In this document: in pieces, positions 1 through 64,000 of the stretch
Layout: every line of letters begins with the position of its first letter
How positions within the stretch are numbered: the stretch's first letter is position 1
NCBI GenBank assembly: GCA_015523565.1
Contig: WAKA01000204.1
Coordinates: 12 to 64,011, forward strand
Reading direction: 5' to 3'
From: Candidatus Heimdallarchaeota archaeon
GTDB taxonomy: Archaea > Asgardarchaeota > Heimdallarchaeia > Heimdallarchaeales > Kariarchaeaceae
Length of the DNA stretch: 64,000 nt
Program-made: the position numbers and the translations under genes
Notes under the pieces: generated by a model
The model's database searches: none
What the model was told of the DNA's origin: nothing
What the model saw: the letters and a program-made list of their open reading frames with translations, nothing else

Positions 1-183
1 ATAGGAGAACTTCTACAAGATAATTTTGAGTTTTATTTGTATATTTTTCAATTAAATAATTTATAAAATTATACCCTTGTTCATAAGTTAACATACCCCA
101 GTAAGATTAAATAAATCTTTGATAATTTTTTCATATTCATTGTTACCTATTGAGACATTGTAGTTACATATAATGATGAACAC

Positions 184-1293
184 TCAGATCCCTAAAATAG
201 ATTCGACGACTTTACAGATCTCTTCATAGTATGAATTGGTTAGGTCGTATTTGACCCCTAGTTCCACCAACTTTTTATGCATAATATTGAGGGCATTGTG
301 GAGGAATTTTGAGGGTCTTGAGGTGAACATCAGGATGAAGAAGTCTTCAGAGGATCTAAATAAGAGAAAAAGGTCACCTATCTCTATAGATTTGATATTT
401 CCCTTAATTTTGATTGATTCCTCAACAATAGTTTTAAAGGAGGTAAATGCTCCAGCGACCAGTAGGTCGGATGTGGTGGAGATGTTGGTCAGATCCTTGT
501 CAAACAGTGGGAGACCAAAATCAGAGATAATAATTAGCCGGTCTATCTTTTGTGGTTGTATTAGATAAGGCTTCCAATGTCGAAGGTACCCTACATAAAA
601 GAAGAAGACACCAAGTGAAATTACCAAGTGTGGTATTATGGAGAAATCAACGAAGCTCCCATCATAAACAATCTGTTTTCCGTCTCCCTTGGTAAATAGG
701 ACATAGGGTGTAACCACTGCGATGGGTGAAAGCATGAAGCTGATGAAGGTATAGACCTGGATGAGGGTAATAGAGTTGTGTTGTATATCAGAGGTCACCC
801 TCTTCAACTTTTGTAATGTGCTGAAGACAGAGAAGAAAATGAAGAAGTAGAACAAGGAAGCAAAGATATTCATTATGATAATTGAATGGGGTAGCAGTTG
901 ATCAAATGTAATGACGATGGAGGGAATGGAACCAAGAATTGAAATACCTATGGACAAGACAGCAAGCGCTGATGCAATACTACTTTTTACAGGGTTGATC
1001 ATGTTACTTGAGTAACTTTCAACAAAGTACAATGTCAGGATTCCTGCAAGAATTCCTGCAAATACATTGATCTTCCCCATTGTCAAGCGTTGTGGATTGA
1101 AAATGATGAACATCATCTCAATGAAGATGTCAATCCAGTAGAGACAAACGATGAGAAATGCGAGCAGAGAAGTCGTATATCTCTCCTTTTTTAAAGCCCT
1201 TACCTTTTGAACGAGAGGCATCAAAAGAGAAAGCAGGACAACAGCCCTCATTCCAACTGCGAGGGCAATAAGCTCGACCGATATCCCATCCAT
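184..1293 (-). CDS. Polytopic membrane protein with C-terminal soluble alpha/beta (longin/roadblock-like) domain
   Basis: 369-aa ORF. The N-terminal ~240 aa is a series of hydrophobic segments (LIALAVGMRAVVLLSLL, FLIVCLYWIDIFIEMMFIIF, AGILAGILTLYFV and others). The C-terminal ~120 aa (LIIISDFGLPLFDKD..LVAGAFTSFKTIVEES..FFILMFTS..) shares a strand/helix/strand/helix pattern with ORFs 55503..55976 and 57946..58740. Confidence 0.55.
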   Translation of the reverse strand: MDGISVELIALAVGMRAVVLLSLLMPLVQKVRALKKERYTTSLLAFLIVCLYWIDIFIEMMFIIFNPQRLTMGKINVFAGILAGILTLYFVESYSSNMINPVKSSIASALAVLSIGISILGSIPSIVITFDQLLPHSIIIMNIFASLFYFFIFFSVFSTLQKLKRVTSDIQHNSITLIQVYTFISFMLSPIAVVTPYVLFTKGDGKQIVYDGSFVDFSIIPHLVISLGVFFFYVGYLRHWKPYLIQPQKIDRLIIISDFGLPLFDKDLTNISTTSDLLVAGAFTSFKTIVEESIKIKGNIKSIEIGDLFLLFRSSEDFFILMFTSRPSKFLHNALNIMHKKLVELGVKYDLTNSYYEEICKVVESILGI

Positions 1294-1946
1294 ATTATTT
1301 TTTTTTGTAATTGAGACATATAAGAGTTATGGGGGGCTATTCAAAAGAAATTAGCTTATGTTTGACTTTGAGCAAAATGATATTCTTCAACCAACTCGCA
1401 ATAGATGAGGGAGACAAGAATTTCAGGAAATAATATGGATAACAGTGTTTATGTACTGTATGAAAAGTAAATTTAAGATAAATTTCCCATCAGGATATAC
1501 ACCGGACAAAAATTGATAGCTTTCAAAGACAAATGTTGCATTGCCTTCACCCTCTTAGAAAAAGAGCATTGATAAATTTTCGGAATTGAAGTCGGGATAG
1601 GGGGTGTTAGGGGAAATGTATTTTTTAGATACATGGAAATGATAAAATAAGAGGGTATGGGAAAGAAATCCGTTAATTCAGTTCGGTTTACAGGGAAATT
1701 GGGGTTCATTGTTCCTGAATTGCCAACGCTTGTTATTAAATACACCCCTTTTTGAAAAATATCTTGAAATTCAATAGAGTTGTATTCTCCATTAGGGTCA
1801 CCCAGATGAAGCGAAGAAAAGCAAAGAAATATTTTTTTAAGAACCTCACCGGACTTCAACAAAAATAATGAGAAGTTTTTTTGATAGCTAACAACCTGCA
1901 ACACAAATTATTTTCACCAAGAAATCTAGAAAAATTTAAATAGGCA

Positions 1947-2117
1947 ATGATAAAGACCCTATTTATGAAATTTATAAAAATATTCGCAGTTAGCGTCATT
2001 CTATCAATCCTTATATTCATTTTTCAGGGTGCAAATGCCATATTCTTTTTACAAGTGACCACTTCTCCTCCGCCACCCATTGACTCAGCACTTCCATCGA
2101 TGGTTGGAGGTTGTTAG
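1947..2117 (+). CDS. Candidate small secreted peptide (56 aa), below the ORF-track length threshold
   Basis: ATG at 1947 and TAG at 2115-2117. Translation is MIKTLFMKFIKIFAVSVILSILIFIFQGANA|IFFLQVTTSPPPPIDSALPSMVGGC, which has a signal-peptide-like N-terminus with an ANA cleavage-like site. There is no homology evidence. Confidence 0.2.
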   Translation: MIKTLFMKFIKIFAVSVILSILIFIFQGANAIFFLQVTTSPPPPIDSALPSMVGGC

Positions 2118-2283
2118 GGACATTTCAAGTGAAACAGTGAACCATTATAAGAATAACAATGTCAATACAGATAAACAGGATAAGCTTTTGAAGAGGACAT
2201 ATATCTCTTTTAAATAAATTCAGTTTTTCACATTGAGCAATCCCACTTAATTAGGAAACTGAATTATGCAATATCTTACCATG

Positions 2284-3087
2284 TCACTGCTTTCTTGCAA
2301 CAATCATCAAGTTTCGGTCAGTCCAATATATATTGTTTGTATCAGGAAAAGCCATCTGGATTTTTTTTCTAAACATGGTAATTGCCTTTTCCAATTCCTT
2401 TTCACTGTAAAGTGTAAAAGTTGAATAATGATGTTGTCGTGCCTTATATTCCAAACGATCAAGGGTATCCTTTCGTGGATACGTATAAAAATGAATGGTT
2501 TGCAGTTCAATGTCAGATGAAAGCAATATTTTTTCAATCTGTCCAAGATTGAAAAGTCTTGTCTCTTTGGAATTAAACATAGGAAAGAAACGCCCCCATA
2601 TTGTTTGCATATTCTGCAATGGTGTACGTGTATAAAGAAAAGCCCATCCCCCATCACTAAGAACCCGACTTATTTCTTGTATTGTATCTTTCAATCTGAA
2701 ATGATGGAGGGCATTGAATGAGACCACTGCATCACACGAATTGGAAGGAAAGGGTAATTTTTCAGCAGATGCATTATGGATCGAAAATTGGTGGATACCC
2801 TTTTCTGAGAGATATGTTTGTAATTCCTGAAGCATAGAATTGTTCTTGTCCACACAAAAAAGATGAGCAAGATTTGTTGCAAGAACGGAAAAAAGGAGTC
2901 TATCATAGCGACCTGCCCCACATCCAAGATCGACAATCTTAATGTTCCTGTAATGGCGAAGATATTCTGAAATTGTAATGACAGGTGCCAAGTCAGTGGT
3001 GCGCAAAAGTCGATATTGCCTAGAAATTTTAGAAAAATGTGTTTCGTTCAATTCATCTTGGATTTCTTTGAATGCTTCCGTTGGCAT
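2284..3087 (-). CDS. Class I SAM-dependent methyltransferase
   Basis: 267-aa ORF with the SAM-binding motif I 'IVDLGCGAGRY' and downstream 'CDAVVSFNALHH' (Methyltransf_11-like layout). Confidence 0.8.
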   Translation of the reverse strand: MPTEAFKEIQDELNETHFSKISRQYRLLRTTDLAPVITISEYLRHYRNIKIVDLGCGAGRYDRLLFSVLATNLAHLFCVDKNNSMLQELQTYLSEKGIHQFSIHNASAEKLPFPSNSCDAVVSFNALHHFRLKDTIQEISRVLSDGGWAFLYTRTPLQNMQTIWGRFFPMFNSKETRLFNLGQIEKILLSSDIELQTIHFYTYPRKDTLDRLEYKARQHHYSTFTLYSEKELEKAITMFRKKIQMAFPDTNNIYWTDRNLMIVARKQ

Positions 3088-3231
3088 CTAATCATAAATT
3101 ATGAATGGTTCTTATAGTTTTTGTCTGATGTAACTGTGTTTAGTTTTTGGGTTGATTAGGAAGAAAATGAAATTTATAAAAATGGATTAAATGGAAAAAT
3201 GGGAGAGATTCCTTCAAAAAAAATCTTCCAC

Positions 3232-3238
3232 AAAAAAA
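3232..3238 (-). terminator. Oligo-T terminator directly after tRNA-Val
   Basis: On the minus strand the discriminator base is followed immediately by TTTTTTT, which is an archaeal-type oligo-T termination signal. Confidence 0.5.
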
Positions 3239-3313
3239 TGGGCCCGCCCTGATTTGAACAGGGGACCTTCTCCACGTCAAGGAGACGTCATAACCGAGCT
3301 AGACCACGAGCCC
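3239..3313 (-). tRNA. tRNA-Val (anticodon GAC), no intron, CCA not encoded
   Basis: Minus-strand sequence GGGCTCGTGGTCTAGCTCGGTTATGACGTCTCCTTGACGTGGAGAAGGTCCCCTGTTCAAATCAGGGCGGGCCCA folds as a 75-nt cloverleaf. The acceptor stem is GGGCTCG/CGGGCCC, the anticodon stem TCTCC/GGAGA, the loop TTGACGT (anticodon GAC), the T-stem CCCTG/CAGGG and the T-loop TTCAAAT. Confidence 0.92.
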
Positions 3314-3755
3314 AAGTGCATATCGGTTGTAACCGACAATACCAAACTGTAGTCGGATTGATTTAATTTAATCTTTTTCGGTAGGTGTTGCGTTAGACCG
3401 CGTTAATTTTTGCTTTATTCAAAAAGTATTGTTGCGTTTCTTGAGAGGATATAGATGAGTTTAAGAATGCAATAATTTCGTTTGGATTTGTGAAACTTTA
3501 GGGTATTCCGTCAGATGTATTTGAGGCAAGGTTTCTTTGTGCATTCAAAGGTTTAGTGTCCTTTGTGCATCAAAAGATGAAAAATGAGGTGAGAAAGCAT
3601 TCGTATTTAAATATCCAGTCACAGAATTTCAAGATAATTATTTTGTAAGAGCTGAAGTCATAAAGAGGGAGATATTGTTTTTTAAACAGGTCACAACCAA
3701 TTTAAGAAGTGGGATTGGGGAACCCAGTCCCACATGTGATTCGACAGTCAATTCA

Positions 3756-4325
3756 TCAAGAGGTGGACATCCCCATTTCATTTTGGTATTCCAGTTTTTC
3801 TAGCTCCACCGCTACATTTTTTGATGTGAAAAAGGTTCCACCCAATCTCATCCCCTCTTTTTGGAATAATTTCGATGTTTTGGGATAAGTATGAAGGATA
3901 ATGGCAAAGGGGATCAGTCCAGCAAGGAAGGCGACAAATGCGATCAACCCTAAAGAGTCATTCTGTTCAAACCAAGAGGATATGCCAGCAATGTCCCCAA
4001 TTCCAAAAAATTGCGAAGAAGAGGTAATAAAGGTAAAGAGAATAAACCAGACAATATTAAATATGCGGAATCCCACTAATTTGGTAGTTTGTGGAGGAAG
4101 GAGATAAGGATCGTTTACCTTCGTTTTCATTCTTAAGACCAGCCAAAGTATTTGAAATTCCCTGACAGCAGCCATTGCCAAAAACAAATATATTGATAAA
4201 TAGATCAGCATTGGAACTGATTTTAAATCGAAGTGCAGGAGAATTGGAGTCAACAACAATAAAAGGAGAAAAAAAGCAACGGCAATACCTTCATTAATCT
4301 GTAAGCGATACAACTTCATTGACAC
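3756..4325 (-). CDS. Hypothetical integral membrane protein
   Basis: 189-aa ORF with about five hydrophobic helices. Its start touches the stop of the upstream ORF 4325..5509, so the two are probably co-transcribed. Confidence 0.5.
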   Translation of the reverse strand: MSMKLYRLQINEGIAVAFFLLLLLLTPILLHFDLKSVPMLIYLSIYLFLAMAAVREFQILWLVLRMKTKVNDPYLLPPQTTKLVGFRIFNIVWFILFTFITSSSQFFGIGDIAGISSWFEQNDSLGLIAFVAFLAGLIPFAIILHTYPKTSKLFQKEGMRLGGTFFTSKNVAVELEKLEYQNEMGMSTS

Positions 4326-5509
4326 TACCTCAATATACTTCTTGCCACGTTGTGGGGATGTTGAACAATTGTGAATAAATAAGATGCATATTTGTATTTA
4401 TTGGATTTGTTGAACCAATAACGACCATTGTCTTCTTCTTTTTCAGGTTCATTATTATCAATCCAAGCCTTGAACATCGGCGTTGGAACTACTTGAATTC
4501 CCATTCCGATTTTTAGGTCACCTTTCTTTCGTTGCCCTGCATGCCAGTTAATAACAATAATGAGAGCAGCAATCATTGCCATAAGCAAGGTAGTAGACAA
4601 GGCCACACTTATTCCCGCCATGGTAGAAAGTGCATTTACCATGTTTGAAAAATAGACACCAGTTGTAAATAGAGAAATGTCCTTTATAATATTCAAGAAC
4701 CATGGAGCTAGATTGAACCAAACAATATTTTCCAGATAAGTATATACACATTTTCCCAAAATACAATATTGAGTTGAAAGTGATTCTCTTTTCATTGCAA
4801 TTTGATACCCACTTTCAGTTTGTGAATAAAGGAATAATGGACTAGCAAGATTATTAAGAAGGGTATTTAATCTGAGGAATAGGTATGGCAAAATACGACG
4901 ACTATTTGCAATCAATAATGATACAAAATATGCACCAATCAATGCATCAACTTTCTTTTCAAAGGAAAAGACTTTTTTTCCAGTACTCTGAGTAAGTTCC
5001 GTAATTTTTGATGATTCACAACCTAATATATAGTGGTTATTGGATTTGGAATTACGAATCATACCTGCCAGTACAGTCCAAGATATTGTCTTACCATAGT
5101 ACAAGATACCTGAAAATGAGCTATGTCCGACATAGATGATTGGTCCTTTGAAGGATAAAATTCTGTCATAAACGGAAAAGTCCACCACCATTGCTTGAGG
5201 GAAGTTTGACCTTAGCTCTGCGATAGCAGCTAGTTCTTCCACGGAATCTCCGAACTGCACCACAAGTGGAGAGACGGCAGTGTTCGAAATGTCAAGGGTA
5301 TTTGCGAGTATGGGGGCAACTCCAGACATCGTCAAAATACTTATGAAAAACAAACCAAGAATTTGCGTTTTTGAAAGCATATGTCGTGGGGAAAAATTAA
5401 AAAAAAAATTTGGTAATGACATGAAAATTAGGAAAAGAATACAAAAACTATCCGAAATTCGAAAGCACAATATATTTGAGAAATGGGAGGCTAATAACAT
5501 TGGTCCCAA
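4325..5509 (-). CDS. Hypothetical membrane protein (N-terminal hydrophobic anchor/signal, central soluble region, C-terminal TM segments)
   Basis: 394-aa ORF with hydrophobic N-terminal segments and C-terminal TM helices (GISVALSTTLLMAMIAALIIVI). I recognised no motif. Confidence 0.5.
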   Translation of the reverse strand: MGPMLLASHFSNILCFRISDSFCILFLIFMSLPNFFFNFSPRHMLSKTQILGLFFISILTMSGVAPILANTLDISNTAVSPLVVQFGDSVEELAAIAELRSNFPQAMVVDFSVYDRILSFKGPIIYVGHSSFSGILYYGKTISWTVLAGMIRNSKSNNHYILGCESSKITELTQSTGKKVFSFEKKVDALIGAYFVSLLIANSRRILPYLFLRLNTLLNNLASPLFLYSQTESGYQIAMKRESLSTQYCILGKCVYTYLENIVWFNLAPWFLNIIKDISLFTTGVYFSNMVNALSTMAGISVALSTTLLMAMIAALIIVINWHAGQRKKGDLKIGMGIQVVPTPMFKAWIDNNEPEKEEDNGRYWFNKSNKYKYASYLFTIVQHPHNVARSILR

Positions 5510-5693
5510 TTATTTCATAAATGGAAATTATAATATTTGAGGGCATAGAAAAGCCCACGTTCAGAGAAGGGGAAGTTGAAAGCAATGTGAATTGAATGGT
5601 CAAGCGGGTGATTGAAAAGGGTATTGAAGGGTGTATTTTTGTCAGTTAATGATGGTATTGTTTTATAATGGTGTGGTTAAATTGGGATTGTAG

Positions 5694-7139
5694 ATGATAT
5701 CAGTACGTATAGAGTCAATTTATGCAGTAGGTTTGGCAAAGATTCTGATGGATTCAGGGGAGGATCTACAGATCATTTCAGCAAGTGATGAATTGCAGAA
5801 TGTATTGGGCTTGGAACCGCGAGTGGACACATTGGATGTGCATATTGGAGATATTTCAGATCGTTTTGGTCTTCAATTGAAAGGATCCCCAGAGCATGTG
5901 GATTTAGTTTTGTCTGTTCTTCGTAAGGAGTTGCCAGAAAGTTTAGTTTTTCGTCATGATCTGGAACAGGATGCAGTGTATTTTGCGATAGTTGATAATT
6001 ATCTTCCCCGAAAACGAATTGGTTTTCTTGATTTGGGAGGAGGTAAAACAGGGGTCATGTTTTCACCGAGATTGAAGATAGGATCCAAGATGATTGTACA
6101 GGTCAAAGAATTGCCATTGGAGGAGAACAAGTTCCCAATTTGTTCGGATCAGATAAACTTGGCAGGGGAATATGTAATTTTGGAGAAGGGTGAAGATGGG
6201 GAGTTTGTACGAGTAAGTAAGAAGATAGTTGGGGAGATGCGGGACAAGATGCATGAGCTTGGTCATCGCATTCGCCCACCAGGTTTTGGCTTGATACTTC
6301 GAACGAGTGCTCCAGAGGCAAGTGAAGAGGAATTGAGGGCTGAGGTTGAATATCTGAAAGGTATTTGGGATCGTGCCTTGGATGCCAAACGTGCAGGAAT
6401 TCCAAAGAAGATTACTTCAGGGGAGAGTATTGTTACGCTCTATCTTCATTATGGATCAAAGCAACGACTGGATGCCATTCGTTCAAAAGTCCAGAATGTG
6501 ATGAGGAAGTATCATTCATTTCGATCGTATTCAGTTGCAACAGGATTTGCAGTTGATTATATGCTGAACTTTCTTGATGAGATCGACAGTGAGGAAGCGT
6601 CAAGGGTAATGGAAGATATGATTCTTGGTAAAGATTACCGTCATGACCATCCCCTTCGAGCAGAATTCCATAAGATAGATGGTCGCGTATTTGATCCCAT
6701 TTTGGGAATAATCAAGAGTACAGCAGGAAGATTTGAATTGTATAAGCATTTGGATGAATACCATGCAACAAATGATGACAGCCAATTTGTGGTATATGAA
6801 GGTGATTACATTCGCACTTATTTTTCCGAGGGGTCATGGACAATCCATTACCAATATTACTCAGGTGAGGACAACCACTTGATTGGAGACCGTATTCAAG
6901 TGGTTACACCCATAGAACTGGCATTTCGAGGCAAAATACGTACAGTTGATTTTGGGATCAATGTTTATCGTGACAATTCTACAGGGGCAATAGATGTAAT
7001 AACTGAAAGTGATGATGATTTGCTGAGTGAAGGTGTTATCACGTCAGAATTGGATATAAAACTTGGAGAGGTTATTGAAAAAGTCTTGGGCTTATTGCGG
7101 GACGCAGAGAGAAAAGACCCCATTTTATTGCGTAACTAA
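5694..7139 (+). CDS. Probable FAU-1 family RNA-binding protein / RNase E/G-like ribonuclease
   Basis: 481-aa ORF. The N-terminus MISVRIESIYAVGLAKILMDSG resembles, from memory, the conserved archaeal FAU-1 N-terminus (M..VRIRGIYATALTKLL). The size of ~470-480 aa also fits. Recalled similarity only. Confidence 0.5.
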   Translation: MISVRIESIYAVGLAKILMDSGEDLQIISASDELQNVLGLEPRVDTLDVHIGDISDRFGLQLKGSPEHVDLVLSVLRKELPESLVFRHDLEQDAVYFAIVDNYLPRKRIGFLDLGGGKTGVMFSPRLKIGSKMIVQVKELPLEENKFPICSDQINLAGEYVILEKGEDGEFVRVSKKIVGEMRDKMHELGHRIRPPGFGLILRTSAPEASEEELRAEVEYLKGIWDRALDAKRAGIPKKITSGESIVTLYLHYGSKQRLDAIRSKVQNVMRKYHSFRSYSVATGFAVDYMLNFLDEIDSEEASRVMEDMILGKDYRHDHPLRAEFHKIDGRVFDPILGIIKSTAGRFELYKHLDEYHATNDDSQFVVYEGDYIRTYFSEGSWTIHYQYYSGEDNHLIGDRIQVVTPIELAFRGKIRTVDFGINVYRDNSTGAIDVITESDDDLLSEGVITSELDIKLGEVIEKVLGLLRDAERKDPILLRN

Positions 7140-7154
7140 TCTTATTGCAACCAA

Positions 7155-7589
7155 TCACACTTGGTCAAAGAAATTCTTGATGTCTTGTTCAGTAAATGTC
7201 TGATCTATCCATGGGTAAAGAATTTTCTCCTCTTTTTCATTATGTATCTTAAGGACATTCAGCATTCCCTTTTCTTCATATTCAGTTTCAATGTTTCCAT
7301 TTTCCAATTTATTTTTGATTTGATTTAGGTATCCCCTTATTTGTGTATGTTCTTGCCTCATGACAAATGTCGGCCCTTGATTTTTTTGTCCTGTTTTTTC
7401 TTCGAAAACAGGGAAGAGAATTTCTTCTTCCCAATAGATATGTCGTTCAAGACCTGCCTTAAATTTTTCAAAAAGTTCTTTTGCGGTCTGCATATCTTTT
7501 TCTTTTGTTTGTTGAAAGTCAGTAAATATTCCGTCAAGTCGGTCATGATCTGCTTCCATAAAATCCTTGACTGATTGCATGGATTTCAT
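7155..7589 (-). CDS. Hemerythrin (HHE cation-binding) domain protein
   Basis: 144-aa ORF with spaced His/Glu ligand motifs: MEADHDRLD, LERHIYWEEEILFP, MRQEHTQI, IHNEKEEKILYP. Confidence 0.8.
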   Translation of the reverse strand: MKSMQSVKDFMEADHDRLDGIFTDFQQTKEKDMQTAKELFEKFKAGLERHIYWEEEILFPVFEEKTGQKNQGPTFVMRQEHTQIRGYLNQIKNKLENGNIETEYEEKGMLNVLKIHNEKEEKILYPWIDQTFTEQDIKNFFDQV

Positions 7590-7745
7590 TTGTTTTTAAA
7601 ACTTAAAAGGATTTAGAAAAACTATATTTTTTAAATTTGGTTCCAGAACATATTCTGGTAATTCGTTCATAGGGAGATATAATTTCCCGAAGGGTATTTG
7701 TTGATATGGGATACTTTATTTGATTGGTTGAGAAGAGTGGTATGT

Positions 7746-8312
7746 ATGACAGAGAAATATGTATTCCCCTCAGAGAAATTAGCGGTTGAGGAAGAGTATC
7801 TTCCAGCAGAGGGGACATATCTGGAAAACCATGAGATACGGGCGGCAGTTTTTGGGGATCCATTTTTGGATCGAGAGCATTATAAGGCAACGGTTTTTCC
7901 GAAAATGGGCAAGGCAAAAGTACCGCATGTTGGAGAGATTGTGGTCGGTGTTGTTCAGGCAGTGCGCAAATATTCTTTGGTGATGGAGATTCATTTTCTT
8001 GGTGAGGAAGAAGTTTTTCCACCATATACCGGAGTGCTCCACTTAGCCAATTCATCACGTGATTTTGTCTCAACAATGGAAGAACTGTATGCCAGTGGAG
8101 ATATTGTTCGAGCACGAGTAGTGGATGCCAAGACGGTTCCTGTGCAATTGGAAACTAAGGCAATCAATTTTGGCGTAATTTATTCACTTTGCGAAAGGTG
8201 TGGAACTGTTGCAAACAAGATAGGGAGGGATAAGTTGCAGTGCACACAATGCGATCATTTCCAAAAGCGGAAAACAGCAATTGATTATGGCAAAGGAATC
8301 CTAATTGAGTGA
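7746..8312 (+). CDS. csl4: Exosome complex RNA-binding subunit Csl4
   Basis: N-terminal FPSEKLAVEEEYLPAEGTY, a central S1-like segment (GEIVVGVVQAVRKYSLVMEI), and a C-terminal zinc ribbon CERCG...CTQCDH. The ORF track opens at 7698, but the ATG at 7746 (MTEKYVFP) fits Csl4 N-termini better. Confidence 0.8.
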   Translation: MTEKYVFPSEKLAVEEEYLPAEGTYLENHEIRAAVFGDPFLDREHYKATVFPKMGKAKVPHVGEIVVGVVQAVRKYSLVMEIHFLGEEEVFPPYTGVLHLANSSRDFVSTMEELYASGDIVRARVVDAKTVPVQLETKAINFGVIYSLCERCGTVANKIGRDKLQCTQCDHFQKRKTAIDYGKGILIE

Positions 8313-8354
8313 GAATGCGCATAGCTACGACTAAATGCAACTTGGTGGTGGATT

Positions 8355-8642
8355 TTGGATCGAGATTTGGAACGTGCTGTAGAATTGATTGAAAATGGAA
8401 AATTAAAGCGGATTGAGGGTTATAATATGGATTTATGGCAAGTGACAGGCTCACATTGGGATTACTTGGTAGCACCACCAAATTTTTGTACTTGTGAACA
8501 TTTTTTGCTTAGGTGCACAAAAAAACAAGGAGACATATGTTATCATTTGCTTGCGGTCAACATGGCAGAACGTGAAAAAATTCCGGTTATAGAAATGAAA
8601 CTTGACGAGGTAATTCATCTGCTTTGGAAGACGGCCCCCTAA
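8355..8642 (+). CDS. Small SWIM-type zinc-finger protein
   Basis: 95-aa ORF (TTG start) containing the CxCx(n)CxH signature: CTCEHFLLRCTKKQGDICYH. Confidence 0.55.
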   Translation: MDRDLERAVELIENGKLKRIEGYNMDLWQVTGSHWDYLVAPPNFCTCEHFLLRCTKKQGDICYHLLAVNMAEREKIPVIEMKLDEVIHLLWKTAP

Positions 8643-8647
8643 TCACA

Positions 8648-9088
8648 ATGCATAAGAAGTTGAAAGAGAGAAAAAACATGATGAATGAAAATGCTCCTGG
8701 CAAAAAAAGGGAGGAGACATCCGACATAGATATCCGTGAAATTGCAGAATACCATAAAAAAGTGAAGGAAGAGTTCCCCAATGGCATCCCAATAGGTATC
8801 ACTTTGGAAAACTTAAAGGTAAACTATCCCTCGCTTTACAAGGACATGATGGACAATGGGGGGGATGCAGATCCATTTCGGGGGTATATTCCAGGAGTTT
8901 TTGATTATCTTGCACGAGCTAAGACAGAGGAGGAATGTCTTGAGATTATTGACTACTTGGAGGCAAAAGGGGAATTGGAGCCAGAACTTGCAGAAGAGCT
9001 ACGAAGACAGACAAGGGAGGAAGGTCCAGAAAGCTTTGGCACACGAGAACCAGGGTACTACGACACATTTATTCGTAGACGATCTTGA
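8648..9088 (+). CDS. Hypothetical acidic cytoplasmic protein
   Basis: The ORF track opens at 8624 and overlaps the SWIM ORF. The first ATG after that stop is 8648. The sequence is charged and helical with no confidently recognised family. Confidence 0.45.
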   Translation: MHKKLKERKNMMNENAPGKKREETSDIDIREIAEYHKKVKEEFPNGIPIGITLENLKVNYPSLYKDMMDNGGDADPFRGYIPGVFDYLARAKTEEECLEIIDYLEAKGELEPELAEELRRQTREEGPESFGTREPGYYDTFIRRRS

Positions 9089-9246
9089 AAAATCGAGGAG
9101 AATTAGAAGTTAACATGATAAAAGTTTTCAGAGTAAAAAGGGGAGACGCGACCTACCTTAACTCTTTTAATAGCAAAATACACCAATATGATAGAGATTA
9201 GGCAATTTGTCCAAGAGGAGATTTTGCCCTTAATCGAGGTGGTAAC

Positions 9247-9708
9247 ATGGAGAATTTCAACGCAACGAATTTCCGACACCTGGTCAGAATATTCAGTAAT
9301 GACCTTCCTGGCGATGAGGTTATAGCTCTCGCCTTGACGAGAATCAAGGGTATCTCTCGACGTACATCGATAAGCCTTCTGCGAGCAGTTGGCATTCCAG
9401 AAAATACGCGAGTGGGATTTCTGACCAATGATCAAGTAGAAAGAATAGAAGAAGCCTTGGCTGATCCATTAGCGGCAGGACTGCCAGAATGGATGCTGAA
9501 CCGAAGGCTTGACCCAGAAACTGGAGAGACAACGATGCTTTTGGAGTCAGAACTTTTGCTTCAACGTAAGACAGATATTGACCGCATGATTAGAAAACGC
9601 ACATGGCGAGGAGTTCGCCATTCCCGTGGATTAAAGGTCAGAGGACAGAGAACCAAATCCACTGGCAGGAAGTCAGGGTCACTGGGTGTCTCAAGGAAGA
9701 AGAAATAA
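9247..9708 (+). CDS. rps13: 30S ribosomal protein S13 (uS13)
   Basis: FRHLVRIFSNDLPGD..ALTRIKGISRRTS..RGVRHSRGLKVRGQRTKSTGR. An SD-like GAGGTGGT lies 4 nt upstream of the ATG. Confidence 0.95.
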   Translation: MENFNATNFRHLVRIFSNDLPGDEVIALALTRIKGISRRTSISLLRAVGIPENTRVGFLTNDQVERIEEALADPLAAGLPEWMLNRRLDPETGETTMLLESELLLQRKTDIDRMIRKRTWRGVRHSRGLKVRGQRTKSTGRKSGSLGVSRKKK

Positions 9709-9719
9709 GGTGATAGTGC

Positions 9720-10271
9720 ATGGGAGATCCAAGAAGAAGCAGAAAGAAATACAATACCCCAGGTCATCCTTATCAAAAGGAAAGATTTGAGGCAGAATTG
9801 GTTTTGGTTGGTAAGTATGGTCTCAGAAACAAGAAAGAGATTTGGAGGGCAAGAACAAAATTGGGAACCTATAGGAAACAGGCGAGAGAACTGCTTGCTC
9901 TAGATCCAGAAGAACGTGAGAAAAGAGGAAAAATCATTCTGGACAAATTGATCAAGCTTGGGATTTTGAATGAAGGTGCAACAACAGATGATATCCTTGC
10001 ATTGGATGTTGAGGATTTTCTCAAGAGAAGATTACAGACTCGTGTTTATGAGTTGGGATTAGCCAAAACAATATATCATGCAAGACAATTGATTACCCAC
10101 AGACATGTCATGTATGATGGACACATCATTAATGCACCAGGGTTTTTGGTGCCAGTAGATAAAGAACACACAATTCAATATGCACCAAACTCGCCATATA
10201 ATGATCCAAACCATCCCATGGCAGTAACTGGACATGCTCCGCGTGAAGAGGAAGTAACAGCAGAAGAGTAA
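9720..10271 (+). CDS. rps4: 30S ribosomal protein S4 (uS4)
   Basis: MGDPRRSRKKYNTPGHPYQKERF... plus an S4 domain (ARQLITHRHVMYDGHIINAPGFLV). SD AAGGTGAT at 9707-9714. Confidence 0.95.
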   Translation: MGDPRRSRKKYNTPGHPYQKERFEAELVLVGKYGLRNKKEIWRARTKLGTYRKQARELLALDPEEREKRGKIILDKLIKLGILNEGATTDDILALDVEDFLKRRLQTRVYELGLAKTIYHARQLITHRHVMYDGHIINAPGFLVPVDKEHTIQYAPNSPYNDPNHPMAVTGHAPREEEVTAEE

Positions 10272-10282
10272 GGTGATTTTTG

Positions 10283-10729
10283 ATGAGCGAAGAAGAAACA
10301 AGACCAGAAGAAACAACACAGCAGCAACCCAAGAAAAAGGTTACAAAACCAAAATTTGGGATTGCCCACATCTTTTCGTCCTACAATGACACATTTGTAC
10401 ACATAACAGACATTACAGGAGCAGAAACAATCTCATTGAAAAGCGGAGGACAGTTTGTCAAGGCAGATCGACAGGAATCGACCCCGTTTGCAGCAATGAG
10501 AGCGGCATATGCAGCAGCGGCAGAAGCCATTAGCAAAGGTTATACAGGAGTACATGTGAGAATCCGTGCCCCAGGAGGTCATAAAAGCAGGACACCTGGA
10601 CCAGGCGTTCAAGCGGCATTAAGGGCATTGACCCGTGCCAACCTTCGTATTGGCAGGATAGATGAAGTGACTCCATTGCCTCACGACAGTTGTCGAAGGA
10701 AAGGTGGAAGAAGAGGCAGAAGGCAGTAA
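10283..10729 (+). CDS. rps11: 30S ribosomal protein S11 (uS11)
   Basis: [62 protein letters not shown] at 10271-10277, with the ATG at 10283 (the track begins at a TTG at 10280). Confidence 0.95.
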
Positions 10730-10802
10730 GCTGGAAAAAATTCAAGACAAATTCAGAACAGTTACCTTATCTTTTTTAGGAGAAAACATATTGGGAAATC
10801 AA

Positions 10803-11957
10803 ATGTTTTATGACGACTATACTCAGTTTTTAGCAATACCAGGACCTGTTGAAATGCATCCCAAGGTATACGAGGCAATGAACAGGCATTTGTACGGACA
10901 TAGAACCGATCATTTCAGGGAAATTTATGTGGACTGTGTTGAGAAATTTAAACCGACAATCAACACTAAACAAGAGGTATATTTTTTGGCAGGATCTGGT
11001 TCATTGGGATTGCATGCAGCAATCACCAACTTAGTAAAACCAGGAGACACAGTTGTAAATTTGGTCAATGGTAAATTTGGGGAAAGAGTAGAGCAAATAA
11101 CAGCAAGATTTACAGAAAATCATCATACCGTAAGAGTGGAATATGGTCAGGCAATAAAACCAGAAATGGTAAAAAAAGCACTTGAGGAGAACCCCGATAC
11201 ATCATTGGTGACAATAACCCACAATGAGACATCAACAGGGATTCTTAATCCTTTACCCGAAATTTCAAAGGTTGTACACGACCATGGTGCTCTTCTTATG
11301 GCAGATTGCATTACATCAGCAGGTGGAGATTTAGTTGAAATGGATAAATGGAAGATAGACTTTTTTGTTTCAGGGAGCCAGAAATGTTATGGAGTCCCCC
11401 CTGGTTTGGCATTCATTGCATTCAGCGAAGCCGCCGCAGAAAAGATGAAAGAGGTTCCTAGATCTCAAGACTATTATTCTGATCTGTTAATGTATCGGGA
11501 AAAATTAGCAAAAGCACCAGACACACCCTTTACCCCTGCCGTTAGCTTGATTTATGGATTGCAGGCAAGCCTCGATCTAATCCATGAGGAAGGAATGGAA
11601 AACCGTATCAAAAGACATCGTCTAATGGGCAAAGCATACAGAAATGGATTGGAAGCAATGGGAATAAAATTATTTGCAGAAGAGGGATACAGGAGCAATA
11701 CGGTAACTTCAGCAGTCATTCCAGAAAAAGCCGCAGACTTCATTAAAATCGCAAGACAATTCGGCGTACTTGTTGCAGGAGGGCAAGGAACTCTCAAAGG
11801 GAAAATCTGGAGAGTTGGGCACATGAATACAGTCGGTCCAAGGGAAATCTTGATGATTACAAGTGTCGTGGAACTTGCCTTGAAGCAGGCAGGGGCAGAC
11901 ATTGAATTGGGAAAGGGTGTTCAAGCAACCCTCGAAACATTAAACAAAGCTTATTAA
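10803..11957 (+). CDS. Class V PLP-dependent aminotransferase (serine-glyoxylate / alanine-glyoxylate aminotransferase-like)
   Basis: The N-terminus from the ATG at 10803 is MFYDDYTQFLAIPGPVEMHPKVYEAM. A 'SGSQKCYGVPPGLAF' block carries the PLP lysine in the class V pattern (SGSQK). The track ORF start at 10704 overlaps the S11 gene and is unlikely. Confidence 0.8.
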   Translation: MFYDDYTQFLAIPGPVEMHPKVYEAMNRHLYGHRTDHFREIYVDCVEKFKPTINTKQEVYFLAGSGSLGLHAAITNLVKPGDTVVNLVNGKFGERVEQITARFTENHHTVRVEYGQAIKPEMVKKALEENPDTSLVTITHNETSTGILNPLPEISKVVHDHGALLMADCITSAGGDLVEMDKWKIDFFVSGSQKCYGVPPGLAFIAFSEAAAEKMKEVPRSQDYYSDLLMYREKLAKAPDTPFTPAVSLIYGLQASLDLIHEEGMENRIKRHRLMGKAYRNGLEAMGIKLFAEEGYRSNTVTSAVIPEKAADFIKIARQFGVLVAGGQGTLKGKIWRVGHMNTVGPREILMITSVVELALKQAGADIELGKGVQATLETLNKAY

Positions 11958-12000
11958 TGCTATAAAAAGTTCACAAGTAACAGCAAGAGGATATTTTGCA

Positions 12001-13065
12001 ATGAAAATATGGTTTGAAGCACTTACTGGAAAACAAGCTCTGCTTTTTCATTTTGTGGCAAAATATTTTGAAGAGCGAGGTCATGAGACAATATTTACTA
12101 CGAGAAAATATGACTATGTAGAAAGTAACTTGAAGAGATTGGGTCGTACACGCTTTTATTCAATAGGAACCTATGGGGGTGCTTCACTTAAGGACAAATT
12201 AATTTCAGGAACAAGACGGATTCTTAAGCTTGCAGAGATCATGGATCAAGAAAAACCAGACCTCTTGATATCACTTGCCTCCCCAGATGCGACACGAACT
12301 GCATTCGGATTGGCAATCCCTACAATTCAAGTTAACGACACTCCTCATGCAAAAGCCACTGCACGTTTGACTCTTTCTATCTCTAATGTGTTGGTGCATC
12401 CTGAGGCCATAAATTCAGAAGATTTTCTTAAGCTTGGGATCATTGACATTGTCAAATACAAGGGGGTGGATGAGGTATTATGGATCAAGGATTATGAACC
12501 TTCAAAATCAGTATTGGATTCAATTGGCCTTGAACCGTATACCTATATTGTAGTAAGGTGTGAGGAAAGTAAAGCGGCATATTTCCAAGACATGTACCCT
12601 GAAATTCCACCAGGCAGTACAATTGTCGTAGATATCGTGAATCGTTTAAAGGAATATGGCTCTGATTTGAAAATTGTTGTTTTTCCCAGGTATGAGGAAC
12701 AAAAAGAAGTACTGCAGGGGCTTGACAATGTCATAATTCCAGATGAATCAGTAGACACTCTTTCTGTACTTTATTATGCACGGGCTGCAATGACAGGAGG
12801 AGGAACAATGGGACGGGAAGGGGCATTGCTTGGAACGCCAACACTTTATACATTCCCCCGTGAGCTTGAGGTATCTACCTATATTGCAGAAAGGGGATTT
12901 CCATTGGTTCATTTCCCAGATCACATGAATGCAGTAGAAAAAATCCTAGAACTTGCGGAAATGCCTCGGCTAAGTGAAATGAAACGGAAAGAATTGCTAT
13001 CTAAATTCGAAACCCCAATGGATGGTATATTAAGGGCAATGGACAGGATTAAATTGAAGCTATGA
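12001..13065 (+). CDS. DUF354-family protein (GT-B-like, possibly MurG/epimerase-like glycosyltransferase)
   Basis: 354 aa. The N-terminus MKIWFEALTGKQALLFHFVAKYFEERGHE and the block KPDLLISLASPDATRTAFGLAIPTIQVNDTPHA match, from memory, the archaeal ~350-aa DUF354 family. Its stop overlaps the start of the next gene by 4 nt (13062-13065). Confidence 0.55.
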   Translation: MKIWFEALTGKQALLFHFVAKYFEERGHETIFTTRKYDYVESNLKRLGRTRFYSIGTYGGASLKDKLISGTRRILKLAEIMDQEKPDLLISLASPDATRTAFGLAIPTIQVNDTPHAKATARLTLSISNVLVHPEAINSEDFLKLGIIDIVKYKGVDEVLWIKDYEPSKSVLDSIGLEPYTYIVVRCEESKAAYFQDMYPEIPPGSTIVVDIVNRLKEYGSDLKIVVFPRYEEQKEVLQGLDNVIIPDESVDTLSVLYYARAAMTGGGTMGREGALLGTPTLYTFPRELEVSTYIAERGFPLVHFPDHMNAVEKILELAEMPRLSEMKRKELLSKFETPMDGILRAMDRIKLKL

Positions 13066-14078
13066 ATCTTGAAGTAATTTACTTATTAGGATTTGTTGGA
13101 ACTCTTCTCATTTCTTTTCTTGTTACACCTCTTGTTGCAAGGTTCATGAAAAGAATTGGCAAGGTTGGAAGAGACATTCACAAGGTAAACATGCCAGAAG
13201 TACCTGAATCAGTAGGTCTTGGATATATTTTTGTGTTTGTCTTAAGTATAGGAGTAGGATATTTTCTGGCACCCACATCTTTAGCAAAAAGCAGGTTGGC
13301 AATTATGGGTCTTATTCTATTTTTGGTAATTATCGTTGGACTTTATGATGATTTTAAAACGTTGTCTGCGATCATGAAGCCAGGGATTTTGGTGATTGTG
13401 TCCCTTCCAGTAGTTATATTTCAAGTTGCAGACCCAAAGCCAATCCTCCCTTTTATTGGACCAGTTCGAATTACTTTGGTATATTGGGTAGTAGCGACGT
13501 TTGTTGTGGCAATCACGTCAAATGCTTCCAACATGCTTGATGTCCTTAATGGTTCCATGAGTGGAACATCCATCATGATTGCGTTAACAGCATTTATTGC
13601 AAGCTATATTGTACCCTTGGATACATCCAGCCAATTTGTTGCGAGATATGGCTCATTGACATTAACAGGGGCATTAATTGGATTTTGGTGGTTTAATCGT
13701 TATCCTGCGAAGGTATTTGCCGGAGACACAGGAAGTTTGGGGACAGGGGCAGCATTAGGGTTGATTGCAATATATGGGAAGTTAGAATTTGTATTGATTG
13801 TTGCGCTTTTGGTGCATATAATGAACAGTTTCTCAATCATTACATCAATTGGAGGGTTAAGAGAACGGAGAGACATAAAGTCAAGACCTGTGATTGTAAA
13901 GGATGGAGTAATACACGCCTCTACAGACCCAAAGGCACCGATCACATTGGTAAGGCTATTGGTTGCACGTAAGTCGAAAACAGAAGATCAAATAGTTAAA
14001 GACATCTATATTTTAGTGTTTTATACATGTCTTTTGGCAATTATCACTGCTTTTCTGATAAGGGGTGTATCACCATGA
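13062..14078 (+). CDS. Glycosyltransferase family 4 polyprenyl-phosphate sugar-1-phosphate transferase (MraY/WecA/AglH-like)
   Basis: 338-aa polytopic membrane protein with GT4 signature blocks: LYDDFK, NASNMLDVLNGSMSG (NxxNxxDGxDG-like) and FAGDTGSLGTGAALG. Confidence 0.8.
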   Translation: MNLEVIYLLGFVGTLLISFLVTPLVARFMKRIGKVGRDIHKVNMPEVPESVGLGYIFVFVLSIGVGYFLAPTSLAKSRLAIMGLILFLVIIVGLYDDFKTLSAIMKPGILVIVSLPVVIFQVADPKPILPFIGPVRITLVYWVVATFVVAITSNASNMLDVLNGSMSGTSIMIALTAFIASYIVPLDTSSQFVARYGSLTLTGALIGFWWFNRYPAKVFAGDTGSLGTGAALGLIAIYGKLEFVLIVALLVHIMNSFSIITSIGGLRERRDIKSRPVIVKDGVIHASTDPKAPITLVRLLVARKSKTEDQIVKDIYILVFYTCLLAIITAFLIRGVSP

Positions 14079-14338
14079 TGGAACGAATCATGAATCTTAG
14101 CTCAATCAACAGTATTTTAACAAGTGTATGGCTTATGCTTTTAGGTTTATGCGGAATTATCGGTGCAATGATTGTTGAAATAGAAATCCAGCACTCATAT
14201 GTGGCAATTATTCTTGAGGGAATAGTAAAGGTAGTTGCATCTTTTATTCTTATCATAATTTGGCTTGCAATATGGATACATTTGATGAAAATGACATTGG
14301 CACATGAATTGAAGTTAAATCCAGAATTTGCCGATTGA
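14075..14338 (+). CDS. Small two-TM membrane protein, translationally coupled to the GT4 gene
   Basis: The ATG at 14075 overlaps the GT4 TGA at 14076-14078 (ATGA). The product has two long hydrophobic helices (ILTSVWLMLLGLCGIIGAMIV; VVASFILIIIWLAIWIHL). Confidence 0.45.
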   Translation: MMERIMNLSSINSILTSVWLMLLGLCGIIGAMIVEIEIQHSYVAIILEGIVKVVASFILIIIWLAIWIHLMKMTLAHELKLNPEFAD

Positions 14339-14383
14339 ATCTCTTGCATAAATTTTTTCAAGATATGAACAAGATGAATTTTG

Positions 14384-15316
14384 ATGCAACTAAAAGGACG
14401 ACATTTCAAGACATTGGCAGATTTTTCGAAAGAGGAAATCCAATATCTTCTAGACCTTTCTGCAAAACTTAAGGAAAAGATGAAAAGAAAAGAGGAATAT
14501 AGACCCTTAACAGGTTATTCAATGGCAATGATTTTTCAAAAAAGATCAACAAGAACAAGGGTCAGTACAGAAACTGGTTTTGCATATCTTGGAGGGCATG
14601 CGTTATTCCTTGGGGCAAGTGATATCCAATTGGGAAAGAATGAGACATTGAAAGACACAGCTTTGGTTCTTTCTAGGTTCAATGATTTGATACTTGCAAG
14701 AGTTTTTGACCATTCAAATATTGAGGAATTGGCAAAGCATTCATCAGTACCAGTCATCAATGCCCTTTCAGACACATTTCATCCATTACAAATTCTTGCA
14801 GATTATCTGACAATTCAAGAGAAATTTGGAAAATTAGAGGGATTGACCATTGCATGGGTAGGGGACGGCAATAATGTCCTTCATTCATTCATGACATCCG
14901 CGGCAAAAATGGGAATGAATCTCAGGATCGCCACACCTCCCGATTATCGACCACAGGACGAGGTTATTGCGATTGCAAAAGCAGATGCAGAAAAATATAA
15001 TACAGAACTTCTTATAACATCGGATCCAAAAGAGGCAGTAAAAGGAGCCAATGTCATCGTGACAGACACGTGGATATCCATGGGGCAAGATGCAGAAGCA
15101 GAAGCCAGACTCAAAGCCTTTCAAGGATATCAGGTAACAATGGAATTGGCAAAGGACGCTGCAGAAAACTGGGTGTTTATGCACTGCTTACCCCGAAAAC
15201 CCAATGAAGTAGATGATGAGGTTTTTTACTCAGACAGGTCAATTGTGTTTGATGAAGCAGAAAACAGAATGTATACAGTCATGGCAGTCTCACTTGCACT
15301 TTTGGGGAAGGATTAG
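14384..15316 (+). CDS. argF: Ornithine carbamoyltransferase
   Basis: Motifs [19 protein letters not shown] and a DxxMG-like 'TDTWISMG', at ~310 aa. ATG at 14384 (the track begins at a TTG at 14381). Stop codon is TAG. Confidence 0.9.
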
Positions 15317-15371
15317 CACCTTATCACTGACAAGTAGGAACCCTTTTCTTCAAGAGAGATATTTACAAATT

Positions 15372-16100
15372 GTGGTCGTGACGAAACTTTTGTTTTCACT
15401 TGAAGGGCTTCTACCAGAACAAATTGAAAGCCTTTTCAACCTTTTAAAGAAGCACAATCTTCAAATGACCTATAGACGGTTGGAAGATCTTTCGACACCT
15501 CATGGAAAGATGCTTGTATCTCTTCAAGGAATATTTTCAAAGGAATTTGTTTCTGAATTCTCAAGAATCATCCCACAAATTGTCGCCATGGATTTTGATA
15601 TTTCAAATTACCCAGATGCTCCCTCTCTTCTCATGCAATATTCAACGTTTGTATGGGAATTGAAAAAGAAATTTTTCTTAGGAGTGACTGCCCTCCCCAT
15701 GGAATATGTAAAGAAACTAATTATCGTAACGGAGAATATTGATTTCCTGAAGCTTTTATTGTTGACACCAATGGGATCAGCCATCAAGGATTTTTTGGTG
15801 GTAAAGCCGAAAGGGGCAATTGCGATTGACGACAATACGTTGAATGTCTTTTTACCGACCCATAGAGCAGATTTTGTCTATTATTGGCTAGAGAAACTAT
15901 TCATAAGCAAAGAAATTACTGTTGAATGGTTATCTGGACTTTCAGAAGAGATTCCTGATGATCTTCAACAGAATACAGGCTTGCTTGGAACAGTAGAGGA
16001 AAATCTATCGCATTGGCAATCATTGGCAAAAAAAGGCATAATTGATGATTTTAACATTACATTTCGAGAAGCAATTAAACTATTAGGAGGCAGGCCATAA
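15372..16100 (+). CDS. Hypothetical protein directly upstream of polB
   Basis: The track ORF 15213..16100 overlaps the argF 3' end in another frame. Plausible starts after argF are GTG 15372/15378 or ATG 15465. The ORF ends 1 nt before the polB start. No motif recognised. Confidence 0.4.
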   Translation: MVVTKLLFSLEGLLPEQIESLFNLLKKHNLQMTYRRLEDLSTPHGKMLVSLQGIFSKEFVSEFSRIIPQIVAMDFDISNYPDAPSLLMQYSTFVWELKKKFFLGVTALPMEYVKKLIIVTENIDFLKLLLLTPMGSAIKDFLVVKPKGAIAIDDNTLNVFLPTHRADFVYYWLEKLFISKEITVEWLSGLSEEIPDDLQQNTGLLGTVEENLSHWQSLAKKGIIDDFNITFREAIKLLGGRP

Positions 16101-16101
16101 C

Positions 16102-18873
16102 GTGGCACTTGAGAAATTTCTGGATTGGGAAGAGAATAAACAAGATGCAAAAACAAATGCGACTTCATCCGTAAAATCTCTAGATAAAAAAGGGATCAAT
16201 GAAGAAATAGTGATAAGGGAAGAGAAGACACTTGATGAAAAACCTACAGAAGATGAAATTGATGAAGATGATTTGGTTGATGTAGATGATGAAGTGGATG
16301 AGCCAGAAATTGTAGATCTTCCACCAGATGTTGGGTCTGATGTAAAAAATGTTTATCTTTTGGATTCCGCATATGATGGCATTGCATATAAGGCACGGCT
16401 CACATTTTATAACCAAAAATTCTCAAATCTGTATTATTGGATTGACAAAAGCGACCATCTTCCATATCTTCTTACAGACAAGGATGAAGAGCAAATAAAT
16501 CAGATTAGTCAGATTGTTAAATCCAAGAATTTTAAAGGAACTGAAAAAACCACTAAGTTTTCCTTGTTAAAGTGGAAAGAAGTAACCCTTACCAAAATTT
16601 ACGGAACCACACCAACGGACATAGGTGGAACACCAATTTCGTTCAGAGAATTTATCTTTCCAGCATATGAGGCAAATATACGTTATCATTTCAATTTTTT
16701 GGCAGACGAACAGATAACGCCAGCAACCTTTTATGATGTAAAAGATGGGGAACTCAGGCATTCATCACTTAATCTTTCAGAGAAGGTTAAAAATGAACTT
16801 GAAGAGGAATTTCGTGATGAAATTCCAGAAGAACAGGAAATGTTGAAGGAATATATGCCCCTTTTATTTCAATCAACACCTGAGGTGAAAAGAGCGGCCT
16901 TTGATATTGAGGTTGGATCAGAAAAGGGAAAGATGCCAAATCCACAAAATCCAGTCCATCCAATTATTTCGATTGGATTGGCAGGAAATGATGGGAAGCG
17001 TATTTTTTGGGCACTTAAAAGAAACAATGGGAATGACGAGATCAAAAGCGATACTGTGGAAATTCGAATTTTTGAAGATGAACGAAACCTTTTGGTTGAT
17101 TTCTTCCAAGAAATTGCGAATTATCCTATGCTTGTGACATTTAATGGGGACAATTTTGACAATCCATATCTCTTTAACAGGGCAAAAAGACTAAAGATTG
17201 AAGAAATTCCCATTACCATCCGTAGAAACGAAACAGGATTCATTCATGGTCTTCATTTTGATCTCCATGTGTTTTTTAGGAATGCAGCAATCAGGACTTA
17301 TGCTTTTGGAGCGGCATATGAATATGCGTCATTGGATGCAATTTCAGAGGCATTATTGGATGAAAGAAAGCTAGCACATCCAGATGTGTGGATTAACGAC
17401 ATGAATCTTCAAACACTGATGGAATACAATATGCAAGATGCCGATCTTACGCTTCGTTTAACGACATTTGATGATTCATTAGTAATGCGATTAGTTTATA
17501 TCCTTATGCGAATTACAAAAGTTCCATTTAGCGATTTCACACGTACAAACGTATCAACATGGTTAAAATATTGGTTAATTTATGAACATCGCAAAAGGAA
17601 TTATCTAATACCTTTGAAAGAAGAAATTGCGGGGGTTGGTGGTGGGTCAGGAGAATCCCAAGCGATAATTGAGGGGAAAAAATACCAAGGAGCCATTGTG
17701 ATTGATCCCAAACCAGGAGTTTGGTGGAATGTACAGGTTCTTGATTTCGCATCCCTATACCCATCCATTATTAAGACACGAAATTTATCTTATGAAACAA
17801 TAAACTGTCCACATGAAGAATGCAAAGAAAACAAGGTTCCAGAACTTTCCTATTGGGTCTGTACCAAAAGAGTAGGCATTGTTTCGTTGATGATTGGTTT
17901 TGTCAGGGATGTACGTGTTAAGTATTTTAAACCTAAAAAGAAAGAAAATCCGGGCTATAAAGTTATTGAGCAAGCGCTTAAGGTTCTTATTAATGCAGGA
18001 TATGGAGTGTTGGGGTCTTCGGCATTTGATTTTTATTGTCTTCCAGTAGCAGAATCTACAACAGCATATGCCAGAGACGCGATTTTGAAAACAAAAAAAT
18101 TTGTTGAGCAGGATTTGAAACTTCCAGTACTTTATGGAGACACAGATTCTGTTTTTATTTATAATCCATCAAAGGAGGATATTAAAAAACTAAAAAGATG
18201 GTCTATAGACAATCTGAAGATTGAACTAGGGCTTGATTATGATTTCAGGTATGCCATTTTCACAACAAGGAAAAAAAATTACTTGGGGATTACAAAAAAT
18301 GGGAGACCGATTGTCAAAGGACTTGTCGCAAAGAAGAAAAACACACCGAACATAATCAGGAAGTATTTTGATGAAATGTTGAAAATATTCAGTGATGTGA
18401 AAAATGAAGAGGAACTAGAAATTGCAAAAAACAAGATAAAGAACCTTCTAAAAGAATTGGTGGGCAAAATCAAGAACAATCAGCTTTCAATTGATGATGT
18501 TGTAATCCGAACCACATTTACCAGAAAAGTCAAGGATTATGAAACATGGACACAACCAATACAGGCACTTGCACAACTTCTTGAGGCAAATGTTCCAGGA
18601 GCGGATCAAATTGATGTCGGAGACACTATTGAATACGTTCCCATTCAAAGACCAATAAAAGTCAAGATTTCATCAAACAGATTGTCTTTTCCAATTGGAG
18701 AGATAAGAACTGCAAGTGTCAAACCCGTGCAGCTTGTTGATCCAAAAAATGACTTATTGGGAAAGAATCTAGTAGAGCTAACTAAAACTGCATTTGAACA
18801 GATTATTGAACCCTTGGGAATCAACTGGAAAAAGGATATTGAAGGTCAAAAATCAATTGATGACTTTTTCTGA
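16102..18873 (+). CDS. polB: Family B DNA polymerase (PolB) with acidic N-terminal extension and C-terminal PIP box
   Basis: Exo I FDIEV; motif A DFASLYPSII; motif B KVLINAGYGVLG; motif C YGDTDSVF. The extreme C-terminus QKSIDDFF (18847-18870) is a canonical PIP box (QxxIxxFF). GTG start. Residues ~45-80 are an Asp/Glu run. Confidence 0.95.
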   Translation: MALEKFLDWEENKQDAKTNATSSVKSLDKKGINEEIVIREEKTLDEKPTEDEIDEDDLVDVDDEVDEPEIVDLPPDVGSDVKNVYLLDSAYDGIAYKARLTFYNQKFSNLYYWIDKSDHLPYLLTDKDEEQINQISQIVKSKNFKGTEKTTKFSLLKWKEVTLTKIYGTTPTDIGGTPISFREFIFPAYEANIRYHFNFLADEQITPATFYDVKDGELRHSSLNLSEKVKNELEEEFRDEIPEEQEMLKEYMPLLFQSTPEVKRAAFDIEVGSEKGKMPNPQNPVHPIISIGLAGNDGKRIFWALKRNNGNDEIKSDTVEIRIFEDERNLLVDFFQEIANYPMLVTFNGDNFDNPYLFNRAKRLKIEEIPITIRRNETGFIHGLHFDLHVFFRNAAIRTYAFGAAYEYASLDAISEALLDERKLAHPDVWINDMNLQTLMEYNMQDADLTLRLTTFDDSLVMRLVYILMRITKVPFSDFTRTNVSTWLKYWLIYEHRKRNYLIPLKEEIAGVGGGSGESQAIIEGKKYQGAIVIDPKPGVWWNVQVLDFASLYPSIIKTRNLSYETINCPHEECKENKVPELSYWVCTKRVGIVSLMIGFVRDVRVKYFKPKKKENPGYKVIEQALKVLINAGYGVLGSSAFDFYCLPVAESTTAYARDAILKTKKFVEQDLKLPVLYGDTDSVFIYNPSKEDIKKLKRWSIDNLKIELGLDYDFRYAIFTTRKKNYLGITKNGRPIVKGLVAKKKNTPNIIRKYFDEMLKIFSDVKNEEELEIAKNKIKNLLKELVGKIKNNQLSIDDVVIRTTFTRKVKDYETWTQPIQALAQLLEANVPGADQIDVGDTIEYVPIQRPIKVKISSNRLSFPIGEIRTASVKPVQLVDPKNDLLGKNLVELTKTAFEQIIEPLGINWKKDIEGQKSIDDFF

Positions 18874-18917
18874 TTCTTATGACCGATAACCTTTTAGAAA
18901 TAAAATATAATTGTTTT

Positions 18918-18935
18918 AATTCAAATTTTTGAATT
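18918..18935. terminator. Small AT hairpin between convergent polB and trxB-like genes
   Basis: AATTCAAA-TT-TTTGAATT is an 8-bp inverted repeat embedded in T-runs, in the 134-nt gap between two convergent genes. Confidence 0.25.
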
Positions 18936-19007
18936 AGGACAAATATATAGCCTATCAACAATAAATTTACAGTTCATTTCCATTACATCATCAATTGAAG
19001 AAATAGT

Positions 19008-20189
19008 CTAATGTGTCCTTAGGTATTCCCTCATGCTTAGGGCGGCAGCTGCGCCCTCTCCCATGGCAGAAACAGCCTGCTTGGTTGATCCAGATCGAAC
19101 GTCACCAGCCGCAAACAATCCAGGTGTTTTTGTCATAAGGGTGCCGTCTGTAATTATAAATCCACCTTCATCCAAATCCACAAGATCCTTGACAATATCT
19201 GCATTTGGTGTTAAACCAATAAAAAGAAAAACACCATCTGGGTGAATGGTTTCTTGTTCACCTGTTTTCCTATTTTCGATGATTACACCTTCCAATGTTT
19301 TCTTGGAACCTGCCTTAAATTCTTTAACAACGAAACCAAGTTTTACATCTATGTTTTCTTTTTCATCGACCTTGTCCTGAAGGATTGGTGAAGCCTTTGG
19401 TGTCGATCTCACAAGAATGGTCACTTTCTTCAAATGCTGTGCAAGAAAGAGAGATTCCTCATAAGCAGAATTTCCTCCACCGACAACAATAACCTCTTTG
19501 TTTTTGTACCAAATAAAATCGCATGTAGCACAGAAATGTATTTTATAGCCTATCAATTCATCTTCACCAGGGACGCCCAATTTCCGGTATCTGGATCCAG
19601 TGGCAATAAGCATGGCTTTTCCAGAAGTTTCTTTTCCACTTTTTGATTTTGCCACAAGAATTCCATTTTCAACAAATACTTTTTCCACTTCAGTTGCCTT
19701 TAAAAATTCCACTCCAAATTGTTCAGTCTGCTTGACAATCCTTCTTGCCAACTCTGCGCCAGCAATTCCTTCTGGAAATCCAGGATAATTGTCCAATCTT
19801 TCAGTAAAACCTGCTTGCCCACCTAAAGATGCACGTTCAACTACAACAACGTCATATCCGTCTCTTGCATTATAAAGTGCAGCAGTTAATCCTGCTGGTC
19901 CGCCACCAACAATTACAATATCATGGAAATCATGACCCAAGTCACTTACAAGACCAAGTTTTTCCGCAAGTTCTGCATTTGAGGGTTCCACCAATACAGT
20001 TCCATCACTCAAAACGATAGTAGGTACCTTTCGTTTCCCATTGTTGATTTTCATGACAAATTCTGCTGCGTCAGGGTTGTTTTCAATATCTATCCAATTG
20101 TAAGGGATTCTGTGTTCCCCTAGAAATTGTTTGGCTCGTTTACAATCGCTGCACCATGATGTGCCATAGAACTTTTCAATTTCAACCAT
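19008..20189 (-). CDS. trxB: Glutaredoxin/thioredoxin-like domain fused to thioredoxin-disulfide reductase
   Basis: N-terminal ~85 aa: YGTSWCSDCKRAKQFL..VPTIVLSDG (CxxC thioredoxin fold). The rest has an FAD motif IVGGGPAGLTAA, the redox-active CATCD, an NAD(P)H motif VVGGGNSAYEE, and the C-terminal GLFAAGDV. Confidence 0.85.
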   Translation of the reverse strand: MVEIEKFYGTSWCSDCKRAKQFLGEHRIPYNWIDIENNPDAAEFVMKINNGKRKVPTIVLSDGTVLVEPSNAELAEKLGLVSDLGHDFHDIVIVGGGPAGLTAALYNARDGYDVVVVERASLGGQAGFTERLDNYPGFPEGIAGAELARRIVKQTEQFGVEFLKATEVEKVFVENGILVAKSKSGKETSGKAMLIATGSRYRKLGVPGEDELIGYKIHFCATCDFIWYKNKEVIVVGGGNSAYEESLFLAQHLKKVTILVRSTPKASPILQDKVDEKENIDVKLGFVVKEFKAGSKKTLEGVIIENRKTGEQETIHPDGVFLFIGLTPNADIVKDLVDLDEGGFIITDGTLMTKTPGLFAAGDVRSGSTKQAVSAMGEGAAAALSMREYLRTH

Positions 20190-20268
20190 GATGATTTTTA
20201 TGGTAAGAATAATTAAAACGATTTCCTACTAAATTTGTAACAAAATTAAATTAACATATCAATTTTTC

Positions 20269-23200
20269 CTATTTACGTTTTGTACCAATAAATGAAGCAA
20301 TCCCTGGACCACCATTGGATGGTGCCACTTGCCAATCAGAAACTGAGTCCGTATCAATTGTCAAGCTTGTTCGGACAATAGTTTGACCAGTTGATGCAGT
20401 TATGTCCCAACCAGCAACATAATTCTCCCATGCAACAAAATCAATTTCAGTTCCACTTGAATCTTTGAGACTTAGTTTATCACCACTATTGCCCAATGCC
20501 AAATTAAGGTCTCCAAAGTCGGGGTTAAAGCCATATAGTGCGTTAAATCCAGTTGTTGATCGGGCAAATATCAAAAACCCACCTGCCAGGATAATTGTTC
20601 CAGATGCGATCGTATATGTTCTGGAATTGTCGGATATCGTCCAACCTGAAAGGTCAACAGCAGATGACGTAGGATTATAAAGTTCAATCCATTCCTCTTT
20701 GCTATCTGTTCCAGGAGTGTCATAAAGAACCTCAGAGATGATGACATGTGATAGTGATTGATTTAATGTTGTTGCATTGACAAGCATGGATTTTATGCCT
20801 TCATTCCCAGAGGTATCAACAGCGCTTACTTCGTAGGTATAGGTTGTAGAGGCTGTTAATCCAGTATCATTGAACACTGCCATTTGACTTGTCCCTATTA
20901 GATTTCCATTACGATAAATGTTGTAATGATCAAGGTCAGATTCCGTATTTGCATTCCAAACCAAATCTATTTGGGAAGAAGACATAGCACTTGCAACTAA
21001 TCCTTGTACTTGACTAGGGGGAGTAGTATCTGGAGGAATCCAGCTACTTAGATCAAAAATCCCGTCAACAGAATAATGATCAGAAGCACCAGTTGCAGAG
21101 GAGGTATCTCCAACTGTTGAGGAGACCATTTTTGTTGCCATGAAGTCATTTACAACCATAAAATCAATCCTGGATTCATATGGTGCAGTATAGTATGTAT
21201 ATCCAGGTTCAGTTGGATTTAATGTCCTAAACACATCCGTAAATGTATGGACTGAGGAAGAATATTGCGCATAGGTTGCGTTCGTAGGATCTATAAGCAT
21301 AGTCATGGGACCATATCCCAAATTCCCATTTGGAGAGAGGATACCAGTGTCTTGTGGGGAGAATGAATTGAGGTCTCCAGCATAGATAATGTTGGTGTCA
21401 TTGCCCAACCCATCCATATAGTTAATTATTCCTTCTTGTGCCCTTTCTCGTTTGTTTTCATTGGTTGTACCACTAGAGGCCTTCAGATGTGCACCGATTA
21501 GATGGACTACACCAGTTCCAATTGCAAGTGTCACATCAAGAAAATCATGGGAAACATCATAAGTTGACCCATCATCTAAAGTAACGAGTGGGATTGATTT
21601 TCCAGATAGGATTGACACTCTACTTAAAACTACCAGACCAGTGTACATACTTCCTTGACCAAGAGTCATTGCTTGTGAATAAGGGAGTTCAGAAGAGAAA
21701 TAGGTATTTAACTCCACCAGCAGTTTATTTATTGATGAATTTCCACGATCATCAAAATCACCTGCCTCAACAAGAAGAACAATGTCAGCATTTTCTTCCT
21801 TCAATACATCAATATATCCAGGATTTGTGCCTGATGCCTCTATATTGTACGTCATAAATTTCACGGCAGAGTAATTCAAGGGAGTAATTCCAGAATATCC
21901 AGTATTATCGACATTTACAGTTATAGAAATGGTGTTTGTATTGCCAAACATATCTGTAACACTTGCAGAAATGGTATGTGCACCATTTCCATAGCTTGTG
22001 GTATCCCAAAGGTACATGCTTGAAGCAGTCACTTCCATTCCATCTATCGATATGCCCCATTGGTTCATATAGCTTCGATCATTTGCATCCAAGGCAATTG
22101 TTGTCCATCCAGATACAGTTTGACCTTCAGTAAGACCGATAAATGAGATTTGGGGGCTTTCCAATTCTATACCCCAAGATGAAAGGTGACCAGTAGCTGG
22201 ATTTAAGACGGGTTGCGTATTTGTTCCGTCTGCATTTTGTCTTTCCGCGAATTCAGCAGAACAACCTGTTGTTTCTCCAGCCCATGTAACTGCACTAACG
22301 CAATAATAATATGTTGTTCCCACTGCCACATTGCTATCGGCATAATATCCAACAGCCCAATTCAACTCTTGAAGCAAATCCCATGTACCAACTGTTTCAT
22401 TCCATCTCCAAACCAAATATCCTTTTACAATATCAGAAGGAGTATTTCCATTCAAATGAGGTCTCCATGTAATAAAGTTTTCACCAGGATAGCCACTATA
22501 GTGACGTGTCACAATTCTTGGGACAGCCAATGGATCTGTGTCATAATTATCTGCATCTTGCTTGTATTGTTTCACTCTCGCGATATATTTTGATGCAATT
22601 GTTGGGTTATGGATAACTATGGAATTTTCATCGTTGTTATTAAATCCAGAACCGCTCCAGTTAGTGCTACCAGTCCACACTATTGTTCCGTCAAATACTC
22701 CAAACTTATGGTGATATACACCTGGATTCGCATCTACAACACCGCCACCCCATGAAATAATGTCATCTGCTTCACTATAGGCATTTCTCCATCCGCGATA
22801 ATCAAATACGCCAACTATTGTAACTCCCCTATCCCGAGCTCTGACGATTGCGTCATAAATAGTGTCTTCAGTTAAATAAAAGAGGGATAGGTAAATAGAA
22901 CTATTGCTTGAATCTATTAATTCAATTAATCGGGTCAACCCATTATCCTTGGGTGCAAAGTAAGCCTCTATCTGTATAGATCCTGCCATTGCCAATTCTG
23001 CGTTGTTATCTGTTTTTGATGACCCATAAACATTAGAGAACAACTGAGTAAATTCATCGGTATAAATACTTGCCAATTCAATACTTTTCACTTGCACAGC
23101 ATCGTTTGCATTGAACAGCGTTCCTGTTTCTGTCGGATTCCATGAGCCAGTGAAAACATATTCACCGTCCACTATGAAAAATTTGTTGTGCATTATGTTT

Positions 23201-24318
23201 GAGGTTGTAACAGAAGTTACAGAAATCCCTGCATCAACCAATTGCTGGAATTCACCAATATTATCACCATGTGCAGCAATCCGAACCTGTACCCCACGAC
23301 TATTTGCATTGAGTAGCGCATCAATCACAGGTTGCCATGTTAGGTGGTATAAAGCGGCGTCAATACTTATATTTGCACTGTTTAACAAGTTTACAATTCC
23401 TGTTGAAATATTTCCTTCAACTAAATTTTCCATTGTTGGTACGGCAGCCAAGGGATCTGTAAAATAAACCTTTATCAGGTCAGATACGGGACTATTATCA
23501 ACAGTTACATCCTTTGATGCAGTACCTACATTTCCACTGCCATCAGTAGCGTCACAGGCAATAGTATGCAATCCCTGTGTTTCAGAGGTTGTGTCCCATA
23601 AGTAACTTGACGTTTGTGATCTTTCAACACCATCAATTTTTAGGGAATAGCTTGAAATTACTCCAGAATCGTCAGTAGCAGTGCAACTTATTGTCACAGT
23701 TCCAGCCACAACGGTATTTGTTGGACTGTCAATAGTCACCAATGGTGCAGTAATGTCACCATTCCCATATCCAGACCCAGGAGTGCCCAAATCATTTCGA
23801 GCTTGCCAATCATTGCCTGAATCAGTATCCACAGGCATTTGGGATGCATCTTTCATCCTTTCAATGGAGGCATCAACTGCACTTGCAGACCAACCTGCAA
23901 CATAGTTTTCCCAAGCGACATAATCCACAGTTACACCATTATTATCAATTAATGTAAGTTCATCACCACTATTACCCAAAGCCAATGTTATTTGCCCATC
24001 AGGAAGAAATCCATATAATGATTGGAAACCAGCGTTATCCCGTGCGAGAACAAGATAACCACCAGCAGGAATTACAACAGAAGGCAATGCATTGCTTTTT
24101 GTATTGTCTGCGAGAGTCCATCCAGTTACCGAAATTGAGGTGGTAGAGGGATTAAATATCTCTACCCATTCACAAGTTGAATCACATCCTGGGGTATCAT
24201 AAAGAACTTCGCTTATAACCAAGTTTGTTCCAGATGGATTTGACTTTATTCTAAAGTTTACCACACTAAGTGAAATGGTGAGAATTATCAAAATTGACAG
24301 ATAGCTTTTGTTCTTCAA
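20269..24318 (-). CDS. Secreted multidomain nuclease/phosphodiesterase: LTD - Ig - PLD(2xHKD) - FN3 - Ig - EEP - FN3 - LTD
   Basis: 1349 aa with a signal peptide (SYLSILIILTISLSVVNF). Lamin-tail-like domains lie at aa ~32-178 and ~1190-1335 (VISEVLYDTPG.DS..EW.E..NP...GWT..DN ... AWENYVAGW). Two HKD motifs are present (HNKFFIVDG..GSWN at aa 377; HHKFGVFDG..GSTNWS..ND at aa 536). An endonuclease/exonuclease/phosphatase-like region spans aa ~815-1090 (FMTYNIE..DIVLLVEAG..GDLNS..SDHYSV). There are also FN3-like and Ig-like modules. Confidence 0.8.
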   Translation of the reverse strand: MKNKSYLSILIILTISLSVVNFRIKSNPSGTNLVISEVLYDTPGCDSTCEWVEIFNPSTTSISVTGWTLADNTKSNALPSVVIPAGGYLVLARDNAGFQSLYGFLPDGQITLALGNSGDELTLIDNNGVTVDYVAWENYVAGWSASAVDASIERMKDASQMPVDTDSGNDWQARNDLGTPGSGYGNGDITAPLVTIDSPTNTVVAGTVTISCTATDDSGVISSYSLKIDGVERSQTSSYLWDTTSETQGLHTIACDATDGSGNVGTASKDVTVDNSPVSDLIKVYFTDPLAAVPTMENLVEGNISTGIVNLLNSANISIDAALYHLTWQPVIDALLNANSRGVQVRIAAHGDNIGEFQQLVDAGISVTSVTTSNIMHNKFFIVDGEYVFTGSWNPTETGTLFNANDAVQVKSIELASIYTDEFTQLFSNVYGSSKTDNNAELAMAGSIQIEAYFAPKDNGLTRLIELIDSSNSSIYLSLFYLTEDTIYDAIVRARDRGVTIVGVFDYRGWRNAYSEADDIISWGGGVVDANPGVYHHKFGVFDGTIVWTGSTNWSGSGFNNNDENSIVIHNPTIASKYIARVKQYKQDADNYDTDPLAVPRIVTRHYSGYPGENFITWRPHLNGNTPSDIVKGYLVWRWNETVGTWDLLQELNWAVGYYADSNVAVGTTYYYCVSAVTWAGETTGCSAEFAERQNADGTNTQPVLNPATGHLSSWGIELESPQISFIGLTEGQTVSGWTTIALDANDRSYMNQWGISIDGMEVTASSMYLWDTTSYGNGAHTISASVTDMFGNTNTISITVNVDNTGYSGITPLNYSAVKFMTYNIEASGTNPGYIDVLKEENADIVLLVEAGDFDDRGNSSINKLLVELNTYFSSELPYSQAMTLGQGSMYTGLVVLSRVSILSGKSIPLVTLDDGSTYDVSHDFLDVTLAIGTGVVHLIGAHLKASSGTTNENKRERAQEGIINYMDGLGNDTNIIYAGDLNSFSPQDTGILSPNGNLGYGPMTMLIDPTNATYAQYSSSVHTFTDVFRTLNPTEPGYTYYTAPYESRIDFMVVNDFMATKMVSSTVGDTSSATGASDHYSVDGIFDLSSWIPPDTTPPSQVQGLVASAMSSSQIDLVWNANTESDLDHYNIYRNGNLIGTSQMAVFNDTGLTASTTYTYEVSAVDTSGNEGIKSMLVNATTLNQSLSHVIISEVLYDTPGTDSKEEWIELYNPTSSAVDLSGWTISDNSRTYTIASGTIILAGGFLIFARSTTGFNALYGFNPDFGDLNLALGNSGDKLSLKDSSGTEIDFVAWENYVAGWDITASTGQTIVRTSLTIDTDSVSDWQVAPSNGGPGIASFIGTKRK

Positions 24319-24648
24319 TATTTTTCAGTCTCCATTCATTTTCCGTTGATTTCTGAATTCGCAACCATCCCATAAACTATAAATATTGTGAATGCGGATT
24401 TCAATTTTCTGCAATAGTATTACTAACCAAATTAACAACTCTAAAAATGGCATTGAGAAAAGCCAGAAAAATAATATGGCAATTCAAGATTTACAAAAAA
24501 TTGTAACCAGTTGGCGCGTTTTGACTATTCATGAATAATAGTGAAATTGTTCTGTCAAGCCGTTAAAAGTCAAGAAATTTAAACGACGGAATTGGTTTTG
24601 CACAAAAATGACCTTTACTAAATGTCTTTATTTACTAAATGTCTTTAT

Positions 24649-26997
24649 TTATTCATATTTAATTCCCTCAATTGTATTTGTTCTTGCAGATTTGAATGCG
24701 GGAATTATTGCACTTGACAAAATGGAAAATACGGAAATAGCAACAGAAGACAAAACATGCTTGGTTGAAAATATCAATTTCATAGGAATAATTTTTCTGG
24801 TAATAAAATCTACGGTGTTAGCAATTATGACATATCTTGCAAGCGGTATTGCAACCAACGTTGCAAAGAAAGAAGCAATTGTTGCTTCAATAATCAAGGA
24901 GAAAAATATCCATCTTGGTTTTGCTCCGATCATTTTCAAAATAGCAAACTCCTGTTCTCTTTGAAGATTGTTCAGTGTGAACGTATTGATTCCGCCGATA
25001 ATAGCCACAACAATTCCAACAGAAGATATCATAGTTATGAAAAATGAAAAATAAGTTGCCTGTCTTAAGTTGAATTCCCTCCAATATTCCATTGATGTAA
25101 TAGTCCAACCATATGCTTGTATTTTAGGGTCTTCTGACATTTCCAAACCGATTTTGTATCCTTGGCTTGGATCCTTGAGTGAAATATATGCGACATTAAC
25201 AAGACCATTTCCCTCCAAGAAATCTTGAACTTGTTCTAATGGTGCATAAACCATTTTTCCACCATTGTTTTTGTCATTGATCACACCACCAATAATGAAA
25301 CTTTTGCTTTTGGTATATGTTTTGAGAGTAAGATTTTTTCCCACTGGGTTTTGATTTCCCAAATAATCTCTGTTAAAAAGGGAGGTTACAACAATCGAAT
25401 TGTTTTCAGCAAAAGCCCCTTCAGGGAATATAGGTTTAAATTGGTTTGAGCTTGTATTGACACCTAAGAAATTTACAGTCACAGTAGTATTTCCCACAAC
25501 TACGTCAACTTGAGCCCACCAAAGAGTGGTAAAACTTTGGAGCATACTAGGATGATTTTGTGAGAAATATTCAGAGATTATATTTTCCATAATTGTTTTG
25601 TTTTGCATTACAGATGAGGTTATTATTATGTCAGCTGGAAAACTATCCAGAAATTGATCAATTTCATAGGTATAACTATCACTGAGTGACTGTACAGAGA
25701 CCACAAGTGAAACTGCCAATGCAACCATTAAAATGTTCAATGCCATTCTTTTTCGATTTCTGGCAAGATTTCCTATGCTAAAACCAATAATTGAGTCTTT
25801 TGGCACCTTATGTAAAAATTGAGAAACCATGCTATCCTTTTTGAAAAATTGGAGAGGCTTAACTTTAAGTACGCCCACAAGTGCAGGAATTGGAAAGATC
25901 AAAGAAGTAAGAATTGGTACAGCCATCCCAATGACAATTGCATTGATGGGAACAACCAATTCGACCACAGGCAAATTAAATGGTTCTGCAAATTGTTTTA
26001 GAATAAAAGCCCCACTGGCGATGGCAACGCCCACCCCAATTATTGATCCAAAAAACCCTAGTAAAAATGCCTCCAATAAGTAAGCGTAAAATAGTTGATG
26101 TTGACGTCCACCAATAATTTTGAGTAAAGCAATATTTTTTCTTTCTGCGGCAATTGCCATATTAATAGTGCTTGAACAGAGGATTCCGCCAATAAGTATT
26201 CCAATCCCAGAAGTGATGAGGGTAAGAACCTGAAGAACATCAAGTATTTCTTTTCGGGGATCTTCTTGCTTTTCGGGATATTCTACATGTTCAACAAAAA
26301 TACCGTTTTTGTCCATCCGATTAACAATCTCAGTAATTGTAGAGTTCTCAGATTTTATGTACAAAGTTGTGAAGAGTTTTCTTTTCAGGAGTTTATGAAT
26401 ATAATTAAGAGAAACCCAGATATCAATCGCGGATGAGAAGGTATAGCCGAGGTCATTAACATTGGTTGCAAATCCAGTAATTTTTATCGATGTGTTAACA
26501 AGCGACCCTTCTTGGTTTGGGAGATTGAAAGATAAAATGGTTCCTTTTTGAATTCCTAAGGCTTTTGAAGCGGCATTTTCGATTAAACCTTCGCTATCAT
26601 TGGGAAGTGTTCCCTCGTCTATTATGATAGGGAGCAACGATTCATCAGTTGCAATTTTTGAAACATTTATCCCATGAATGGTGATCCTTTGTATTTGCCC
26701 GTTTATTATTGCAGTGGTCATAATTCGATATTGCAAATCATACTGCAAATTGAGTCCACTTACTAATGTTTGATTCCATTCTGCATCCCTGACATAAATA
26801 ATTGCAGTTGGGGAATTAACCATTCCAAATGATTTTTGTGCAGATGTTATGATACTGGTACTGGCAATAATGAATCCAGCAATACCAAGTCCTGCAATTG
26901 CCAATCCAATAATTGTCAGGATAGATCTAAATTTATGGGATCGAAGATTATGAAATGCCAATTTGACCAACAATTTCTTCACCACCAATCTTACCAT
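24649..26997 (-). CDS. ABC transporter permease, FtsX/MacB type (two FtsX modules with large extracytoplasmic domains)
   Basis: 782 aa. The N-terminus [23 protein letters not shown] is a typical FtsX-family start. A second module begins at IGNLARNRKRMALNILMVALAV. Each module has 4 TM helices and conserved ALLKIIGG / AILKMIGA blocks. Confidence 0.85.
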   Translation of the reverse strand: MVRLVVKKLLVKLAFHNLRSHKFRSILTIIGLAIAGLGIAGFIIASTSIITSAQKSFGMVNSPTAIIYVRDAEWNQTLVSGLNLQYDLQYRIMTTAIINGQIQRITIHGINVSKIATDESLLPIIIDEGTLPNDSEGLIENAASKALGIQKGTILSFNLPNQEGSLVNTSIKITGFATNVNDLGYTFSSAIDIWVSLNYIHKLLKRKLFTTLYIKSENSTITEIVNRMDKNGIFVEHVEYPEKQEDPRKEILDVLQVLTLITSGIGILIGGILCSSTINMAIAAERKNIALLKIIGGRQHQLFYAYLLEAFLLGFFGSIIGVGVAIASGAFILKQFAEPFNLPVVELVVPINAIVIGMAVPILTSLIFPIPALVGVLKVKPLQFFKKDSMVSQFLHKVPKDSIIGFSIGNLARNRKRMALNILMVALAVSLVVSVQSLSDSYTYEIDQFLDSFPADIIITSSVMQNKTIMENIISEYFSQNHPSMLQSFTTLWWAQVDVVVGNTTVTVNFLGVNTSSNQFKPIFPEGAFAENNSIVVTSLFNRDYLGNQNPVGKNLTLKTYTKSKSFIIGGVINDKNNGGKMVYAPLEQVQDFLEGNGLVNVAYISLKDPSQGYKIGLEMSEDPKIQAYGWTITSMEYWREFNLRQATYFSFFITMISSVGIVVAIIGGINTFTLNNLQREQEFAILKMIGAKPRWIFFSLIIEATIASFFATLVAIPLARYVIIANTVDFITRKIIPMKLIFSTKHVLSSVAISVFSILSSAIIPAFKSARTNTIEGIKYE

Positions 26998-27667
26998 CTA
27001 CAAGATAGTATTTTTTGTCGGCATAATTTGCAATGCCCATGTCATGAGTAACCATGACAATTGTTGTACCATATTCCAAATTTATTGATTTAAGGAGATC
27101 CATCACCTGTTTTCCTGACAGAGTGTCCAAGTTGCCAGTTGGTTCATCTGCAAAAATCAGTTTTGGACTGGAAATAAGGGCACGTGCTATTGCAACCCTT
27201 TGCATTTGTCCACCGCTTAATTGATGAGGATATTTATTCTCCTCATTTCTTAGACCAACTTTATTCAATAATTCCCGCGCACGTTTTTTTCTATCAGACC
27301 GATTCATTCCTGCAAAATATCCAGCAATACAAATATTGTCCAATACAGTTAACGAAGGGATTAACCCAAAAAATTGAAGCACAAAACCTATATTCTTTGC
27401 CCTAAAATTTGCCAGTTTTGTTTCTGACATTTTGAGTATATTTTGACCTAGCACACGTAACAAAACGTCATTTCTGTTATCAGGATTTGTCAGTCCAGCA
27501 AGAACATAGAGCAAAGTGGATTTTCCACTTCCACTAGGACCCATCAATGCCACAAATTCACCATTTTTCACAGTAAGGTTTACACCATTAAGAGCAAGGG
27601 TTTGATTATAGGTTTTAGAAAGATTATACCCTATAATCACCTTATCATTTTCACTTGTCCAATCCAT
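26948..27667 (-). CDS. ABC transporter ATP-binding protein (MacB/LolD-like)
   Basis: Walker [11 protein letters not shown]-loop, signature [15 protein letters not shown], Walker [13 protein letters not shown], and H-loop VTHD. ATG at 27667 (the track starts at a GTG at 27679). It overlaps the permease start. Confidence 0.9.
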
Positions 27668-27929
27668 AGGTAATATCACGCATAGAACAAATAAAAACCT
27701 TTCCAGAGTGTTACCCCCATTATGATAACAAACAGGTGCAAATATGAATACAATTGATAAATTTGTTTTTTTCAGACATAACAGTAGAGTATGATATTAA
27801 AGAAACAGGAAAAACAGAATAAATTCTTTCATATTTTTTGTGATTTTTTGCGGGGAAATGCGATTAAACCGTTGAGTTAAAATAGAATGACAAAATATTT
27901 TGATTTCCTTAGTATTTGGTGTATTGAAA

Positions 27930-29444
27930 ATGAAGAGCAAAGTTTTGAAGGATTTTGATACCAATGACAGGATTGTTGTATTGAACCCAGCAGATGGAGA
28001 TCCAAGAGACCCAACTACACAATTGGCACAAGTCAGTGTGGCTCAGAAAAGATTGCTGGTAAATGTTGTTTTTTCAGAGGCATTAGTAGAAAAGGGAATG
28101 GTTGGGTTTCCTCCAGCTTTAGCGAAGCAACTAGGGGTAAAAAGTAAAAAGCCAGTAAGCATTGCTCCAAGAAATCGACCGCAAAGCTATGATATCATCA
28201 AGAAAAAATATGACCACAAACCATGGACAAATGATGACATTAGATGCATTTTGGATGATATTTACAATGAAAACCTAACTGATTTGGAAATGGCAGCATT
28301 TACCTTGGCTATCCAATATGAGAACCTGACAATGGAAGAAACAGAAAACCTCACAAAAGGCTTTGCATACCATGGAACTCAATTGACTTTTAATGAACCC
28401 GTGTATGACAAGCACTCCGTTGGAGGAATTGCAGGGAATAAGGTTTCCCTTGTAATTGTCCCAATTGTAGCGGCGGCAGGTCTTCTTATTCCAAAAACGA
28501 GTAGCCGTGCAATCACATCACCGTCGGGGACAGCGGATACAATGGAAGTGTTGGCAGATGTTTCATTTTCAGCAGAAGAAATACAGGAAATTGCACCAAA
28601 AACGAGAGGGATGATTGTGTGGGGAGGTCATTTAAACTTGGCACCTGTTGATTCAAAAATAATTTCACGCATAGAAAGACCACTTGGATTGGATCCAGAA
28701 TCTATAATAATTGCATCAATCCTATCTAAAAAATTGGCAACAGGGGTTAAGCATTTGGTATTGGATATGCCAACAGGTCCAGGGACAAAGCTTGAAACAA
28801 GGGCAAAAGGCACTTCTCTTGCACACAAGTTTGTTGAGATTGGACGGAGGGTTGGCATTGAAGTCGAATGTGCCTTGACTTATGCGGATCAACCAGTTGG
28901 TCATGCCATAGGACCTGCTTTAGAAGCACGAGAGGCGTTGGAGACATTAATGGGGAAAGGTCCAAGAAGTGTCCACGAGAAATCAGTAGAACTTGCAGGG
29001 ATTTTACTTGAAATGGCAAGACTTGCTCCAAAAAGAGAAGGCTCTCGCCTTGCTGATGAGATTTTAAGGAGTGGAAAGGCATTGGAAAAGATGAAGGAAA
29101 TAATTGAGGCACAAAGCGGCAATCCCAACATTAAACCAGAAGACATCGAAGTGGGACAATATACAGCAGAAGTGCGAGCATATGCAGATGGTTACATTTC
29201 CCATATTTCAAACACTGCCATCAAAAAAATTGCGAGAGAGCTAGGTTGTCCAGTAAATAAGAAGGCAGGGATGGTTCTTCTTCATAAAGCAGGTGAATTT
29301 GTAACAAAAGACACACCTCTTTTACGTATTTTTGCGACCAAGGAATCCCATCTTGAACGAGCCCTTAGTGTAGCCAATAATTCACAAATGTATAAACTCG
29401 AGGGGATGGTTATTGAACGTATCTCCGCGGCACCCATCGACTAA
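27930..29444 (+). CDS. deoA: AMP phosphorylase (archaeal thymidine-phosphorylase family, DeoA-type)
   Basis: ~504 aa from the ATG at 27930, with an N-terminal extension preceding the glycosyl-transferase-3 core (DKHSVGGIAGNKVSLVIVPIVAAAG, TSSRAITSPSGTADTME, SILSKKLA). It lies convergent with and adjacent to the R15P-isomerase-like gene. Confidence 0.8.
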   Translation: MKSKVLKDFDTNDRIVVLNPADGDPRDPTTQLAQVSVAQKRLLVNVVFSEALVEKGMVGFPPALAKQLGVKSKKPVSIAPRNRPQSYDIIKKKYDHKPWTNDDIRCILDDIYNENLTDLEMAAFTLAIQYENLTMEETENLTKGFAYHGTQLTFNEPVYDKHSVGGIAGNKVSLVIVPIVAAAGLLIPKTSSRAITSPSGTADTMEVLADVSFSAEEIQEIAPKTRGMIVWGGHLNLAPVDSKIISRIERPLGLDPESIIIASILSKKLATGVKHLVLDMPTGPGTKLETRAKGTSLAHKFVEIGRRVGIEVECALTYADQPVGHAIGPALEAREALETLMGKGPRSVHEKSVELAGILLEMARLAPKREGSRLADEILRSGKALEKMKEIIEAQSGNPNIKPEDIEVGQYTAEVRAYADGYISHISNTAIKKIARELGCPVNKKAGMVLLHKAGEFVTKDTPLLRIFATKESHLERALSVANNSQMYKLEGMVIERISAAPID

Positions 29445-30403
29445 TATTCAACCATGAATGGATATTTTTCTTTAACTAGTTTATACACAAGTTCTGGCGC
29501 AAAAATCCCTTGTTCTGTAATGAGACCATCAATATAATCCCTTGATACGGATTCAAAGGCAGGATTAAGGATTGTAAGATTTTTTGGTGGATTTTCCCAA
29601 TCTTTTGTAATTTCAAAGATTGCTCTTTCCTCGATTTCAGTTCTTTTACCGAACATCGTATCGCTGTCAAACTTAAGTAGGGAACCGCTGACGAAAAATG
29701 GAACATCTGCTTCTTTTGCTGCCAGAGCAAGAAGTCTGGATCCGATTTTATTGATTACAGTTCCAAGAGATGTAACTGCATCCATGCCAATTATAATCAT
29801 ATCTACATTCATTTTTCTCATGACCCATCGCATAGCGGAATCAACAACCTGAGTTGTGGGGATTCCAGCATCAGATAATTCCCTAGCTGTTTTTCGTCCT
29901 TGGTATCTTGGTCTTGTTTCAGTAGCAATTGCTTTTATGTCTTTACCATCTTGGAATGCCTTTATGATTGTTTGTGATGAAAGGCTGGAATGGCAGTGGG
30001 TCATGACAGTATATCCATCTTGTATCAGGCTTGCGCCGTAATTAATAATTTGTTTCTTGGTTGATTTGAGAAGATAAATATAGTAGTCAGCGGCTTCCTT
30101 AAGTGAATGTTGAAGTTGATCGGTTCCATTTCCTAAATTCTCTTTAAGCTTATATTCTATCAATTTAAGACCATTTTGCATGGCAGGCTCAGTTGGTCTT
30201 GTTTTTCGAATAATTTGTTCTGCTTCACGAATATGCTTGACAAATTCAGATTCAGGCATATTGGAAGGAAAAGACAGACCATAATCAACAACTGCCTTAA
30301 CCCCTTCGATTGCGATATTTGTTGCGCCTTGGATATTGAGGTTTATTATATCTTTTGCCACCTTTTTGAGAGTTTCCATATTCAACAAAAAATCGGATGG
30401 CAT
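29441..30403 (-). CDS. Ribose-1,5-bisphosphate isomerase (eIF-2B alpha/beta/delta-like, e2b2)
   Basis: IF-2B family layout, with the Cys block VMTHCHSS and the Asp block IIIGMDAVTSLGTVINKIGS. Context is next to AMP phosphorylase. The start is ambiguous: TTG 30421 overlaps the upstream stop, and ATGs occur at 30403 and 30379. Confidence 0.75.
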   Translation of the reverse strand: MPSDFLLNMETLKKVAKDIINLNIQGATNIAIEGVKAVVDYGLSFPSNMPESEFVKHIREAEQIIRKTRPTEPAMQNGLKLIEYKLKENLGNGTDQLQHSLKEAADYYIYLLKSTKKQIINYGASLIQDGYTVMTHCHSSLSSQTIIKAFQDGKDIKAIATETRPRYQGRKTARELSDAGIPTTQVVDSAMRWVMRKMNVDMIIIGMDAVTSLGTVINKIGSRLLALAAKEADVPFFVSGSLLKFDSDTMFGKRTEIEERAIFEITKDWENPPKNLTILNPAFESVSRDYIDGLITEQGIFAPELVYKLVKEKYPFMVEY

Positions 30404-30417
30404 ATAAATTTGCTTTT

Positions 30418-31110
30418 TCAATCTGTAGAAAATGGCTTTCTAAAATACACAAGGGCCGATAGGATACTGGCACCAATGATGACTGCAAGGGTTGTTGAAA
30501 TAACTAATGTCCAGTCAACATCAGTAACCTCAAACTTAGGATAATAGAGGTCGTCATCTGACTTTTCCTCAATTGGGAAAAATTCAAGGGAAACACGATT
30601 CCCAGTAACAGTATGAGGGTCTCCCCAATGATCCAAATAATCAACAGTAACTGGATCAATATCAAATACCTTATCCCGAGTCGCATTAACACTAATTGCA
30701 AAAGAGATCCCAGAACCGTTGATCAATGAATCAAAGTTAAACCTATAATAGGTTTTGTTGAAGAATGCAGAGTTAATGTGAATCATTTTTCCATCAGCCA
30801 TTGGCATTTCTGCTGGGGTCGTAATATTGACGACGTCGGTAAGATTGCCGAATGGGGAACGGACAATTTCCAAGTCATTTGGCAGGGACTGCGAAACATT
30901 GACATTGCGCATTGTATCGTTTGAAAGATTTTTTATCAGTACTGTAATGTTCACCCATGTTCCAGGGTTCAGTTGGTTATCTAAAGCCGCTGCATCATGA
31001 ATGGATATGATGGACACCTTATTTGGATCGGTTTTGAATGCAGATGCAGGCATAAGGCTTAAACTGAGAAATAATGTCAACAGAAAAATTGATTTGCCCT
31101 TCACGGTCAC
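30418..31110 (-). CDS. Surface-exposed protein: signal peptide, sequon-rich beta domain, C-terminal TM anchor
   Basis: 230 aa with a GTG start preceded by AGGAG. Signal peptide IFLLTLFLSLSLMPASA; at least 7 N-x-S/T sequons; C-terminal TM helix LVISTTLAVIIGASILSALVYF. Confidence 0.55.
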   Translation of the reverse strand: MTVKGKSIFLLTLFLSLSLMPASAFKTDPNKVSIISIHDAAALDNQLNPGTWVNITVLIKNLSNDTMRNVNVSQSLPNDLEIVRSPFGNLTDVVNITTPAEMPMADGKMIHINSAFFNKTYYRFNFDSLINGSGISFAISVNATRDKVFDIDPVTVDYLDHWGDPHTVTGNRVSLEFFPIEEKSDDDLYYPKFEVTDVDWTLVISTTLAVIIGASILSALVYFRKPFSTD

Positions 31111-31154
31111 GTTCTCCTAATTTCTAATTTCTGCATTTTTCATCTTTATTTAAT

Positions 31155-31170
31155 GCTAGCGATCGCTAGC
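31155..31170. promoter_or_regulatory. Perfect 16-bp palindrome GCTAGCGATCGCTAGC in a divergent promoter region
   Basis: The palindrome is directly readable. On the minus strand it abuts an ATTAAATAAAG TATA-like element about 40 nt upstream of the GTG at 31110. On the plus side it is followed by two copies of TTAGACATT (31171-31179 and 31193-31201) bracketing a TCAAATAAAAAT TATA-like box. Confidence 0.35.
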
Positions 31171-31327
31171 TTAGACATTTTCAAATAAAAATTTAGACAT
31201 TAAGAAGAAAATATGACTGGCAAGTAGAAAAATGTAATAAAGCATTGAAACAATTGAGAAAATGGGGTAGATCCAAATACTTCCTGAAGATGACTATTGG
31301 GCTCGCCTTGCAATAGAGGCAAATGAA

Positions 31328-31738
31328 ATGAGAAGAGAAGAACCTAGTTTTGAACCAATCAATAATGATGTTACAAGATGGAAAGGTTTCATTATTGGTA
31401 CTGGGTTATATGATGGAGGGGTATTTGTGTTTGAAATAAGAATTCCAAGGGAGTATCCCTTTAAGCCCCCTGAAGTTAAAACAAAAACCCAGATTTTTCA
31501 TCCCAATTTTTTCAAGGACAGGATTTGTGTAGGAATTTTGGGCAAGGATTGGACACCTGCAAACAATCTTGTTGATGTTGTGGAAAGCCTAAGATTTTTA
31601 TTAAGCAATCCAAATCCAGATGATCCACTCCATTCAGGAGCCGCAAAAATGATGAAAGAGAATCCAGAAGAATTCAAAAAGAAAGTTCGGGAATGGATTG
31701 ATAAATATGCAACATGGGATCAACCCGATCTTTATTAG
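31328..31738 (+). CDS. Ubiquitin-conjugating enzyme E2 (UBC fold, eukaryote-like)
   Basis: Canonical UBC core: YDGGVFVFEIRIPREYPFKPPEVKTKTQIFHPNFFKDRICVGILGKDWTPANNL..LLSNPNPDDPL, with the HPN motif, catalytic Cys and a conserved Trp. GAGG lies 8 nt upstream of the ATG at 31328. Helix-1-like sequence continues in frame upstream (see findings). Confidence 0.85.
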   Translation: MRREEPSFEPINNDVTRWKGFIIGTGLYDGGVFVFEIRIPREYPFKPPEVKTKTQIFHPNFFKDRICVGILGKDWTPANNLVDVVESLRFLLSNPNPDDPLHSGAAKMMKENPEEFKKKVREWIDKYATWDQPDLY

Positions 31739-31820
31739 TGGCTTACCAATTTAACTTAGTAACTTTTCCAACATTAAATAAGAAGATTTATGGAAACATT
31801 GATTGTTTTGAAAGATATAC

Positions 31821-32177
31821 ATGAGATCATTCCGGTTGAAACTTCGATTTTGGAGAAGAGGAAAACCTATTTTAAAAGAACCTAGAAAAAAGGTTGAGCT
31901 TAATCTTGAAAAAGCACATGAAAAATTCATAAGTCTTAGTAAAAGACTAGAGAAGATTATGAGTGAGGAATCTGAGGCAAATGCATGTGAATCGCAAATA
32001 CTATCAGAAGTTTCATTTTTAGAAGATACACAAGTTTATGAAGCAGTATTAGGACGAGTTCAAAAAGTCCCTTACCCATTGCTCAATGAAAATGATTTAG
32101 GGGTATGGCTACTTGATTACTATACATCACTAATTGCGAAAATAGAGGCTTTGCTTGAATTGGAGGAAGACATATGA
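31821..32177 (+). CDS. Hypothetical 118-aa protein between E2 and the 1036-aa ORF
   Basis: The ORF has a very basic N-terminus and a helical, acidic remainder. Its stop overlaps the ATG of the next ORF (ATGA at 32174-32177). The N-terminus is uncertain because a 31-codon ORF from the ATG at 31790 overlaps it in another frame. Confidence 0.45.
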   Translation: MRSFRLKLRFWRRGKPILKEPRKKVELNLEKAHEKFISLSKRLEKIMSEESEANACESQILSEVSFLEDTQVYEAVLGRVQKVPYPLLNENDLGVWLLDYYTSLIAKIEALLELEEDI

Positions 32178-35100
32178 CAACGCTTTTGTTATTTACATCA
32201 ATGAAGGAGGGTACAGAACATTTAGAACAGATTCATAGTTATGCAACCTTATGGAAAGGAAACAAGACAAATGACATGATTCAATTTGTGGATAGCTTTC
32301 TTGATCCCATAGAATGGGAAAGTTTTGACCCTTGGGAGGATCACCATTCTCTAATTATTCAAAATGGGATGACTATCTTTATTGGTTGGAAGGTTGAATT
32401 GCAGAGTGGAATCATAATTTTTAATTCAATTTTGTCTCAAGAAACAGATATTTCAAAATTTCTTAATTGGATTTGGTCATTTACACATACTAGTGCAAAA
32501 TATTGGGATGAATTATTGGAGGAATTAATCGATCAAGAAGAAGAAACAATTTCTAAAATCCCTATAGATATAACAAATCATCATATACAAATTGATTTTG
32601 AAGATAGAGGGACATTCATAAATAAGGTTACACAATTTTTCCAAGACAATATATTTGCAATTCTTTTCTCACCTCATGTCTTGATTGATGCTGAAAAGAT
32701 GGAATTTGAAGTTTTACAAGAGGTTTCTCTTAATGATCTTGAAATGTTTTACAATGCATTGAACTCTTCTAACCAACACATTAAGCATTTTACTGAGAAA
32801 ATTGTTTTTTGGCTCTCATTTAAGAATTATGAAGATCGAACAAAGGAGATACAAAAAATCATTAAATTGGTTGCAGATTTACTTTTGCTTGATTCCGTCC
32901 CTTCAATGGCAATTTTAGCGAAACACGCAGAAATGCTAAGTAATATTGACAAAGATCATTTTCTACTTTTGGTTCAACAATCTATTCAAGAGTTTAAACC
33001 AGACCTAAGTATTTCTGTTGAAGACCTAATAAGAATGGCAGACATAGTCTATAAAGACAGTCAAGAATTAGCGTTCATGATTGCAGGTCTTGCACTTGAA
33101 TTTATATTTAAAGACAATTCACTTGATTCTCTTGTTCTTATGGCAAAAACAATTTCTCATTGGAATACAAAGCAAATGATTGCGTTGGTTGAAACCCTTG
33201 CATCGCAATATCCCAGTCCAACTGAAGAACAAAAAGAAATACTCACAAAAGTTTATGATGAATTAAGCAAAGACATATCCGATCCAGAAGGCATTGAGTC
33301 TATTGCGAATGCATACTGTACTATAGGCAGACAAAAAGAGGCAGTTCTTCTGCGATTAAAACAATTTGACAAGATTGAGGATGAAACTGACACATTTGCC
33401 CTAGTAGAAGTGATTAAATGGGCAATTAGAATTCCAGGCATTGAAGACAAAGAACTTGCAGAAATTATAGCACCCTATTTTCTGACTGCAATGGAAACTT
33501 CCCCGGCAGGACCTTATTTTCCAGATCAAATTGGGGAAATTTACGAATATTTAGAAAAAGACCAAAAGAAAATTCTAATACTTGCAATTACAACCCAGAT
33601 TGTCAAGAATATTGATCTGGTGCCTATTTTGGAGCAATCTAGGACATTAGAAATAGTTAAGGGGTTCTTGAAAAACAAAAATGATTTTCTTGATTTAGTT
33701 GCAATTGTCAATGCAAAATTACACGAACTGTTAATGGAAGAAGGCAAAGAATCAAAAGAAATTGTAAAAGAGTTGTTTAGCTATATTGAAACAAGGAGAG
33801 GGTCTAAAGAAATTATTTTACCAATAATAGAGAAGATGTTGGTTACAACTGCAAAATTTGGGTCAGTTGAAACATATACTAGAGTTCTAGATTTTATTAA
33901 AACAATGGAGTTGGATATAAAGACAAGACACAGAATTTTTGAAATGATGGATTTGGCAGCTAAAAATGCAGTCAGTTTTCAATTAGAAGAAACAAATAAA
34001 GAGCTTGGGATTCAAATCTATTATGATATCCTTTCTTTTGCCATCATCAACGAGGATAGTGAAATACTTGCTCAAATAATGGAACATGCAGTTCAAAATG
34101 CGATTGAAATTGACAAAAGAGAAGCAATCATTGATTTTTCCAAAGGATTATTTACCTTTTCACAAATTGCAGGGATTCAATCATGGGTAGGGAAAATGAA
34201 TGAATTAATGGAAAAAATTGTTGAAAATGGAAAAGTGGAACTCTCAAAAGTTATTTTCCATGAAATTATCGAACTTGCCCCACCTCCAAATGACAAAGAG
34301 CAATTAATAGAAAAACAATTGGACATTGCCTCAAAAATACCAGACTATCTTTCCCCTGATGAAGAAACAGCGATGTGGCAAAACCTTTTGGCAATATTCA
34401 ATTTACAACAAAAATATGACGAAATCCTTGAAACAGTTGAAAGAGGATATCATGCATTTATTTCCCATAATCGTCCAATTGAAGCCTTTCATTTCTTAAT
34501 TGATGCCATTAATGTTTTAGATAGGGACGATTTTGATTCATTAGAACCAAAGCTTATTGATTCCTATCTTTCGGTTATTGATTTTTTTGAAAATGAGGCA
34601 GACAGTAAATTTGTTGCAAAAACACTTTATAATTTATTTACAGAACTTCTTAATCACGTATCAAAACATCTTTCAAGATTAAATGAAGCTATTGAAATTA
34701 CAATAAGCGAGTTAATCATCAGGTATATCAAGACAAAGGATGTCAAACAATTAGAATATGCCAATATTTTCCTTACGTTTGTTATAGAGAAGATTCCCAT
34801 TGAAGAAACATTGCCTATTCTCATCAAATCCTTTGATCAAATAATTCGGACACGAAAAAAATTTGATCCAAAATATTCTTTATTTAATGAGTTTATGGAT
34901 CGACTTAGATTTTTGAGTGCAACGAGGCAAAGAAGAGAAGGCTTGAAAGAGCTAAGGAAAATCCTTTATAAGTTTAAGAAAGCTGCTTCAAAGGACAATA
35001 AGATTAAGCAGGAGATGATTATTGGGATTTATTTAATTGGAAGTTTTTATTTTCAAATGGATTGTGATTTTGATGAGCAATGTAAAATTGAAATACAAGA

Positions 35101-35284
35101 AATAGCTGTAAATTATTTTGAGGCCATGATTGGGTTGAGCAAGAAGGAAACTGGGTTTACAGAGTTAATCCATGAGCTTTATGAAAAAGTAAGGCGGTCT
35201 CCTTCAGAAATTCGAACAATCGTTTTTCATCTTGATAGATTGATTAATTCCTACGAAGAGTATGAGCTTTTATTGGCCCGTTAG
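32174..35284 (+). CDS. Large (1036 aa) predominantly alpha-helical repeat (solenoid-like) protein with a mixed alpha/beta N-terminal ~110 aa
   Basis: A long uninterrupted ORF with coding-like composition and translational coupling to the upstream ORF. Leu/Ile/Glu/Lys-rich amphipathic segments run throughout, with no TM segment and no catalytic motif recognised. Confidence 0.7.
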   Translation: MTTLLLFTSMKEGTEHLEQIHSYATLWKGNKTNDMIQFVDSFLDPIEWESFDPWEDHHSLIIQNGMTIFIGWKVELQSGIIIFNSILSQETDISKFLNWIWSFTHTSAKYWDELLEELIDQEEETISKIPIDITNHHIQIDFEDRGTFINKVTQFFQDNIFAILFSPHVLIDAEKMEFEVLQEVSLNDLEMFYNALNSSNQHIKHFTEKIVFWLSFKNYEDRTKEIQKIIKLVADLLLLDSVPSMAILAKHAEMLSNIDKDHFLLLVQQSIQEFKPDLSISVEDLIRMADIVYKDSQELAFMIAGLALEFIFKDNSLDSLVLMAKTISHWNTKQMIALVETLASQYPSPTEEQKEILTKVYDELSKDISDPEGIESIANAYCTIGRQKEAVLLRLKQFDKIEDETDTFALVEVIKWAIRIPGIEDKELAEIIAPYFLTAMETSPAGPYFPDQIGEIYEYLEKDQKKILILAITTQIVKNIDLVPILEQSRTLEIVKGFLKNKNDFLDLVAIVNAKLHELLMEEGKESKEIVKELFSYIETRRGSKEIILPIIEKMLVTTAKFGSVETYTRVLDFIKTMELDIKTRHRIFEMMDLAAKNAVSFQLEETNKELGIQIYYDILSFAIINEDSEILAQIMEHAVQNAIEIDKREAIIDFSKGLFTFSQIAGIQSWVGKMNELMEKIVENGKVELSKVIFHEIIELAPPPNDKEQLIEKQLDIASKIPDYLSPDEETAMWQNLLAIFNLQQKYDEILETVERGYHAFISHNRPIEAFHFLIDAINVLDRDDFDSLEPKLIDSYLSVIDFFENEADSKFVAKTLYNLFTELLNHVSKHLSRLNEAIEITISELIIRYIKTKDVKQLEYANIFLTFVIEKIPIEETLPILIKSFDQIIRTRKKFDPKYSLFNEFMDRLRFLSATRQRREGLKELRKILYKFKKAASKDNKIKQEMIIGIYLIGSFYFQMDCDFDEQCKIEIQEIAVNYFEAMIGLSKKETGFTELIHELYEKVRRSPSEIRTIVFHLDRLINSYEEYELLLAR

Positions 35285-36441
35285 TTTTTTTTATTCACAA
35301 AATCAGAGATGCGTTGCAGTCCATCTTCAAGATTTTCTAACTTTGTGGCATAAGAAATCCTAAACCATCCTTCACCATGTGGACCGAATCCAATCCCTGG
35401 AGTAACAGCAACTAGTTTTTCTTTAAGTAATTCTTTTGCCCATTTAGCAGTGTCTTGTACATCATGCAATTTGAACCATCCATACATTGCCCCTTGTGGT
35501 CTTAACAAATCAAATCCCAATAGTTCCCCATCAAGTTCAATCAGTCGATCAAGTCTGGGTTTCATGATTTCCTGTATTCTCACCCTCATTTTCCCAATAT
35601 TCTTCAATGCAACCACAGCGGCATGTTGTGCAAAATTTGTGGCACAACTTGCAGTTAACTGCATGACTTTGTTTATTTCATTGGTAATTAATTCATTGGA
35701 TATTGCATATCCAACCCTAAATCCAGTCATGGAAAAGGTTTTTGAAAAGCCATTGATTGCAACACCATAGTCTTTCCAATTATTGATTTTTGTCAGAGAG
35801 AAGAAAGGCTTGTTACCAAAGACATATTCATTGTATATTTCATCACTGATCAGCAAGATTTCATTTTCTGCACAGAGATTATAGAGGCTGGCTAGTTTTT
35901 TCTCACTGATGATTTGTCCAGTTGGATTACAAGGACTGTTGACGATTAAGGCCTTTGTACGATCATCAATCAGGTTTCTAAGATCATCTTCATCAAAAGT
36001 AAAGTCTTTTCCCACTTCCAAGTATTTTGGGATGCATCCAAATGATTTAATGATAGAACCATAGGAAACCCAAGAAGGATCAAGCACGATTACATTGTCC
36101 CCTGGATTACAGACAGACCATACTGCACCAAATATGCCAAGTTTTCCCCCTGCAGTCACCACTACCTCTGTTTCAGGGGATGCATCCACTTGATAATAAT
36201 CGACAATGCTTTTTCTTAAATCAAAAATCCCTTTGCTTTCAGTATATTGAACCTTGCCATCCATTACAAAGTTTGCTGTTGCTTCAAGAACTTCGTCTAG
36301 GGGGAGAAAGTCTGGTTGACCAATAGCAAGATTAATGACATTTTTTCCCATTCGTTGAAGTTTTTTGGATTCTGCAAATACCTCTGCTGTGACCGATCCA
36401 ACAATTGAAGAGAGACTTTTTGAAAGTTTATTTGACTTCAA
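35281..36441 (-). CDS. Class I/II PLP-dependent aminotransferase (aspartate aminotransferase-like)
   Basis: NLAIGQPDF, NSPCNPTG, and the PLP-lysine block FSKTFSMTGFRVGY, at 386 aa. Confidence 0.85.
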   Translation of the reverse strand: MKSNKLSKSLSSIVGSVTAEVFAESKKLQRMGKNVINLAIGQPDFLPLDEVLEATANFVMDGKVQYTESKGIFDLRKSIVDYYQVDASPETEVVVTAGGKLGIFGAVWSVCNPGDNVIVLDPSWVSYGSIIKSFGCIPKYLEVGKDFTFDEDDLRNLIDDRTKALIVNSPCNPTGQIISEKKLASLYNLCAENEILLISDEIYNEYVFGNKPFFSLTKINNWKDYGVAINGFSKTFSMTGFRVGYAISNELITNEINKVMQLTASCATNFAQHAAVVALKNIGKMRVRIQEIMKPRLDRLIELDGELLGFDLLRPQGAMYGWFKLHDVQDTAKWAKELLKEKLVAVTPGIGFGPHGEGWFRISYATKLENLEDGLQRISDFVNKKN

Positions 36442-36522
36442 TACATTGGGCTCATTCTTTCATATTATAAACAAGTTGAATTAACCCAAAACAGATTCTG
36501 AAAAATCAATCCCATGTTAGAC

Positions 36523-36539
36523 GCGCGACAATGTCGCGC
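36523..36539. promoter_or_regulatory. GC-rich palindrome GCGCGACA-A-TGTCGCGC
   Basis: 8+1+8 perfect inverted repeat, followed at 36545-36550 by TCGCGA. It stands out in an otherwise AT-rich intergenic region between divergent genes. Confidence 0.4.
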
Positions 36540-36650
36540 CTCTATCGCGATTTTCAATCAATTTTCATCGATATGTTATCTAACTTCTTGAAGTTATTTA
36601 AGTCATGATAATATTTTTTCATCACATTTTAGGAGGTTATTTTGGAGCCA

Positions 36651-36680
36651 AACGCGAAAATTTGGCGGGAAACGCGATAG
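36651..36680. promoter_or_regulatory. Cluster of E2F-type sites: CGCGAAAA - TTTGGCGGGAAA - CGCGA
   Basis: 36661-36672 reads TTTGGCGGGAAA. Its bottom strand TTTCCCGCCAAA matches the eukaryotic E2F consensus TTTSSCGC 8/8. The flanking bottom-strand TTTTCGCG (36652-36660) is a near match. The cluster lies 136-157 nt upstream of the ATG of the E2F/DP-like ORF. Confidence 0.45.
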
Positions 36681-36807
36681 TAGTTCAATTTTCCCTTTTC
36701 ATGGGGTGATTCATATCATCTACATAATGTTTATAGGCAAGGATGAAATAAGTAAGTTCAGAAGGACAAATGATGATAGTTCATCAATTGTCGGTAGAGG
36801 ATGAATC

Positions 36808-37170
36808 ATGAAGCTCAGAGAAATTGCGGCTCAAGCTATTGAAATCATTAAGGAACGGGGAGCAGAAGGAATAAACAACGCAGAATTGGCACAATTGGTA
36901 GGAACGCCAAAAAGAAGGGTGTATGATGTCATTGCTATCCTTAAGGCGGCAAACCTAATAACAACAGAACGTGATGGATCAGGGACTAGAATCTATTGGA
37001 CTGATGAAAGCCAAGAACTGCAGCAACAATCCAATGGAACTTCATTTGTTGCATCAAAACTACGGGTGTACACAGATGGATCCATCTACAATGTTGCAAA
37101 TAGAGGATCTGAAGTGGTAATTGAATTGGATGATCAAGCAAATCTTTTGATTGAGACATTAAACGATTAA
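36808..37170 (+). CDS. E2F/DP-family-like winged-helix DNA-binding protein (120 aa)
   Basis: Residues 3-64 (LREIAAQAIEIIKERGAEGINNAELAQLVGTPKRRVYDVIAILKAANLITTERDGSGTRIYW) align by eye with the E2F DNA-binding domain (..[41 protein letters not shown]). This includes the DNA-contacting RRxYD motif (36913-36927) and the terminal Trp. GAGG lies 8 nt upstream of the ATG. Confidence 0.65.
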   Translation: MKLREIAAQAIEIIKERGAEGINNAELAQLVGTPKRRVYDVIAILKAANLITTERDGSGTRIYWTDESQELQQQSNGTSFVASKLRVYTDGSIYNVANRGSEVVIELDDQANLLIETLND

Positions 37171-37181
37171 ATTAAAATATC

Positions 37182-37742
37182 TTATGCGATAGTTCCACTT
37201 TTATCAAATGTAAAAATACCATCCATGAATGTTTTAGGTGACTTACGGCGTTTTCCCCGCAGTCGTGTCAACTCCTGAATGTTAGCACAGGTTTGTCCAA
37301 CCTTTTCTTTGTCAATGCCACTTACATAGACATTTTCGCCATCGACCTCTACCTTTACCCCAGGCAAAATTTTTGCGAAACGGGGTTTACGGCCACCGTA
37401 AAGATTCTCAACCTTTACTTCAGACCCTTGAGGAATGACTTTGATGGGGAAGTGGGAAAATACGATTTTCATGCTGTATTTGTATCCTTTAGTTACACCA
37501 TGAACCATGTTTTTGACATGGGACTCAATTGCACCTAATAGAGCTTTTTCCTTTTTTTTCGGGAAGAAAACTGAAATAACAAGCTTGCCATCTTTCTTCT
37601 CGAAAATTAGCCCACTAAAGGAAAAGTCTCTTGTCAATTCACCCAAGGGACCTTTTACAGTCACAACTGAGCCGTTCAGTTGGAGTTCAACATCTTCTGG
37701 GATTTCTACTGTTTTCTGTAATCTGCCGAACATATGAATCAC
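37182..37742 (-). CDS. rpl6: 50S ribosomal protein L6 (uL6)
   Basis: IPEDVELQLNGSVVTVKGPLGELTRDF..HVKNMVHGVTKGY..SHFPI, at 186 aa. It abuts the S8 stop. Confidence 0.95.
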   Translation of the reverse strand: MIHMFGRLQKTVEIPEDVELQLNGSVVTVKGPLGELTRDFSFSGLIFEKKDGKLVISVFFPKKKEKALLGAIESHVKNMVHGVTKGYKYSMKIVFSHFPIKVIPQGSEVKVENLYGGRKPRFAKILPGVKVEVDGENVYVSGIDKEKVGQTCANIQELTRLRGKRRKSPKTFMDGIFTFDKSGTIA

Positions 37743-38132
37743 CTAATAGACATATGCCAAAAGCCGACCACCAACATGATGTTCCAAGGCTTCTCTTTGT
37801 GTCATCACACCTTTTGGGGTAGTCAACACCAATATTCCAAAATTGACGGCAGGCAAATACCTTTTCTCAAATTCGTCAATTTCACTAACTTTTGTCGGCT
37901 GTCTTGGCTTGATTACGGCACATTTGTTAATCCGACCAAGAAGTTGGACACGAAATTGTCCTCCTTGTGCATCTTCCACTCTTTCAAATTCGCCGATATA
38001 CCCTGCTTTTTGTAGTGTTGCAAGGACGTCTTGGATAAGATTGCTTGTCGGACGTATTAGTACCTCTTTCTTACCAGCTCGATCATACGTGTCTATTTTT
38101 GATAGGGCGTCTGCCAATGGATCAAATTGCAT
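37743..38132 (-). CDS. rps8: 30S ribosomal protein S8 (uS8)
   Basis: DPLADALSKIDTYDRAGKKEVLIRPTSNLIQDVLATLQKAGYIGEFE..GILVLTTPKGVMT..EA....GGRLLAYVY. Confidence 0.95.
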   Translation of the reverse strand: MQFDPLADALSKIDTYDRAGKKEVLIRPTSNLIQDVLATLQKAGYIGEFERVEDAQGGQFRVQLLGRINKCAVIKPRQPTKVSEIDEFEKRYLPAVNFGILVLTTPKGVMTQREALEHHVGGRLLAYVY

Positions 38133-38137
38133 AATAA

Positions 38138-38308
38138 CTAACCTCCTCTGTCTCCCGTTGTCTGGAAGCCCAACTGATCGGCAACTTCCCTAAAGCATCG
38201 TCGGCAAATCAACAAGTCAGCTCTTCTGATTATGCCACGGTGTGTTCCACATCTGCGGCAAGAACGTGTACCCTTACCTACAGACCTAACCTTTTTTTCC
38301 TTTTTCAT
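38138..38308 (-). CDS. rps14: 30S ribosomal protein S14 (uS14, zinc-binding type)
   Basis: [25 protein letters not shown] (CxxC..CxxC). AAGGAGAT lies upstream of the ATG at 38308, giving 56 aa. The track ORF extends to a GTG at 38350. Confidence 0.9.
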
Positions 38309-38517
38309 GGTTTTCATCTCCTTATGGTAATTCAGGTCGGCTGGTGCCACCTTTACTGCAGGATTAATTCATTTTCCCATTCATGGTTTTAAAATCTAGA
38401 CATGAATTACACACCTAATGATGCTTCTTGAGATTCTCTTGAAAAGAACGACAAGTTTGTGAAACAGGATTGATCTTTTGCAAATAATTTTTGAACAACA
38501 GGGTCTATTCCCACATA

Positions 38518-39714
38518 ATGCAGGTATCTAATAGAGTTGGAAGCATGACCTATGCAATTAGGGACGTGCAACAAGTTGCAAATAAAATGAAAAGGCAGGG
38601 ACATGAAATTCTGTTTTTTAATATAGGGGATCCAAATAAATTTGATTTTGATGTCCCACAGGCAATGCAAGATGCCTTAGCTCAAAATCTAAACCGAGGG
38701 TATTATTCACAATCAGAAGGGGATGAATATGTTAGAACAAAAATTGCAGAATATGAAAATGCAAAATATAGTAATGGGGTTAGTCCCGATGAAGTTATAT
38801 TTACGCAGGGAGTAAGTGAAGGAATACTTTATCTTTTTCTTTCTTTCCTTAACCCAGGAGATAAGGTTCTTGTTCCTGCTCCAACATATCCTGCCTATCA
38901 GAGTATTGCTACAGTAAGTCAAGCTCAATTGACAGCATATAACTGCATTGAAGAAGAGGGATGGGCACCAGATCTGGAAGATATAAGGAACAAAATGGAT
39001 GATAAAACCAAACTTGTTGTGGTCATAAATCCAAATAATCCAACAGGTGCAGTTTATCCTGAAAAGACATTGAAACAATTGACAGAGATTGTGGGAGAGT
39101 ATGACGCGGCAATTGTTGCTGATGAGATTTATGATAGAATGATTTTGGACAGGGATGTACAGTTTAAATCCATGTCAACAATTGCAAAAGATGTTCCAAC
39201 AGTAATTTTCAATGGATTTTCAAAAAATTATCTGGCACCTGGTTGGCGAGCGGCGTACATGTATCGTGTTGATACCAATGATAAAATTGCAGAACCATAT
39301 GAAGGAATTCGGAAACTTTGTAGAACGAGGCTATCACCAAATACACCCATTTCTTATGCCTCAGTATCTGGATTAGATATAAATCCACCTCATCTACCAG
39401 AATTAATTCGAAAAGTCAAAGAGAGAAGAGACATTGTTGTCAAGCATTTCAATGAAATGGACAATATCAGTATACAAGTACCAAAAGCGGCATTTTACAT
39501 TTTTCCAAAACTCCATATGGAAAATTTAACTTTCAAAACGGATCAAGAGGTTATACTTAGTTTACTTAAAGAGAAAAAAGTACTAATGGTTCATGGATCT
39601 GGATTTGGAGTGCCAAATCATTTCCGGATGGTTTATCTTTCAACCCCCGACATTTTGGAAGAGGGGCTTAAAAGGATGCAGTCATTTTTAAAAGAACATA
39701 GCATTACAAAATAA
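38518..39714 (+). CDS. Class I PLP-dependent aminotransferase (alanine aminotransferase-like)
   Basis: SNRVGSMTYAIRDV..LFFNIGDPNKFDF, NPNNPTGAVY, and the lysine block FSKNYLAPGWRAAY. The ATG at 38518 fits AlaAT N-termini; the track begins at a TTG at 38491. Confidence 0.8.
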   Translation: MQVSNRVGSMTYAIRDVQQVANKMKRQGHEILFFNIGDPNKFDFDVPQAMQDALAQNLNRGYYSQSEGDEYVRTKIAEYENAKYSNGVSPDEVIFTQGVSEGILYLFLSFLNPGDKVLVPAPTYPAYQSIATVSQAQLTAYNCIEEEGWAPDLEDIRNKMDDKTKLVVVINPNNPTGAVYPEKTLKQLTEIVGEYDAAIVADEIYDRMILDRDVQFKSMSTIAKDVPTVIFNGFSKNYLAPGWRAAYMYRVDTNDKIAEPYEGIRKLCRTRLSPNTPISYASVSGLDINPPHLPELIRKVKERRDIVVKHFNEMDNISIQVPKAAFYIFPKLHMENLTFKTDQEVILSLLKEKKVLMVHGSGFGVPNHFRMVYLSTPDILEEGLKRMQSFLKEHSITK

Positions 39715-40054
39715 AGTTAGGAATTTGTTTAACTCGAACAATTGGCACATAAGCAACTTGTGGGTTTTCACCTACAGAATGGACAAATTTCCATGATTCA
39801 CCACTGCCGCTTACATTAACATATTCATAGGCAACAAAGGGTCCTGTTGGTTCTTTATCAGATCTTGCAAAAATCGTAACGGGTAATCCGCGAAGTTCTT
39901 TCCAATTTGGGATCAAATGTGTGAGGAAATAGACCCACTTATCTTCATGTTTTCCAACATATATGTGTCCACCACGATGTTGCGAATTTGCGACAACTAG
40001 GCGGATTAACTCACCTACATCTTCCAATTCAAACATTTCTGCCTTTGAAACCAT
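39704..40054 (-). CDS. Hypothetical conserved-looking cytoplasmic protein (116 aa)
   Basis: The ATG at 40054 (MVSKAEMFELEDV...) is more plausible than the track start at 40150, whose N-terminus looks like low-complexity read-through. Its 3' end overlaps the convergent aminotransferase by 11 nt. Confidence 0.45.
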   Translation of the reverse strand: MVSKAEMFELEDVGELIRLVVANSQHRGGHIYVGKHEDKWVYFLTHLIPNWKELRGLPVTIFARSDKEPTGPFVAYEYVNVSGSGESWKFVHSVGENPQVAYVPIVRVKQIPNFIL

Positions 40055-40100
40055 ATAGGAAATTCTTTTTTCATGAATTATAAACAATAAGGTTGTGTAC

Positions 40101-40637
40101 TTATTTTTTGATGTATTTATTATAAATAACAAAGAGTATAAGAGCTCCAATTAGGGAGACAACAAAAATAAGAAAACCTCGTGCAACAGCTTGGGTGTTT
40201 GTTTCTCCCCGAATAATAAATGTTTGATTGCTCAATGCATATACATTTTCCTTGATAGCCTCACTTCCACCAGAAACTTGGAAGAAAATAGAGACATTAT
40301 AAATACCAGGGTCGAAATCTAGTTTTACCCACATTGAATCAGTATACGTTTCATTTACTGCGACATCTTTTCTTGCAGATGGGATTTCCTTTGAGACATT
40401 CAATAAATGGATGCGAGAGCCAACACCAATTGAAAAAGTTATGTTCATAGTGTGGACTTTTACATTTCCACCTGTGTTGTTGTTGTAAAAGGATCCTGCA
40501 AATAAAACACTTGATCCTTTGACTCCAGATTGACTTTGAATATACCCACCATAACCAATGTATGTTTCAGCATTGGCTACAGGAACTACAAGAAGCAGTA
40601 ACATAAGTGTTCCAAGAAAAATCCGCATAGGAATCAC
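40101..40637 (-). CDS. Surface-exposed protein: signal peptide, sequon-rich beta domain, C-terminal TM anchor
   Basis: 178 aa. Signal peptide LGTLMLLLLVVPVANA, several N-x-S/T sequons, and C-terminal TM FLIFVVSLIGALILFVIY followed by a basic tail. It abuts the atpE stop at 40637/40638. Confidence 0.5.
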   Translation of the reverse strand: MIPMRIFLGTLMLLLLVVPVANAETYIGYGGYIQSQSGVKGSSVLFAGSFYNNNTGGNVKVHTMNITFSIGVGSRIHLLNVSKEIPSARKDVAVNETYTDSMWVKLDFDPGIYNVSIFFQVSGGSEAIKENVYALSNQTFIIRGETNTQAVARGFLIFVVSLIGALILFVIYNKYIKK

Positions 40638-41306
40638 CTATGACAATGCTTGCATGATAGCGACACGTAAATCATCATATTGTCGCTCTATTCGTGCCTC
40701 AAAAGTGTTGTCAACCCAAACACTGCCATCAGCAGCTTCGAGCTTCAGTCCACCTAAAGTCTTCAATGAACCGTCTGCCAATTTTACAGTTGTTGCATTG
40801 CCAGTCTCTTTTTCCACTTCTTTTGAAAGAGAAGACAGTTTTTCTGCAGGGAATAGTTGTTTGTCTTCATTTCGAAGCCAAAGTATTAGATCCCCACCAC
40901 CAATTGCAATGGCTGCCTCTTTGAAAAAGTTTTCCAGTGTTTTGCCGTATTCCTTGCTTTTGGTGTATTTTTGAAGCTCTGTTCGCAAATCAGTTAATAA
41001 GCTTTCAATAACTTGCTCCCTTGTCTGCAAATAATCCATTTGAGCTTGCAGACGTTTTTTTGAGATTTCTTTTTGCAAGATTTGTTTAGCTTTAGCCCTT
41101 TGTTCAGTAAGGAGTTCTTGTTTTAGTTTTTCTGCCTCCTTACGGGCGCGTTCCAAAATTTCTTTGGATTCATCTTTTGCTTCTTTAATGATGAGGTCAG
41201 CCTTTCCTTTGGCTTCTTCCTCTATTGTCTTTTTAATTAAGGCAAGTCCTTCAATTGCATTATATGTCTTTGATTCAACGTCAGTCATTTTCCTTGTCAT
41301 CAACAT
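40638..41306 (-). CDS. atpE: A/V-type ATP synthase subunit E
   Basis: Long N-terminal Lys/Glu/Ala coiled helix, then AIAIGGGDLILWLRNED and GGLKLEAADGSVWVDNTFEARIERQYDDLRVAI. These match, from memory, archaeal AtpE blocks (AISLGGGELIV.. / GG.I.E..DG....DNSLE). Confidence 0.8.
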   Translation of the reverse strand: MLMTRKMTDVESKTYNAIEGLALIKKTIEEEAKGKADLIIKEAKDESKEILERARKEAEKLKQELLTEQRAKAKQILQKEISKKRLQAQMDYLQTREQVIESLLTDLRTELQKYTKSKEYGKTLENFFKEAAIAIGGGDLILWLRNEDKQLFPAEKLSSLSKEVEKETGNATTVKLADGSLKTLGGLKLEAADGSVWVDNTFEARIERQYDDLRVAIMQALS

Positions 41307-41511
41307 CTTTACCCGTCTTTTAATAGTTGTGAACGATTCCTCTTAATTTTACAAATTTTCAGATCATCTCCATTCCATGGGATATCCGTAAAATCGTTTC
41401 TCAAAACAGTTTGAAGTCAATAAGTTTCAGCGATTGATGCTTTTCTACAAAAACCAGACAATAGTAATTTCCAGACTAAAGAAATATTAAAGAGCTTAAT
41501 AACTATAGATT

Positions 41512-42357
41512 ATGCGGGAAAAGAAGCCAATAGCCATTTTTTATCTTTTCCGAGCTTTTGAATCTTCACTTATTGCAGCATCAGGGGTATTAGAATTCAT
41601 TCTTTTGAAGGTTTACGATGTTCATCAGTTACTACTTATTTTTTTAGGAGCTTTTTTCATGATGGGAGGCATCTATGCATGGAATGATTCGCTGGATATC
41701 AAAGAGGACAAAATTAACCATCCAGAACGCCCAATACCATCAGGAGCATTTACAATTGCCCAAGCAAAGGTGCTGGGAACAATTTCATTTATTATTTCAT
41801 CAATTTTCCTTGCATGGCTTTCAATGAAAATTCTTATGTTAGGGATTATTGCAGCATTTGTTGGAGTTATGTACTCAAAAACTACAAAGAGAATTATTTT
41901 TGGGAAGAATTTGACAGTCATAATGTCAGCTTTAATTGGTGCAGCAACAGTAGCTTTTGTAATTTCCAATTCGTTGAAAACCATATCTTTAGCTTTTCTT
42001 TTGTCAATTGTTCTTTTGCTTTTTGGGTATGAAATACTAAAAGATATGCAAGACATTTTTGGCGATCATGCAGTGGGGATAACAACCATTCCGCATTTAG
42101 TTGGATGGGACAACGCCACATTAATTGCAGGAACTACATTCACGTTATCTTGTGTAGCAATTGGCATTTATTTTCAATTTTCAGGGTTACTGTTTGAAAG
42201 TTTTGTTTCATATATAACGGCAGTTTTACTTATTCCAATATTTTTTATTCTCCATACATATCCACAAAAGATTTCTTTGGTTAGGATGGTTGCAATACTA
42301 GTTGTTGGAATTGCTTTGAATACTGTCGCTTTGTCGATTTACATAAGAGAAAAATGA
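41512..42357 (+). CDS. UbiA-family prenyltransferase (digeranylgeranylglyceryl phosphate synthase-like)
   Basis: 281-aa polytopic protein with the first Asp-rich motif WNDSLDIKEDKINHPERPIPSG (NDxxDxxxD...RP) and a second acidic motif KDMQDIFGD. Confidence 0.75.
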   Translation: MREKKPIAIFYLFRAFESSLIAASGVLEFILLKVYDVHQLLLIFLGAFFMMGGIYAWNDSLDIKEDKINHPERPIPSGAFTIAQAKVLGTISFIISSIFLAWLSMKILMLGIIAAFVGVMYSKTTKRIIFGKNLTVIMSALIGAATVAFVISNSLKTISLAFLLSIVLLLFGYEILKDMQDIFGDHAVGITTIPHLVGWDNATLIAGTTFTLSCVAIGIYFQFSGLLFESFVSYITAVLLIPIFFILHTYPQKISLVRMVAILVVGIALNTVALSIYIREK

Positions 42358-42791
42358 GGAAATAAAGGATTACAAAAGATTAAATGGAAACAGGATTAGA
42401 AAATTCCCATGTTATTTTCTTTGATAGAAACAAATAACATTGCAATGGGATAATCCATGGATTTGCCCATTCATAGATGTAAGGGGTTTAAATGCAATAA
42501 AACAAGCATAATTTGAAAAAGCTTTTATCTCTAACATTCTGCCGCAGGTACATTTTACATGGGCAGTGTTTCAAGGGAAAAAACCCACAAAGTAAACAAA
42601 CCTTTGATTTCTTATTTTCAAATTGTGAAGGAATACAATTCCATTATTGAATGAGTTTAGAAAACAATCCAACTTACCCTTTTTAATTTAGTTGAATTTA
42701 GTTTTCAATTGTAAGTTTTATAACAACCACATTTTATTTTGCGGACATTTTACTAAAAAAAATATAATTTACAAAGGATAGTATATAACTT

Positions 42792-43376
42792 ATGACACAG
42801 TTTGTATCATTTGAAAAGGGAATTGAAGTAAATGGGCAAACAATTTATGCAATTGTTGATGCAATGGCTGTTAAATTCTTGACTGAGAAAATTTTTGAAC
42901 AGGCAGGATTACCATCAATTTCAGAAATACAATCAAATCCACATGGGTGGTATTCACAACAGAAATGGCTTGATGCATTCAAAATGATTTCAGATAAGAT
43001 TGGACATTCATCTCTATTGGCAATTGGGAAAAAAATTCCAGAAAACGCACAATTTCCCTCAGATATAGATTGCATTGAAAAGGCACTTGCGTCAATTGAT
43101 GTGGCATATCACATGAACCATAGAAATGCAAAAGGCGAGGTGTTATTCATTCCTGAGACAGGAGAAATGCTTGAAGGAATTGGTCACTATAAATTTGAAA
43201 AAATTGCCGACACTAAAGGAATTATGGAATGTGAAAATCCCTATCCTTGTGATTTTGATCAAGGGATAATTATTTCAATGGCAAGAAAATTTGCGAAATT
43301 TGCAATTGTAGAACATATGGGTGGACCATGTCGAAAGAAAGGGGATAATCTATGTCGATATGAAATAAATTGGTAA
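42792..43376 (+). CDS. Hypothetical protein with Cys-rich C-terminus
   Basis: 194-aa ORF flanked by long AT-rich intergenic regions. C-terminal CENPYPCDFD...GGPCRKKGDNLCRY. Family not recognised. Confidence 0.45.
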   Translation: MTQFVSFEKGIEVNGQTIYAIVDAMAVKFLTEKIFEQAGLPSISEIQSNPHGWYSQQKWLDAFKMISDKIGHSSLLAIGKKIPENAQFPSDIDCIEKALASIDVAYHMNHRNAKGEVLFIPETGEMLEGIGHYKFEKIADTKGIMECENPYPCDFDQGIIISMARKFAKFAIVEHMGGPCRKKGDNLCRYEINW

Positions 43377-43576
43377 TAATCTTAACATTTGCAATAATTC
43401 TTTCATATTAGTTATTTTTGATAAAATTGAACATCAAAAATATTTATACATTTTAAGAAACAGTATGTCTTTTTGTTAATTCAAAGGAGATGGACTTTTT
43501 AGGTTTTTTTCAACGGAATATAATTGGATAAATTGTTTATAAAAATCCCAATGCTTTTTGTTAGTCAAGAGAACTT

Positions 43577-45457
43577 TTAGGGAAACAATTTCATATTATA
43601 TTCTTTCATAGGAGGGAATAACCGTATACCAGTCTTTTCTTCTACCCACTTGATTGTTTTTTCATAGAATTGAAGATAATCAAATGAGTTGATATTGTTG
43701 TTAAGAGTTGGGATACTAAATTGCTTGACTATTTCATTTGCTTTTTCATAGCCTGCTGCATCATGTCTCAACACGGCAGATAGGGGATCCCAAAACAATG
43801 TTCGGAATAGTTTTTCTTGGGAGATTTGGGTTCCGTCAGCAAGTATTACTTGACCTGCATGTATTGAGTAGCCTACACCAACACCGCCACCACCGTGAAA
43901 TGACACCCATGTTGCACCAGAAAGGGCATTTCCAAGAAGGTTGAGAACAGGGTAGTCAGATATTGCATCACTCCCGTCTTTCATTCCTTCAGTTTCCCTG
44001 AATGGAGATGCAACAGAGCCACCGTCAAGATGATCCCTACCAATAATTATAGGTGCCTTTATTTTCTTTTCATGGACAAGTTTGTTAATCAGCATACCAA
44101 AAGCGGCTCGTCCCCAAAATCCAGCCCAAAATACTCTAGCAGGAAGTCCTTTTTCAAAGGGAATATATTTGTCTGCAAGGTTTAGCCAGTTAACAAGTTG
44201 CACATCTTTATCAAAGAGCATTTTTGCATATTTGTCCGTTGTTTTAATATCTTGAGGGTCATTGGAGAGGGCAACCCATCGGAAAGGTCCTTTTCCAACT
44301 GCAAAAAGATTACGAATGTACTTAATGACAAATCCCTCAAAGTCATATGCATTTTCAACACCTGCCTTATATGCCTGTGTTCTGATATTGTTACCGTAAT
44401 CAAACGTTTCTGCGCCTCTTTTTTGAAGTTGAAGCATAAGTTCCACATGTTTTTTGACAGTCTGGTATGAAAGCTTTGTATATTCTTCAGGATTTTCCTC
44501 TCTCATTTTGATAGCTTCTTCATAAGTCAAGGTATCAGGGAAATATCCATACAGCATATCATGAGCAGATGTTTGATCTGTAAGGATAAGAGGAGTGATG
44601 TTGTTGTCAACAAGATATTGGAGAAGTTCTGTTGCATTACAATGGACACCTATCGAAACAGGTTGATTTTTTTCTGCAAATTCTTTTGCAAGTTTTATGG
44701 CCTCTTCAGGAGTTTTTGTCTTATAATCAAGATAAGGAGTGCCTCGGTCTCTTCCAAGATTATATATTCGGTCTATTTGATTTTGGTTCACCTCGGCAAT
44801 AATGGCTATCTTACCTGCCATTTTGAATGCAAGAGGTTGTGCACCGCTCATCAAGCCCAGTCCAGCTGAAACAGCGAGTTGTTTTTCAAAGTTTGATAAT
44901 TTTGGATTTCTTGCTTCTGCTTGCCTAATAGCTTCTGCAACTGTTTCATAAGTACCTTGAATGATACCCTGAAGACCAATAAAAATGAAAGATCCCGCAG
45001 TCATTTGCCCATAGACAGTTAATCCTGCTTTAACAAATTCATTGAAATGATCGACCCATTTTGGTACAATCAGGCTATTTGTAATAACTACCCGTGGAGC
45101 CCATTCATGTGTCAATGTTTTTCCATATGGAACCCCGGATTGGAGAAACAAAGTTTCATTTGGTTCAAGATTATCAAGAAGTTCAAGAGTCCTGTATAGG
45201 GCTTTCCAATTTCTTGCAACCCTACCAGATCCTCCGTAGATAAATAGAGTTCCCCAATCTGCACCATTATGGAGATTGTTGAGAATGGCTCGTTTGACTG
45301 CTTCTGTGGGCCAACCAGCTTTTGTTGTTGGTTTAAGGGCATCTTCCCCTTTTGGCAGGGGAGGAATTGTATCAGGCTTTAAATCCAGCCGTAATTGTTT
45401 TTCGAGTGGAAGCCTATGTTTTCCTTGGATTATTTCGTCGATTTTATAGCTTTTCAC
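43577..45457 (-). CDS. hutU: Urocanate hydratase (urocanase)
   Basis: YGGSGRVARNW, GQMTAGSFIFIGLQGIIQGTYET, IGRDHLDGGSVASPFRETE and HGGGGVGVGYS are characteristic urocanase blocks. 626 aa, GTG start. Confidence 0.9.
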   Translation of the reverse strand: MKSYKIDEIIQGKHRLPLEKQLRLDLKPDTIPPLPKGEDALKPTTKAGWPTEAVKRAILNNLHNGADWGTLFIYGGSGRVARNWKALYRTLELLDNLEPNETLFLQSGVPYGKTLTHEWAPRVVITNSLIVPKWVDHFNEFVKAGLTVYGQMTAGSFIFIGLQGIIQGTYETVAEAIRQAEARNPKLSNFEKQLAVSAGLGLMSGAQPLAFKMAGKIAIIAEVNQNQIDRIYNLGRDRGTPYLDYKTKTPEEAIKLAKEFAEKNQPVSIGVHCNATELLQYLVDNNITPLILTDQTSAHDMLYGYFPDTLTYEEAIKMREENPEEYTKLSYQTVKKHVELMLQLQKRGAETFDYGNNIRTQAYKAGVENAYDFEGFVIKYIRNLFAVGKGPFRWVALSNDPQDIKTTDKYAKMLFDKDVQLVNWLNLADKYIPFEKGLPARVFWAGFWGRAAFGMLINKLVHEKKIKAPIIIGRDHLDGGSVASPFRETEGMKDGSDAISDYPVLNLLGNALSGATWVSFHGGGGVGVGYSIHAGQVILADGTQISQEKLFRTLFWDPLSAVLRHDAAGYEKANEIVKQFSIPTLNNNINSFDYLQFYEKTIKWVEEKTGIRLFPPMKEYNMKLFP

Positions 45458-45555
45458 AAGTAAATGCTAGAGAGAGTTTTAAGAAATTTGACATGGATTG
45501 TTGGACGATGTCCCAATACCTCAATAGTATTTGGTTTGAAAGTTGATACGAGGGT

Positions 45556-46227
45556 CTATATTGCACCACTGAAAAACTGGGGGGATTGCAGTGACTGAAG
45601 TGAAGAAGCGTATTCAACCATCATGGTATATAATGGTCTTGTATTGATGAAACGGAACTGTTCAAGTCCTTGACGTATTTCGGGAATGGGAAGTTCGTCA
45701 TAGTTAGGATTTGGATCAAGGGTTGCATCCATTTTCATTTTGTATCCAAAGCCGTCAAGTTCAAGGAGTTCCTTGAAAATTCTTTTTTCGTCTTTTTCTT
45801 GGATTTCAAAATACCGGGCAGGTCTTTCGGTAGAATTGTTGAGAAGCTGTGTTTCAAAGTTTGGAGGTGGGAGGACAAGTCTCATGGGATTGATATGATA
45901 AAGATAAAAACGTTTAACGATTGTTTTTGCATCCCTGAGTTGGATTGCTGCTGAGCAATTGGGATCTAATGCCTGAATAATTCTTCCAAATGCATTTTTT
46001 TCATTTAAATAAGCAGAAGTGGGTTTGTCAGTTGCAGGAGGAAGAACAATAAGATTAAACTTAATATTTGGAAAGAGATGACGATGTTCTGGAAGAATTA
46101 GATTTTCATAGATGACAGGATTGTTATCTCCAGTCAATGGAATTGGGTCCCTAATGAAGTCACCCCTGTTGAATATTGGGGTTCCGTCATCATGGAAGTC
46201 AAGTGGAAGTCCATAAGCTACTTGCAT
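45556..46227 (-). CDS. Hypothetical protein (223 aa)
   Basis: Clean ORF co-directional with and downstream of hutU. No motif recognised. Confidence 0.45.
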   Translation of the reverse strand: MQVAYGLPLDFHDDGTPIFNRGDFIRDPIPLTGDNNPVIYENLILPEHRHLFPNIKFNLIVLPPATDKPTSAYLNEKNAFGRIIQALDPNCSAAIQLRDAKTIVKRFYLYHINPMRLVLPPPNFETQLLNNSTERPARYFEIQEKDEKRIFKELLELDGFGYKMKMDATLDPNPNYDELPIPEIRQGLEQFRFINTRPLYTMMVEYASSLQSLQSPQFFSGAI

Positions 46228-46359
46228 TATTGATACTTTATTTGTAGTTGAATTAATTTTTATGGGATGAAAGAAGATTTTTGCAAGAAAGTTTGTATGA
46301 AAATTATATAGGAACTGTTCATTTTATAAATTGAGATAGAAAATTTGAGTAGGTGCATT

Positions 46360-46710
46360 ATGGAAGGCAATGATGAAGAAAGGTTCAAACCATTGGAACG
46401 TCTGAAAAAAAAGATGATGGTAGAGAACCTTTATATCTGGATATTAGTGTTGCTTAATGAAGATAAAAAATATGCTTATGAATTAAGGAATGAAATCAAG
46501 GAGAGGTTCGGATTTGCCCCTGCCACAGTAACATCATATGCAGTTCTTTACAAATTGAACCGTGAAGGGTATGTGGAGACAATTACGCAGAATCCATTCC
46601 CTAACCGAAAGTATTACCAGATCACACCTAAAGGGGAAAAATTAATTAAAGAGACAAAGAAAGTATTCAAGGATCTTTATCGCATGTTATTTGATGAGAA
46701 TATAGAATAA
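46360..46710 (+). CDS. PadR-family transcriptional regulator
   Basis: LYIWILVLLNEDKKYAYELRNEIKERFGFAPATVTSYAVLYKLNREGYVE..RKYYQITPKGEKL is the typical PadR winged helix. TAGGTG lies 5 nt upstream of the ATG at 46360. Confidence 0.8.
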   Translation: MEGNDEERFKPLERLKKKMMVENLYIWILVLLNEDKKYAYELRNEIKERFGFAPATVTSYAVLYKLNREGYVETITQNPFPNRKYYQITPKGEKLIKETKKVFKDLYRMLFDENIE

Positions 46711-46748
46711 TCAAAAATAATTAATTAATGCATAAGAATAGAATTATG

Positions 46749-48722
46749 TTATATTGAAGCAAGCTTCTGTTTGACAATCGAAGAAACAACTTTTCCATCT
46801 GCTTTTCCTTGGAATTTTGCCATTGTTTTTCCAATGACAAGACCCATGGCACCCATTCCTTTTGCTTTAACTGTTTCGAGGTTTTGGTGGATGATTTCAT
46901 CCACTACTTTTTCGATTTCAGATGTATCAATAGGTTTAATGCTGAATTTTTTGATGGCCTGCTTCGGGGAAATTTGCGTTTTGCTTTCTGCAATACCTTG
47001 AAGTACGGGAAGAATAGATGCTTTAGTAATCTTTTCAGCAGCGATTTGCTTGAATATCTCAAGAAGGTGCTCTTCAGTAATCTTTTCAACATCAAATCCT
47101 TTTCTTCTTAAATCAACAATGTCTTGAAGTAATGTTGTGGCAACCAATGTAGGTTTGACACCTGTTTCTTCAACTATCTTTTCAAAAAGAATATTATCAT
47201 GATGATTGTACAATTGTTTTGCAATGTCTTTAGGAAGCTTTAGGACATTTATATAGCGTTGAAGTCTTTCTTCAGGCATTTCAAAGGTAAGATTGTTTAT
47301 TTTTTCCAAATATTCATCGGTAATTCTAATTGGAGGAGAATCGGTTTCAGGATACATTCTTGCCTTTCCGGGTAATGGTCTGAGGAAGCCTGTAGTTCCA
47401 TCAGGACGGGGAGCTCTTACTTCAGGAGGGAGAGGGTTAGAATCAAGCCAAACTCTCATAATTTGTTTGATGTTTTCAATAGCTTGATAACCAATTGCTT
47501 CTGATCCCACTACAAGAAGGAAAGCATCTCCATCTTTTAGTTTCAGTGATTTTGCAACGTTGTCTTTCTCTTTTTGGGTAATGCCAAATTTCGGTAATTC
47601 ATCACTATGGAGAATACCACCTGCGTTGGCAGTAACCTTTGCAATTTCAGATAGTTCTGTTCCAACCCTATAGTTTTCTTGAAGTTCGAAAGCCAATAAT
47701 CCGTCAAACTTTGGTAATCTGGCACCAATAACCTTTTTCTTTTGTTTTAATGCTTTTTGAATGAATTTTGCTTGGCAATTTTGAAACACACTTGTAACAT
47801 CATTTGGTTTGATCATGTTTATGTTTCTTTTGTTGAAATTTCTTTCTTTTAAATAGGAAAGGAATTCAAGCATCCGCAATTGCCTGATTGCCTCATTTTT
47901 CACGTAAAGTGGAAGCAGTTCGAGATTTTGGACACCTTTGATTTCAATGCGAGTGCCTTTCTTTACAGAAACATTGATGTCTTGGCGGATTGTTCCCAAT
48001 CCTCTTTTGACATACCCAGTCGTTCTTAATAATGTCCCAATGCGTAGGGCAGTCTGCAGGACTTCTTCAGGAGTATGCATGTTAGGTCCAGTTGCAATTT
48101 CAATTAGAGGGATTCCCAATCGATCCAGCCTAAATGATCTACCTTTTTCTGATTTTCCAACGTTTTTTGCTGAATCTTCTTCCACATTTACCTGATAAAT
48201 GTAGATTTTTTTCCCATTAACATCAATGAATGAATTTTCACCACCATAGGCAATTTGAGCTGTTCTTTGGAAGCCACTAGTATTACTTCCATCTATAATT
48301 GTCTTTCTGCAGACAAGAATTTCGTCAAAAATATGGAGGTTGAAGAGTTTTTTTGCAATTGCAATGGATCTGAACAATGCATTTGGGTTAATTGGGAAAA
48401 TTGGTTCTTCATCAAGTTCAACAAGACATGTTGTGTCATAATATCCTTGATAAAAGAGCTTCTGTTTCTTCGTCTTTTCAAATGTTGCGGCTATATCAAC
48501 TTTTCCAGTTTCTCCACTGACTGCCCTTAGTTCCCTTTCCACAACAAAGTTAGGTTCGTCATCCCTAATAACAGCGGGACATGTGCAAAACAATTTAGAA
48601 CCATGTTTTTGTTGCATTGGATCAGAATCAACATATGGGGCATAAAGCTGTTGATGGAATTCAAGTCCAACTTTTAGACCTTCTTTTTCAAAATCAATAG
48701 TTTCAGGTACTTTGATATTCAT
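46749..48722 (-). CDS. gatE: Glutamyl-tRNA(Gln) amidotransferase subunit E
   Basis: 657 aa with a GatB/E N-terminal core (GLEFHQQL, LVELDEEP, VNVEEDSA, DRLGIPLIEI) and a C-terminal YqeY-like tail. It lies immediately downstream of gatD (48722/48723). Confidence 0.9.
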   Translation of the reverse strand: MNIKVPETIDFEKEGLKVGLEFHQQLYAPYVDSDPMQQKHGSKLFCTCPAVIRDDEPNFVVERELRAVSGETGKVDIAATFEKTKKQKLFYQGYYDTTCLVELDEEPIFPINPNALFRSIAIAKKLFNLHIFDEILVCRKTIIDGSNTSGFQRTAQIAYGGENSFIDVNGKKIYIYQVNVEEDSAKNVGKSEKGRSFRLDRLGIPLIEIATGPNMHTPEEVLQTALRIGTLLRTTGYVKRGLGTIRQDINVSVKKGTRIEIKGVQNLELLPLYVKNEAIRQLRMLEFLSYLKERNFNKRNINMIKPNDVTSVFQNCQAKFIQKALKQKKKVIGARLPKFDGLLAFELQENYRVGTELSEIAKVTANAGGILHSDELPKFGITQKEKDNVAKSLKLKDGDAFLLVVGSEAIGYQAIENIKQIMRVWLDSNPLPPEVRAPRPDGTTGFLRPLPGKARMYPETDSPPIRITDEYLEKINNLTFEMPEERLQRYINVLKLPKDIAKQLYNHHDNILFEKIVEETGVKPTLVATTLLQDIVDLRRKGFDVEKITEEHLLEIFKQIAAEKITKASILPVLQGIAESKTQISPKQAIKKFSIKPIDTSEIEKVVDEIIHQNLETVKAKGMGAMGLVIGKTMAKFQGKADGKVVSSIVKQKLASI

Positions 48723-50093
48723 TTACATATACCCTCCAAAATTGCTCCTTTGTGTAATCTCCCCAGCGATGTTTGTAGTCATCATTTGTTTGACTTCCTC
48801 AGAATTTTCAGTGTTGCCGAGAACCCATCCAAGTTTAACAAGAGCAGTTTCTGAAAGCATATCGCTTAGATAAGTAACTCCTGCCAAATAATTGGTTCTT
48901 AGTGCACGATAAACAAAGGGGTGCGTACGTCCATAGATGCATTGGCTTGTCATTCCAATAAAAGCACCTTCTTCAATTGCCCGTTTCATAGGTTCTGTCC
49001 ATGACCTTTCTTTTTCTTCTTTTGGAGGGAAGGTTGGGGTATGTCCTAACCCTGTACCCTCTATAATAAACCCTTTAGTTCCTTTGTCTATATGCCAATC
49101 AAGGATTTCAGGAGAAATTCCAGGATAAATTTTGATAAGAGCAACTTTTGGATCATAATTCGTGTTTAAATCAATCTCCCGTTTTTCTCGTTTAGGTAAA
49201 TCATTTCTAAGGATTGTAATTTCCCCTTTTTCAGAAATTCGTGCATATGGTATATCTCCGATTGTTTTGAATGCATCCCTGCGAGAAGTATGCATTTTTC
49301 TCACTCTTGTGCCAGGTGAGGCAAGGCATGCATTATCTTCGGTAGATTCATGCATGACTACAGACACTTTTGCAAAATCTGCTTTTGCAGCTACTCGTGC
49401 TGCGGAAATAAGATTCAAGGCACCATCAAATGAACCTCTATCAGATGATCTTTGCCCACCAGTCATTGCCACAGGGGCAGGAAGATTCTGAACCATGAAG
49501 CTTAGGGCTGCCGAGGTATATCCCATCATGTCAGTTCCATGCATAATGACTATACCTTCACTCCCATTTTCAAATTCCTGATATATTTCTTTTGCAATTA
49601 TTTGCCATTGTTTGTATGCAATATCCTCGCTGGCCATTTGAAACAAGGGATTAATGGTCTTAAAAACAACCTCATCCAATAATTCAGGGAGGCTTGCAAA
49701 TACCTCCTCAGGTCTACTTGCCATGAAAACCCCTCCAGTAAGATAATCAATCCTACTGGCGATTGTTCCTCCAGTAGCTAAGAGAGAAATTTGTGGCAAG
49801 TTTTCCTTTTGGGAAAGTTTTGCCTTGGGGAATTGTTCAAGTTTGAATGATTTCCCAGTATCAATAATTTTCAATTTTGGAGAATATCTAACACCTACAT
49901 TATATCCATTTTTTTGTTTAAGGATGATAACATCTGGATCACCCATTTCTGTTTGTGGGAGGAGATTTCCTTCGATTTTTGCATCTTTTGCTTCAATGAC
50001 CAGATAATCACCGATTTTGATCTTGTTTTGTTTGAAAACATCTAGAACTTGTTTTGAATAGTTGCCATATGCCAAAGCTGTTTTTGTTGTCAT
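48723..50093 (-). CDS. gatD: Glutamyl-tRNA(Gln) amidotransferase subunit D (asparaginase-like)
   Basis: 456 aa with asparaginase motifs ATGGTIAS and HGTDMMGYTSAAL, adjacent to gatE. Confidence 0.9.
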   Translation of the reverse strand: MTTKTALAYGNYSKQVLDVFKQNKIKIGDYLVIEAKDAKIEGNLLPQTEMGDPDVIILKQKNGYNVGVRYSPKLKIIDTGKSFKLEQFPKAKLSQKENLPQISLLATGGTIASRIDYLTGGVFMASRPEEVFASLPELLDEVVFKTINPLFQMASEDIAYKQWQIIAKEIYQEFENGSEGIVIMHGTDMMGYTSAALSFMVQNLPAPVAMTGGQRSSDRGSFDGALNLISAARVAAKADFAKVSVVMHESTEDNACLASPGTRVRKMHTSRRDAFKTIGDIPYARISEKGEITILRNDLPKREKREIDLNTNYDPKVALIKIYPGISPEILDWHIDKGTKGFIIEGTGLGHTPTFPPKEEKERSWTEPMKRAIEEGAFIGMTSQCIYGRTHPFVYRALRTNYLAGVTYLSDMLSETALVKLGWVLGNTENSEEVKQMMTTNIAGEITQRSNFGGYM

Positions 50094-50147
50094 TTCTTGA
50101 ATGGTTTTTAATTGCCATATTTATTTATGTCCTGTTTTAGTCAGGAA

Positions 50148-50576
50148 TTAAGGTGAAGCTTTTTTCTGTTGTTCCTTAAAGGATTCCCAGATTGCCTTTA
50201 TTCGATCTGCAACAATTCCCTCTCCAGTTACACCATCTTCGTTTACTTTAAATCGATCCATAACTACAATTGTATGGGAGTCTTCGTAAAGTTTAACATT
50301 TTCAGGTCTGAATACTTTTGATAATTCTTGTGCAAGTCCAAATATGTCAAAAGGAACTTCTCCAAGTGTTATATAGGAAACAATATCTCCTGCAATAAAG
50401 ATTTTGAAGAATTTTTTATTATCATCAGAGACAGCGTCATTAAGAACAAGAGAAAGATCTTCATTAACACCTCGTAAAATACCTGTAAATGTTTTTCCGT
50501 CTTTGGTATTGACAACAATTTTCTTATTGAACAAGCTTCTGATTTCTGAGAAGAACGAACGTTTAGGTTGGCTCAT
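50148..50576 (-). CDS. Sm-like (LSm) archaeal protein with C-terminal extension
   Basis: The Sm1/Sm2-like N-terminal half is KIVVNTKDGKTFTGILRGVNEDLSLVLNDAV...IFIAGDIVSYI. An additional ~60-aa C-terminal domain follows. Confidence 0.6.
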   Translation of the reverse strand: MSQPKRSFFSEIRSLFNKKIVVNTKDGKTFTGILRGVNEDLSLVLNDAVSDDNKKFFKIFIAGDIVSYITLGEVPFDIFGLAQELSKVFRPENVKLYEDSHTIVVMDRFKVNEDGVTGEGIVADRIKAIWESFKEQQKKASP

Positions 50577-50705
50577 AGACTATCCATAGTAATTGCTTTC
50601 TTAAGTTTTTTAACAAGGAACAGATGATTTAGAATCTTAAGAAACACATTTGCGCGAGCCTGTTGCTTTAGCAATCATTATTAGCAACTTTTATGAGGTT
50701 AAGAT

Positions 50706-52304
50706 GTGTCATTTGAGATAAAAAGATGGGATGGATTGGGAAAGATAGCGAATTTCCAAGTTAATGGAAAAAAAATGGAAACACCTGCCCTCTTTCCAGT
50801 GGTACATCCAGTTTTGCAATCAATTTCTGCAAAAAGATTGAAAGATGAATTTGGATTTAACCAGATAATAACCTCTGCATACCTACTTAAGAAAAAAATT
50901 GACCAGGGAATAGAAGTAAAATCCATCCACAGTTTTTTGGAATTCGACGGTATAATTATGATGGATTCAGGGGCATATCAACTTATGGTGTATGGAGATG
51001 TTGAACTAGATCAAGAAGGATCAATGGAACTGCAAAGGAAAGTTGGTGCAGACATTGGGGTAATTCTTGATCATCCAATTGGCTATAATGTATCCTACAT
51101 TGAAGCGAGGAAGCGAGTGGAAACAACCATTGAAAGGGTAAAAGATGCAATTTCACAAATGAAGGATGAAGACCCCATATGGACATTTCCAATTCAAGGT
51201 GGACGATATGAGGAATTGATTGAAGAATATTTAGAAAAATGCGGTACGGAAGACAATTTGACAAATTTTGGATTTTTTGCATTAGGTAGTGTTGTTCAAG
51301 TCATGATAAATCAGGATTATGAAACAATGGTAAAAATGATTACAACTGCAAGAAAAATGATGCCTGTTGAAAAGCCTTTTCATCTTTTTGGAGCGGGACA
51401 CCCTGCTATGTTTGCCCTAGCAGTTTTTTTGGGTTGTGATACATTTGATTCTGCGGCATATAGCCTTATGGCCAATGATGACAGATACATGACAAGCCAA
51501 AGAACATACAAGTTAGGGGAATTAAAGACACTACCTTGTGTTTGTCCTGTATGTAATGGAAGAACAATAGAAGACTTACAAAAAATTAAGAAAGAAAAAA
51601 GAAAGACATTATTAGCAGAACACAATCTTTGGGTATCTGTTGAAGAAATAAAAAGAATAAAACTGGCTATTGAAAGAGGGAATCTTTGGGATTTAGTATG
51701 GTTGAGGGCAAATAGTGTACCGAATCTAGGGCGTGCAACAAAGCTAGCCATTCAGTTATATATGGAAGACCCCAAGTTTAGGGAAATAATTATTCAGGGG
51801 ACGCCAATTTCAAAACCTTATGCACTCAATGTTTTTTCACCCCATGATTTGATGAGACCAGAAATTTTACGGGTAAAGGGATGGGTAAAAGAATATTTGG
51901 GCACAGTTGATATAAAAAATCCAATTATTGTCTTTTTTGAATTTGGAAAGTCAAGTTTTAGAAAACTTCCAGATTTATTGTTGAAAGAAGTTCCAAGTGA
52001 GGTTGTTCAACGATTGTTCATATTTAGTCCTATTTTCGGTGTGTTTCCTTTTGGGATTTCAGAAAGCTATCCATTAAGTCAAAATACCTCGGAATTGACT
52101 TATAATGAGATATCAGTTGCAGATATTCGTGAACAGATAAGGAAATTTCAAGGAAAAATCACAATCATAAAACCAATCAGCATCAAAAAAGATGTCATTG
52201 AATCATTATTCAATGGATATGAATTTGAAATAATTGAAAGTGACAAACCAGGGACAATGATAGTGAATTTACAATCTATCGACAGCAGGTATTCCCAAAA
52301 TTGA
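50706..52304 (+). CDS. tgtA: Archaeosine tRNA-guanine transglycosylase
   Basis: FEIKRWDGLGKIANF..ETPALFPVVHP, MDSGAYQ, LFGAGHP, and the zinc site CVCPVC..H. GTG start with GAGGT 6 nt upstream. At 532 aa the C-terminal region is shorter than classical ArcTGT. Confidence 0.85.
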   Translation: MSFEIKRWDGLGKIANFQVNGKKMETPALFPVVHPVLQSISAKRLKDEFGFNQIITSAYLLKKKIDQGIEVKSIHSFLEFDGIIMMDSGAYQLMVYGDVELDQEGSMELQRKVGADIGVILDHPIGYNVSYIEARKRVETTIERVKDAISQMKDEDPIWTFPIQGGRYEELIEEYLEKCGTEDNLTNFGFFALGSVVQVMINQDYETMVKMITTARKMMPVEKPFHLFGAGHPAMFALAVFLGCDTFDSAAYSLMANDDRYMTSQRTYKLGELKTLPCVCPVCNGRTIEDLQKIKKEKRKTLLAEHNLWVSVEEIKRIKLAIERGNLWDLVWLRANSVPNLGRATKLAIQLYMEDPKFREIIIQGTPISKPYALNVFSPHDLMRPEILRVKGWVKEYLGTVDIKNPIIVFFEFGKSSFRKLPDLLLKEVPSEVVQRLFIFSPIFGVFPFGISESYPLSQNTSELTYNEISVADIREQIRKFQGKITIIKPISIKKDVIESLFNGYEFEIIESDKPGTMIVNLQSIDSRYSQN

Positions 52305-54410
52305 AAGACCAGTTGCAATTCCTTTTTTGAGGGCAGTCACTACCCACAATAAAGCTTCTTTAGTTTGTTCTTCTGCTGACAGAATGGGGTTTTGCTCATA
52401 GAACTTCATGAACTTTTGAGCCAATTCATAGCACCATGAAGCAATTTTTGAGGGGTTCATGTCGTTTACGGCATCCATTAAACGCTGCTCAAATGTTGCT
52501 AGAAGATCAATAATATCTATTGTTTCCTTATTTTCTGCGAGAATCTTCCAATCAATTTCATCAATGGATCTTCTTGGAACTGCCTTTCTTAATATTCCTG
52601 CTGCTCTTGCATGTGCATATAAAATGAATGGACCAGGATTCCTTTTAAAATCAAGTTCCCTATCCAAATCAAGGACAATTTTTTTATTTGGGTCTGTATC
52701 AATTAATGGAAAACGTGTACTTGCTAAAGTCACCGCGGTCAACAATTTTTCTTCCTCTTCCCAAGTTTCATCTTCAAATTGCTTGAATGCTGCTTTTTTT
52801 GCCATTCTTGCACGAATTTTTGTTTCATCATAATATTCGTCAGCAGTGATGTAGATTGCCTGCCTACCACTCATTTTCCTTCCAAGGAGTTCTACTAGTC
52901 CATAACGATAATGAATTAGATTTTTCGCAGCATGTTTTTCACCAAGTAGATAGAGTGGAAGCAACAATTGAAATTGTGGAAGTGTTTGTTCATCACTTAT
53001 TACATTATAAACTTTTTCTGGATTGAATTGATGGAATTTGTAGAGCGAATATGCGATGTCTTTTGTTGGGTAGAGTGCGGTTCCATCACTTCTAGTCAAT
53101 TGAAGATCTGGAATGTCTCCTTTTATAGGAATGGATTTTTTGTCCAATTTTAATTCTTGATACATTTTATTAATGAGTTGCTTTGGATAAGTAAACCTAT
53201 AAGTTCCATCATGAAGAGAAAGTGTATTTTCAAGTTTAGCCAATTTATCCACGATTTTTTTGGGAGACCCATTCCATGTAATATCAGATTCATAGTCAAA
53301 TGCATCAAAATCAACATTATATCTTTTAAGTGTCCATTTGAAAGCAGAAATGGTCCAATCGGTCAATTCACGGAAAAGAGAATTTATAGACTTATCATTT
53401 CCTTTTTCATATTTTTCAAGGTATTCTGAAGTTTTAGCAATAAGATCTATTTTTTTAACGTTTTTCTTGAGAATATCAAACAATTCAGGGAACCTAATTT
53501 TCAGGGAATTAACTGTTGCAACATATTTTTCCGCTTCCTTTGATTCTTCTTTGAGCTTGTTGATTTGTCTGTTAAGTTTTGAAATTTTTTGTTTTGTTGC
53601 CTTTGTATTCTTTTCTTTTTTCAAATTTTCGACTTCTTTTTTGATTTCATTAATTTTGTCAGTATAGTATGCGTCAATTTTCTTCAAATCTGTAGCTGTC
53701 AAGGTGTACCGTGATTTTGATACAGGAATATCCTTTTTTCTTGCATTTTGTTTAATAGTTTGAATTGAATAGAAAGAATTCATAATTGCATAAACTTTTC
53801 CTATCCAATGATCAAATTTTACGTCTGGATATAGCTTTTCCTTTTTCAAAAATTCATATCCAATAACGGTAAAGCCAATTTGAAGACCAACGTCATTAAT
53901 ATAGAAGTGCCTTCTCACTTCATACCCTGTTGCCTTTAGAATTCTTGCAAAAGTGTCTCCATGGATTGTATTTCTAAGATTACCTACATGAATGGGGGCA
54001 ATCGGATTGGCAGAGGTATGTTCTACAATGACTATTTTACCCATGTTTTTGGAAGATTGACCGAAGTTTTCAGAAAGCACATCTTTCAATGTATTCACAA
54101 TATTTCCTGCGCGATATTTTTTTAATTCTTCAGGGTTGATTTTAAGGTTAATAAAAACAAGAGTGTGTTTTCCCTTTTTGGTTTCACTTGGAAATGCATT
54201 TTGAACAAGAGGAATTGCATCCATTATTTTTTGTGAAAGGCTCTTAGCAACCAGAAATGGGTCATCAGATCGTTCTGCCAAGGGATTTACAATGAATGCA
54301 AATTCAGCTTTTCCATGCAGTGATTTAATTACATGATCAAGGCGTATGTTTTTTTTAAATCCTTCATTTTTAAGAAGTTCATTAATTTGACTTTCCAATT
54401 TCTTTTGCAT
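52269..54410 (-). CDS. argS: Arginyl-tRNA synthetase (with a Lys/Glu-rich insertion)
   Basis: HIGH-region HTSANPIAPIHVGNLRN, GYEVRRHFYINDVG, the KMSGR block, and a DALR-like C-terminal anticodon-binding domain. 713 aa. Its 3' end overlaps convergent tgtA by 36 nt. Confidence 0.9.
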   Translation of the reverse strand: MQKKLESQINELLKNEGFKKNIRLDHVIKSLHGKAEFAFIVNPLAERSDDPFLVAKSLSQKIMDAIPLVQNAFPSETKKGKHTLVFINLKINPEELKKYRAGNIVNTLKDVLSENFGQSSKNMGKIVIVEHTSANPIAPIHVGNLRNTIHGDTFARILKATGYEVRRHFYINDVGLQIGFTVIGYEFLKKEKLYPDVKFDHWIGKVYAIMNSFYSIQTIKQNARKKDIPVSKSRYTLTATDLKKIDAYYTDKINEIKKEVENLKKEKNTKATKQKISKLNRQINKLKEESKEAEKYVATVNSLKIRFPELFDILKKNVKKIDLIAKTSEYLEKYEKGNDKSINSLFRELTDWTISAFKWTLKRYNVDFDAFDYESDITWNGSPKKIVDKLAKLENTLSLHDGTYRFTYPKQLINKMYQELKLDKKSIPIKGDIPDLQLTRSDGTALYPTKDIAYSLYKFHQFNPEKVYNVISDEQTLPQFQLLLPLYLLGEKHAAKNLIHYRYGLVELLGRKMSGRQAIYITADEYYDETKIRARMAKKAAFKQFEDETWEEEEKLLTAVTLASTRFPLIDTDPNKKIVLDLDRELDFKRNPGPFILYAHARAAGILRKAVPRRSIDEIDWKILAENKETIDIIDLLATFEQRLMDAVNDMNPSKIASWCYELAQKFMKFYEQNPILSAEEQTKEALLWVVTALKKGIATGLSILGIPAVDRL

Positions 54411-54470
54411 TCAAAACTGAAAGGATATCTATGCAATTAATATTTGTGTTAAATACTGATATAAATGAGG

Positions 54471-55376
54471 TCAGGATTTATAGATTTCAATAATTTTGCT
54501 CAGGAGATCAATAGCATCCTCTTTCTTTCTTTGAAAACTGTTTCTTCCAATAATTGAGCCAAATCCACCGCCTTTATGGATTTCTTGTATTTCCTTTAAA
54601 ATTTCCTCTGTTCCTTTTGCAGGTCCTCCAGAGAAAATCACAACCCTTTTGCCTGCAAAAGCGGATTGTATTACATGGGATACCCTTTCATGAAGTGTTG
54701 ATTTTGGTATGTTTTCGTAGTATGGAACTGCCTCTTTTAGTGCGATATGGTCACTAGGAGGCTTTACCTTAATGAAATCAGCACCCATTTGTGCTGCAAT
54801 TTGTGCTGCATAGGCAACTACGTCCAATGCGGTTTCATCCTTTTTTGAAAGTTGTTCTCCTCTTGGATAAGACCAAACAATTGCAGCGAGTCCAACATCA
54901 TGTGCATCCCTGATAAAATCACGTAATTCATGGAACAATGTATTAGTTTGGGCTGTGCCAGGGTAAATTGTAAAACCTACTGCTGAACAACCAAGTTCTA
55001 ATGCATCTTCAATGTTTGAAGTTAAAGCAGATTTTGGATTTTTAGTCTTATAGAGGGAGTTGTTGTTGTTAACTTTCAGGATAAGGGGTATTTGACCAGG
55101 ATATTCGTTTGCAGCCATTTGGATAAAACCAAGAGGGGCGGCATATGCATTAAGACCAGCCTCGATTGCCAATTCAACATGATAAAGAGGATCATATGCA
55201 GGAGGATTTGGTGCAAATGACCTTGCTGGACCATGTTCAAACCCTTGGTCTACCGGAAGAATTACAAGCTTTCCAGTTCCAGCAAGTTTACCTGTTTCAA
55301 GCATTTTTCTTATGTTTCCTCTAACGCCTGGATTTAAATGACCGTACCACTGTAGAATTTCACTTGTTCTACTCAT
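54471..55376 (-). CDS. Class I aldolase of the DhnA/FbaB family (fructose-bisphosphate aldolase or related)
   Basis: LVILPVDQGFEHGP, the Schiff-base-lysine region GADFIKVKPP, and TIM-barrel spacing. 301 aa. Confidence 0.7.
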   Translation of the reverse strand: MSRTSEILQWYGHLNPGVRGNIRKMLETGKLAGTGKLVILPVDQGFEHGPARSFAPNPPAYDPLYHVELAIEAGLNAYAAPLGFIQMAANEYPGQIPLILKVNNNNSLYKTKNPKSALTSNIEDALELGCSAVGFTIYPGTAQTNTLFHELRDFIRDAHDVGLAAIVWSYPRGEQLSKKDETALDVVAYAAQIAAQMGADFIKVKPPSDHIALKEAVPYYENIPKSTLHERVSHVIQSAFAGKRVVIFSGGPAKGTEEILKEIQEIHKGGGFGSIIGRNSFQRKKEDAIDLLSKIIEIYKS

Positions 55377-55502
55377 CAGTTAATAAGAAAAAGAATTGGT
55401 TTAATAGATTTTGGAATTTTACTGTTCAAGTGATTATATTTTCTAAGTTTATGGATTTCAGGTTATGACCTTAAATAAGGAAATTGATATGGATTGACAC
55501 AA

Positions 55503-55976
55503 ATGCTAAGTAAGATTTTTGGATCAAAAGATATTGCTGAATCCAAGTCAATGTTTGAGAAAGTATACCAGGAAAATAAGTGTGAAATAGACGTAATCAT
55601 AGTAATTGATTCTACAGGAAAGGGGGTATATTCGTATGTTCCCAATAATTCGAAAGCAAAGGTTGATGAAAGTCTTATCTCAATGTTCATATCTGCAATC
55701 AATAATTTTTCTCAAGAAATTTTTGATAAAAATAGTAATCCTTCCATCAATGTAATGCATGGAGAGTTAGGGATACAAGTTGAAAGCAAGGAAAATTATT
55801 GTATTGCAATAATTGGGAGAAATCCCAATGAAGAGCTTAGGAAAACGATTCTTGAAGCGTTAGACTATGTCAATACATTTTTTGGGGATTTTGATGCATC
55901 CTATGAAAACGAAGCATTTGATAAGAATTTACATTTATTTATGAAACAAAAATTTTCAAAATTTATTGGTAGTTAA
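55503..55976 (+). CDS. Longin/roadblock-like alpha/beta domain protein
   Basis: VIIVIDSTGKGVYSY..ESLISMFISAINNFSQEIF..INVMHGELGIQVESKENYCIAIIGR..EELRKTILEALDYVNTFF follows a strand-strand-helix-strand-strand-strand-helix pattern. It is paralogous in pattern to 57946..58740 and to the C-terminus of 184..1293. ATG at 55503 (the track starts at a TTG at 55494). Confidence 0.5.
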   Translation: MLSKIFGSKDIAESKSMFEKVYQENKCEIDVIIVIDSTGKGVYSYVPNNSKAKVDESLISMFISAINNFSQEIFDKNSNPSINVMHGELGIQVESKENYCIAIIGRNPNEELRKTILEALDYVNTFFGDFDASYENEAFDKNLHLFMKQKFSKFIGS

Positions 55977-55977
55977 C

Positions 55978-57639
55978 TTACATCATGCCAGGCATACCGC
56001 CCATTCCTCCCATGCCACCCATACCACCAGGCATGCCACCAGGTGGAGCTTGATTATTTTCTTCCTTCTTTGTGGCAATGACATCATCAATGCGGAGGAT
56101 CATTTCTGCAGCTTCAGATGCTGACTTGATGGCTTGTTTTTTGACACGGATAGGTTCAATAATGCCTTTTTCAAACATATTAGCAATTTTACCCTCTTCA
56201 ACGTCAATACCCCATCCCTTTTTCTTAGGACCATATGTTGAGATGAGTTCAGCTTCAATTTCGATGGGATCCAATCCTGCATTTTCTGCAAGGGTAGCAG
56301 GAATAATCAGAAGGGATTCAGCGAATGCCTGGATTGCCAATCTTTCTTTTCCAGGAGTTTTTTTGGCGAGCTTTTCGATTATTTGGTTCAAGTGGATTTC
56401 AACAGCACCACCGCCAGGAACAACCTTTTTGTCCTCCACTACATTTCGAACCACGGAAAGTGCATCAGTCAAAGCTCTTTCGGCCTCATCAGTTGCATAC
56501 TTTGATGATCCTCTCAATAAGATTGTTACTGCAAGGGGAGAGGCACATTCTTCAATGAAAATGTAGTCATCTTCACCTAGTTTGGTTTGGAATACCTTTC
56601 CTGCTTTTCCAATATCTTTTTCACTCAATTCATCAAGTGAGGTGACAATATTTGCACCAGTTGCCTTTGCAATTTTTTCCATGTCACTCTTTTTAACCCT
56701 TCTAACTGCAGCAATTCCTTTTTTAGCCATGAAATACTGGGCCATATCGTCAATTCCTTTTTGGCAAATGACCACATTTGCACCAGATGCTGCAATTTTC
56801 TCAACCATTTCCTCAATCATTCTTTGTTCATTGTCTAAGAATTGCTGGACTTGCATTGGATCTGTAATCCTGATTTCTGCATCAAACTCAGTCTTGTTGA
56901 CCTCAATGTTTTGGTTGATTAGGGCAATTTTGGCATCTTTAATTTCTTTAGGCATTGCTGGATGAAGGAATTCCTTGTCAATGGCAATACCTTTTATGAG
57001 AGATGATTCTTCAAGTGATTTGCCTTGTTTCTGCAGAATCTTTACGTTGTCAAGATCAGCGACATATGAACCGTCCTCTTGTTCTTCCTTGATATGAAGC
57101 ACAGCATCAATTGCAAGTTCTGCAATATGCTGTTTTGCTGTATGGACGCTTTTACTGTTTAAGGAAGTCAAAGCTATTGGCAATAAGCTTTCCTTGTCTA
57201 TGGACACTTCTTTTGCAATGGAATCCAATGCTTCAATGGCTGCTTCAGCTGCGATCTTGTAACCATCAACAATGGTTGTCCCATGGACTTTCTTTTCGAG
57301 AAGTTCGTCACCTTTCTTTAAAAGTTCACCAGCAATGATCACAGCAGAGGTTGTACCGTCTCCGACTTCCTTGTCTTGTGATTTTGCGACTTGGATAATT
57401 AATTTTGCAGCGGGATGCTCCACATCAAGTTCATCAAGAATAGTAGCCCCATCATTTGTGATGATTACGTCACCAAGGCTATCTACGAGCATTTTATCCA
57501 TACCCAAAGGACCAAGAGTGGATCTAACCGCTTCGGCTATTGCAGAAGCAGCTGCAATGTTATTTTTTTGGGCTTCTCTCCCAGTATTCCTTTCAGTATT
57601 TTCTTTCAATATAATTACAGGTTGACCATTCATTACCAT
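55978..57639 (-). CDS. ths: Thermosome subunit (group II chaperonin, CCT/TCP-1 family)
   Basis: STLGPLGMDKML, ITNDGATIL, the ATP-site block VGDGTTSAVI, VPGGGAVE, and a C-terminal GGM tail PGGMPGGMGGMGGMGGMPGMM. The ATG at 57639 is preceded by AGGAGTGGT; the track begins at a GTG at 57648. Confidence 0.95.
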   Translation of the reverse strand: MVMNGQPVIILKENTERNTGREAQKNNIAAASAIAEAVRSTLGPLGMDKMLVDSLGDVIITNDGATILDELDVEHPAAKLIIQVAKSQDKEVGDGTTSAVIIAGELLKKGDELLEKKVHGTTIVDGYKIAAEAAIEALDSIAKEVSIDKESLLPIALTSLNSKSVHTAKQHIAELAIDAVLHIKEEQEDGSYVADLDNVKILQKQGKSLEESSLIKGIAIDKEFLHPAMPKEIKDAKIALINQNIEVNKTEFDAEIRITDPMQVQQFLDNEQRMIEEMVEKIAASGANVVICQKGIDDMAQYFMAKKGIAAVRRVKKSDMEKIAKATGANIVTSLDELSEKDIGKAGKVFQTKLGEDDYIFIEECASPLAVTILLRGSSKYATDEAERALTDALSVVRNVVEDKKVVPGGGAVEIHLNQIIEKLAKKTPGKERLAIQAFAESLLIIPATLAENAGLDPIEIEAELISTYGPKKKGWGIDVEEGKIANMFEKGIIEPIRVKKQAIKSASEAAEMILRIDDVIATKKEENNQAPPGGMPGGMGGMGGMGGMPGMM

Positions 57640-57945
57640 GTTAACCACTCCTTTTGGGGGTACTAGTATTTGATATTACCAATTATATGTAATGTTCATT
57701 TCTTTTAATATTGTACGATAGATACCAATGATGAAATCATACGAAAGAAGGGCTACTTTCTATTTTTCCCAGACATATAAATGATGATTGGTTAAATAAA
57801 CCTTGATAGAAAAAGGAAATACAAGGTATTATTGCGAAATTTTTTTTTCACTATGCTAATTTAGGTAAGTTACCAAAAATACCAAACTAGGTGAAGAAGT
57901 ATTTTTTAATATCCTTATAAGGGAAAAGCATTCCTTTTTTTATTA

Positions 57946-58740
57946 GTGATTGATGAAGCATGGCTGTTCAATAAAGATGGAATGCCCATTTGGTCCTATT
58001 CAATAAATCCTTCAGGATACAATGAAGCCTTAATAGGAACAATTATAGGAGCATTAACCCTTTTTTCTTCTGAATTTTCAGGAAAGGAAATTACCTCAGT
58101 AGAAATGGAGGATAAGGTATTTCATATTAAGCCATTCGGCGAGATAGGTATATTGGTAATAAATGGTGATAAGTCAGACCTCCAAAATACAAAGATTCAA
58201 AATATTGTTAACAAGATCAATGCATCAATAGACCTATTGCATCAATCCGAACATATAGATTTGAAATTGCTTGATGAGGAAACTTTAAAATTTTACTTAA
58301 ATGATCTCTTGATATCATTGGAAAAGGTTATGGATGAGTTAGCAGGAAAGTCCCCCAAACAGCAACACAAGGTAAATATTCTTGAAATAAACTTTTTCAG
58401 GAAATTGCAAAGGATTTCTTCCGATTTGGAAAATGATGAAATAGGAATATTGGTATTAGATGAATCATTGTCAGAATTAGGTACGGTTACATCTGAAAAA
58501 GTCAATAAATCAATCCTTAGCAAGATAAAGAATCATTTTGTAGGGTGGACTAAAGGGAACCCATTAGACAGGACAATGTTCCCCCATTTTATATTTACAA
58601 AAGAGTATGGGGTTAGAATTAAAATAATTAAGGGAATAATATGCATTGTTGTTATGAAATGGCGAGGAGGAATAGGGAATTTGCAAGACTATAACAGGTT
58701 AAAGTCTTGGACATCACTCATTACAAAACTGATCAGCTAA
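57946..58740 (+). CDS. Tandem longin/roadblock-like domain protein
   Basis: 264 aa with a GTG start. Domain 1 reads AWLFNKDGMPIWSY..EALIGTIIGALTLFSSEFS..VEMEDKVFHIKPFGEIGILVING..IQNIVNKINASIDLL. Domain 2 reads IGILVLDESLSELGTV..SILSKIKNHFVGW..FIFTKEYGVRIKIIKGIICIVVMKW.. Confidence 0.5.
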   Translation: MIDEAWLFNKDGMPIWSYSINPSGYNEALIGTIIGALTLFSSEFSGKEITSVEMEDKVFHIKPFGEIGILVINGDKSDLQNTKIQNIVNKINASIDLLHQSEHIDLKLLDEETLKFYLNDLLISLEKVMDELAGKSPKQQHKVNILEINFFRKLQRISSDLENDEIGILVLDESLSELGTVTSEKVNKSILSKIKNHFVGWTKGNPLDRTMFPHFIFTKEYGVRIKIIKGIICIVVMKWRGGIGNLQDYNRLKSWTSLITKLIS

Positions 58741-58961
58741 CGTTCGAATTTAAAGCTAATCTTCACCCTAGTTCGATATAAGACAATTTTTCCATTATCA
58801 ATTTTTGCATCCATTTCAATAACCCGCAGTACCCTTAAATCTCTCAGTGATTTTGCAGCTTGGGTAACTGCATTCTGTGCGGCGTCTTCCCAACTAATCT
58901 TTGATGTGCCTACAATTTCTATGATTTTATAGGTTGACGGTTCTTCAGTAAAATCATTCAT
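58737..58961 (-). CDS. Dodecin (flavin-binding)
   Basis: YKIIEIVGTSKISWEDAAQNAVTQAAKSLRDLRVLRVIEMDAKIDNGKIVLYRTRVKISFKFE matches the dodecin pattern (YK.IE.VG.S..SW..A...A...A..T.R.....V). The ATG at 58961 gives ~74 aa; the track starts at 58994. Confidence 0.8.
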   Translation of the reverse strand: MNDFTEEPSTYKIIEIVGTSKISWEDAAQNAVTQAAKSLRDLRVLRVIEMDAKIDNGKIVLYRTRVKISFKFER

Positions 58962-59052
58962 ATGAAAGAAATGCAATCCATTGATTTTAAACATTAATTA
59001 TTTGGGATGGAAAGACGCAAATGCTTATTTTAGGGAACACAAAAATTAGGAT

Positions 59053-59352
59053 GTGGGAAAATATATTTTTGGGATTAAATGCAAGGAATGTGGTTCAAGA
59101 TGGAATTTGAATGTAGAAATGGGGTTTAACCGAATGAAAAGCATAGCTGCAATTTGTACGTGTGGCAACATTTTTGCAGGGCAATTAAATTGTGATAAGG
59201 TGATAAAAGTTTTTGGAAGTAGGGAGATTGTTTTTCATGATAAGATTGAAGAGAATTTGATGAAAAGCATACTTCTTACCAATGGTTCATTTCAACCGAT
59301 CAACGAAGATGCAAAAAAAAGTAATTATGCAACACTATTGTCTGAAGAGTAG
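59053..59352 (+). CDS. Hypothetical small zinc-ribbon-like protein
   Basis: 99-aa ORF with a GTG start and CKECG...CTCG cysteine pairs. Its 3' end overlaps the convergent 59325..60926 gene by 28 nt. Weak evidence. Confidence 0.3.
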   Translation: MGKYIFGIKCKECGSRWNLNVEMGFNRMKSIAAICTCGNIFAGQLNCDKVIKVFGSREIVFHDKIEENLMKSILLTNGSFQPINEDAKKSNYATLLSEE

Positions 59353-60926
59353 ATTTTTTTTGTCAGGAAATAAGATGGAATAGTAAATACAATAGTAATG
59401 GAGATAAGGATAAACAATATTTTGTTGATTGGAAAGGGATTGTCTGGAACAAAGGGATGGTGGTTTGAATAATATTCCTCAAGATTATTAAAACCATCAG
59501 CATCTGGGTCCATTTTGTCATCTTTCTTTAAAGGATTCAAAGAATTATAGTATTCCCATCCATCAGGAACCCCATCAGAATCGGAGTCCTCAGAAAGTGG
59601 ATTTGTACCAATCTTGTTTTCAAGATAATTAGAAAGACCATCATTGTCATTGTCCATTAAATCATCAGTTTTGTTGTGTGGGTCAAAGGAATAGCTTAAT
59701 TCCCACCCATCAAGAGCACCCCCCCAATCAGTATCTGCCAGTTGTGGATCCAACCCTTCAAGATATTCGTCATAGTTTGTTAGACCATCCCCATCAACAT
59801 CCAAATTTGAATCTTGCTTTGTGGGGTCAAGATCATATGCAACTTCAAAAAGATCATCCATCCCGTCTCCATCAGTATCAGATGAAATGGATGATGAACC
59901 TATATAGAGTTCAATTTCATCAGGAAGAGAATCATTATCAATATCAGATCCGATAAACCGATAACCAATTGGAAAGAAAGGAACCACTGCTATTTTCGTC
60001 AGTAACGTAATACTTCCCAATGCAAGGGGAAATGAAGTAAATTTACGGTCTGGTATCCAAACAGTTCCATTAAACAAATATGAAAAAGCATCATCTCCAA
60101 AGAGAGTTGCAGATGGAAAAGTATTTCTAAAGAGTTGAGTAATGTTGAAAGAAAGGGAGTGTGTTTTATTCCTGTAGAAATACGAATTAGTTTCCATATC
60201 TATAATAGCCATGTCTACATATGGGTATTGGTCGAGAATGCCAAGTGGAGCCAATTTCAGTGAACTTGTAATGTTGAATGGTAAAACAGTTTGGCTTATT
60301 CCATCATCCAAATAACTGGCATTAGAAGACATGTCATGCACCAGCCTAAAAAACAGCCATGAATCGACAATATTCACGTTGGTTTTCGCAATGGAAATTG
60401 AGACCCCATCCCATTTTGCTAAATAAGAAGCAGTACTATTTTCAAAATAAACCACCCATTCATTTTCAGATACATCAAAATATGCAGAGTGATTATATGT
60501 AATCCCAGGAATAAAAGCAGAAATTTGAGGGCGTTCTGTGGAAAACCATTCAAAAAAGGTAATGTTTTGGGTTGTCCCAACAAATAGCAATTCTGAACCA
60601 AAAGATTGCCAATAATATGACAGTGAAGTTTGAATAGAGGTTATTTTTCCAGGAAACCCCTTGTCAATAATGGCAAACATAGGGATTTTTTGATTTCCAA
60701 AAATTGTAATCCAAGTTACATATGCTTTCTCAAAAAAGAAGGTATTCCCATCAGACTCAATGATAGGAAACACATTGACATTTCTTACAGAATAGAAATA
60801 TGAGTCGGCCTTCCATAAAGGAACAGTATTGTTTTTAGAACTGAATGGGGTTTCAATTGGATCTCCAGCATTTACGCATAAAGCCACCATCATCAAAACA
60901 ATGACCAAACATCCCTTGGTTATCAA
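59325..60926 (-). CDS. Secreted, membrane-anchored protein with thrombospondin type-3-like Ca-binding repeats
   Basis: Signal peptide CLVIVLMMVALCVNAG. The C-terminal third carries at least 6 DxDxDGxxDxxE repeats (DTDGDGMDDLFE, DVDGDGLTNYDEY, DNDNDGLSNYLE, DSDSDGVPDGWE, DPDADGFNNLEEY). A C-terminal TM helix ILFILISITIVFTIPSYF follows. Confidence 0.7.
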   Translation of the reverse strand: MITKGCLVIVLMMVALCVNAGDPIETPFSSKNNTVPLWKADSYFYSVRNVNVFPIIESDGNTFFFEKAYVTWITIFGNQKIPMFAIIDKGFPGKITSIQTSLSYYWQSFGSELLFVGTTQNITFFEWFSTERPQISAFIPGITYNHSAYFDVSENEWVVYFENSTASYLAKWDGVSISIAKTNVNIVDSWLFFRLVHDMSSNASYLDDGISQTVLPFNITSSLKLAPLGILDQYPYVDMAIIDMETNSYFYRNKTHSLSFNITQLFRNTFPSATLFGDDAFSYLFNGTVWIPDRKFTSFPLALGSITLLTKIAVVPFFPIGYRFIGSDIDNDSLPDEIELYIGSSSISSDTDGDGMDDLFEVAYDLDPTKQDSNLDVDGDGLTNYDEYLEGLDPQLADTDWGGALDGWELSYSFDPHNKTDDLMDNDNDGLSNYLENKIGTNPLSEDSDSDGVPDGWEYYNSLNPLKKDDKMDPDADGFNNLEEYYSNHHPFVPDNPFPINKILFILISITIVFTIPSYFLTKKIYSSDNSVA

Positions 60927-61039
60927 TAAGATTGAATTTCTTCAAGAATATTTCAATATTGCTAGACATATCGCCTAGAGGGAATGAATTTCTTATGGAA
61001 AGAGTGCATTTTAACTAATAGGCAGTAAATTTTCAGAAA

Positions 61040-61270
61040 ACAAGAAGCATGGAATTAACAGACAATCACACTGAATCACATCCACAGGAAATAAAGGGGT
61101 TCCTCAAAATGAAAAATAGACACTTCATATGGACACAAAACAATCACAACAAATCACAAATAAACAACAACAGAAGAATAATTTTTCAACACATTGAACA
61201 AAATTCCATAAGAAACAAAGGGGTAGAAAATCACACAACATCACAACAATAACAAAAACCCAACAATTTC
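61040..61270. repeat. Strand-asymmetric A/C-rich tract with reiterated ATCACA motifs
   Basis: The plus strand is almost devoid of G/T runs. AATCACA-like words recur at ~61064, 61072, 61141, 61151, 61228 and 61238. The region is intergenic between two minus-strand genes. Confidence 0.35.
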
Positions 61271-61397
61271 AAAATCCATTGTATTGATTGCTAATTATAA
61301 GAACTGGGATCAAATATACAATGAAGACCTACTAACCTATTCCACTATATCCAATGTAACCTATGGAAATCCATCGGAAATATAAGAAACATAGGTA

Positions 61398-62030
61398 TCA
61401 AATGAAATTTACAATAACGGCAAGCGCAAGCGGTATATTTTTGGGGGATAATTCCAATTCCACCCCTTTTTTTTCCAAATATCTTTTGATTTCATCGTTT
61501 GACGTTATTGGAGCTATTTGATGGAGATTATTTTTTGGAAAGTATTTTGAGATTTGGTCAGGCACTACATAAAAAAATTCAGTAGGTTTGATTTTTGATT
61601 TCATTGCATGGAATTTTTTTATTAATTGGTTAAGATTAGAGGTTTTAAAGACCATCAGAATTTCATTCCAGTAAGCAGATAGTATCCAAACTGTATCTTG
61701 TGTAACATGGAAGAAGAATTGATTTTGATCAATCAAGGAAAAGTCAAAAGAGATTTCTTTTTTTTTCATAATGGCTCTTATGTGTTGAAGTTGGTTTTCT
61801 GAAAAATATTCAAGCAATTGAAACTTGCCTTTAGAATCTAAAAGGTTTTTTAAGTCATTTGTATCAAGAACACCTAATGATTCAAGGATAGCAACAGTTT
61901 CCCTATCAAGTGACTTAATTGACGTCAGTAATTGTGGGTTTTTGGTGAATGGTTGAGAAGAAATCAAATTTTCCAAGGGGAACAATTCATATTCCTCAGA
62001 AATTTCAGGGATATTTTGAGTTTGTAACAT
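61398..62030 (-). CDS. Hypothetical protein downstream of DUF655
   Basis: The track ORF 61398..62201 overlaps the DUF655 gene by 140 nt. The first ATG after the DUF655 stop is 62030 (MLQTQNIPE...). No motif recognised. Confidence 0.4.
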   Translation of the reverse strand: MLQTQNIPEISEEYELFPLENLISSQPFTKNPQLLTSIKSLDRETVAILESLGVLDTNDLKNLLDSKGKFQLLEYFSENQLQHIRAIMKKKEISFDFSLIDQNQFFFHVTQDTVWILSAYWNEILMVFKTSNLNQLIKKFHAMKSKIKPTEFFYVVPDQISKYFPKNNLHQIAPITSNDEIKRYLEKKGVELELSPKNIPLALAVIVNFI

Positions 62031-62061
62031 CAACAACAAATGCAGAATTAAGAATAAAAAC

Positions 62062-62736
62062 TTAGTATTTTCGGGGATACTTTCGTCTTGAACCACGATG
62101 TTTTGTAAAAGTCTTGGGATAATGGTCCTTTTTTTCATCCCTAGTGAATAGCCTATGTTTTTCTTCAGGGTTAGATATCTCTTCAATGATTCTTTTGACA
62201 ATTAAGGATTTTATGTCTTTGACTTCTGTTCTTTGTTCGATATCTTCAAAGGATTCAAAGGGCTTAATTTTCCTCTGTTGAAGAATGCTTTCACGGGATT
62301 TCTTTCCAATTCCTTTTACCAGCTGAAGAGAGTGTAGTCTAATACTAACAGGAGTTGCTTTGTTAACCCAATCCACAAATTCCCTTTCCCTTTCTTCCAC
62401 AATTTTTGTCACGGCCAATTCAAGTTGTTGGGTCGCTAAGGAAGTTAATTTGTCATAATGTATTCTTCCAATAATTGTTTCAACTTCCTTGCGATGTTCC
62501 TTGTCAAGAGCCAATCTATCTTGAAGCATTACAGTGGAATCAGACTTTATGATCAATTCCAATAAAGTGAACCACTTAGTGCCAACAGCTTGGACAAGAG
62601 TCTTGTTCCTGTATTTATCATGCCTGTTGATTGAATTAGGGGGCAAAATATCAAGAACAATTGCCTCTTCCTCATATTTTTTCGTTCTTCTGTTGTGGGT
62701 GTCATCGGAAGGGCGTCTTTTTGTTGAAGGATCCAT
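62062..62736 (-). CDS. DUF655-family nucleic-acid-binding protein (OB fold + helix-hairpin-helix)
   Basis: YEEEAIVLDILP...WFTLLEL and a C-terminal HhH-like LHSLQLVKGIGKKSRESILQQR. The ATG at 62736 is preceded by AAGGTGG. It sits in the conserved archaeal neighbourhood L21e-RpoF-DUF655. Confidence 0.7.
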   Translation of the reverse strand: MDPSTKRRPSDDTHNRRTKKYEEEAIVLDILPPNSINRHDKYRNKTLVQAVGTKWFTLLELIIKSDSTVMLQDRLALDKEHRKEVETIIGRIHYDKLTSLATQQLELAVTKIVEEREREFVDWVNKATPVSIRLHSLQLVKGIGKKSRESILQQRKIKPFESFEDIEQRTEVKDIKSLIVKRIIEEISNPEEKHRLFTRDEKKDHYPKTFTKHRGSRRKYPRKY

Positions 62737-62856
62737 GATTTCCACCTTACATATTTCTTTTATGGGTAGCAAAAATCGTTCATTTGAAAATTTGCTAAAT
62801 TAAGGTATATTCATAACATAATAAAGATTGTTAATTTAGATTGAAGAGTTGAATTC

Positions 62857-63327
62857 TTAATCCATTAAATCTTCAAGACCTTCAGGAATATCCTCAGGAA
62901 CCTCTTTTGCGTAATCATCCAATTCCTCTTCAACAGGTGATTCTTCCTCAAGCAGACCTTTTTTATCAAGGCGAGGAACTTTATTCAACATTTCGAGAAT
63001 TTTTTCAAGGATTTCCGTTTCCATTGTTTTGGATTCGGGATCCAATAAAACCCTAATTTCATCGACTGTATCAGGCATATAATTAGCCAAGGTTATGGCT
63101 CCTTTGTCAGAAATATCAAAGGTAGTCATTAATTCCTCAACAAGATTTTTAGCGTTTTCAGCAGAAATTTTCGATATCAATTGGGCATGATCCAAAGCAA
63201 CGCTTTGCATGTAGGTAAGTTCCTCCATTTGTTTTTCAGCATCTTTTTTCCTGGCAAGAAGCATTTCCCTTACTTCAGGGATGGATACAGGTATGGAGGA
63301 GTGAATTTCTTTTGGCATGAAGAACAC
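62857..63327 (-). CDS. rpoF: DNA-directed RNA polymerase subunit F (Rpo4/RpoF) with acidic C-terminal tail
   Basis: VSIPEVREMLLARKKDAE..LTYMQSVALDHAQ..AENAKNLVEELMTTFDISDKGAITLANYMPDTVDEIRVLL is the Rpo4/Rpb4-like pattern. It lies immediately downstream of L21e (63327/63328). Confidence 0.75.
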   Translation of the reverse strand: MFFMPKEIHSSIPVSIPEVREMLLARKKDAEKQMEELTYMQSVALDHAQLISKISAENAKNLVEELMTTFDISDKGAITLANYMPDTVDEIRVLLDPESKTMETEILEKILEMLNKVPRLDKKGLLEEESPVEEELDDYAKEVPEDIPEGLEDLMD

Positions 63328-63624
63328 CTATTCAACTTGTGCTGCTCTCAAATGCTCTGGTTTTGCAATGATTTTGTTTTCCTTGTTTCCTTTCTTAACT
63401 AGGACAATATATGCTTGACCCTGTTTTGCCACAACGGTTCCTTTTCGTCCATGGTATCTCTTATGGGGTCTTCCTGACTGAGATTGTGAATTTAGGATAA
63501 TATCTACTTTTTGACCAATTTCAAATGGTTCTAGAAGGTAACGAACAGATCTAAGCCCTTTTTGTCTTGGTGATCTTTTGAAAAGTTTTCTTGTTCCAGA
63601 ATCATATCCTTTGCTTCTTTGCAT
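63328..63624 (-). CDS. rpl21e: 50S ribosomal protein L21e (eL21)
   Basis: MQRSKGYDSGTRKLFKRSPRQKG..FEIGQKVDI..PHKRYHGRKGTVV. AAGGTG lies 9 nt upstream of the ATG. Confidence 0.95.
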   Translation of the reverse strand: MQRSKGYDSGTRKLFKRSPRQKGLRSVRYLLEPFEIGQKVDIILNSQSQSGRPHKRYHGRKGTVVAKQGQAYIVLVKKGNKENKIIAKPEHLRAAQVE

Positions 63625-64000
63625 AGTTTTACACCTTTAACCTCATTAGAACAGTCTTATTTTAATACAATTCGATTGAGCGCGTCAGAATCTAGGTTCT
63701 ATTGTATTTTCCAGAAGAAACGATCCAAAAGCATCAATTTTTTCAATTATGCATATATCTAGAATAATAAAGGAACACAGATAACTTATTCAGGTAATTC
63801 AAAAAAAATGCTAGATAAAGAATTAATTAAAATAAGAAAATCTAGTTATTTCAAGGTATAAGATTTATTTAATCCTGTTGAAACTATTTTTAATAAAATC
63901 TATAAGGAAAGAGATGTAGTGTAAATTACTGGACAGATATTATAATACTCCTGAATGAAGTTTTTCAAAAAATATATTGGCTATTGATTAAGATTTCAAT

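Follow-up and report, generated by a model that had tools for sequence, protein, structure and literature searches.

The gene for an E2 ubiquitin-conjugating enzyme in a Candidatus Heimdallarchaeota genome is linked to a pair of genes encoding a small protein of 118 aa and a large protein of 1036 aa, and this linkage is well supported, as the pair adjoins the orthologous E2 in nine of the ten lineages having the large-protein family. With a probability of roughly 0.45, we suggest that the three genes form a functionally linked module of one Heimdallarchaeia branch, in which the pair would act as a heterodimeric, non-catalytic scaffold or adaptor for the E2. The locus lies within a window of 64 kb, the whole stretch of DNA that was analysed, and contains the following features, all on the + strand.

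31264..31270, +, GGGGTAG, a purine-rich, putatively Shine-Dalgarno-like element 6 nt upstream of the E2 start
31277..31738, +, E2 ubiquitin-conjugating enzyme, UBE2D-like, 153 aa (Pfam, PDB match, orthologue start alignment)
31739..31820, +, spacer of 82 nt between the E2 and the 118-aa ORF
31821..32177, +, small partner, 118 aa, of a family found in all lineages with the large protein
32162..32177, +, translational-coupling junction (GGAGG 32162-32166, then ATGA 32174-32177)
32174..35284, +, large partner, 1036 aa (phmmer family and AlphaFold2 model)
32174..32488, +, its N-terminal domain, aa 1-105, beta-beta-alpha-beta-beta-beta-alpha, longin/roadblock-like in the models
32582..32761, +, its second small alpha/beta element, aa 137-196 (DSSP of the models)
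32774..35281, +, its predicted alpha-solenoid, aa about 201-1035 (AlphaFold2 model)
33311..33748, +, the most conserved stretch of the large family, aa 380-525 (alignment)

The sequence of the protein encoded at 31277-31738 assigns it to the UBC/E2 enzymes of PF00179, with a match to the UQ_con profile at E=2.6e-35 (121.5 bits, where 27 is the cut-off, covering positions 14-139 of the profile's 140); among PDB proteins, it matches UBE2D2 at E=1.3e-29. The HPN motif (H75-P76-N77, 31499-31507) aligns with that of UBE2D2, and Cys84 in ICVGIL (31526-31528) aligns with the catalytic Cys85, in agreement with the UBC core that the sequence-only reading had recognised at 31328..31738. Since HPN, the catalytic Cys, the YPFKPP loop with its F62 equivalent and NPDDPL are all retained and aligned, the E2 looks active and able to engage partners.

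Alignment of the start position over 30 orthologous loci places the E2 start codon at a near-cognate ATA at 31277. Across these loci the codon is ATG, GTG, ATA or ATT, with ATG or GTG sitting in homologous E2s precisely where the window has ATA, and the weak ATA/ATT start occurs in five sampled species. The alpha-1 helix, a site of E1/E3 contact, is included in the product only if translation begins at this ATA; it is encoded by LPEDDYWARLAIEANE, between 31277 and the annotated ATG, and over the same 30 loci it is conserved, with synonymous differences. Conservation of both the start codon and the helix upstream of the annotated ATG indicates that the real E2 is the 153-aa protein, which database gene calls shorten to 136 aa (31328..31738, +). 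The start initially proposed, an ATG at 31262, had to be abandoned because it is followed directly by GGG TAG. This TAG is part of the GGGGTAG element, which may guide ribosomes to the ATA; GGGGTAGAT is kept in L002 and L003, and GGTTAG is found at equal spacing upstream of the E2 ATG in L013, L016 and L017.

Searches of the 64-kb window by tblastn, using as queries the closest Heimdall Ub and E1 and an Aigarchaeota operon, gave no matches, and no ubiquitin, ThiF, RING or JAMM domain was found in 33 Pfam-scanned window ORFs (a set leaving out ~15 large housekeeping-looking ORFs) or in the Pfam calls of the central 20 kb. No Ub, E1 or RING gene was thus found in the window, as originally described, but the detachment of the E2 from them is no peculiarity of this locus, since in most sampled Heimdall genomes the neighbours of the orthologue are RadA, queuosine-pathway, aminotransferase and pyrophosphatase genes. 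The orthologue lies 4-5 kb from a Ub-like and an E1-like gene in no more than two of the sampled Heimdall genomes, which account for three loci (L009, and L042 on the same contig as L056).

Downstream of the E2, translation of the large gene is coupled to that of the small gene. The small-gene stop overlaps the large-gene start in ATGA, and the small gene contains GGAGG at its 3' end; in seven of the eight lineages examined the two reading frames overlap or are separated by no more than 4 nt, with a G-rich, GGAGG-like motif 7-10 nt before the junction. The spacing of 82 nt and the ATGA overlap had been given correctly in the earlier reading. The spacer likely holds a separate promoter for the small-large operon, judging from a TATA-like A/T-rich element, TTAAATAAG, ~40 nt upstream of the 118-aa ORF, and from comparable ATTATAA-type elements in the spacers of L002, L003 and L055; in five other lineages the pair is divergent from the E2 and therefore needs a promoter of its own. 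The small protein, whose family is present in every lineage carrying the large protein, has a basic N-terminal motif, F-R-R-x-K-P-x-x-K-x-P-R-K-K-[VL]-E, with an invariant Lys inside P-R-K-K, and continues into a helical body, with D-F-S-[LV]-W-L as its C-terminal motif. It has no match in Pfam, NCBIfam, PADLOC or natural-protein PDB entries.

Gene order around the trio varies widely while the trio itself persists, which marks it as a conserved neighbourhood and no chance feature of one contig. The pair is co-directional with the E2 in four lineages (window, L002, L003, L055) and divergent from it in five (L006, L007, L008, L051, L054), the adjoining E2 orthologues being 66-88% identical. At least five unrelated flanking contexts surround the three genes: one is common to the window, L002, L003 and L006, and the others, which differ from each other, contain an EF2-like GTPase and a second gene, nitroreductase/HerA, DUF92/glycine-cleavage or an Lhr helicase. 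Two loci, L002 and L003, share the whole 10-gene block with the window and hence give no independent evidence. In the assembly CAZRLL01 the pair (L053) and the E2 (L005) are on different contigs, so that adjacency is not obligatory. A rough neighbour-joining tree, unreliable at 150 aa, shows pair-associated E2s to be paraphyletic within the Heimdall orthologue group, which would mean that the association is old and has survived rearrangements. All pair carriers fall in one part of Heimdallarchaeia, while the E2 orthologue is widespread and occurs without the pair in most Heimdall genomes.

A phmmer search of 1.84 billion (1.84e9) representative proteins returned only 8 matches to the large partner, seven of which, counted as clusters at 50% identity, are full-length, collinear relatives of 1033-1080 aa with 16-34% identity; the remaining match is a piece of the window protein itself. 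As far as sequence comparison goes, the large partner represents, in this window, the founding member of an undescribed and very narrow family of about 1030-1080 aa, with no Pfam, NCBIfam, PADLOC or natural-protein PDB sequence match. Neither partner thus belongs to a family described in these collections, in line with the first reading, which could place the trio in no described system. Retention of a 3.1-kb ORF at conserved length in 10 lineages, in an AT-rich genome, is far beyond chance. No column of the 11-member alignment shows Cys or His in six or more members, and each protein of >1000 aa contains just 2-5 Cys. The large partner, already thought to have no catalytic motif, therefore has neither the zinc ligands nor the catalytic Cys of a RING, U-box, HECT or RBR ligase, and these candidates were rejected. 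The most conserved stretch, aa 380-525, carries the motifs W-A-[LI]-x-I-P-G, S-P-x-G, K-N...L-D-[RQ] and E-E, with A390, W416, G446, N479, L492, L508 and E522 invariant in the family, and is a candidate partner-binding surface.

The AlphaFold2 model of the large partner (pLDDT 85.6; pTM 0.84 for a model of aa 1-235) reproduces the alpha/beta N-terminal ~110 aa and ~900 aa of helices expected from the sequence. The longin/roadblock-like topology of the N-terminal domain (E2-8, E23-28, H33-42, E57-63, E66-73, E78-85, H90-104) had not been foreseen. Longin domains are beta-beta-alpha-beta-beta-beta-alpha(-alpha) sandwiches, and longin/roadblock proteins dominate the Foldseek list of this domain, but with a best E of 0.077, a probability of at most 0.72 and TM 0.15-0.48. 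W27 is invariant, and most members have a W-x-G-S-H-P-G-D motif. DENN modules combine uDENN (a longin domain), cDENN (five-stranded alpha/beta, about 150-200 aa) and dDENN; the second alpha/beta element, ~60 aa with three short strands, is too small for such a module, and the DENND1 matches have E 0.25-0.42. The remainder is predicted to form a solenoid of ~40 helices with a helix-pair period of ~37 aa, TPR/Sel1/HAT-like, matching Ctr9, IFT-A, Ski3, SYF1, importins and an APC/C subunit at E 1e-6 to 1e-3, with TM-scores of only 0.1-0.25 that reflect generic TPR/HAT/HEAT repeat similarity; giant-virus TPR/Sel1 proteins, including RING+TPR proteins, also match. TPR-like alpha-solenoids are superhelices built of tandem antiparallel helix pairs of ~34-40 aa. 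On the model, the large partner is in this fold class, and since Pfam TPR models match just one of 11 members, this is membership of a fold class and not of a sequence family.

We compared the module with known systems. The ubiquitylation operon of Caldiarchaeum subterraneum comprises Ub, E2, E1, a small RING finger and Rpn11, and Asgard genomes contain Ub/ESCRT clusters (PMC5654768, PMC9192718). The window E2 shares the UBC type with these, being 45-47% identical to Aigarchaeota operon E2s, and L009 and L042 resemble them in their nearby Ub-like and E1-like genes; in contrast, no Ub, E1, RING or JAMM gene was found in the window, and the two conserved neighbours of its E2 have no counterpart there. 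Solenoid E3 scaffolds (cullins, APC/C TPR subunits, and HEAT/ARM giants such as HUWE1 and listerin) share with the large partner a long, non-catalytic helical-repeat platform, which would position an E2, and the APC/C TPR subunit 5l9u_O is among its fold matches together with the giant-virus RING+TPR proteins; the large partner differs in that it lacks cullin-homology, RING, U-box and HECT domains as well as conserved Cys/His. In cullins, cullin repeats are accompanied by a cullin-homology/WH-B domain at the C-terminus, to which a RING protein binds. The suggestion of a cullin/HEAT/ARM-like protein was not upheld: the solenoid matches are generic, no cullin occurs among the 50 listed PDB fold matches, no Pfam cullin was found in the 11 family members, and the scanned window ORFs gave no RING.

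A karyopherin-E2 complex is a further lead by analogy. Importin-13 binds the E2 Ubc9 directly through a solenoid of ~900-1000 aa (PDB 2xwu; 2xwu_B ranks 17th in the Foldseek list of the large partner), importin-11-UbcM2 is another such cargo complex, and the small partner has an NLS-like P-[RK]-K-K motif; archaea, however, have no nucleus, and the repeat period of the large partner is TPR-like, not HEAT. The large partner itself was rejected as a karyopherin-beta, having no Pfam IBN_N or HEAT match, no Ran-binding signature and an importin TM of 0.16-0.24. Cue1 and Pex22 are small activators or anchors that bind the E2s Ubc7 and Pex4, and the 118-aa protein may be analogous as a short helical protein paired with a specific E2, although no sequence similarity was found and its gene is coupled to the giant-protein gene, not to the E2. 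Finally, the N-terminal topology is shared with Mon1-Ccz1, Fuzzy-Inturned/CPLANE, FLCN-FNIP, TRAPP, zeta/sigma coat subunits and LAMTOR, which lead its Foldseek list, but there is no significant match (E >=0.077), no tri-longin/DENN architecture and no linked GTPase; we know of no longin/roadblock family in which a longin head is fused to a TPR-like solenoid of ~830 aa.

Taken together, the data suggest a tentative model. The small and large proteins would be made from one translationally coupled mRNA and most likely form a heterodimer, the small helical protein being held by the giant TPR-like solenoid. Devoid of catalytic or zinc-binding residues, this heterodimer would serve the UBE2D-like E2 as a scaffold or adaptor; E2 or E2~Ub may dock either at the longin-like head or on the conserved central surface (aa about 380-525), and the heterodimer would determine the place or the target at which the E2 releases its modifier, with Ub and E1 supplied from elsewhere in the genome. 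The model is favoured by the confidently predicted solenoid, the conserved central patch and the precedents, albeit generic, among the fold matches (importin-13-Ubc9, the APC/C TPR subunit, giant-virus RING+TPR). Against it stand the unlinked genes of CAZRLL01, a tiny pair family whose E2 works without it in most Heimdall genomes, Foldseek matches that are generic repeat similarity (TM <0.25), longin-like domains that usually suggest GTPase or membrane-traffic roles and not ubiquitin, and a pair that evolves much faster than the E2, which is unusual for a tightly co-adapted partner.

The pair could instead be a longin-plus-solenoid regulatory complex of membrane traffic or small GTPases, with longin-domain GEF/GAP platforms, or a coat trunk bearing a fused sigma/zeta subunit, as analogues; it would then only be co-regulated with the E2 or targeted by it, and would not direct it. 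The N-terminal list consists almost entirely of Fuzzy/Inturned, Sec22b, TRAPP, zeta-COP, FNIP/FLCN, LAMTOR, Mon1-Ccz1 and DENND1, the solenoid resembles IFT-A, VPS35L and importins, and the small protein, strongly basic at its N-terminus, could bind membranes through it. We consider this unlikely, as all N-terminal matches are non-significant, full-length matches are headed by TPR/HAT proteins and not coat adaptins, no small GTPase gene is linked at any of 10 loci, and the sole consistently linked gene is the E2. Inherited synteny without functional meaning, with a fast-evolving, lineage-specific repeat-protein operon lying near an E2, would fit the restricted carriers, the syntenic block in the nearest relatives (L002, L003), the unlinked genome and the unreliability of the tree. 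It is quite improbable given that the trio is adjacent in L007/L008, L051, L054 and L055 despite both flanks differing from those of the window, that orientation has flipped between lineages while the genes stayed together, and that retention at 16-22% large-protein identity is unlikely without selection.

The speed of evolution bears on two further readings. When the window is compared with L002, the pair has diverged faster than the rest of the block, at 31-42% identity against 64-95% for the block neighbours and 88% for the E2. If the E2 had the small and/or large protein as its dedicated substrate or autoregulatory target, modifying for instance the small protein at its lysine-rich N-terminus, this would agree with this rate, with the invariant Lys of P-R-K-K and with the ATA/ATT start, which suggests tightly limited E2 expression; we find it very improbable, since E2s are seldom encoded in a pair with a dedicated substrate and a conserved-length solenoid of 1000 aa with an internal conserved patch has the look of a platform for binding. 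Bacteria are known to have defence operons that include an E2, and the rapid divergence and the patchy, narrow distribution of the pair might reflect a conflict module in which a diversifying TPR receptor recognises foreign proteins and passes them to the E2. This has a very slim chance of being correct: the E2 belongs to a widely conserved orthologue group of housekeeping type that evolves slowly, the known anti-phage E2 systems (PADLOC E2, E1-E2) were rejected at E=0.014 (13 bits) for the E2 with the partners unmatched, no defence, integrase or mobile-element genes are adjacent, and strict conservation of length and collinearity is atypical for arms-race receptors.

The scaffold or adaptor model remains our preferred reading, and the linkage of the E2 with the pair points to an uncharacterised partner complex that may serve archaeal ubiquitin chemistry.

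The trio comprises three + strand ORFs, which the nucleotide sequence confirms as the sequence-only reading had laid them out, with an 82-nt spacer between the E2 and small-protein ORFs and an ATGA overlap (32174-32177) joining the small- and large-protein ORFs; GGAGG lies 8 nt upstream of the ATG of the latter.

31328-31738, + strand, first ORF (E2, from its first ATG), 136 aa
31821-32177, + strand, small-protein ORF, 118 aa
32174-35284, + strand, large-protein ORF, 1036 aa

An identical copy of this region is present on contig JALSYK010000646 (assembly GCA_027071915.1), with gene calls at the same coordinates and a Pfam domain on the first gene (E2) only. The first protein matches Pfam UQ_con (E=2.6e-35); its nearest solved relatives are UBE2D1/2/3 (E about 1e-29), with which its YPFKPP loop, HPN, catalytic Cys and NPDDPL all align.

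The E2 had been proposed to start at 31262, but the ATG there is followed by GGG TAG, and we rejected it because of this stop two codons on. The start site was read in 30 orthologous loci (L numbers denote comparison loci from other genomes), of which 28 are Asgard (Heimdall-type). In these 28 the N-terminus is M-L-[PSA]-E or M-E-L-S-E, and the start codon lies at, or one codon upstream of, the window's ATA codon (31277). ATG is the usual codon. L054 and the second L051 E2 start with GTG, the window, L002, L003 and L009 with ATA, and L006 with ATT. The subsequent residues (LPEDDYWARLAIEA, alpha-1 helix) are conserved in the protein, the nucleotide differences being synonymous. Since the start position is shared and the helix conserved in this way, we take translation to begin at the near-cognate ATA and the true E2 product (31277-31738) to be 153 aa long. 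Public gene calls begin at the internal ATG (31328), and the alpha-1 helix is lost from them. Retention of a weak start codon in five species may reflect deliberately low E2 translation. ORF 1473-1904, considered as a second E2-like gene, was rejected: it has only a weak tblastn match with an Aigarchaeota E2, it does not resemble the window E2, and neither Pfam nor the PDB gave a match for it.

A word-index search retrieved 68 E2 relatives (38-88% identity) from Heimdall, Hod, Thor, Odin and other Asgard bins, and 49 loci came from an E2 scan in which each GTDB species was represented by a single genome. The E2 of Aigarchaeota (L043-L047) belongs to a Ub-E2-E1 operon of the classical type. L009 and L042 have the orthologous E2 at a distance of 4-5 kb from a Ub-like gene (96-101 aa) paired with an E1-like gene (330 aa).

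L042 14313-15622, Ub-like + E1-like gene pair
L009 4743-6110, Ub-like + E1-like gene pair

Their products are 32-38% identical to Aigarchaeota Ub and E1; the Ub-like gene encodes Gly-Gly followed by a C-terminal extension, and adjoins the compact ThiF-type E1-like gene. According to Hatano et al. (PMC9192718), Heimdall genomes each hold several E2-like paralogues. The window E2 is evidently a stand-alone paralogue. Its separation from Ub and E1, at first thought special, proves not to be so, as in two large Heimdall clades the orthologue lies amid housekeeping genes (RadA, radical-SAM/FolE2/QueC, aminotransferase, pyrophosphatase). Searches by tblastn with the nearest queries found no Ub or E1 in the window, and the window ORFs scanned are without Ub, ThiF, RING and JAMM domains; within that scope, the stated absence of Ub, E1, RING and DUB stands.

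Remote-homology searches place the small and large proteins in no known family of Pfam, NCBIfam or PADLOC, and profile searches of PDB sequences returned designed helical repeats only. Word-index searches with both proteins recovered only the window's own and one near-identical (99%) small-protein copy. Relatives of the large protein were detectable by exhaustive phmmer only: against 1.84 billion representatives it matched eight proteins, one being a fragment of the window's own and the other seven (1033-1080 aa) aligning end to end at 16-34% identity. The small protein carries an N-terminal motif, F-R-R-x-K-P-x-x-K-x-P-R-K-K-[VL]-E, and a C-terminal motif, D-F-S-[LV]-W-L. By this sequence evidence the partner genes are real, though orphan, and the small protein also forms a recognisable family. 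The literature on Asgard ubiquitin gene clusters and on longin/solenoid proteins, incompletely covered, yielded no description of the trio, which is absence of evidence only. As far as this search reaches, the trio is an archaeal E2-centred system whose putative, lineage-restricted partner complex has no earlier description.

An AlphaFold2 model of the large protein (8-sequence alignment; mean pLDDT 85.6, pTM 0.48) agrees with the mixed alpha/beta N-terminus and following helices read from the sequence. It shows a beta-beta-alpha-beta-beta-beta-alpha domain (residues 1-105), a small alpha/beta element (residues 137-196) and about 40 helices with a helix-pair period of ~37 residues (residues about 201-1035). 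Foldseek of the whole model against the PDB listed Ctr9, IFT-A TPR subunits, Ski3, SYF1, importin-13 (bound to the E2 Ubc9), transportin-3, an APC/C subunit and VPS35L, with E-values of 1e-6 to 1e-3 and TM-scores of only 0.1-0.25; among viral models it matched giant-virus TPR/Sel1 proteins, several with RING domains. As modelled, this solenoid likeness is one of fold class only. A separate model of residues 1-235 (pLDDT 83.6, pTM 0.84) had no significant structural match (best E 0.077); since its match list is nonetheless almost wholly longin/roadblock (Fuzzy/CPLANE, Sec22b, TRAPP subunits, zeta-COP, FNIP/FLCN, LAMTOR, Mon1-Ccz1, DENND1), we call the predicted head longin-like with moderate confidence. 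The large-protein family lacks any conserved Cys or His, which excludes RING, U-box, HECT and RBR chemistry, and membership tests rejected cullin, HECT, RING, DENN, karyopherin and defence-system assignments. The best-conserved stretch, residues 380-525 (W-A-[LI]-x-I-P-G, S-P-x-G, K-N...L-D-[RQ]), is a plausible candidate docking surface. Elsewhere in the window, a 264-aa ORF (57946-58740) without Pfam hits has an N-terminus (MIDEAWLFNKDGMPIWSY...) resembling the start of a roadblock/longin-type domain, and could be relevant if the longin-like head has partners.

The pair was found in ten lineages, and the E2 adjoins it across lineages in both orientations, in line with the neighbourhood conservation that had been put forward as a check. 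The order is co-directional (E2 > small > large) in the window, L002, L003 and L055, and divergent (large < small < | > E2), with the small gene nearest the E2, in L006, L007, L008, L054 and L051. In L051, two tandem E2 genes (4463-5449), 66% and 47% identical to the window E2, lie divergently beside the pair; this is a lineage-specific E2 duplication inside the module. The exception is L052/L053, where the pair is unlinked, with no E2 within 6 kb; their own assembly, CAZRLL01, has its orthologous E2 on a different contig (L005). The L007/L008 large proteins were missed by BLAST and a four-sequence HMM, and we count them as family members because they share the same architecture (118 + 1082 aa), give a collinear 462-column hhalign match (P=5e-4) and are picked up by phmmer and an 11-member HMM. 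Among JGI metagenomes, 35 loci were retrieved with the E2 as query, and the pair was absent from all of them; the sister genomes of L009, L042 and L057 also lack it. A rough neighbour-joining tree, built from some 150 residues and to be read with caution, makes the pair-linked E2s a paraphyletic set inside the Heimdall orthologue group; this paraphyly suggests that the association is old, and was lost, moved or diverged past recognition in other branches. In another Heimdall clade, with an orthologous E2 and no pair within 10 kb, a protein of similar size two genes upstream of the E2 was tried as a relative of the large protein and rejected (hhalign probability below 1%).

L011, L014, L015, L019, L020, L025 and L040, about 3850-7150, ~1085-aa protein

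This protein has a long Lys/Ser/Thr-rich low-complexity middle, and methionyl-tRNA-synthetase-like and 86-aa genes lie between it and the E2.

In seven of the eight lineages checked, the small and large genes either overlap or are separated by no more than 4 nt, and a G-rich motif precedes the junction; from this arrangement we conclude that they form a translationally coupled operon. The E2 and the pair are probably under separate promoters, given the TATA-like spacer elements and the divergent arrangement in half the lineages. Upstream of the E2 there is a possible operator:

31155-31170, perfect 16-bp palindrome GCTAGCGATCGCTAGC, preceded by a TTTATTTAA box, between the divergently transcribed genes for the DUF11-like membrane protein and the E2

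The 28-bp element of box and palindrome is identical in L002 (9884-9899); it was found in no other locus nor elsewhere in the window, and a module-wide operator was rejected for this restriction to the window and L002. The DUF11-like membrane protein (30418-31110) was likewise rejected as a fourth module member, being present in the window, L002, L003 and L006 only; a 231-aa gene in L055 and a 221-aa gene in L013 are unrelated to it.

Other genes of the window deserve mention. The 120-aa protein encoded at 36808-37170 contains a winged-helix domain of the E2F/DP family (Pfam E=8.4e-08), which is typical of eukaryotes; the gene adjoins an aminotransferase gene and is kept at 72-76% identity in L002 and L006. 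On the - strand, 20269-24318 encodes a multidomain protein of 1349 aa, whose hydrophobic N-terminus resembles a signal peptide and which combines two PLD-like, Exo_endo_phos nuclease/phosphatase, Ig-like, fn3 and two lamin-tail domains, and 19008-20189 a 393-aa fusion of a glutaredoxin domain to a thioredoxin-reductase-like pyridine nucleotide-disulphide oxidoreductase.

L002 and L003 have an entire ten-gene block in common with the window and L006 has most of its flanking genes, rearranged, so that these three loci add little independent context evidence. Both flanks are wholly unlike the window's in L007/L008, L051, L054 and L055 (RFC + EF2-like GTPase; HerA/Mre11/nitroreductase + Exo_endo_phos protein; DUF92 + glycine-cleavage genes; Lhr helicase). 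We regard it as improbable that the adjacency is meaningless inherited synteny, conclude that the linkage is kept by selection, and consider a functional link between E2 and pair likely. Between the window and L002, the E2 is 88% and the neighbouring ten proteins 64-95% identical, whereas identity falls to 42% for the small protein and 31% for the large one, so that no other genes of the syntenic block evolve nearly as fast as the pair (31821-35284 in the window, 10522-14009 in L002). Every lineage repeats this contrast (E2 66-79%, large protein 13-22%). Identities so far below those of the E2 and neighbours point to much looser, or diversifying, constraint on the pair, with length and fold kept. 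Beside this divergence stand two further readings: that the partner is a dedicated E2 substrate, which we hold to be no less improbable than chance synteny, and that the trio is a conflict module, most improbable of all, defence-system membership being among the assignments rejected.

The best-supported reading, to which we give a probability of roughly 0.45, is that the small and giant proteins would assemble as a complex, which would then give the adjacent E2 a scaffold or adaptor without catalytic activity. The longin-like head and solenoid body would also suit a longin/solenoid trafficking or GTPase-regulatory complex, merely co-regulated with the E2 or targeted by it; with the head matches non-significant, we think this unlikely. 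A bolder form of the scaffold/adaptor reading, a long shot at present, would cast the pair as an E3-like targeting complex that works independently of RING and joins an E2 of the UBE2D type to a longin-headed coat-/TPR-like solenoid. If true, it would connect ubiquitin conjugation with trafficking-type scaffolds in a prokaryote, and could serve as a model for the pre-eukaryotic origin of E3 scaffolds built on solenoids (APC/C-, cullin- or adaptor-like).

Asgard archaea are the reference for the growth of eukaryotic ubiquitin systems, from a minimal Ub-E1-E2-RING cassette to hundreds of scaffolded ligases. To our knowledge, archaeal E2s have so far been tied only to small RING proteins and ESCRT/UEV components. 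The module described here is a conserved genomic partnership of a canonical UBE2D-like E2, a giant repeat protein whose head is longin-like and a small subunit. Were the link only regulatory, there would still be a new, confidently folded protein family of Heimdall-group archaea, and a corrected annotation for a widespread E2 with a non-canonical start codon. With three clonable proteins of about 153, 118 and 1036 aa, and ten natural variants of the set, the trio is a concrete system in which one can ask whether non-RING solenoid platforms were already steering E2s in archaea, or whether ubiquitylation was tied there to longin-type machinery.

Follow-up and report, generated by a model that had tools for sequence, protein, structure and literature searches.

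Together with Rb, the E2F/DP transcription factors make up the central switch at the G1/S transition of eukaryotes. When E2F and DP bind DNA as a heterodimer, each half of the CGCG core is read by one of two RRXYD helices. The atypical members E2F7, E2F8 and DEL act as repressors at sites of the TTCCCGCC type. A passage in PMC4862756 (citing Zheng 1999) describes contacts of the RRxYD motif of E2F/DP with the GCGC core. E2F homologues in Asgard genomes are mentioned in a passage of 'The Archaeal Cell Cycle' (PMC7617429), and these almost certainly belong to the same family as the protein considered here. The initial annotation of our locus had regarded an archaeal E2F as striking; the homology holds, but the presence of E2F in Asgard archaea is already mentioned in that passage. 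The annotation's statement that no characterised archaeal regulator of the E2F type is known agrees with our literature search, in which no paper was found that characterises an archaeal E2F-like protein, its architecture, its binding site or its regulation, nor any report of conserved upstream sites. New in this work are the conserved upstream sites and the layout of winged helix, coiled coil and beta domain.

The gene lies in a 64-kb stretch of DNA that was analysed as a whole (the window), and was compared with further loci, designated by L-numbers. The features of the gene and its product are as follows:

36808..37170, plus strand: gene for the 120-aa E2F/DP-like protein (ORF list; Pfam E2F_TDP, 32.3 bits; orthologues)
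36814..36999, plus strand: winged-helix DNA-binding domain, aa 3-64 (AF2 pLDDT 83-91; hhalign to E2F2)
36913..36927, plus strand: RRVYD, R36-D40 (codons 36-40), start of the recognition helix (read from the sequence; matches RRXYD of E2F/DP)
37060..37158, plus strand: C-terminal four-strand beta domain, aa 85-117, putative dimerisation module (AF2; hhalign of A1 against A3)

Judged by its sequence, the ORF encodes a true winged helix of the E2F/DP type, homologous to the eukaryotic domain. E2F_TDP (PF02319) is the sole Pfam family over threshold (32.3 bits against a cut-off of 25.7; aa 3-55 on profile positions 5-57 of 65), with the runner-up family at 20.4 bits, and in NCBIfam nothing came near threshold. 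The comparison with generic prokaryotic profiles proposed at the outset gave the same answer: TrmB membership (15.9 bits against a threshold of 25.6) and ArsR membership (HTH_metalloreg, 17.4 against 55 bits) were rejected, as was MarR, which is unlisted at E<=10. In the reverse direction, a profile of 14 orthologues run against 177,635 PDB sequences returned E2F8 (4yo2, E 6.8e-4), E2F4 and DP2 (1cf7) on top, so that an atypical E2F is the best-scoring solved structure for the family. Against 1.84 billion proteins the same profile found 61 at E<=1e-3, which are Asgard and eukaryotic E2F/DEL-like proteins including bird E2F2; apart from three spurious Ig-repeat proteins, all non-Asgard matches were E2F2 or DEL-like. 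Within the archaea the family was found solely in Asgard lineages (Heimdall, Thor, Odin, Baldr and related Asgard MAGs), and six Thor/Odin-type relatives score 34-36 bits against E2F_TDP. The initial assignment to the E2F/DP type is thus supported by reciprocal profiles that lead to E2F8, E2F4, DP2 and E2F2.

The by-eye alignment with the E2F/DP domain was likewise borne out. hhalign pairs the entire winged helix with that of vertebrate E2F2 (94.6%, E 7e-8, 68 columns), placing KRRVYD opposite KRRIYD and W64 opposite W. RRVYD, whose conservation had been named as a check, is invariant in the 14 orthologues, and nearly all divergent members found by HMM alone keep RRxYD, the one exception seen being RRIHD; loci retrieved by seeding with RRxYD were left out of this evidence. 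Structure prediction, which had been proposed as a further discriminator, did not serve as one. The AF2 model of the winged helix (three helices and a beta-hairpin wing whose last residue is the invariant W64) is of a fold too common to tell E2F from other winged helices, and Foldseek of the whole model against the PDB returned no E2F in the top 50, only generic winged helices at E>=3e-3 (ArsR and MarR on top, with RbkR, ESCRT-II and TFIIIC).

With the eukaryotic factors (PF02319; 1CF7) the window protein shares the winged helix over the Pfam threshold, KRRxYD, the conserved wing Trp, reciprocal profile matches, and candidate sites in which TTT precedes a CGCG/GGCGG core. It differs from them in being archaeal, only 120 aa long and without an N-terminal arm, a coiled-coil/marked-box region, or a transactivation or pocket-protein (Rb) binding region. 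The winged helix is followed by a variable, disordered linker and then by the beta domain, whose last strand reaches aa 117, three residues before the protein ends; neither Pfam nor AF2 gave a coiled coil or an E2F_CC-MB or DP match. Modelled alone, the beta domain is a confident four-strand meander (pLDDT 86.6), all-beta and helix-free, with the conserved residues T-G-I-NV-NRG-V-IE. A Lrp/AsnC-type RAM/ACT domain was ruled out on these grounds and by the lack of a Pfam match. Foldseek found no significant match for the beta domain; the non-significant matches to E2F1-DP1 (2aze_A) and E2F5-DP1 (5tuv_A) at E 4-6 (DP1 of 2aze_A: E 4.2, TM 0.41) we take as a hint and not as evidence.

The relatives of the Thor/Odin/Baldr type, a paralogous form within the family, are longer, about 175-185 aa. 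Both their winged helix and their beta domain align with those of the window protein (hhalign of A1 against A3, 99.9%), but a coiled coil some 45 residues long takes the place of the disordered linker. The DNA-binding domain and coiled coil of the Thor-type form are collinear with those of E2F2 (hhalign, 97.5%, E 7e-12), and Pfam gave no E2F_CC-MB or DP match in these relatives even at E<=10.

Through its four-strand beta domain the protein most likely forms a homodimer, presumably in contrast to the E2F-DP heterodimer; no second copy or DP-like partner gene was found in the 64-kb window. In acting without DP the protein would resemble E2F7/E2F8/DEL, although E2F7/8 carry two tandem winged helices per chain and the window protein one. 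With the MarR, ArsR/SmtB and TrmB repressors it shares size, general fold, a likely dimeric state and sites at its own promoter, but it would dimerise through a C-terminal beta domain where they use helices.

The 366-bp intergenic region 5' of the gene contains a distal and a proximal group of GC-rich elements, about 260-290 nt and about 130-167 nt before the ATG, respectively:

36522..36540, strand not assigned: distal palindrome CGCGCGACAATGTCGCGC(C), composed of GCGCGACA-A-TGTCGCGC at 36523-36539 and extending to 36522 (inverted repeat I3)
36544..36551, strand not assigned: ATCGCGAT, with its TCGCGA core at 36545-36550 (conserved in L001 and L003)
36609..36621, strand not assigned: T-rich block TAATATTTTTTCA, perhaps another promoter element or a TATA/BRE facing left (invariant island, alignment A2)
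36641..36657, plus strand: repeat copy 1, TTTGGAGCCAAACGCGA, of a tandem repeat 17 nt long (D3, a direct repeat spaced at 20 bp)
36661..36677, plus strand: repeat copy 2, TTTGGCGGGAAACGCGA (exact E2F-consensus match, bottom strand TTTCCCGC; CGCGA)
36723..36736, plus strand: predicted core promoter CATAATGTTTATAG (invariant island in A2; resemblance to the archaeal TATA consensus)
36765..36792, plus strand: leader palindrome/hairpin GACAAATGATGA-N4-TCATCAATTGTC (inverted repeat I5)

All coordinates of the ORF, of RRVYD and of the upstream motifs listed in the initial annotation match the sequence, and the 8/8 match to TTTSSCGC claimed there is exact. Each arm of the distal palindrome has a CGCGCG/CGCGC core, and ATCGCGAT lies 10 bp from its right arm. 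In repeat copy 1, TTTGGAGC matches TTTSSCGC at 7/8 positions and ACGCGAAA reads TTTCGCGT on the bottom strand; L001 and L002 retain TTGGAGCCAA of this copy, and L003 has it nearly unchanged. The elements CGCGAAAA (36653-36660), TTTGGCGGGAAA (36661-36672) and CGCGA (36673-36677) follow one another directly, and the bottom strand of the locus reads TTTCCCGCC, to be compared with the TTCCCGCC-type sites of E2F7/E2F8. The likeness of CATAATGTTTATAG to the archaeal TATA consensus suggests that it is the core promoter, with a predicted TATA box TTTATA at 36730-36735, 73-78 nt 5' of the ATG.

The clustering is pronounced. Of the 28 CGCG in the 64 kb, six fall within 156 bp, in 36522-36676 (Poisson P of about 1e-10 for 160 bp), and the 366-bp region holds 6/11 of the CGCG and 3/4 of the TTTSSCG found across the window's intergenic DNA (7.2 kb), every other intergenic region having at most one CGCG or TTTSSCG. 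The exact TTTSSCGC occurs four times in 64 kb, so a single copy is only mildly unusual. Across seven orthologous loci (>=60% identity) TTTSSCG is 34-fold enriched 5' of the gene. An unbiased search gave CGCGAAA/TTTCGCG as the top 7-mer (6/7 species, 10 matches, 0 in 113 kb of background); TCGCGA occurs in the upstream regions of 6/7 species, and GCGCGACA in 5 species with 0 in the 113 kb of background. TTTGGCGG was found seven times in 443 kb, five of them 5' of the E2F-like gene and all of these in gene orientation, and more copies are present in L045, L047 and L049.

The GC-rich elements are kept at orthologues of 60-76% protein identity, appearing in a four-species upstream alignment (A2) as invariant islands amid otherwise diverged sequence; the window, L001 and L002 are alignable and therefore count as non-independent observations. 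The window, L001, L002, L003 and L047 all have the distal palindrome at -285 to -313, whereas in L045 four CGCG at a 9-bp period take its place. Since this replacement cannot form a hairpin, the conserved feature is the CGCG words and not a structure. This bears on the very improbable explanation that the elements work at the RNA or structural level, for instance as a hairpin that terminates the upstream gene or as parts of an unannotated small RNA. Although the palindrome has the potential for an 8-bp hairpin, the T-run at 36609-36621 is conserved, and in co-directional loci the distal cluster starts 15-55 nt past the stop codon of the aminotransferase, the cluster is also kept in the window, L001 and L002, where the aminotransferase is inverted and no gene ends there. 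Rfam gave no match on 36300-37300, and a bacterial-type promoter/terminator scan found no terminator; its sigma-70 matches were at chance level, this model being irrelevant to an archaeon.

The neighbouring gene gives rise to another explanation. A class I/II aminotransferase (Aminotran_1_2) lies directly upstream in every examined orthologous locus of >=60% identity; in the window, L001 and L002 it diverges from the same intergenic region, and the palindrome is about 80 nt from its start. The protein might thus be a local metabolic regulator of this enzyme, with the beta domain as a ligand sensor and the E2F likeness reflecting shared ancestry rather than function. We consider this improbable. 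The sites hold their distance to the ATG of the E2F-like gene even where the aminotransferase is inverted: in L003, L043, L045 and L047 it is co-directional and its stop codon precedes the site clusters, which there cannot act on its promoter, and its own upstream regions have no such clusters. No ligand-binding relatives of the C-terminal domain could be detected, its fold is not RAM/ACT, and the linkage is missing in the Thor loci and in the group of about 50% identity.

We favour, as probable on balance, that the gene encodes a small Asgard transcription factor with an E2F/DP-homologous domain, a putative homodimer at its own upstream CGCG/GGCGG sites that feeds back on its promoter. The dimer is proposed on these sites by analogy with E2F-DP, since there the two RRXYD helices read the halves of the CGCG. 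It would bind CGCG- and GGCGG-core sites clustered 5' of its own gene, the distal target being the CGCGCG-N7-CGCGC palindrome with TCGCGA and the proximal one the 20-bp-spaced repeats TTTGGAGCCAAACGCGA and TTTGGCGGGAAACGCGA, and site occupancy would act on its own promoter (TATA at -78). Because the sites are enriched, conserved and fixed relative to the ATG across orthologues, autoregulation is well supported, although we infer it. In more distant lineages GGCGG is found 0-6 nt 5' of the TATA box (L045/L004/L049, L047 and L009), and L043 has the variant GCGGC 6 nt 5' of the TATA box. A factor bound at the BRE position in archaea normally blocks TBP/TFB. With GGCGG at this position in four distant lineages, the ancestral mode was most likely negative autoregulation; in the window the candidate sites are at least 58 bp 5' of the TATA box, so that feedback there may be of either sign. 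E2F proteins carry an N-terminal arm ahead of the winged helix, which in the E2F4-DP2 structure contacts the T-tract; the window protein has no such arm, so that the favoured reading does not account for the conserved TTT.

The expectation that orthologues would keep the sites held at 60-76% identity and failed further out. CGCG is absent upstream of 4/5 Heimdall orthologues of about 50% identity, and Thorarchaeotal orthologues, which have the same PKRRVYDV helix, show no TTTSSCG enrichment (1.2-fold), a point against the favoured reading. Their conserved upstream motif is ATTTTTCG(A/G)AA, repeats of which stand in place of CGCG sites in Thor/Odin/Baldr-type upstream regions. Such a different motif with an identical recognition helix would fit the reading that the CGCG/GGCGG sites are real regulatory elements of the gene but bound by another transcription factor, the E2F-like gene being a target and the consensus likeness coincidental. 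The protein is linked to the sites only by adjacency and by the known specificity of its eukaryotic relatives, and no wider regulon or consistent second target was seen: the motif was found at no other promoter of the 64-kb window, and flanks of the orthologous loci gave only isolated matches: in L001 one TTTGGCGG, beside a TATA-like box, precedes the ATP-synthase E gene, and in L043 one TTTCCCGC stands ahead of the aminotransferase. We nevertheless think a different factor rather unlikely. The top unbiased k-mers, TTTCGCG and TTTGGCGG, agree with 7/8 positions of TTTSSCGC, which is the site read by the sole family to which the window protein belongs, and the sites accompany the E2F-like gene through rearrangements on both flanks. 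Moreover, self-regulation is the commonest arrangement among small archaeal and bacterial winged-helix factors.

The locus offers a concrete, testable case of a minimal 120-aa E2F-type protein with its own upstream E2F-like sites conserved across species. Should the favoured autoregulatory binding be true, the way in which a key cell-cycle factor of eukaryotes recognises DNA would be older than the eukaryotes, the probes and the motif could be used for a target search in complete Asgard genomes, and there would be a route to ask whether the archaeal ancestor had cell-cycle-type transcription. If the protein does not bind, the family would be one more archaeal winged-helix regulator that eukaryotes recruited later. 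More tentatively, the E2F code (RRxYD reading TTT-S-S-CG/CGCG) and the order DNA-binding domain, coiled coil and beta dimerisation module may already have existed in Asgard archaea, the family being the direct prokaryotic ancestor of E2F/DP and the Heimdall form a self-regulating homodimer on E2F-type sites that may control replication or division genes at other places in the genome. Among the 29 window ORFs scanned against Pfam there is no Orc1/Cdc6, and we saw no sign of a replication origin or a centromere-like element. A metagenome scan with the palindrome GCGCGACANTGTCGCGC gave no Asgard locus among the matches listed, which are GC-rich bacterial contigs (median GC 64%). One MAG (binchicken_co85_74) carries two paralogues, L006 and L007. 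Finally, the leader hairpin is placed between the predicted transcription start and a Shine-Dalgarno-like GAGG, and it folds with a z of about -2.4 in each of the window, L001 and L003, among which the sequence changes preserve pairing.

Profile comparisons bear out the initial annotation's reading of the 120-aa product as a homolog of the eukaryotic E2F/DP DNA-binding domain. Pfam E2F_TDP matched residues 3-55 of the window protein at 32.3 bits (cut-off 25.7), with all other winged-helix families below their own thresholds (HVO_A0114 20.4, TFIIIC B-block 19.7, TrmB 15.9), and in NCBIfam no family came near threshold. The domain was present in 15/15 close homologs (116-157 aa), and PKRRVYDV and W64 were invariant in all 14 aligned orthologs; PMC4862756, citing Zheng 1999, describes RRXYD as the invariant E2F/DP motif reading the GCGC core. 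Among all PDB sequences the ortholog profile ranked E2F8 (4yo2), E2F4 and DP2 (1cf7) best; run without filters against 1.84 billion representatives, it returned only 61 proteins, namely Asgard and eukaryotic E2F/DEL-like proteins (one a bird E2F2) and three spurious Ig-repeat matches. Profile-profile alignment with E2F2 spanned the entire winged helix (94.6%, E 7e-8). The features that define membership of E2F_TDP are present in the window protein. In the AF2 model, residues 3-64 form a winged helix predicted with confidence, 65-84 a linker that is disordered and variable, and 85-117 a four-strand beta domain. Foldseek did not distinguish E2F from other winged helices and gave no significant match for the beta domain.

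The ORF, its RRVYD motif and all upstream motifs named initially match the window sequence exactly; those before the ORF lie in a 366-bp intergenic region.

36808..37170, plus strand: E2F-like ORF, 120 aa
36913-36927, plus strand: RRVYD, residues 36-40
36523-36539: palindrome GCGCGACA-A-TGTCGCGC, left arm extending to CGCGCG
36545-36550: TCGCGA
36653-36660: CGCGAAAA
36661-36672: TTTGGCGGGAAA
36673-36677: CGCGA

A repeat search added a detail absent from the earlier description, two direct copies of a 17-nt element spaced 20 bp apart (TTTGGAGCCAAACGCGA and TTTGGCGGGAAACGCGA), the second of which is the E2F-like site. In this AT-rich genome (36.8% G+C), which is depleted in CpG (observed/expected 0.51), 6 of the only 28 CGCG in 64 kb fall within 36522-36676 (Poisson P about 1e-10). 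The region holds 6/11 intergenic CGCG and 3/4 intergenic TTTSSCG of the window (41 regions, 7.2 kb), where every other intergenic region has at most one of each; exact TTTSSCGC by itself is only mildly unusual (four in the window). Neither an Rfam family nor a terminator was found in the gene region. A leader palindrome (GACAAATGATGA-N4-TCATCAATTGTC, 36765-36792) that includes a C-box-like AUGAUGA sits downstream of the predicted TATA box and ahead of the start codon. It is retained in the orthologous loci L001-L003 with changes that keep pairing (fold z about -2.4), and may act as an RNA hairpin or as a second operator. The mid-intergenic block TAATATTTTTTCA (36609-36621) is invariant across four species, and its minus strand resembles a BRE/TATA element (TGAAAAAATATTA), which would drive leftward transcription over the palindrome toward the aminotransferase gene.

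We compared 42 loci from a genome scan and 7 from exact-protein look-ups. Among the window, L001, L002 and L003 (72-76% protein identity) the aligned intergenic DNA has diverged while invariant islands persist: the palindrome, TCGCGA, a T-rich block, TTGGAGCCAA, TTTGGCGG, CATAATGTTTATAG (likely the TATA box) and the leader palindrome. In orthologs at 60-64% identity the upstream DNA is unalignable and the same words are present.

Upstream elements in the diverged orthologous loci
L047: TTTCGCGACATTGTCGCGCG at -291; TTTTCGCGAA; TTTGGCGGTATAA; GGCGG 6 nt before the TATA box
L045, L046, L004: four CGCG with 9-bp period; TTTTTCGCGAAA; TTTTGGCGG 4 nt before TTTAATAT
L049: TATA-adjacent site as in L045/L046/L004
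L043: CGCGCTAATCGCGAAA

An unbiased k-mer search of the seven loci at >=60% identity returned CGCGAAA (= TTTCGCG) as the top 7-mer (6/7 species, 10 hits, 0 in 113 kb), followed by GCGCGACA and CCGCCAAA (= TTTGGCGG). TTTSSCG was 34-fold enriched upstream (20 in 3.15 kb vs 21 in 112.7 kb); the P-values treat the species as independent, and three of these seven can be aligned with one another. TTTGGCGG occurs seven times in 443 kb; five of these copies precede the E2F-like gene, always in its orientation. Separate support comes from three unalignable lineages and from L009, a member of the Heimdall group at ~50% identity. Across the window's Heimdall clade, sequence comparison demonstrates that the cognate-like sites are conserved; the ~50% group has no CGCG upstream save TTTGGCGG in L009.

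Thor orthologs have an identical recognition helix, and TTTSSCG is not enriched upstream of them, nor is CGCG (L010-L042, about -60 to -250 from the start codon); ATTTTTCG(A/G)AA repeats stand in place of TTTSSCG sites. Two copies of ATTTTTCG(A/G)AA / TCGAAAAATCG occur in 25/31 Thorarchaeotal loci, in a well conserved promoter region with a TATA-like ACAAA..TTAAATA and a leader of nested inverted repeats including CCGCCGG.

In 7/7 loci the gene ahead of the E2F-like one encodes an aminotransferase, which is transcribed divergently in the window, L001 and L002, and in the same direction in L003, L043, L045 and L047. Despite this inversion the site clusters stay at their distance from the E2F-like ATG, no cluster occurs at the aminotransferase promoters of the co-directional loci, and the downstream neighbor varies (ribosomal L6/S8/S14 in the window, elsewhere dCTP deaminase/dUTPase, ribosomal S9/L13 or peptidase M17); the sites are therefore those of the E2F-like gene. 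The TATA box is preceded at 0-6 nt by a GGCGG site in L045/L004/L049, L047 and L009, and at 6 nt by a variant GCGGC in L043; this is the predicted BRE position. From what is known of archaeal promoters, a factor on such a site would be predicted to block TBP/TFB. Autoregulation, as initially proposed, is the best explanation, and we infer it with slightly better than even confidence. No other promoter in the 64-kb window carries the motif; in a metagenome scan for the palindrome, GC-rich bacteria dominate among the matches listed.

Named family members come from Heimdall (Kariarchaeaceae), Thor, Odin, Baldr and 'Ranarchaeia' MAGs, every one annotated hypothetical; a gene for a ubiquitin-conjugating E2, also in the window, is consistent with an Asgard source. 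Thor/Odin/Baldr/'Ranarchaeia' members (L010-L042, e.g. L015:6001-6549; proteins P0021, P0027, P0035-P0047) are about 175-185 aa (Thor/Odin/Baldr type about 183 aa), with the same winged helix, a ~45-residue coiled coil and the same beta domain. Their DNA-binding domain and coiled coil align collinearly with those of vertebrate E2F2 (hhalign 97.5%, E 7e-12; coiled-coil similarity being of low specificity), with no detectable marked-box similarity. The window protein is the short form, lacking the coiled coil. It does not qualify as a canonical E2F/DP factor, having neither a CC-MB domain nor a pocket-binding region, and no partner was found in the 64-kb window; with its single domain it does not qualify as E2F7/8 either. 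One Heimdall-group MAG carries two paralogs, L006 and L007 (CAZRLL010000002.1, CAZRLL010000047.1; 53% and 52% identical to the query), a pair that would allow an E2F-DP-like heterodimer.

That Asgard archaea have this family is already known: a 2024 review notes E2F homologs in some Asgard genomes and speculates on deeply conserved cell-cycle transcription (PMC7617429). Our literature search found no paper on architecture, sites or regulation of Asgard E2F homologs; the minimal winged-helix-plus-beta-domain form and the conserved E2F-type sites appear new and are open to direct test.

Further observations concern the neighborhood. The sole TTTGGCGG in L001 beyond the E2F-like upstream region (L001:10500-10507) adjoins a TATA-like TTTAAAT some 34 nt ahead of the gene for ATP-synthase subunit E; the window has no counterpart at the same place. 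TTGGCGCG (7/8 to the E2F consensus; intergenic, 24511-24518) lies about 195 nt upstream of the gene for a 1349-aa protein (20269-24318, minus strand) with PLD-like, endonuclease/exonuclease/phosphatase, Ig-like, fn3 and two lamin-tail domains. Close to the E2F-like gene, UQ_con keeps its linkage to a 118-aa ORF and to the gene for a 1036-aa protein without Pfam match (window 31328-35284; L001:531-4443; L003:8728-12042). At 37182-38350 an isolated block of only three ribosomal genes (L6, S8, S14), a small piece of the usual large ribosomal protein cluster, is flanked by two aminotransferase genes, an order shared by L001 and L002. The next gene downstream in one lineage is convergent and encodes a dCTP deaminase/dUTPase, of nucleotide metabolism (L045:3368-3814; L046:3368-3799; L049:534-980).
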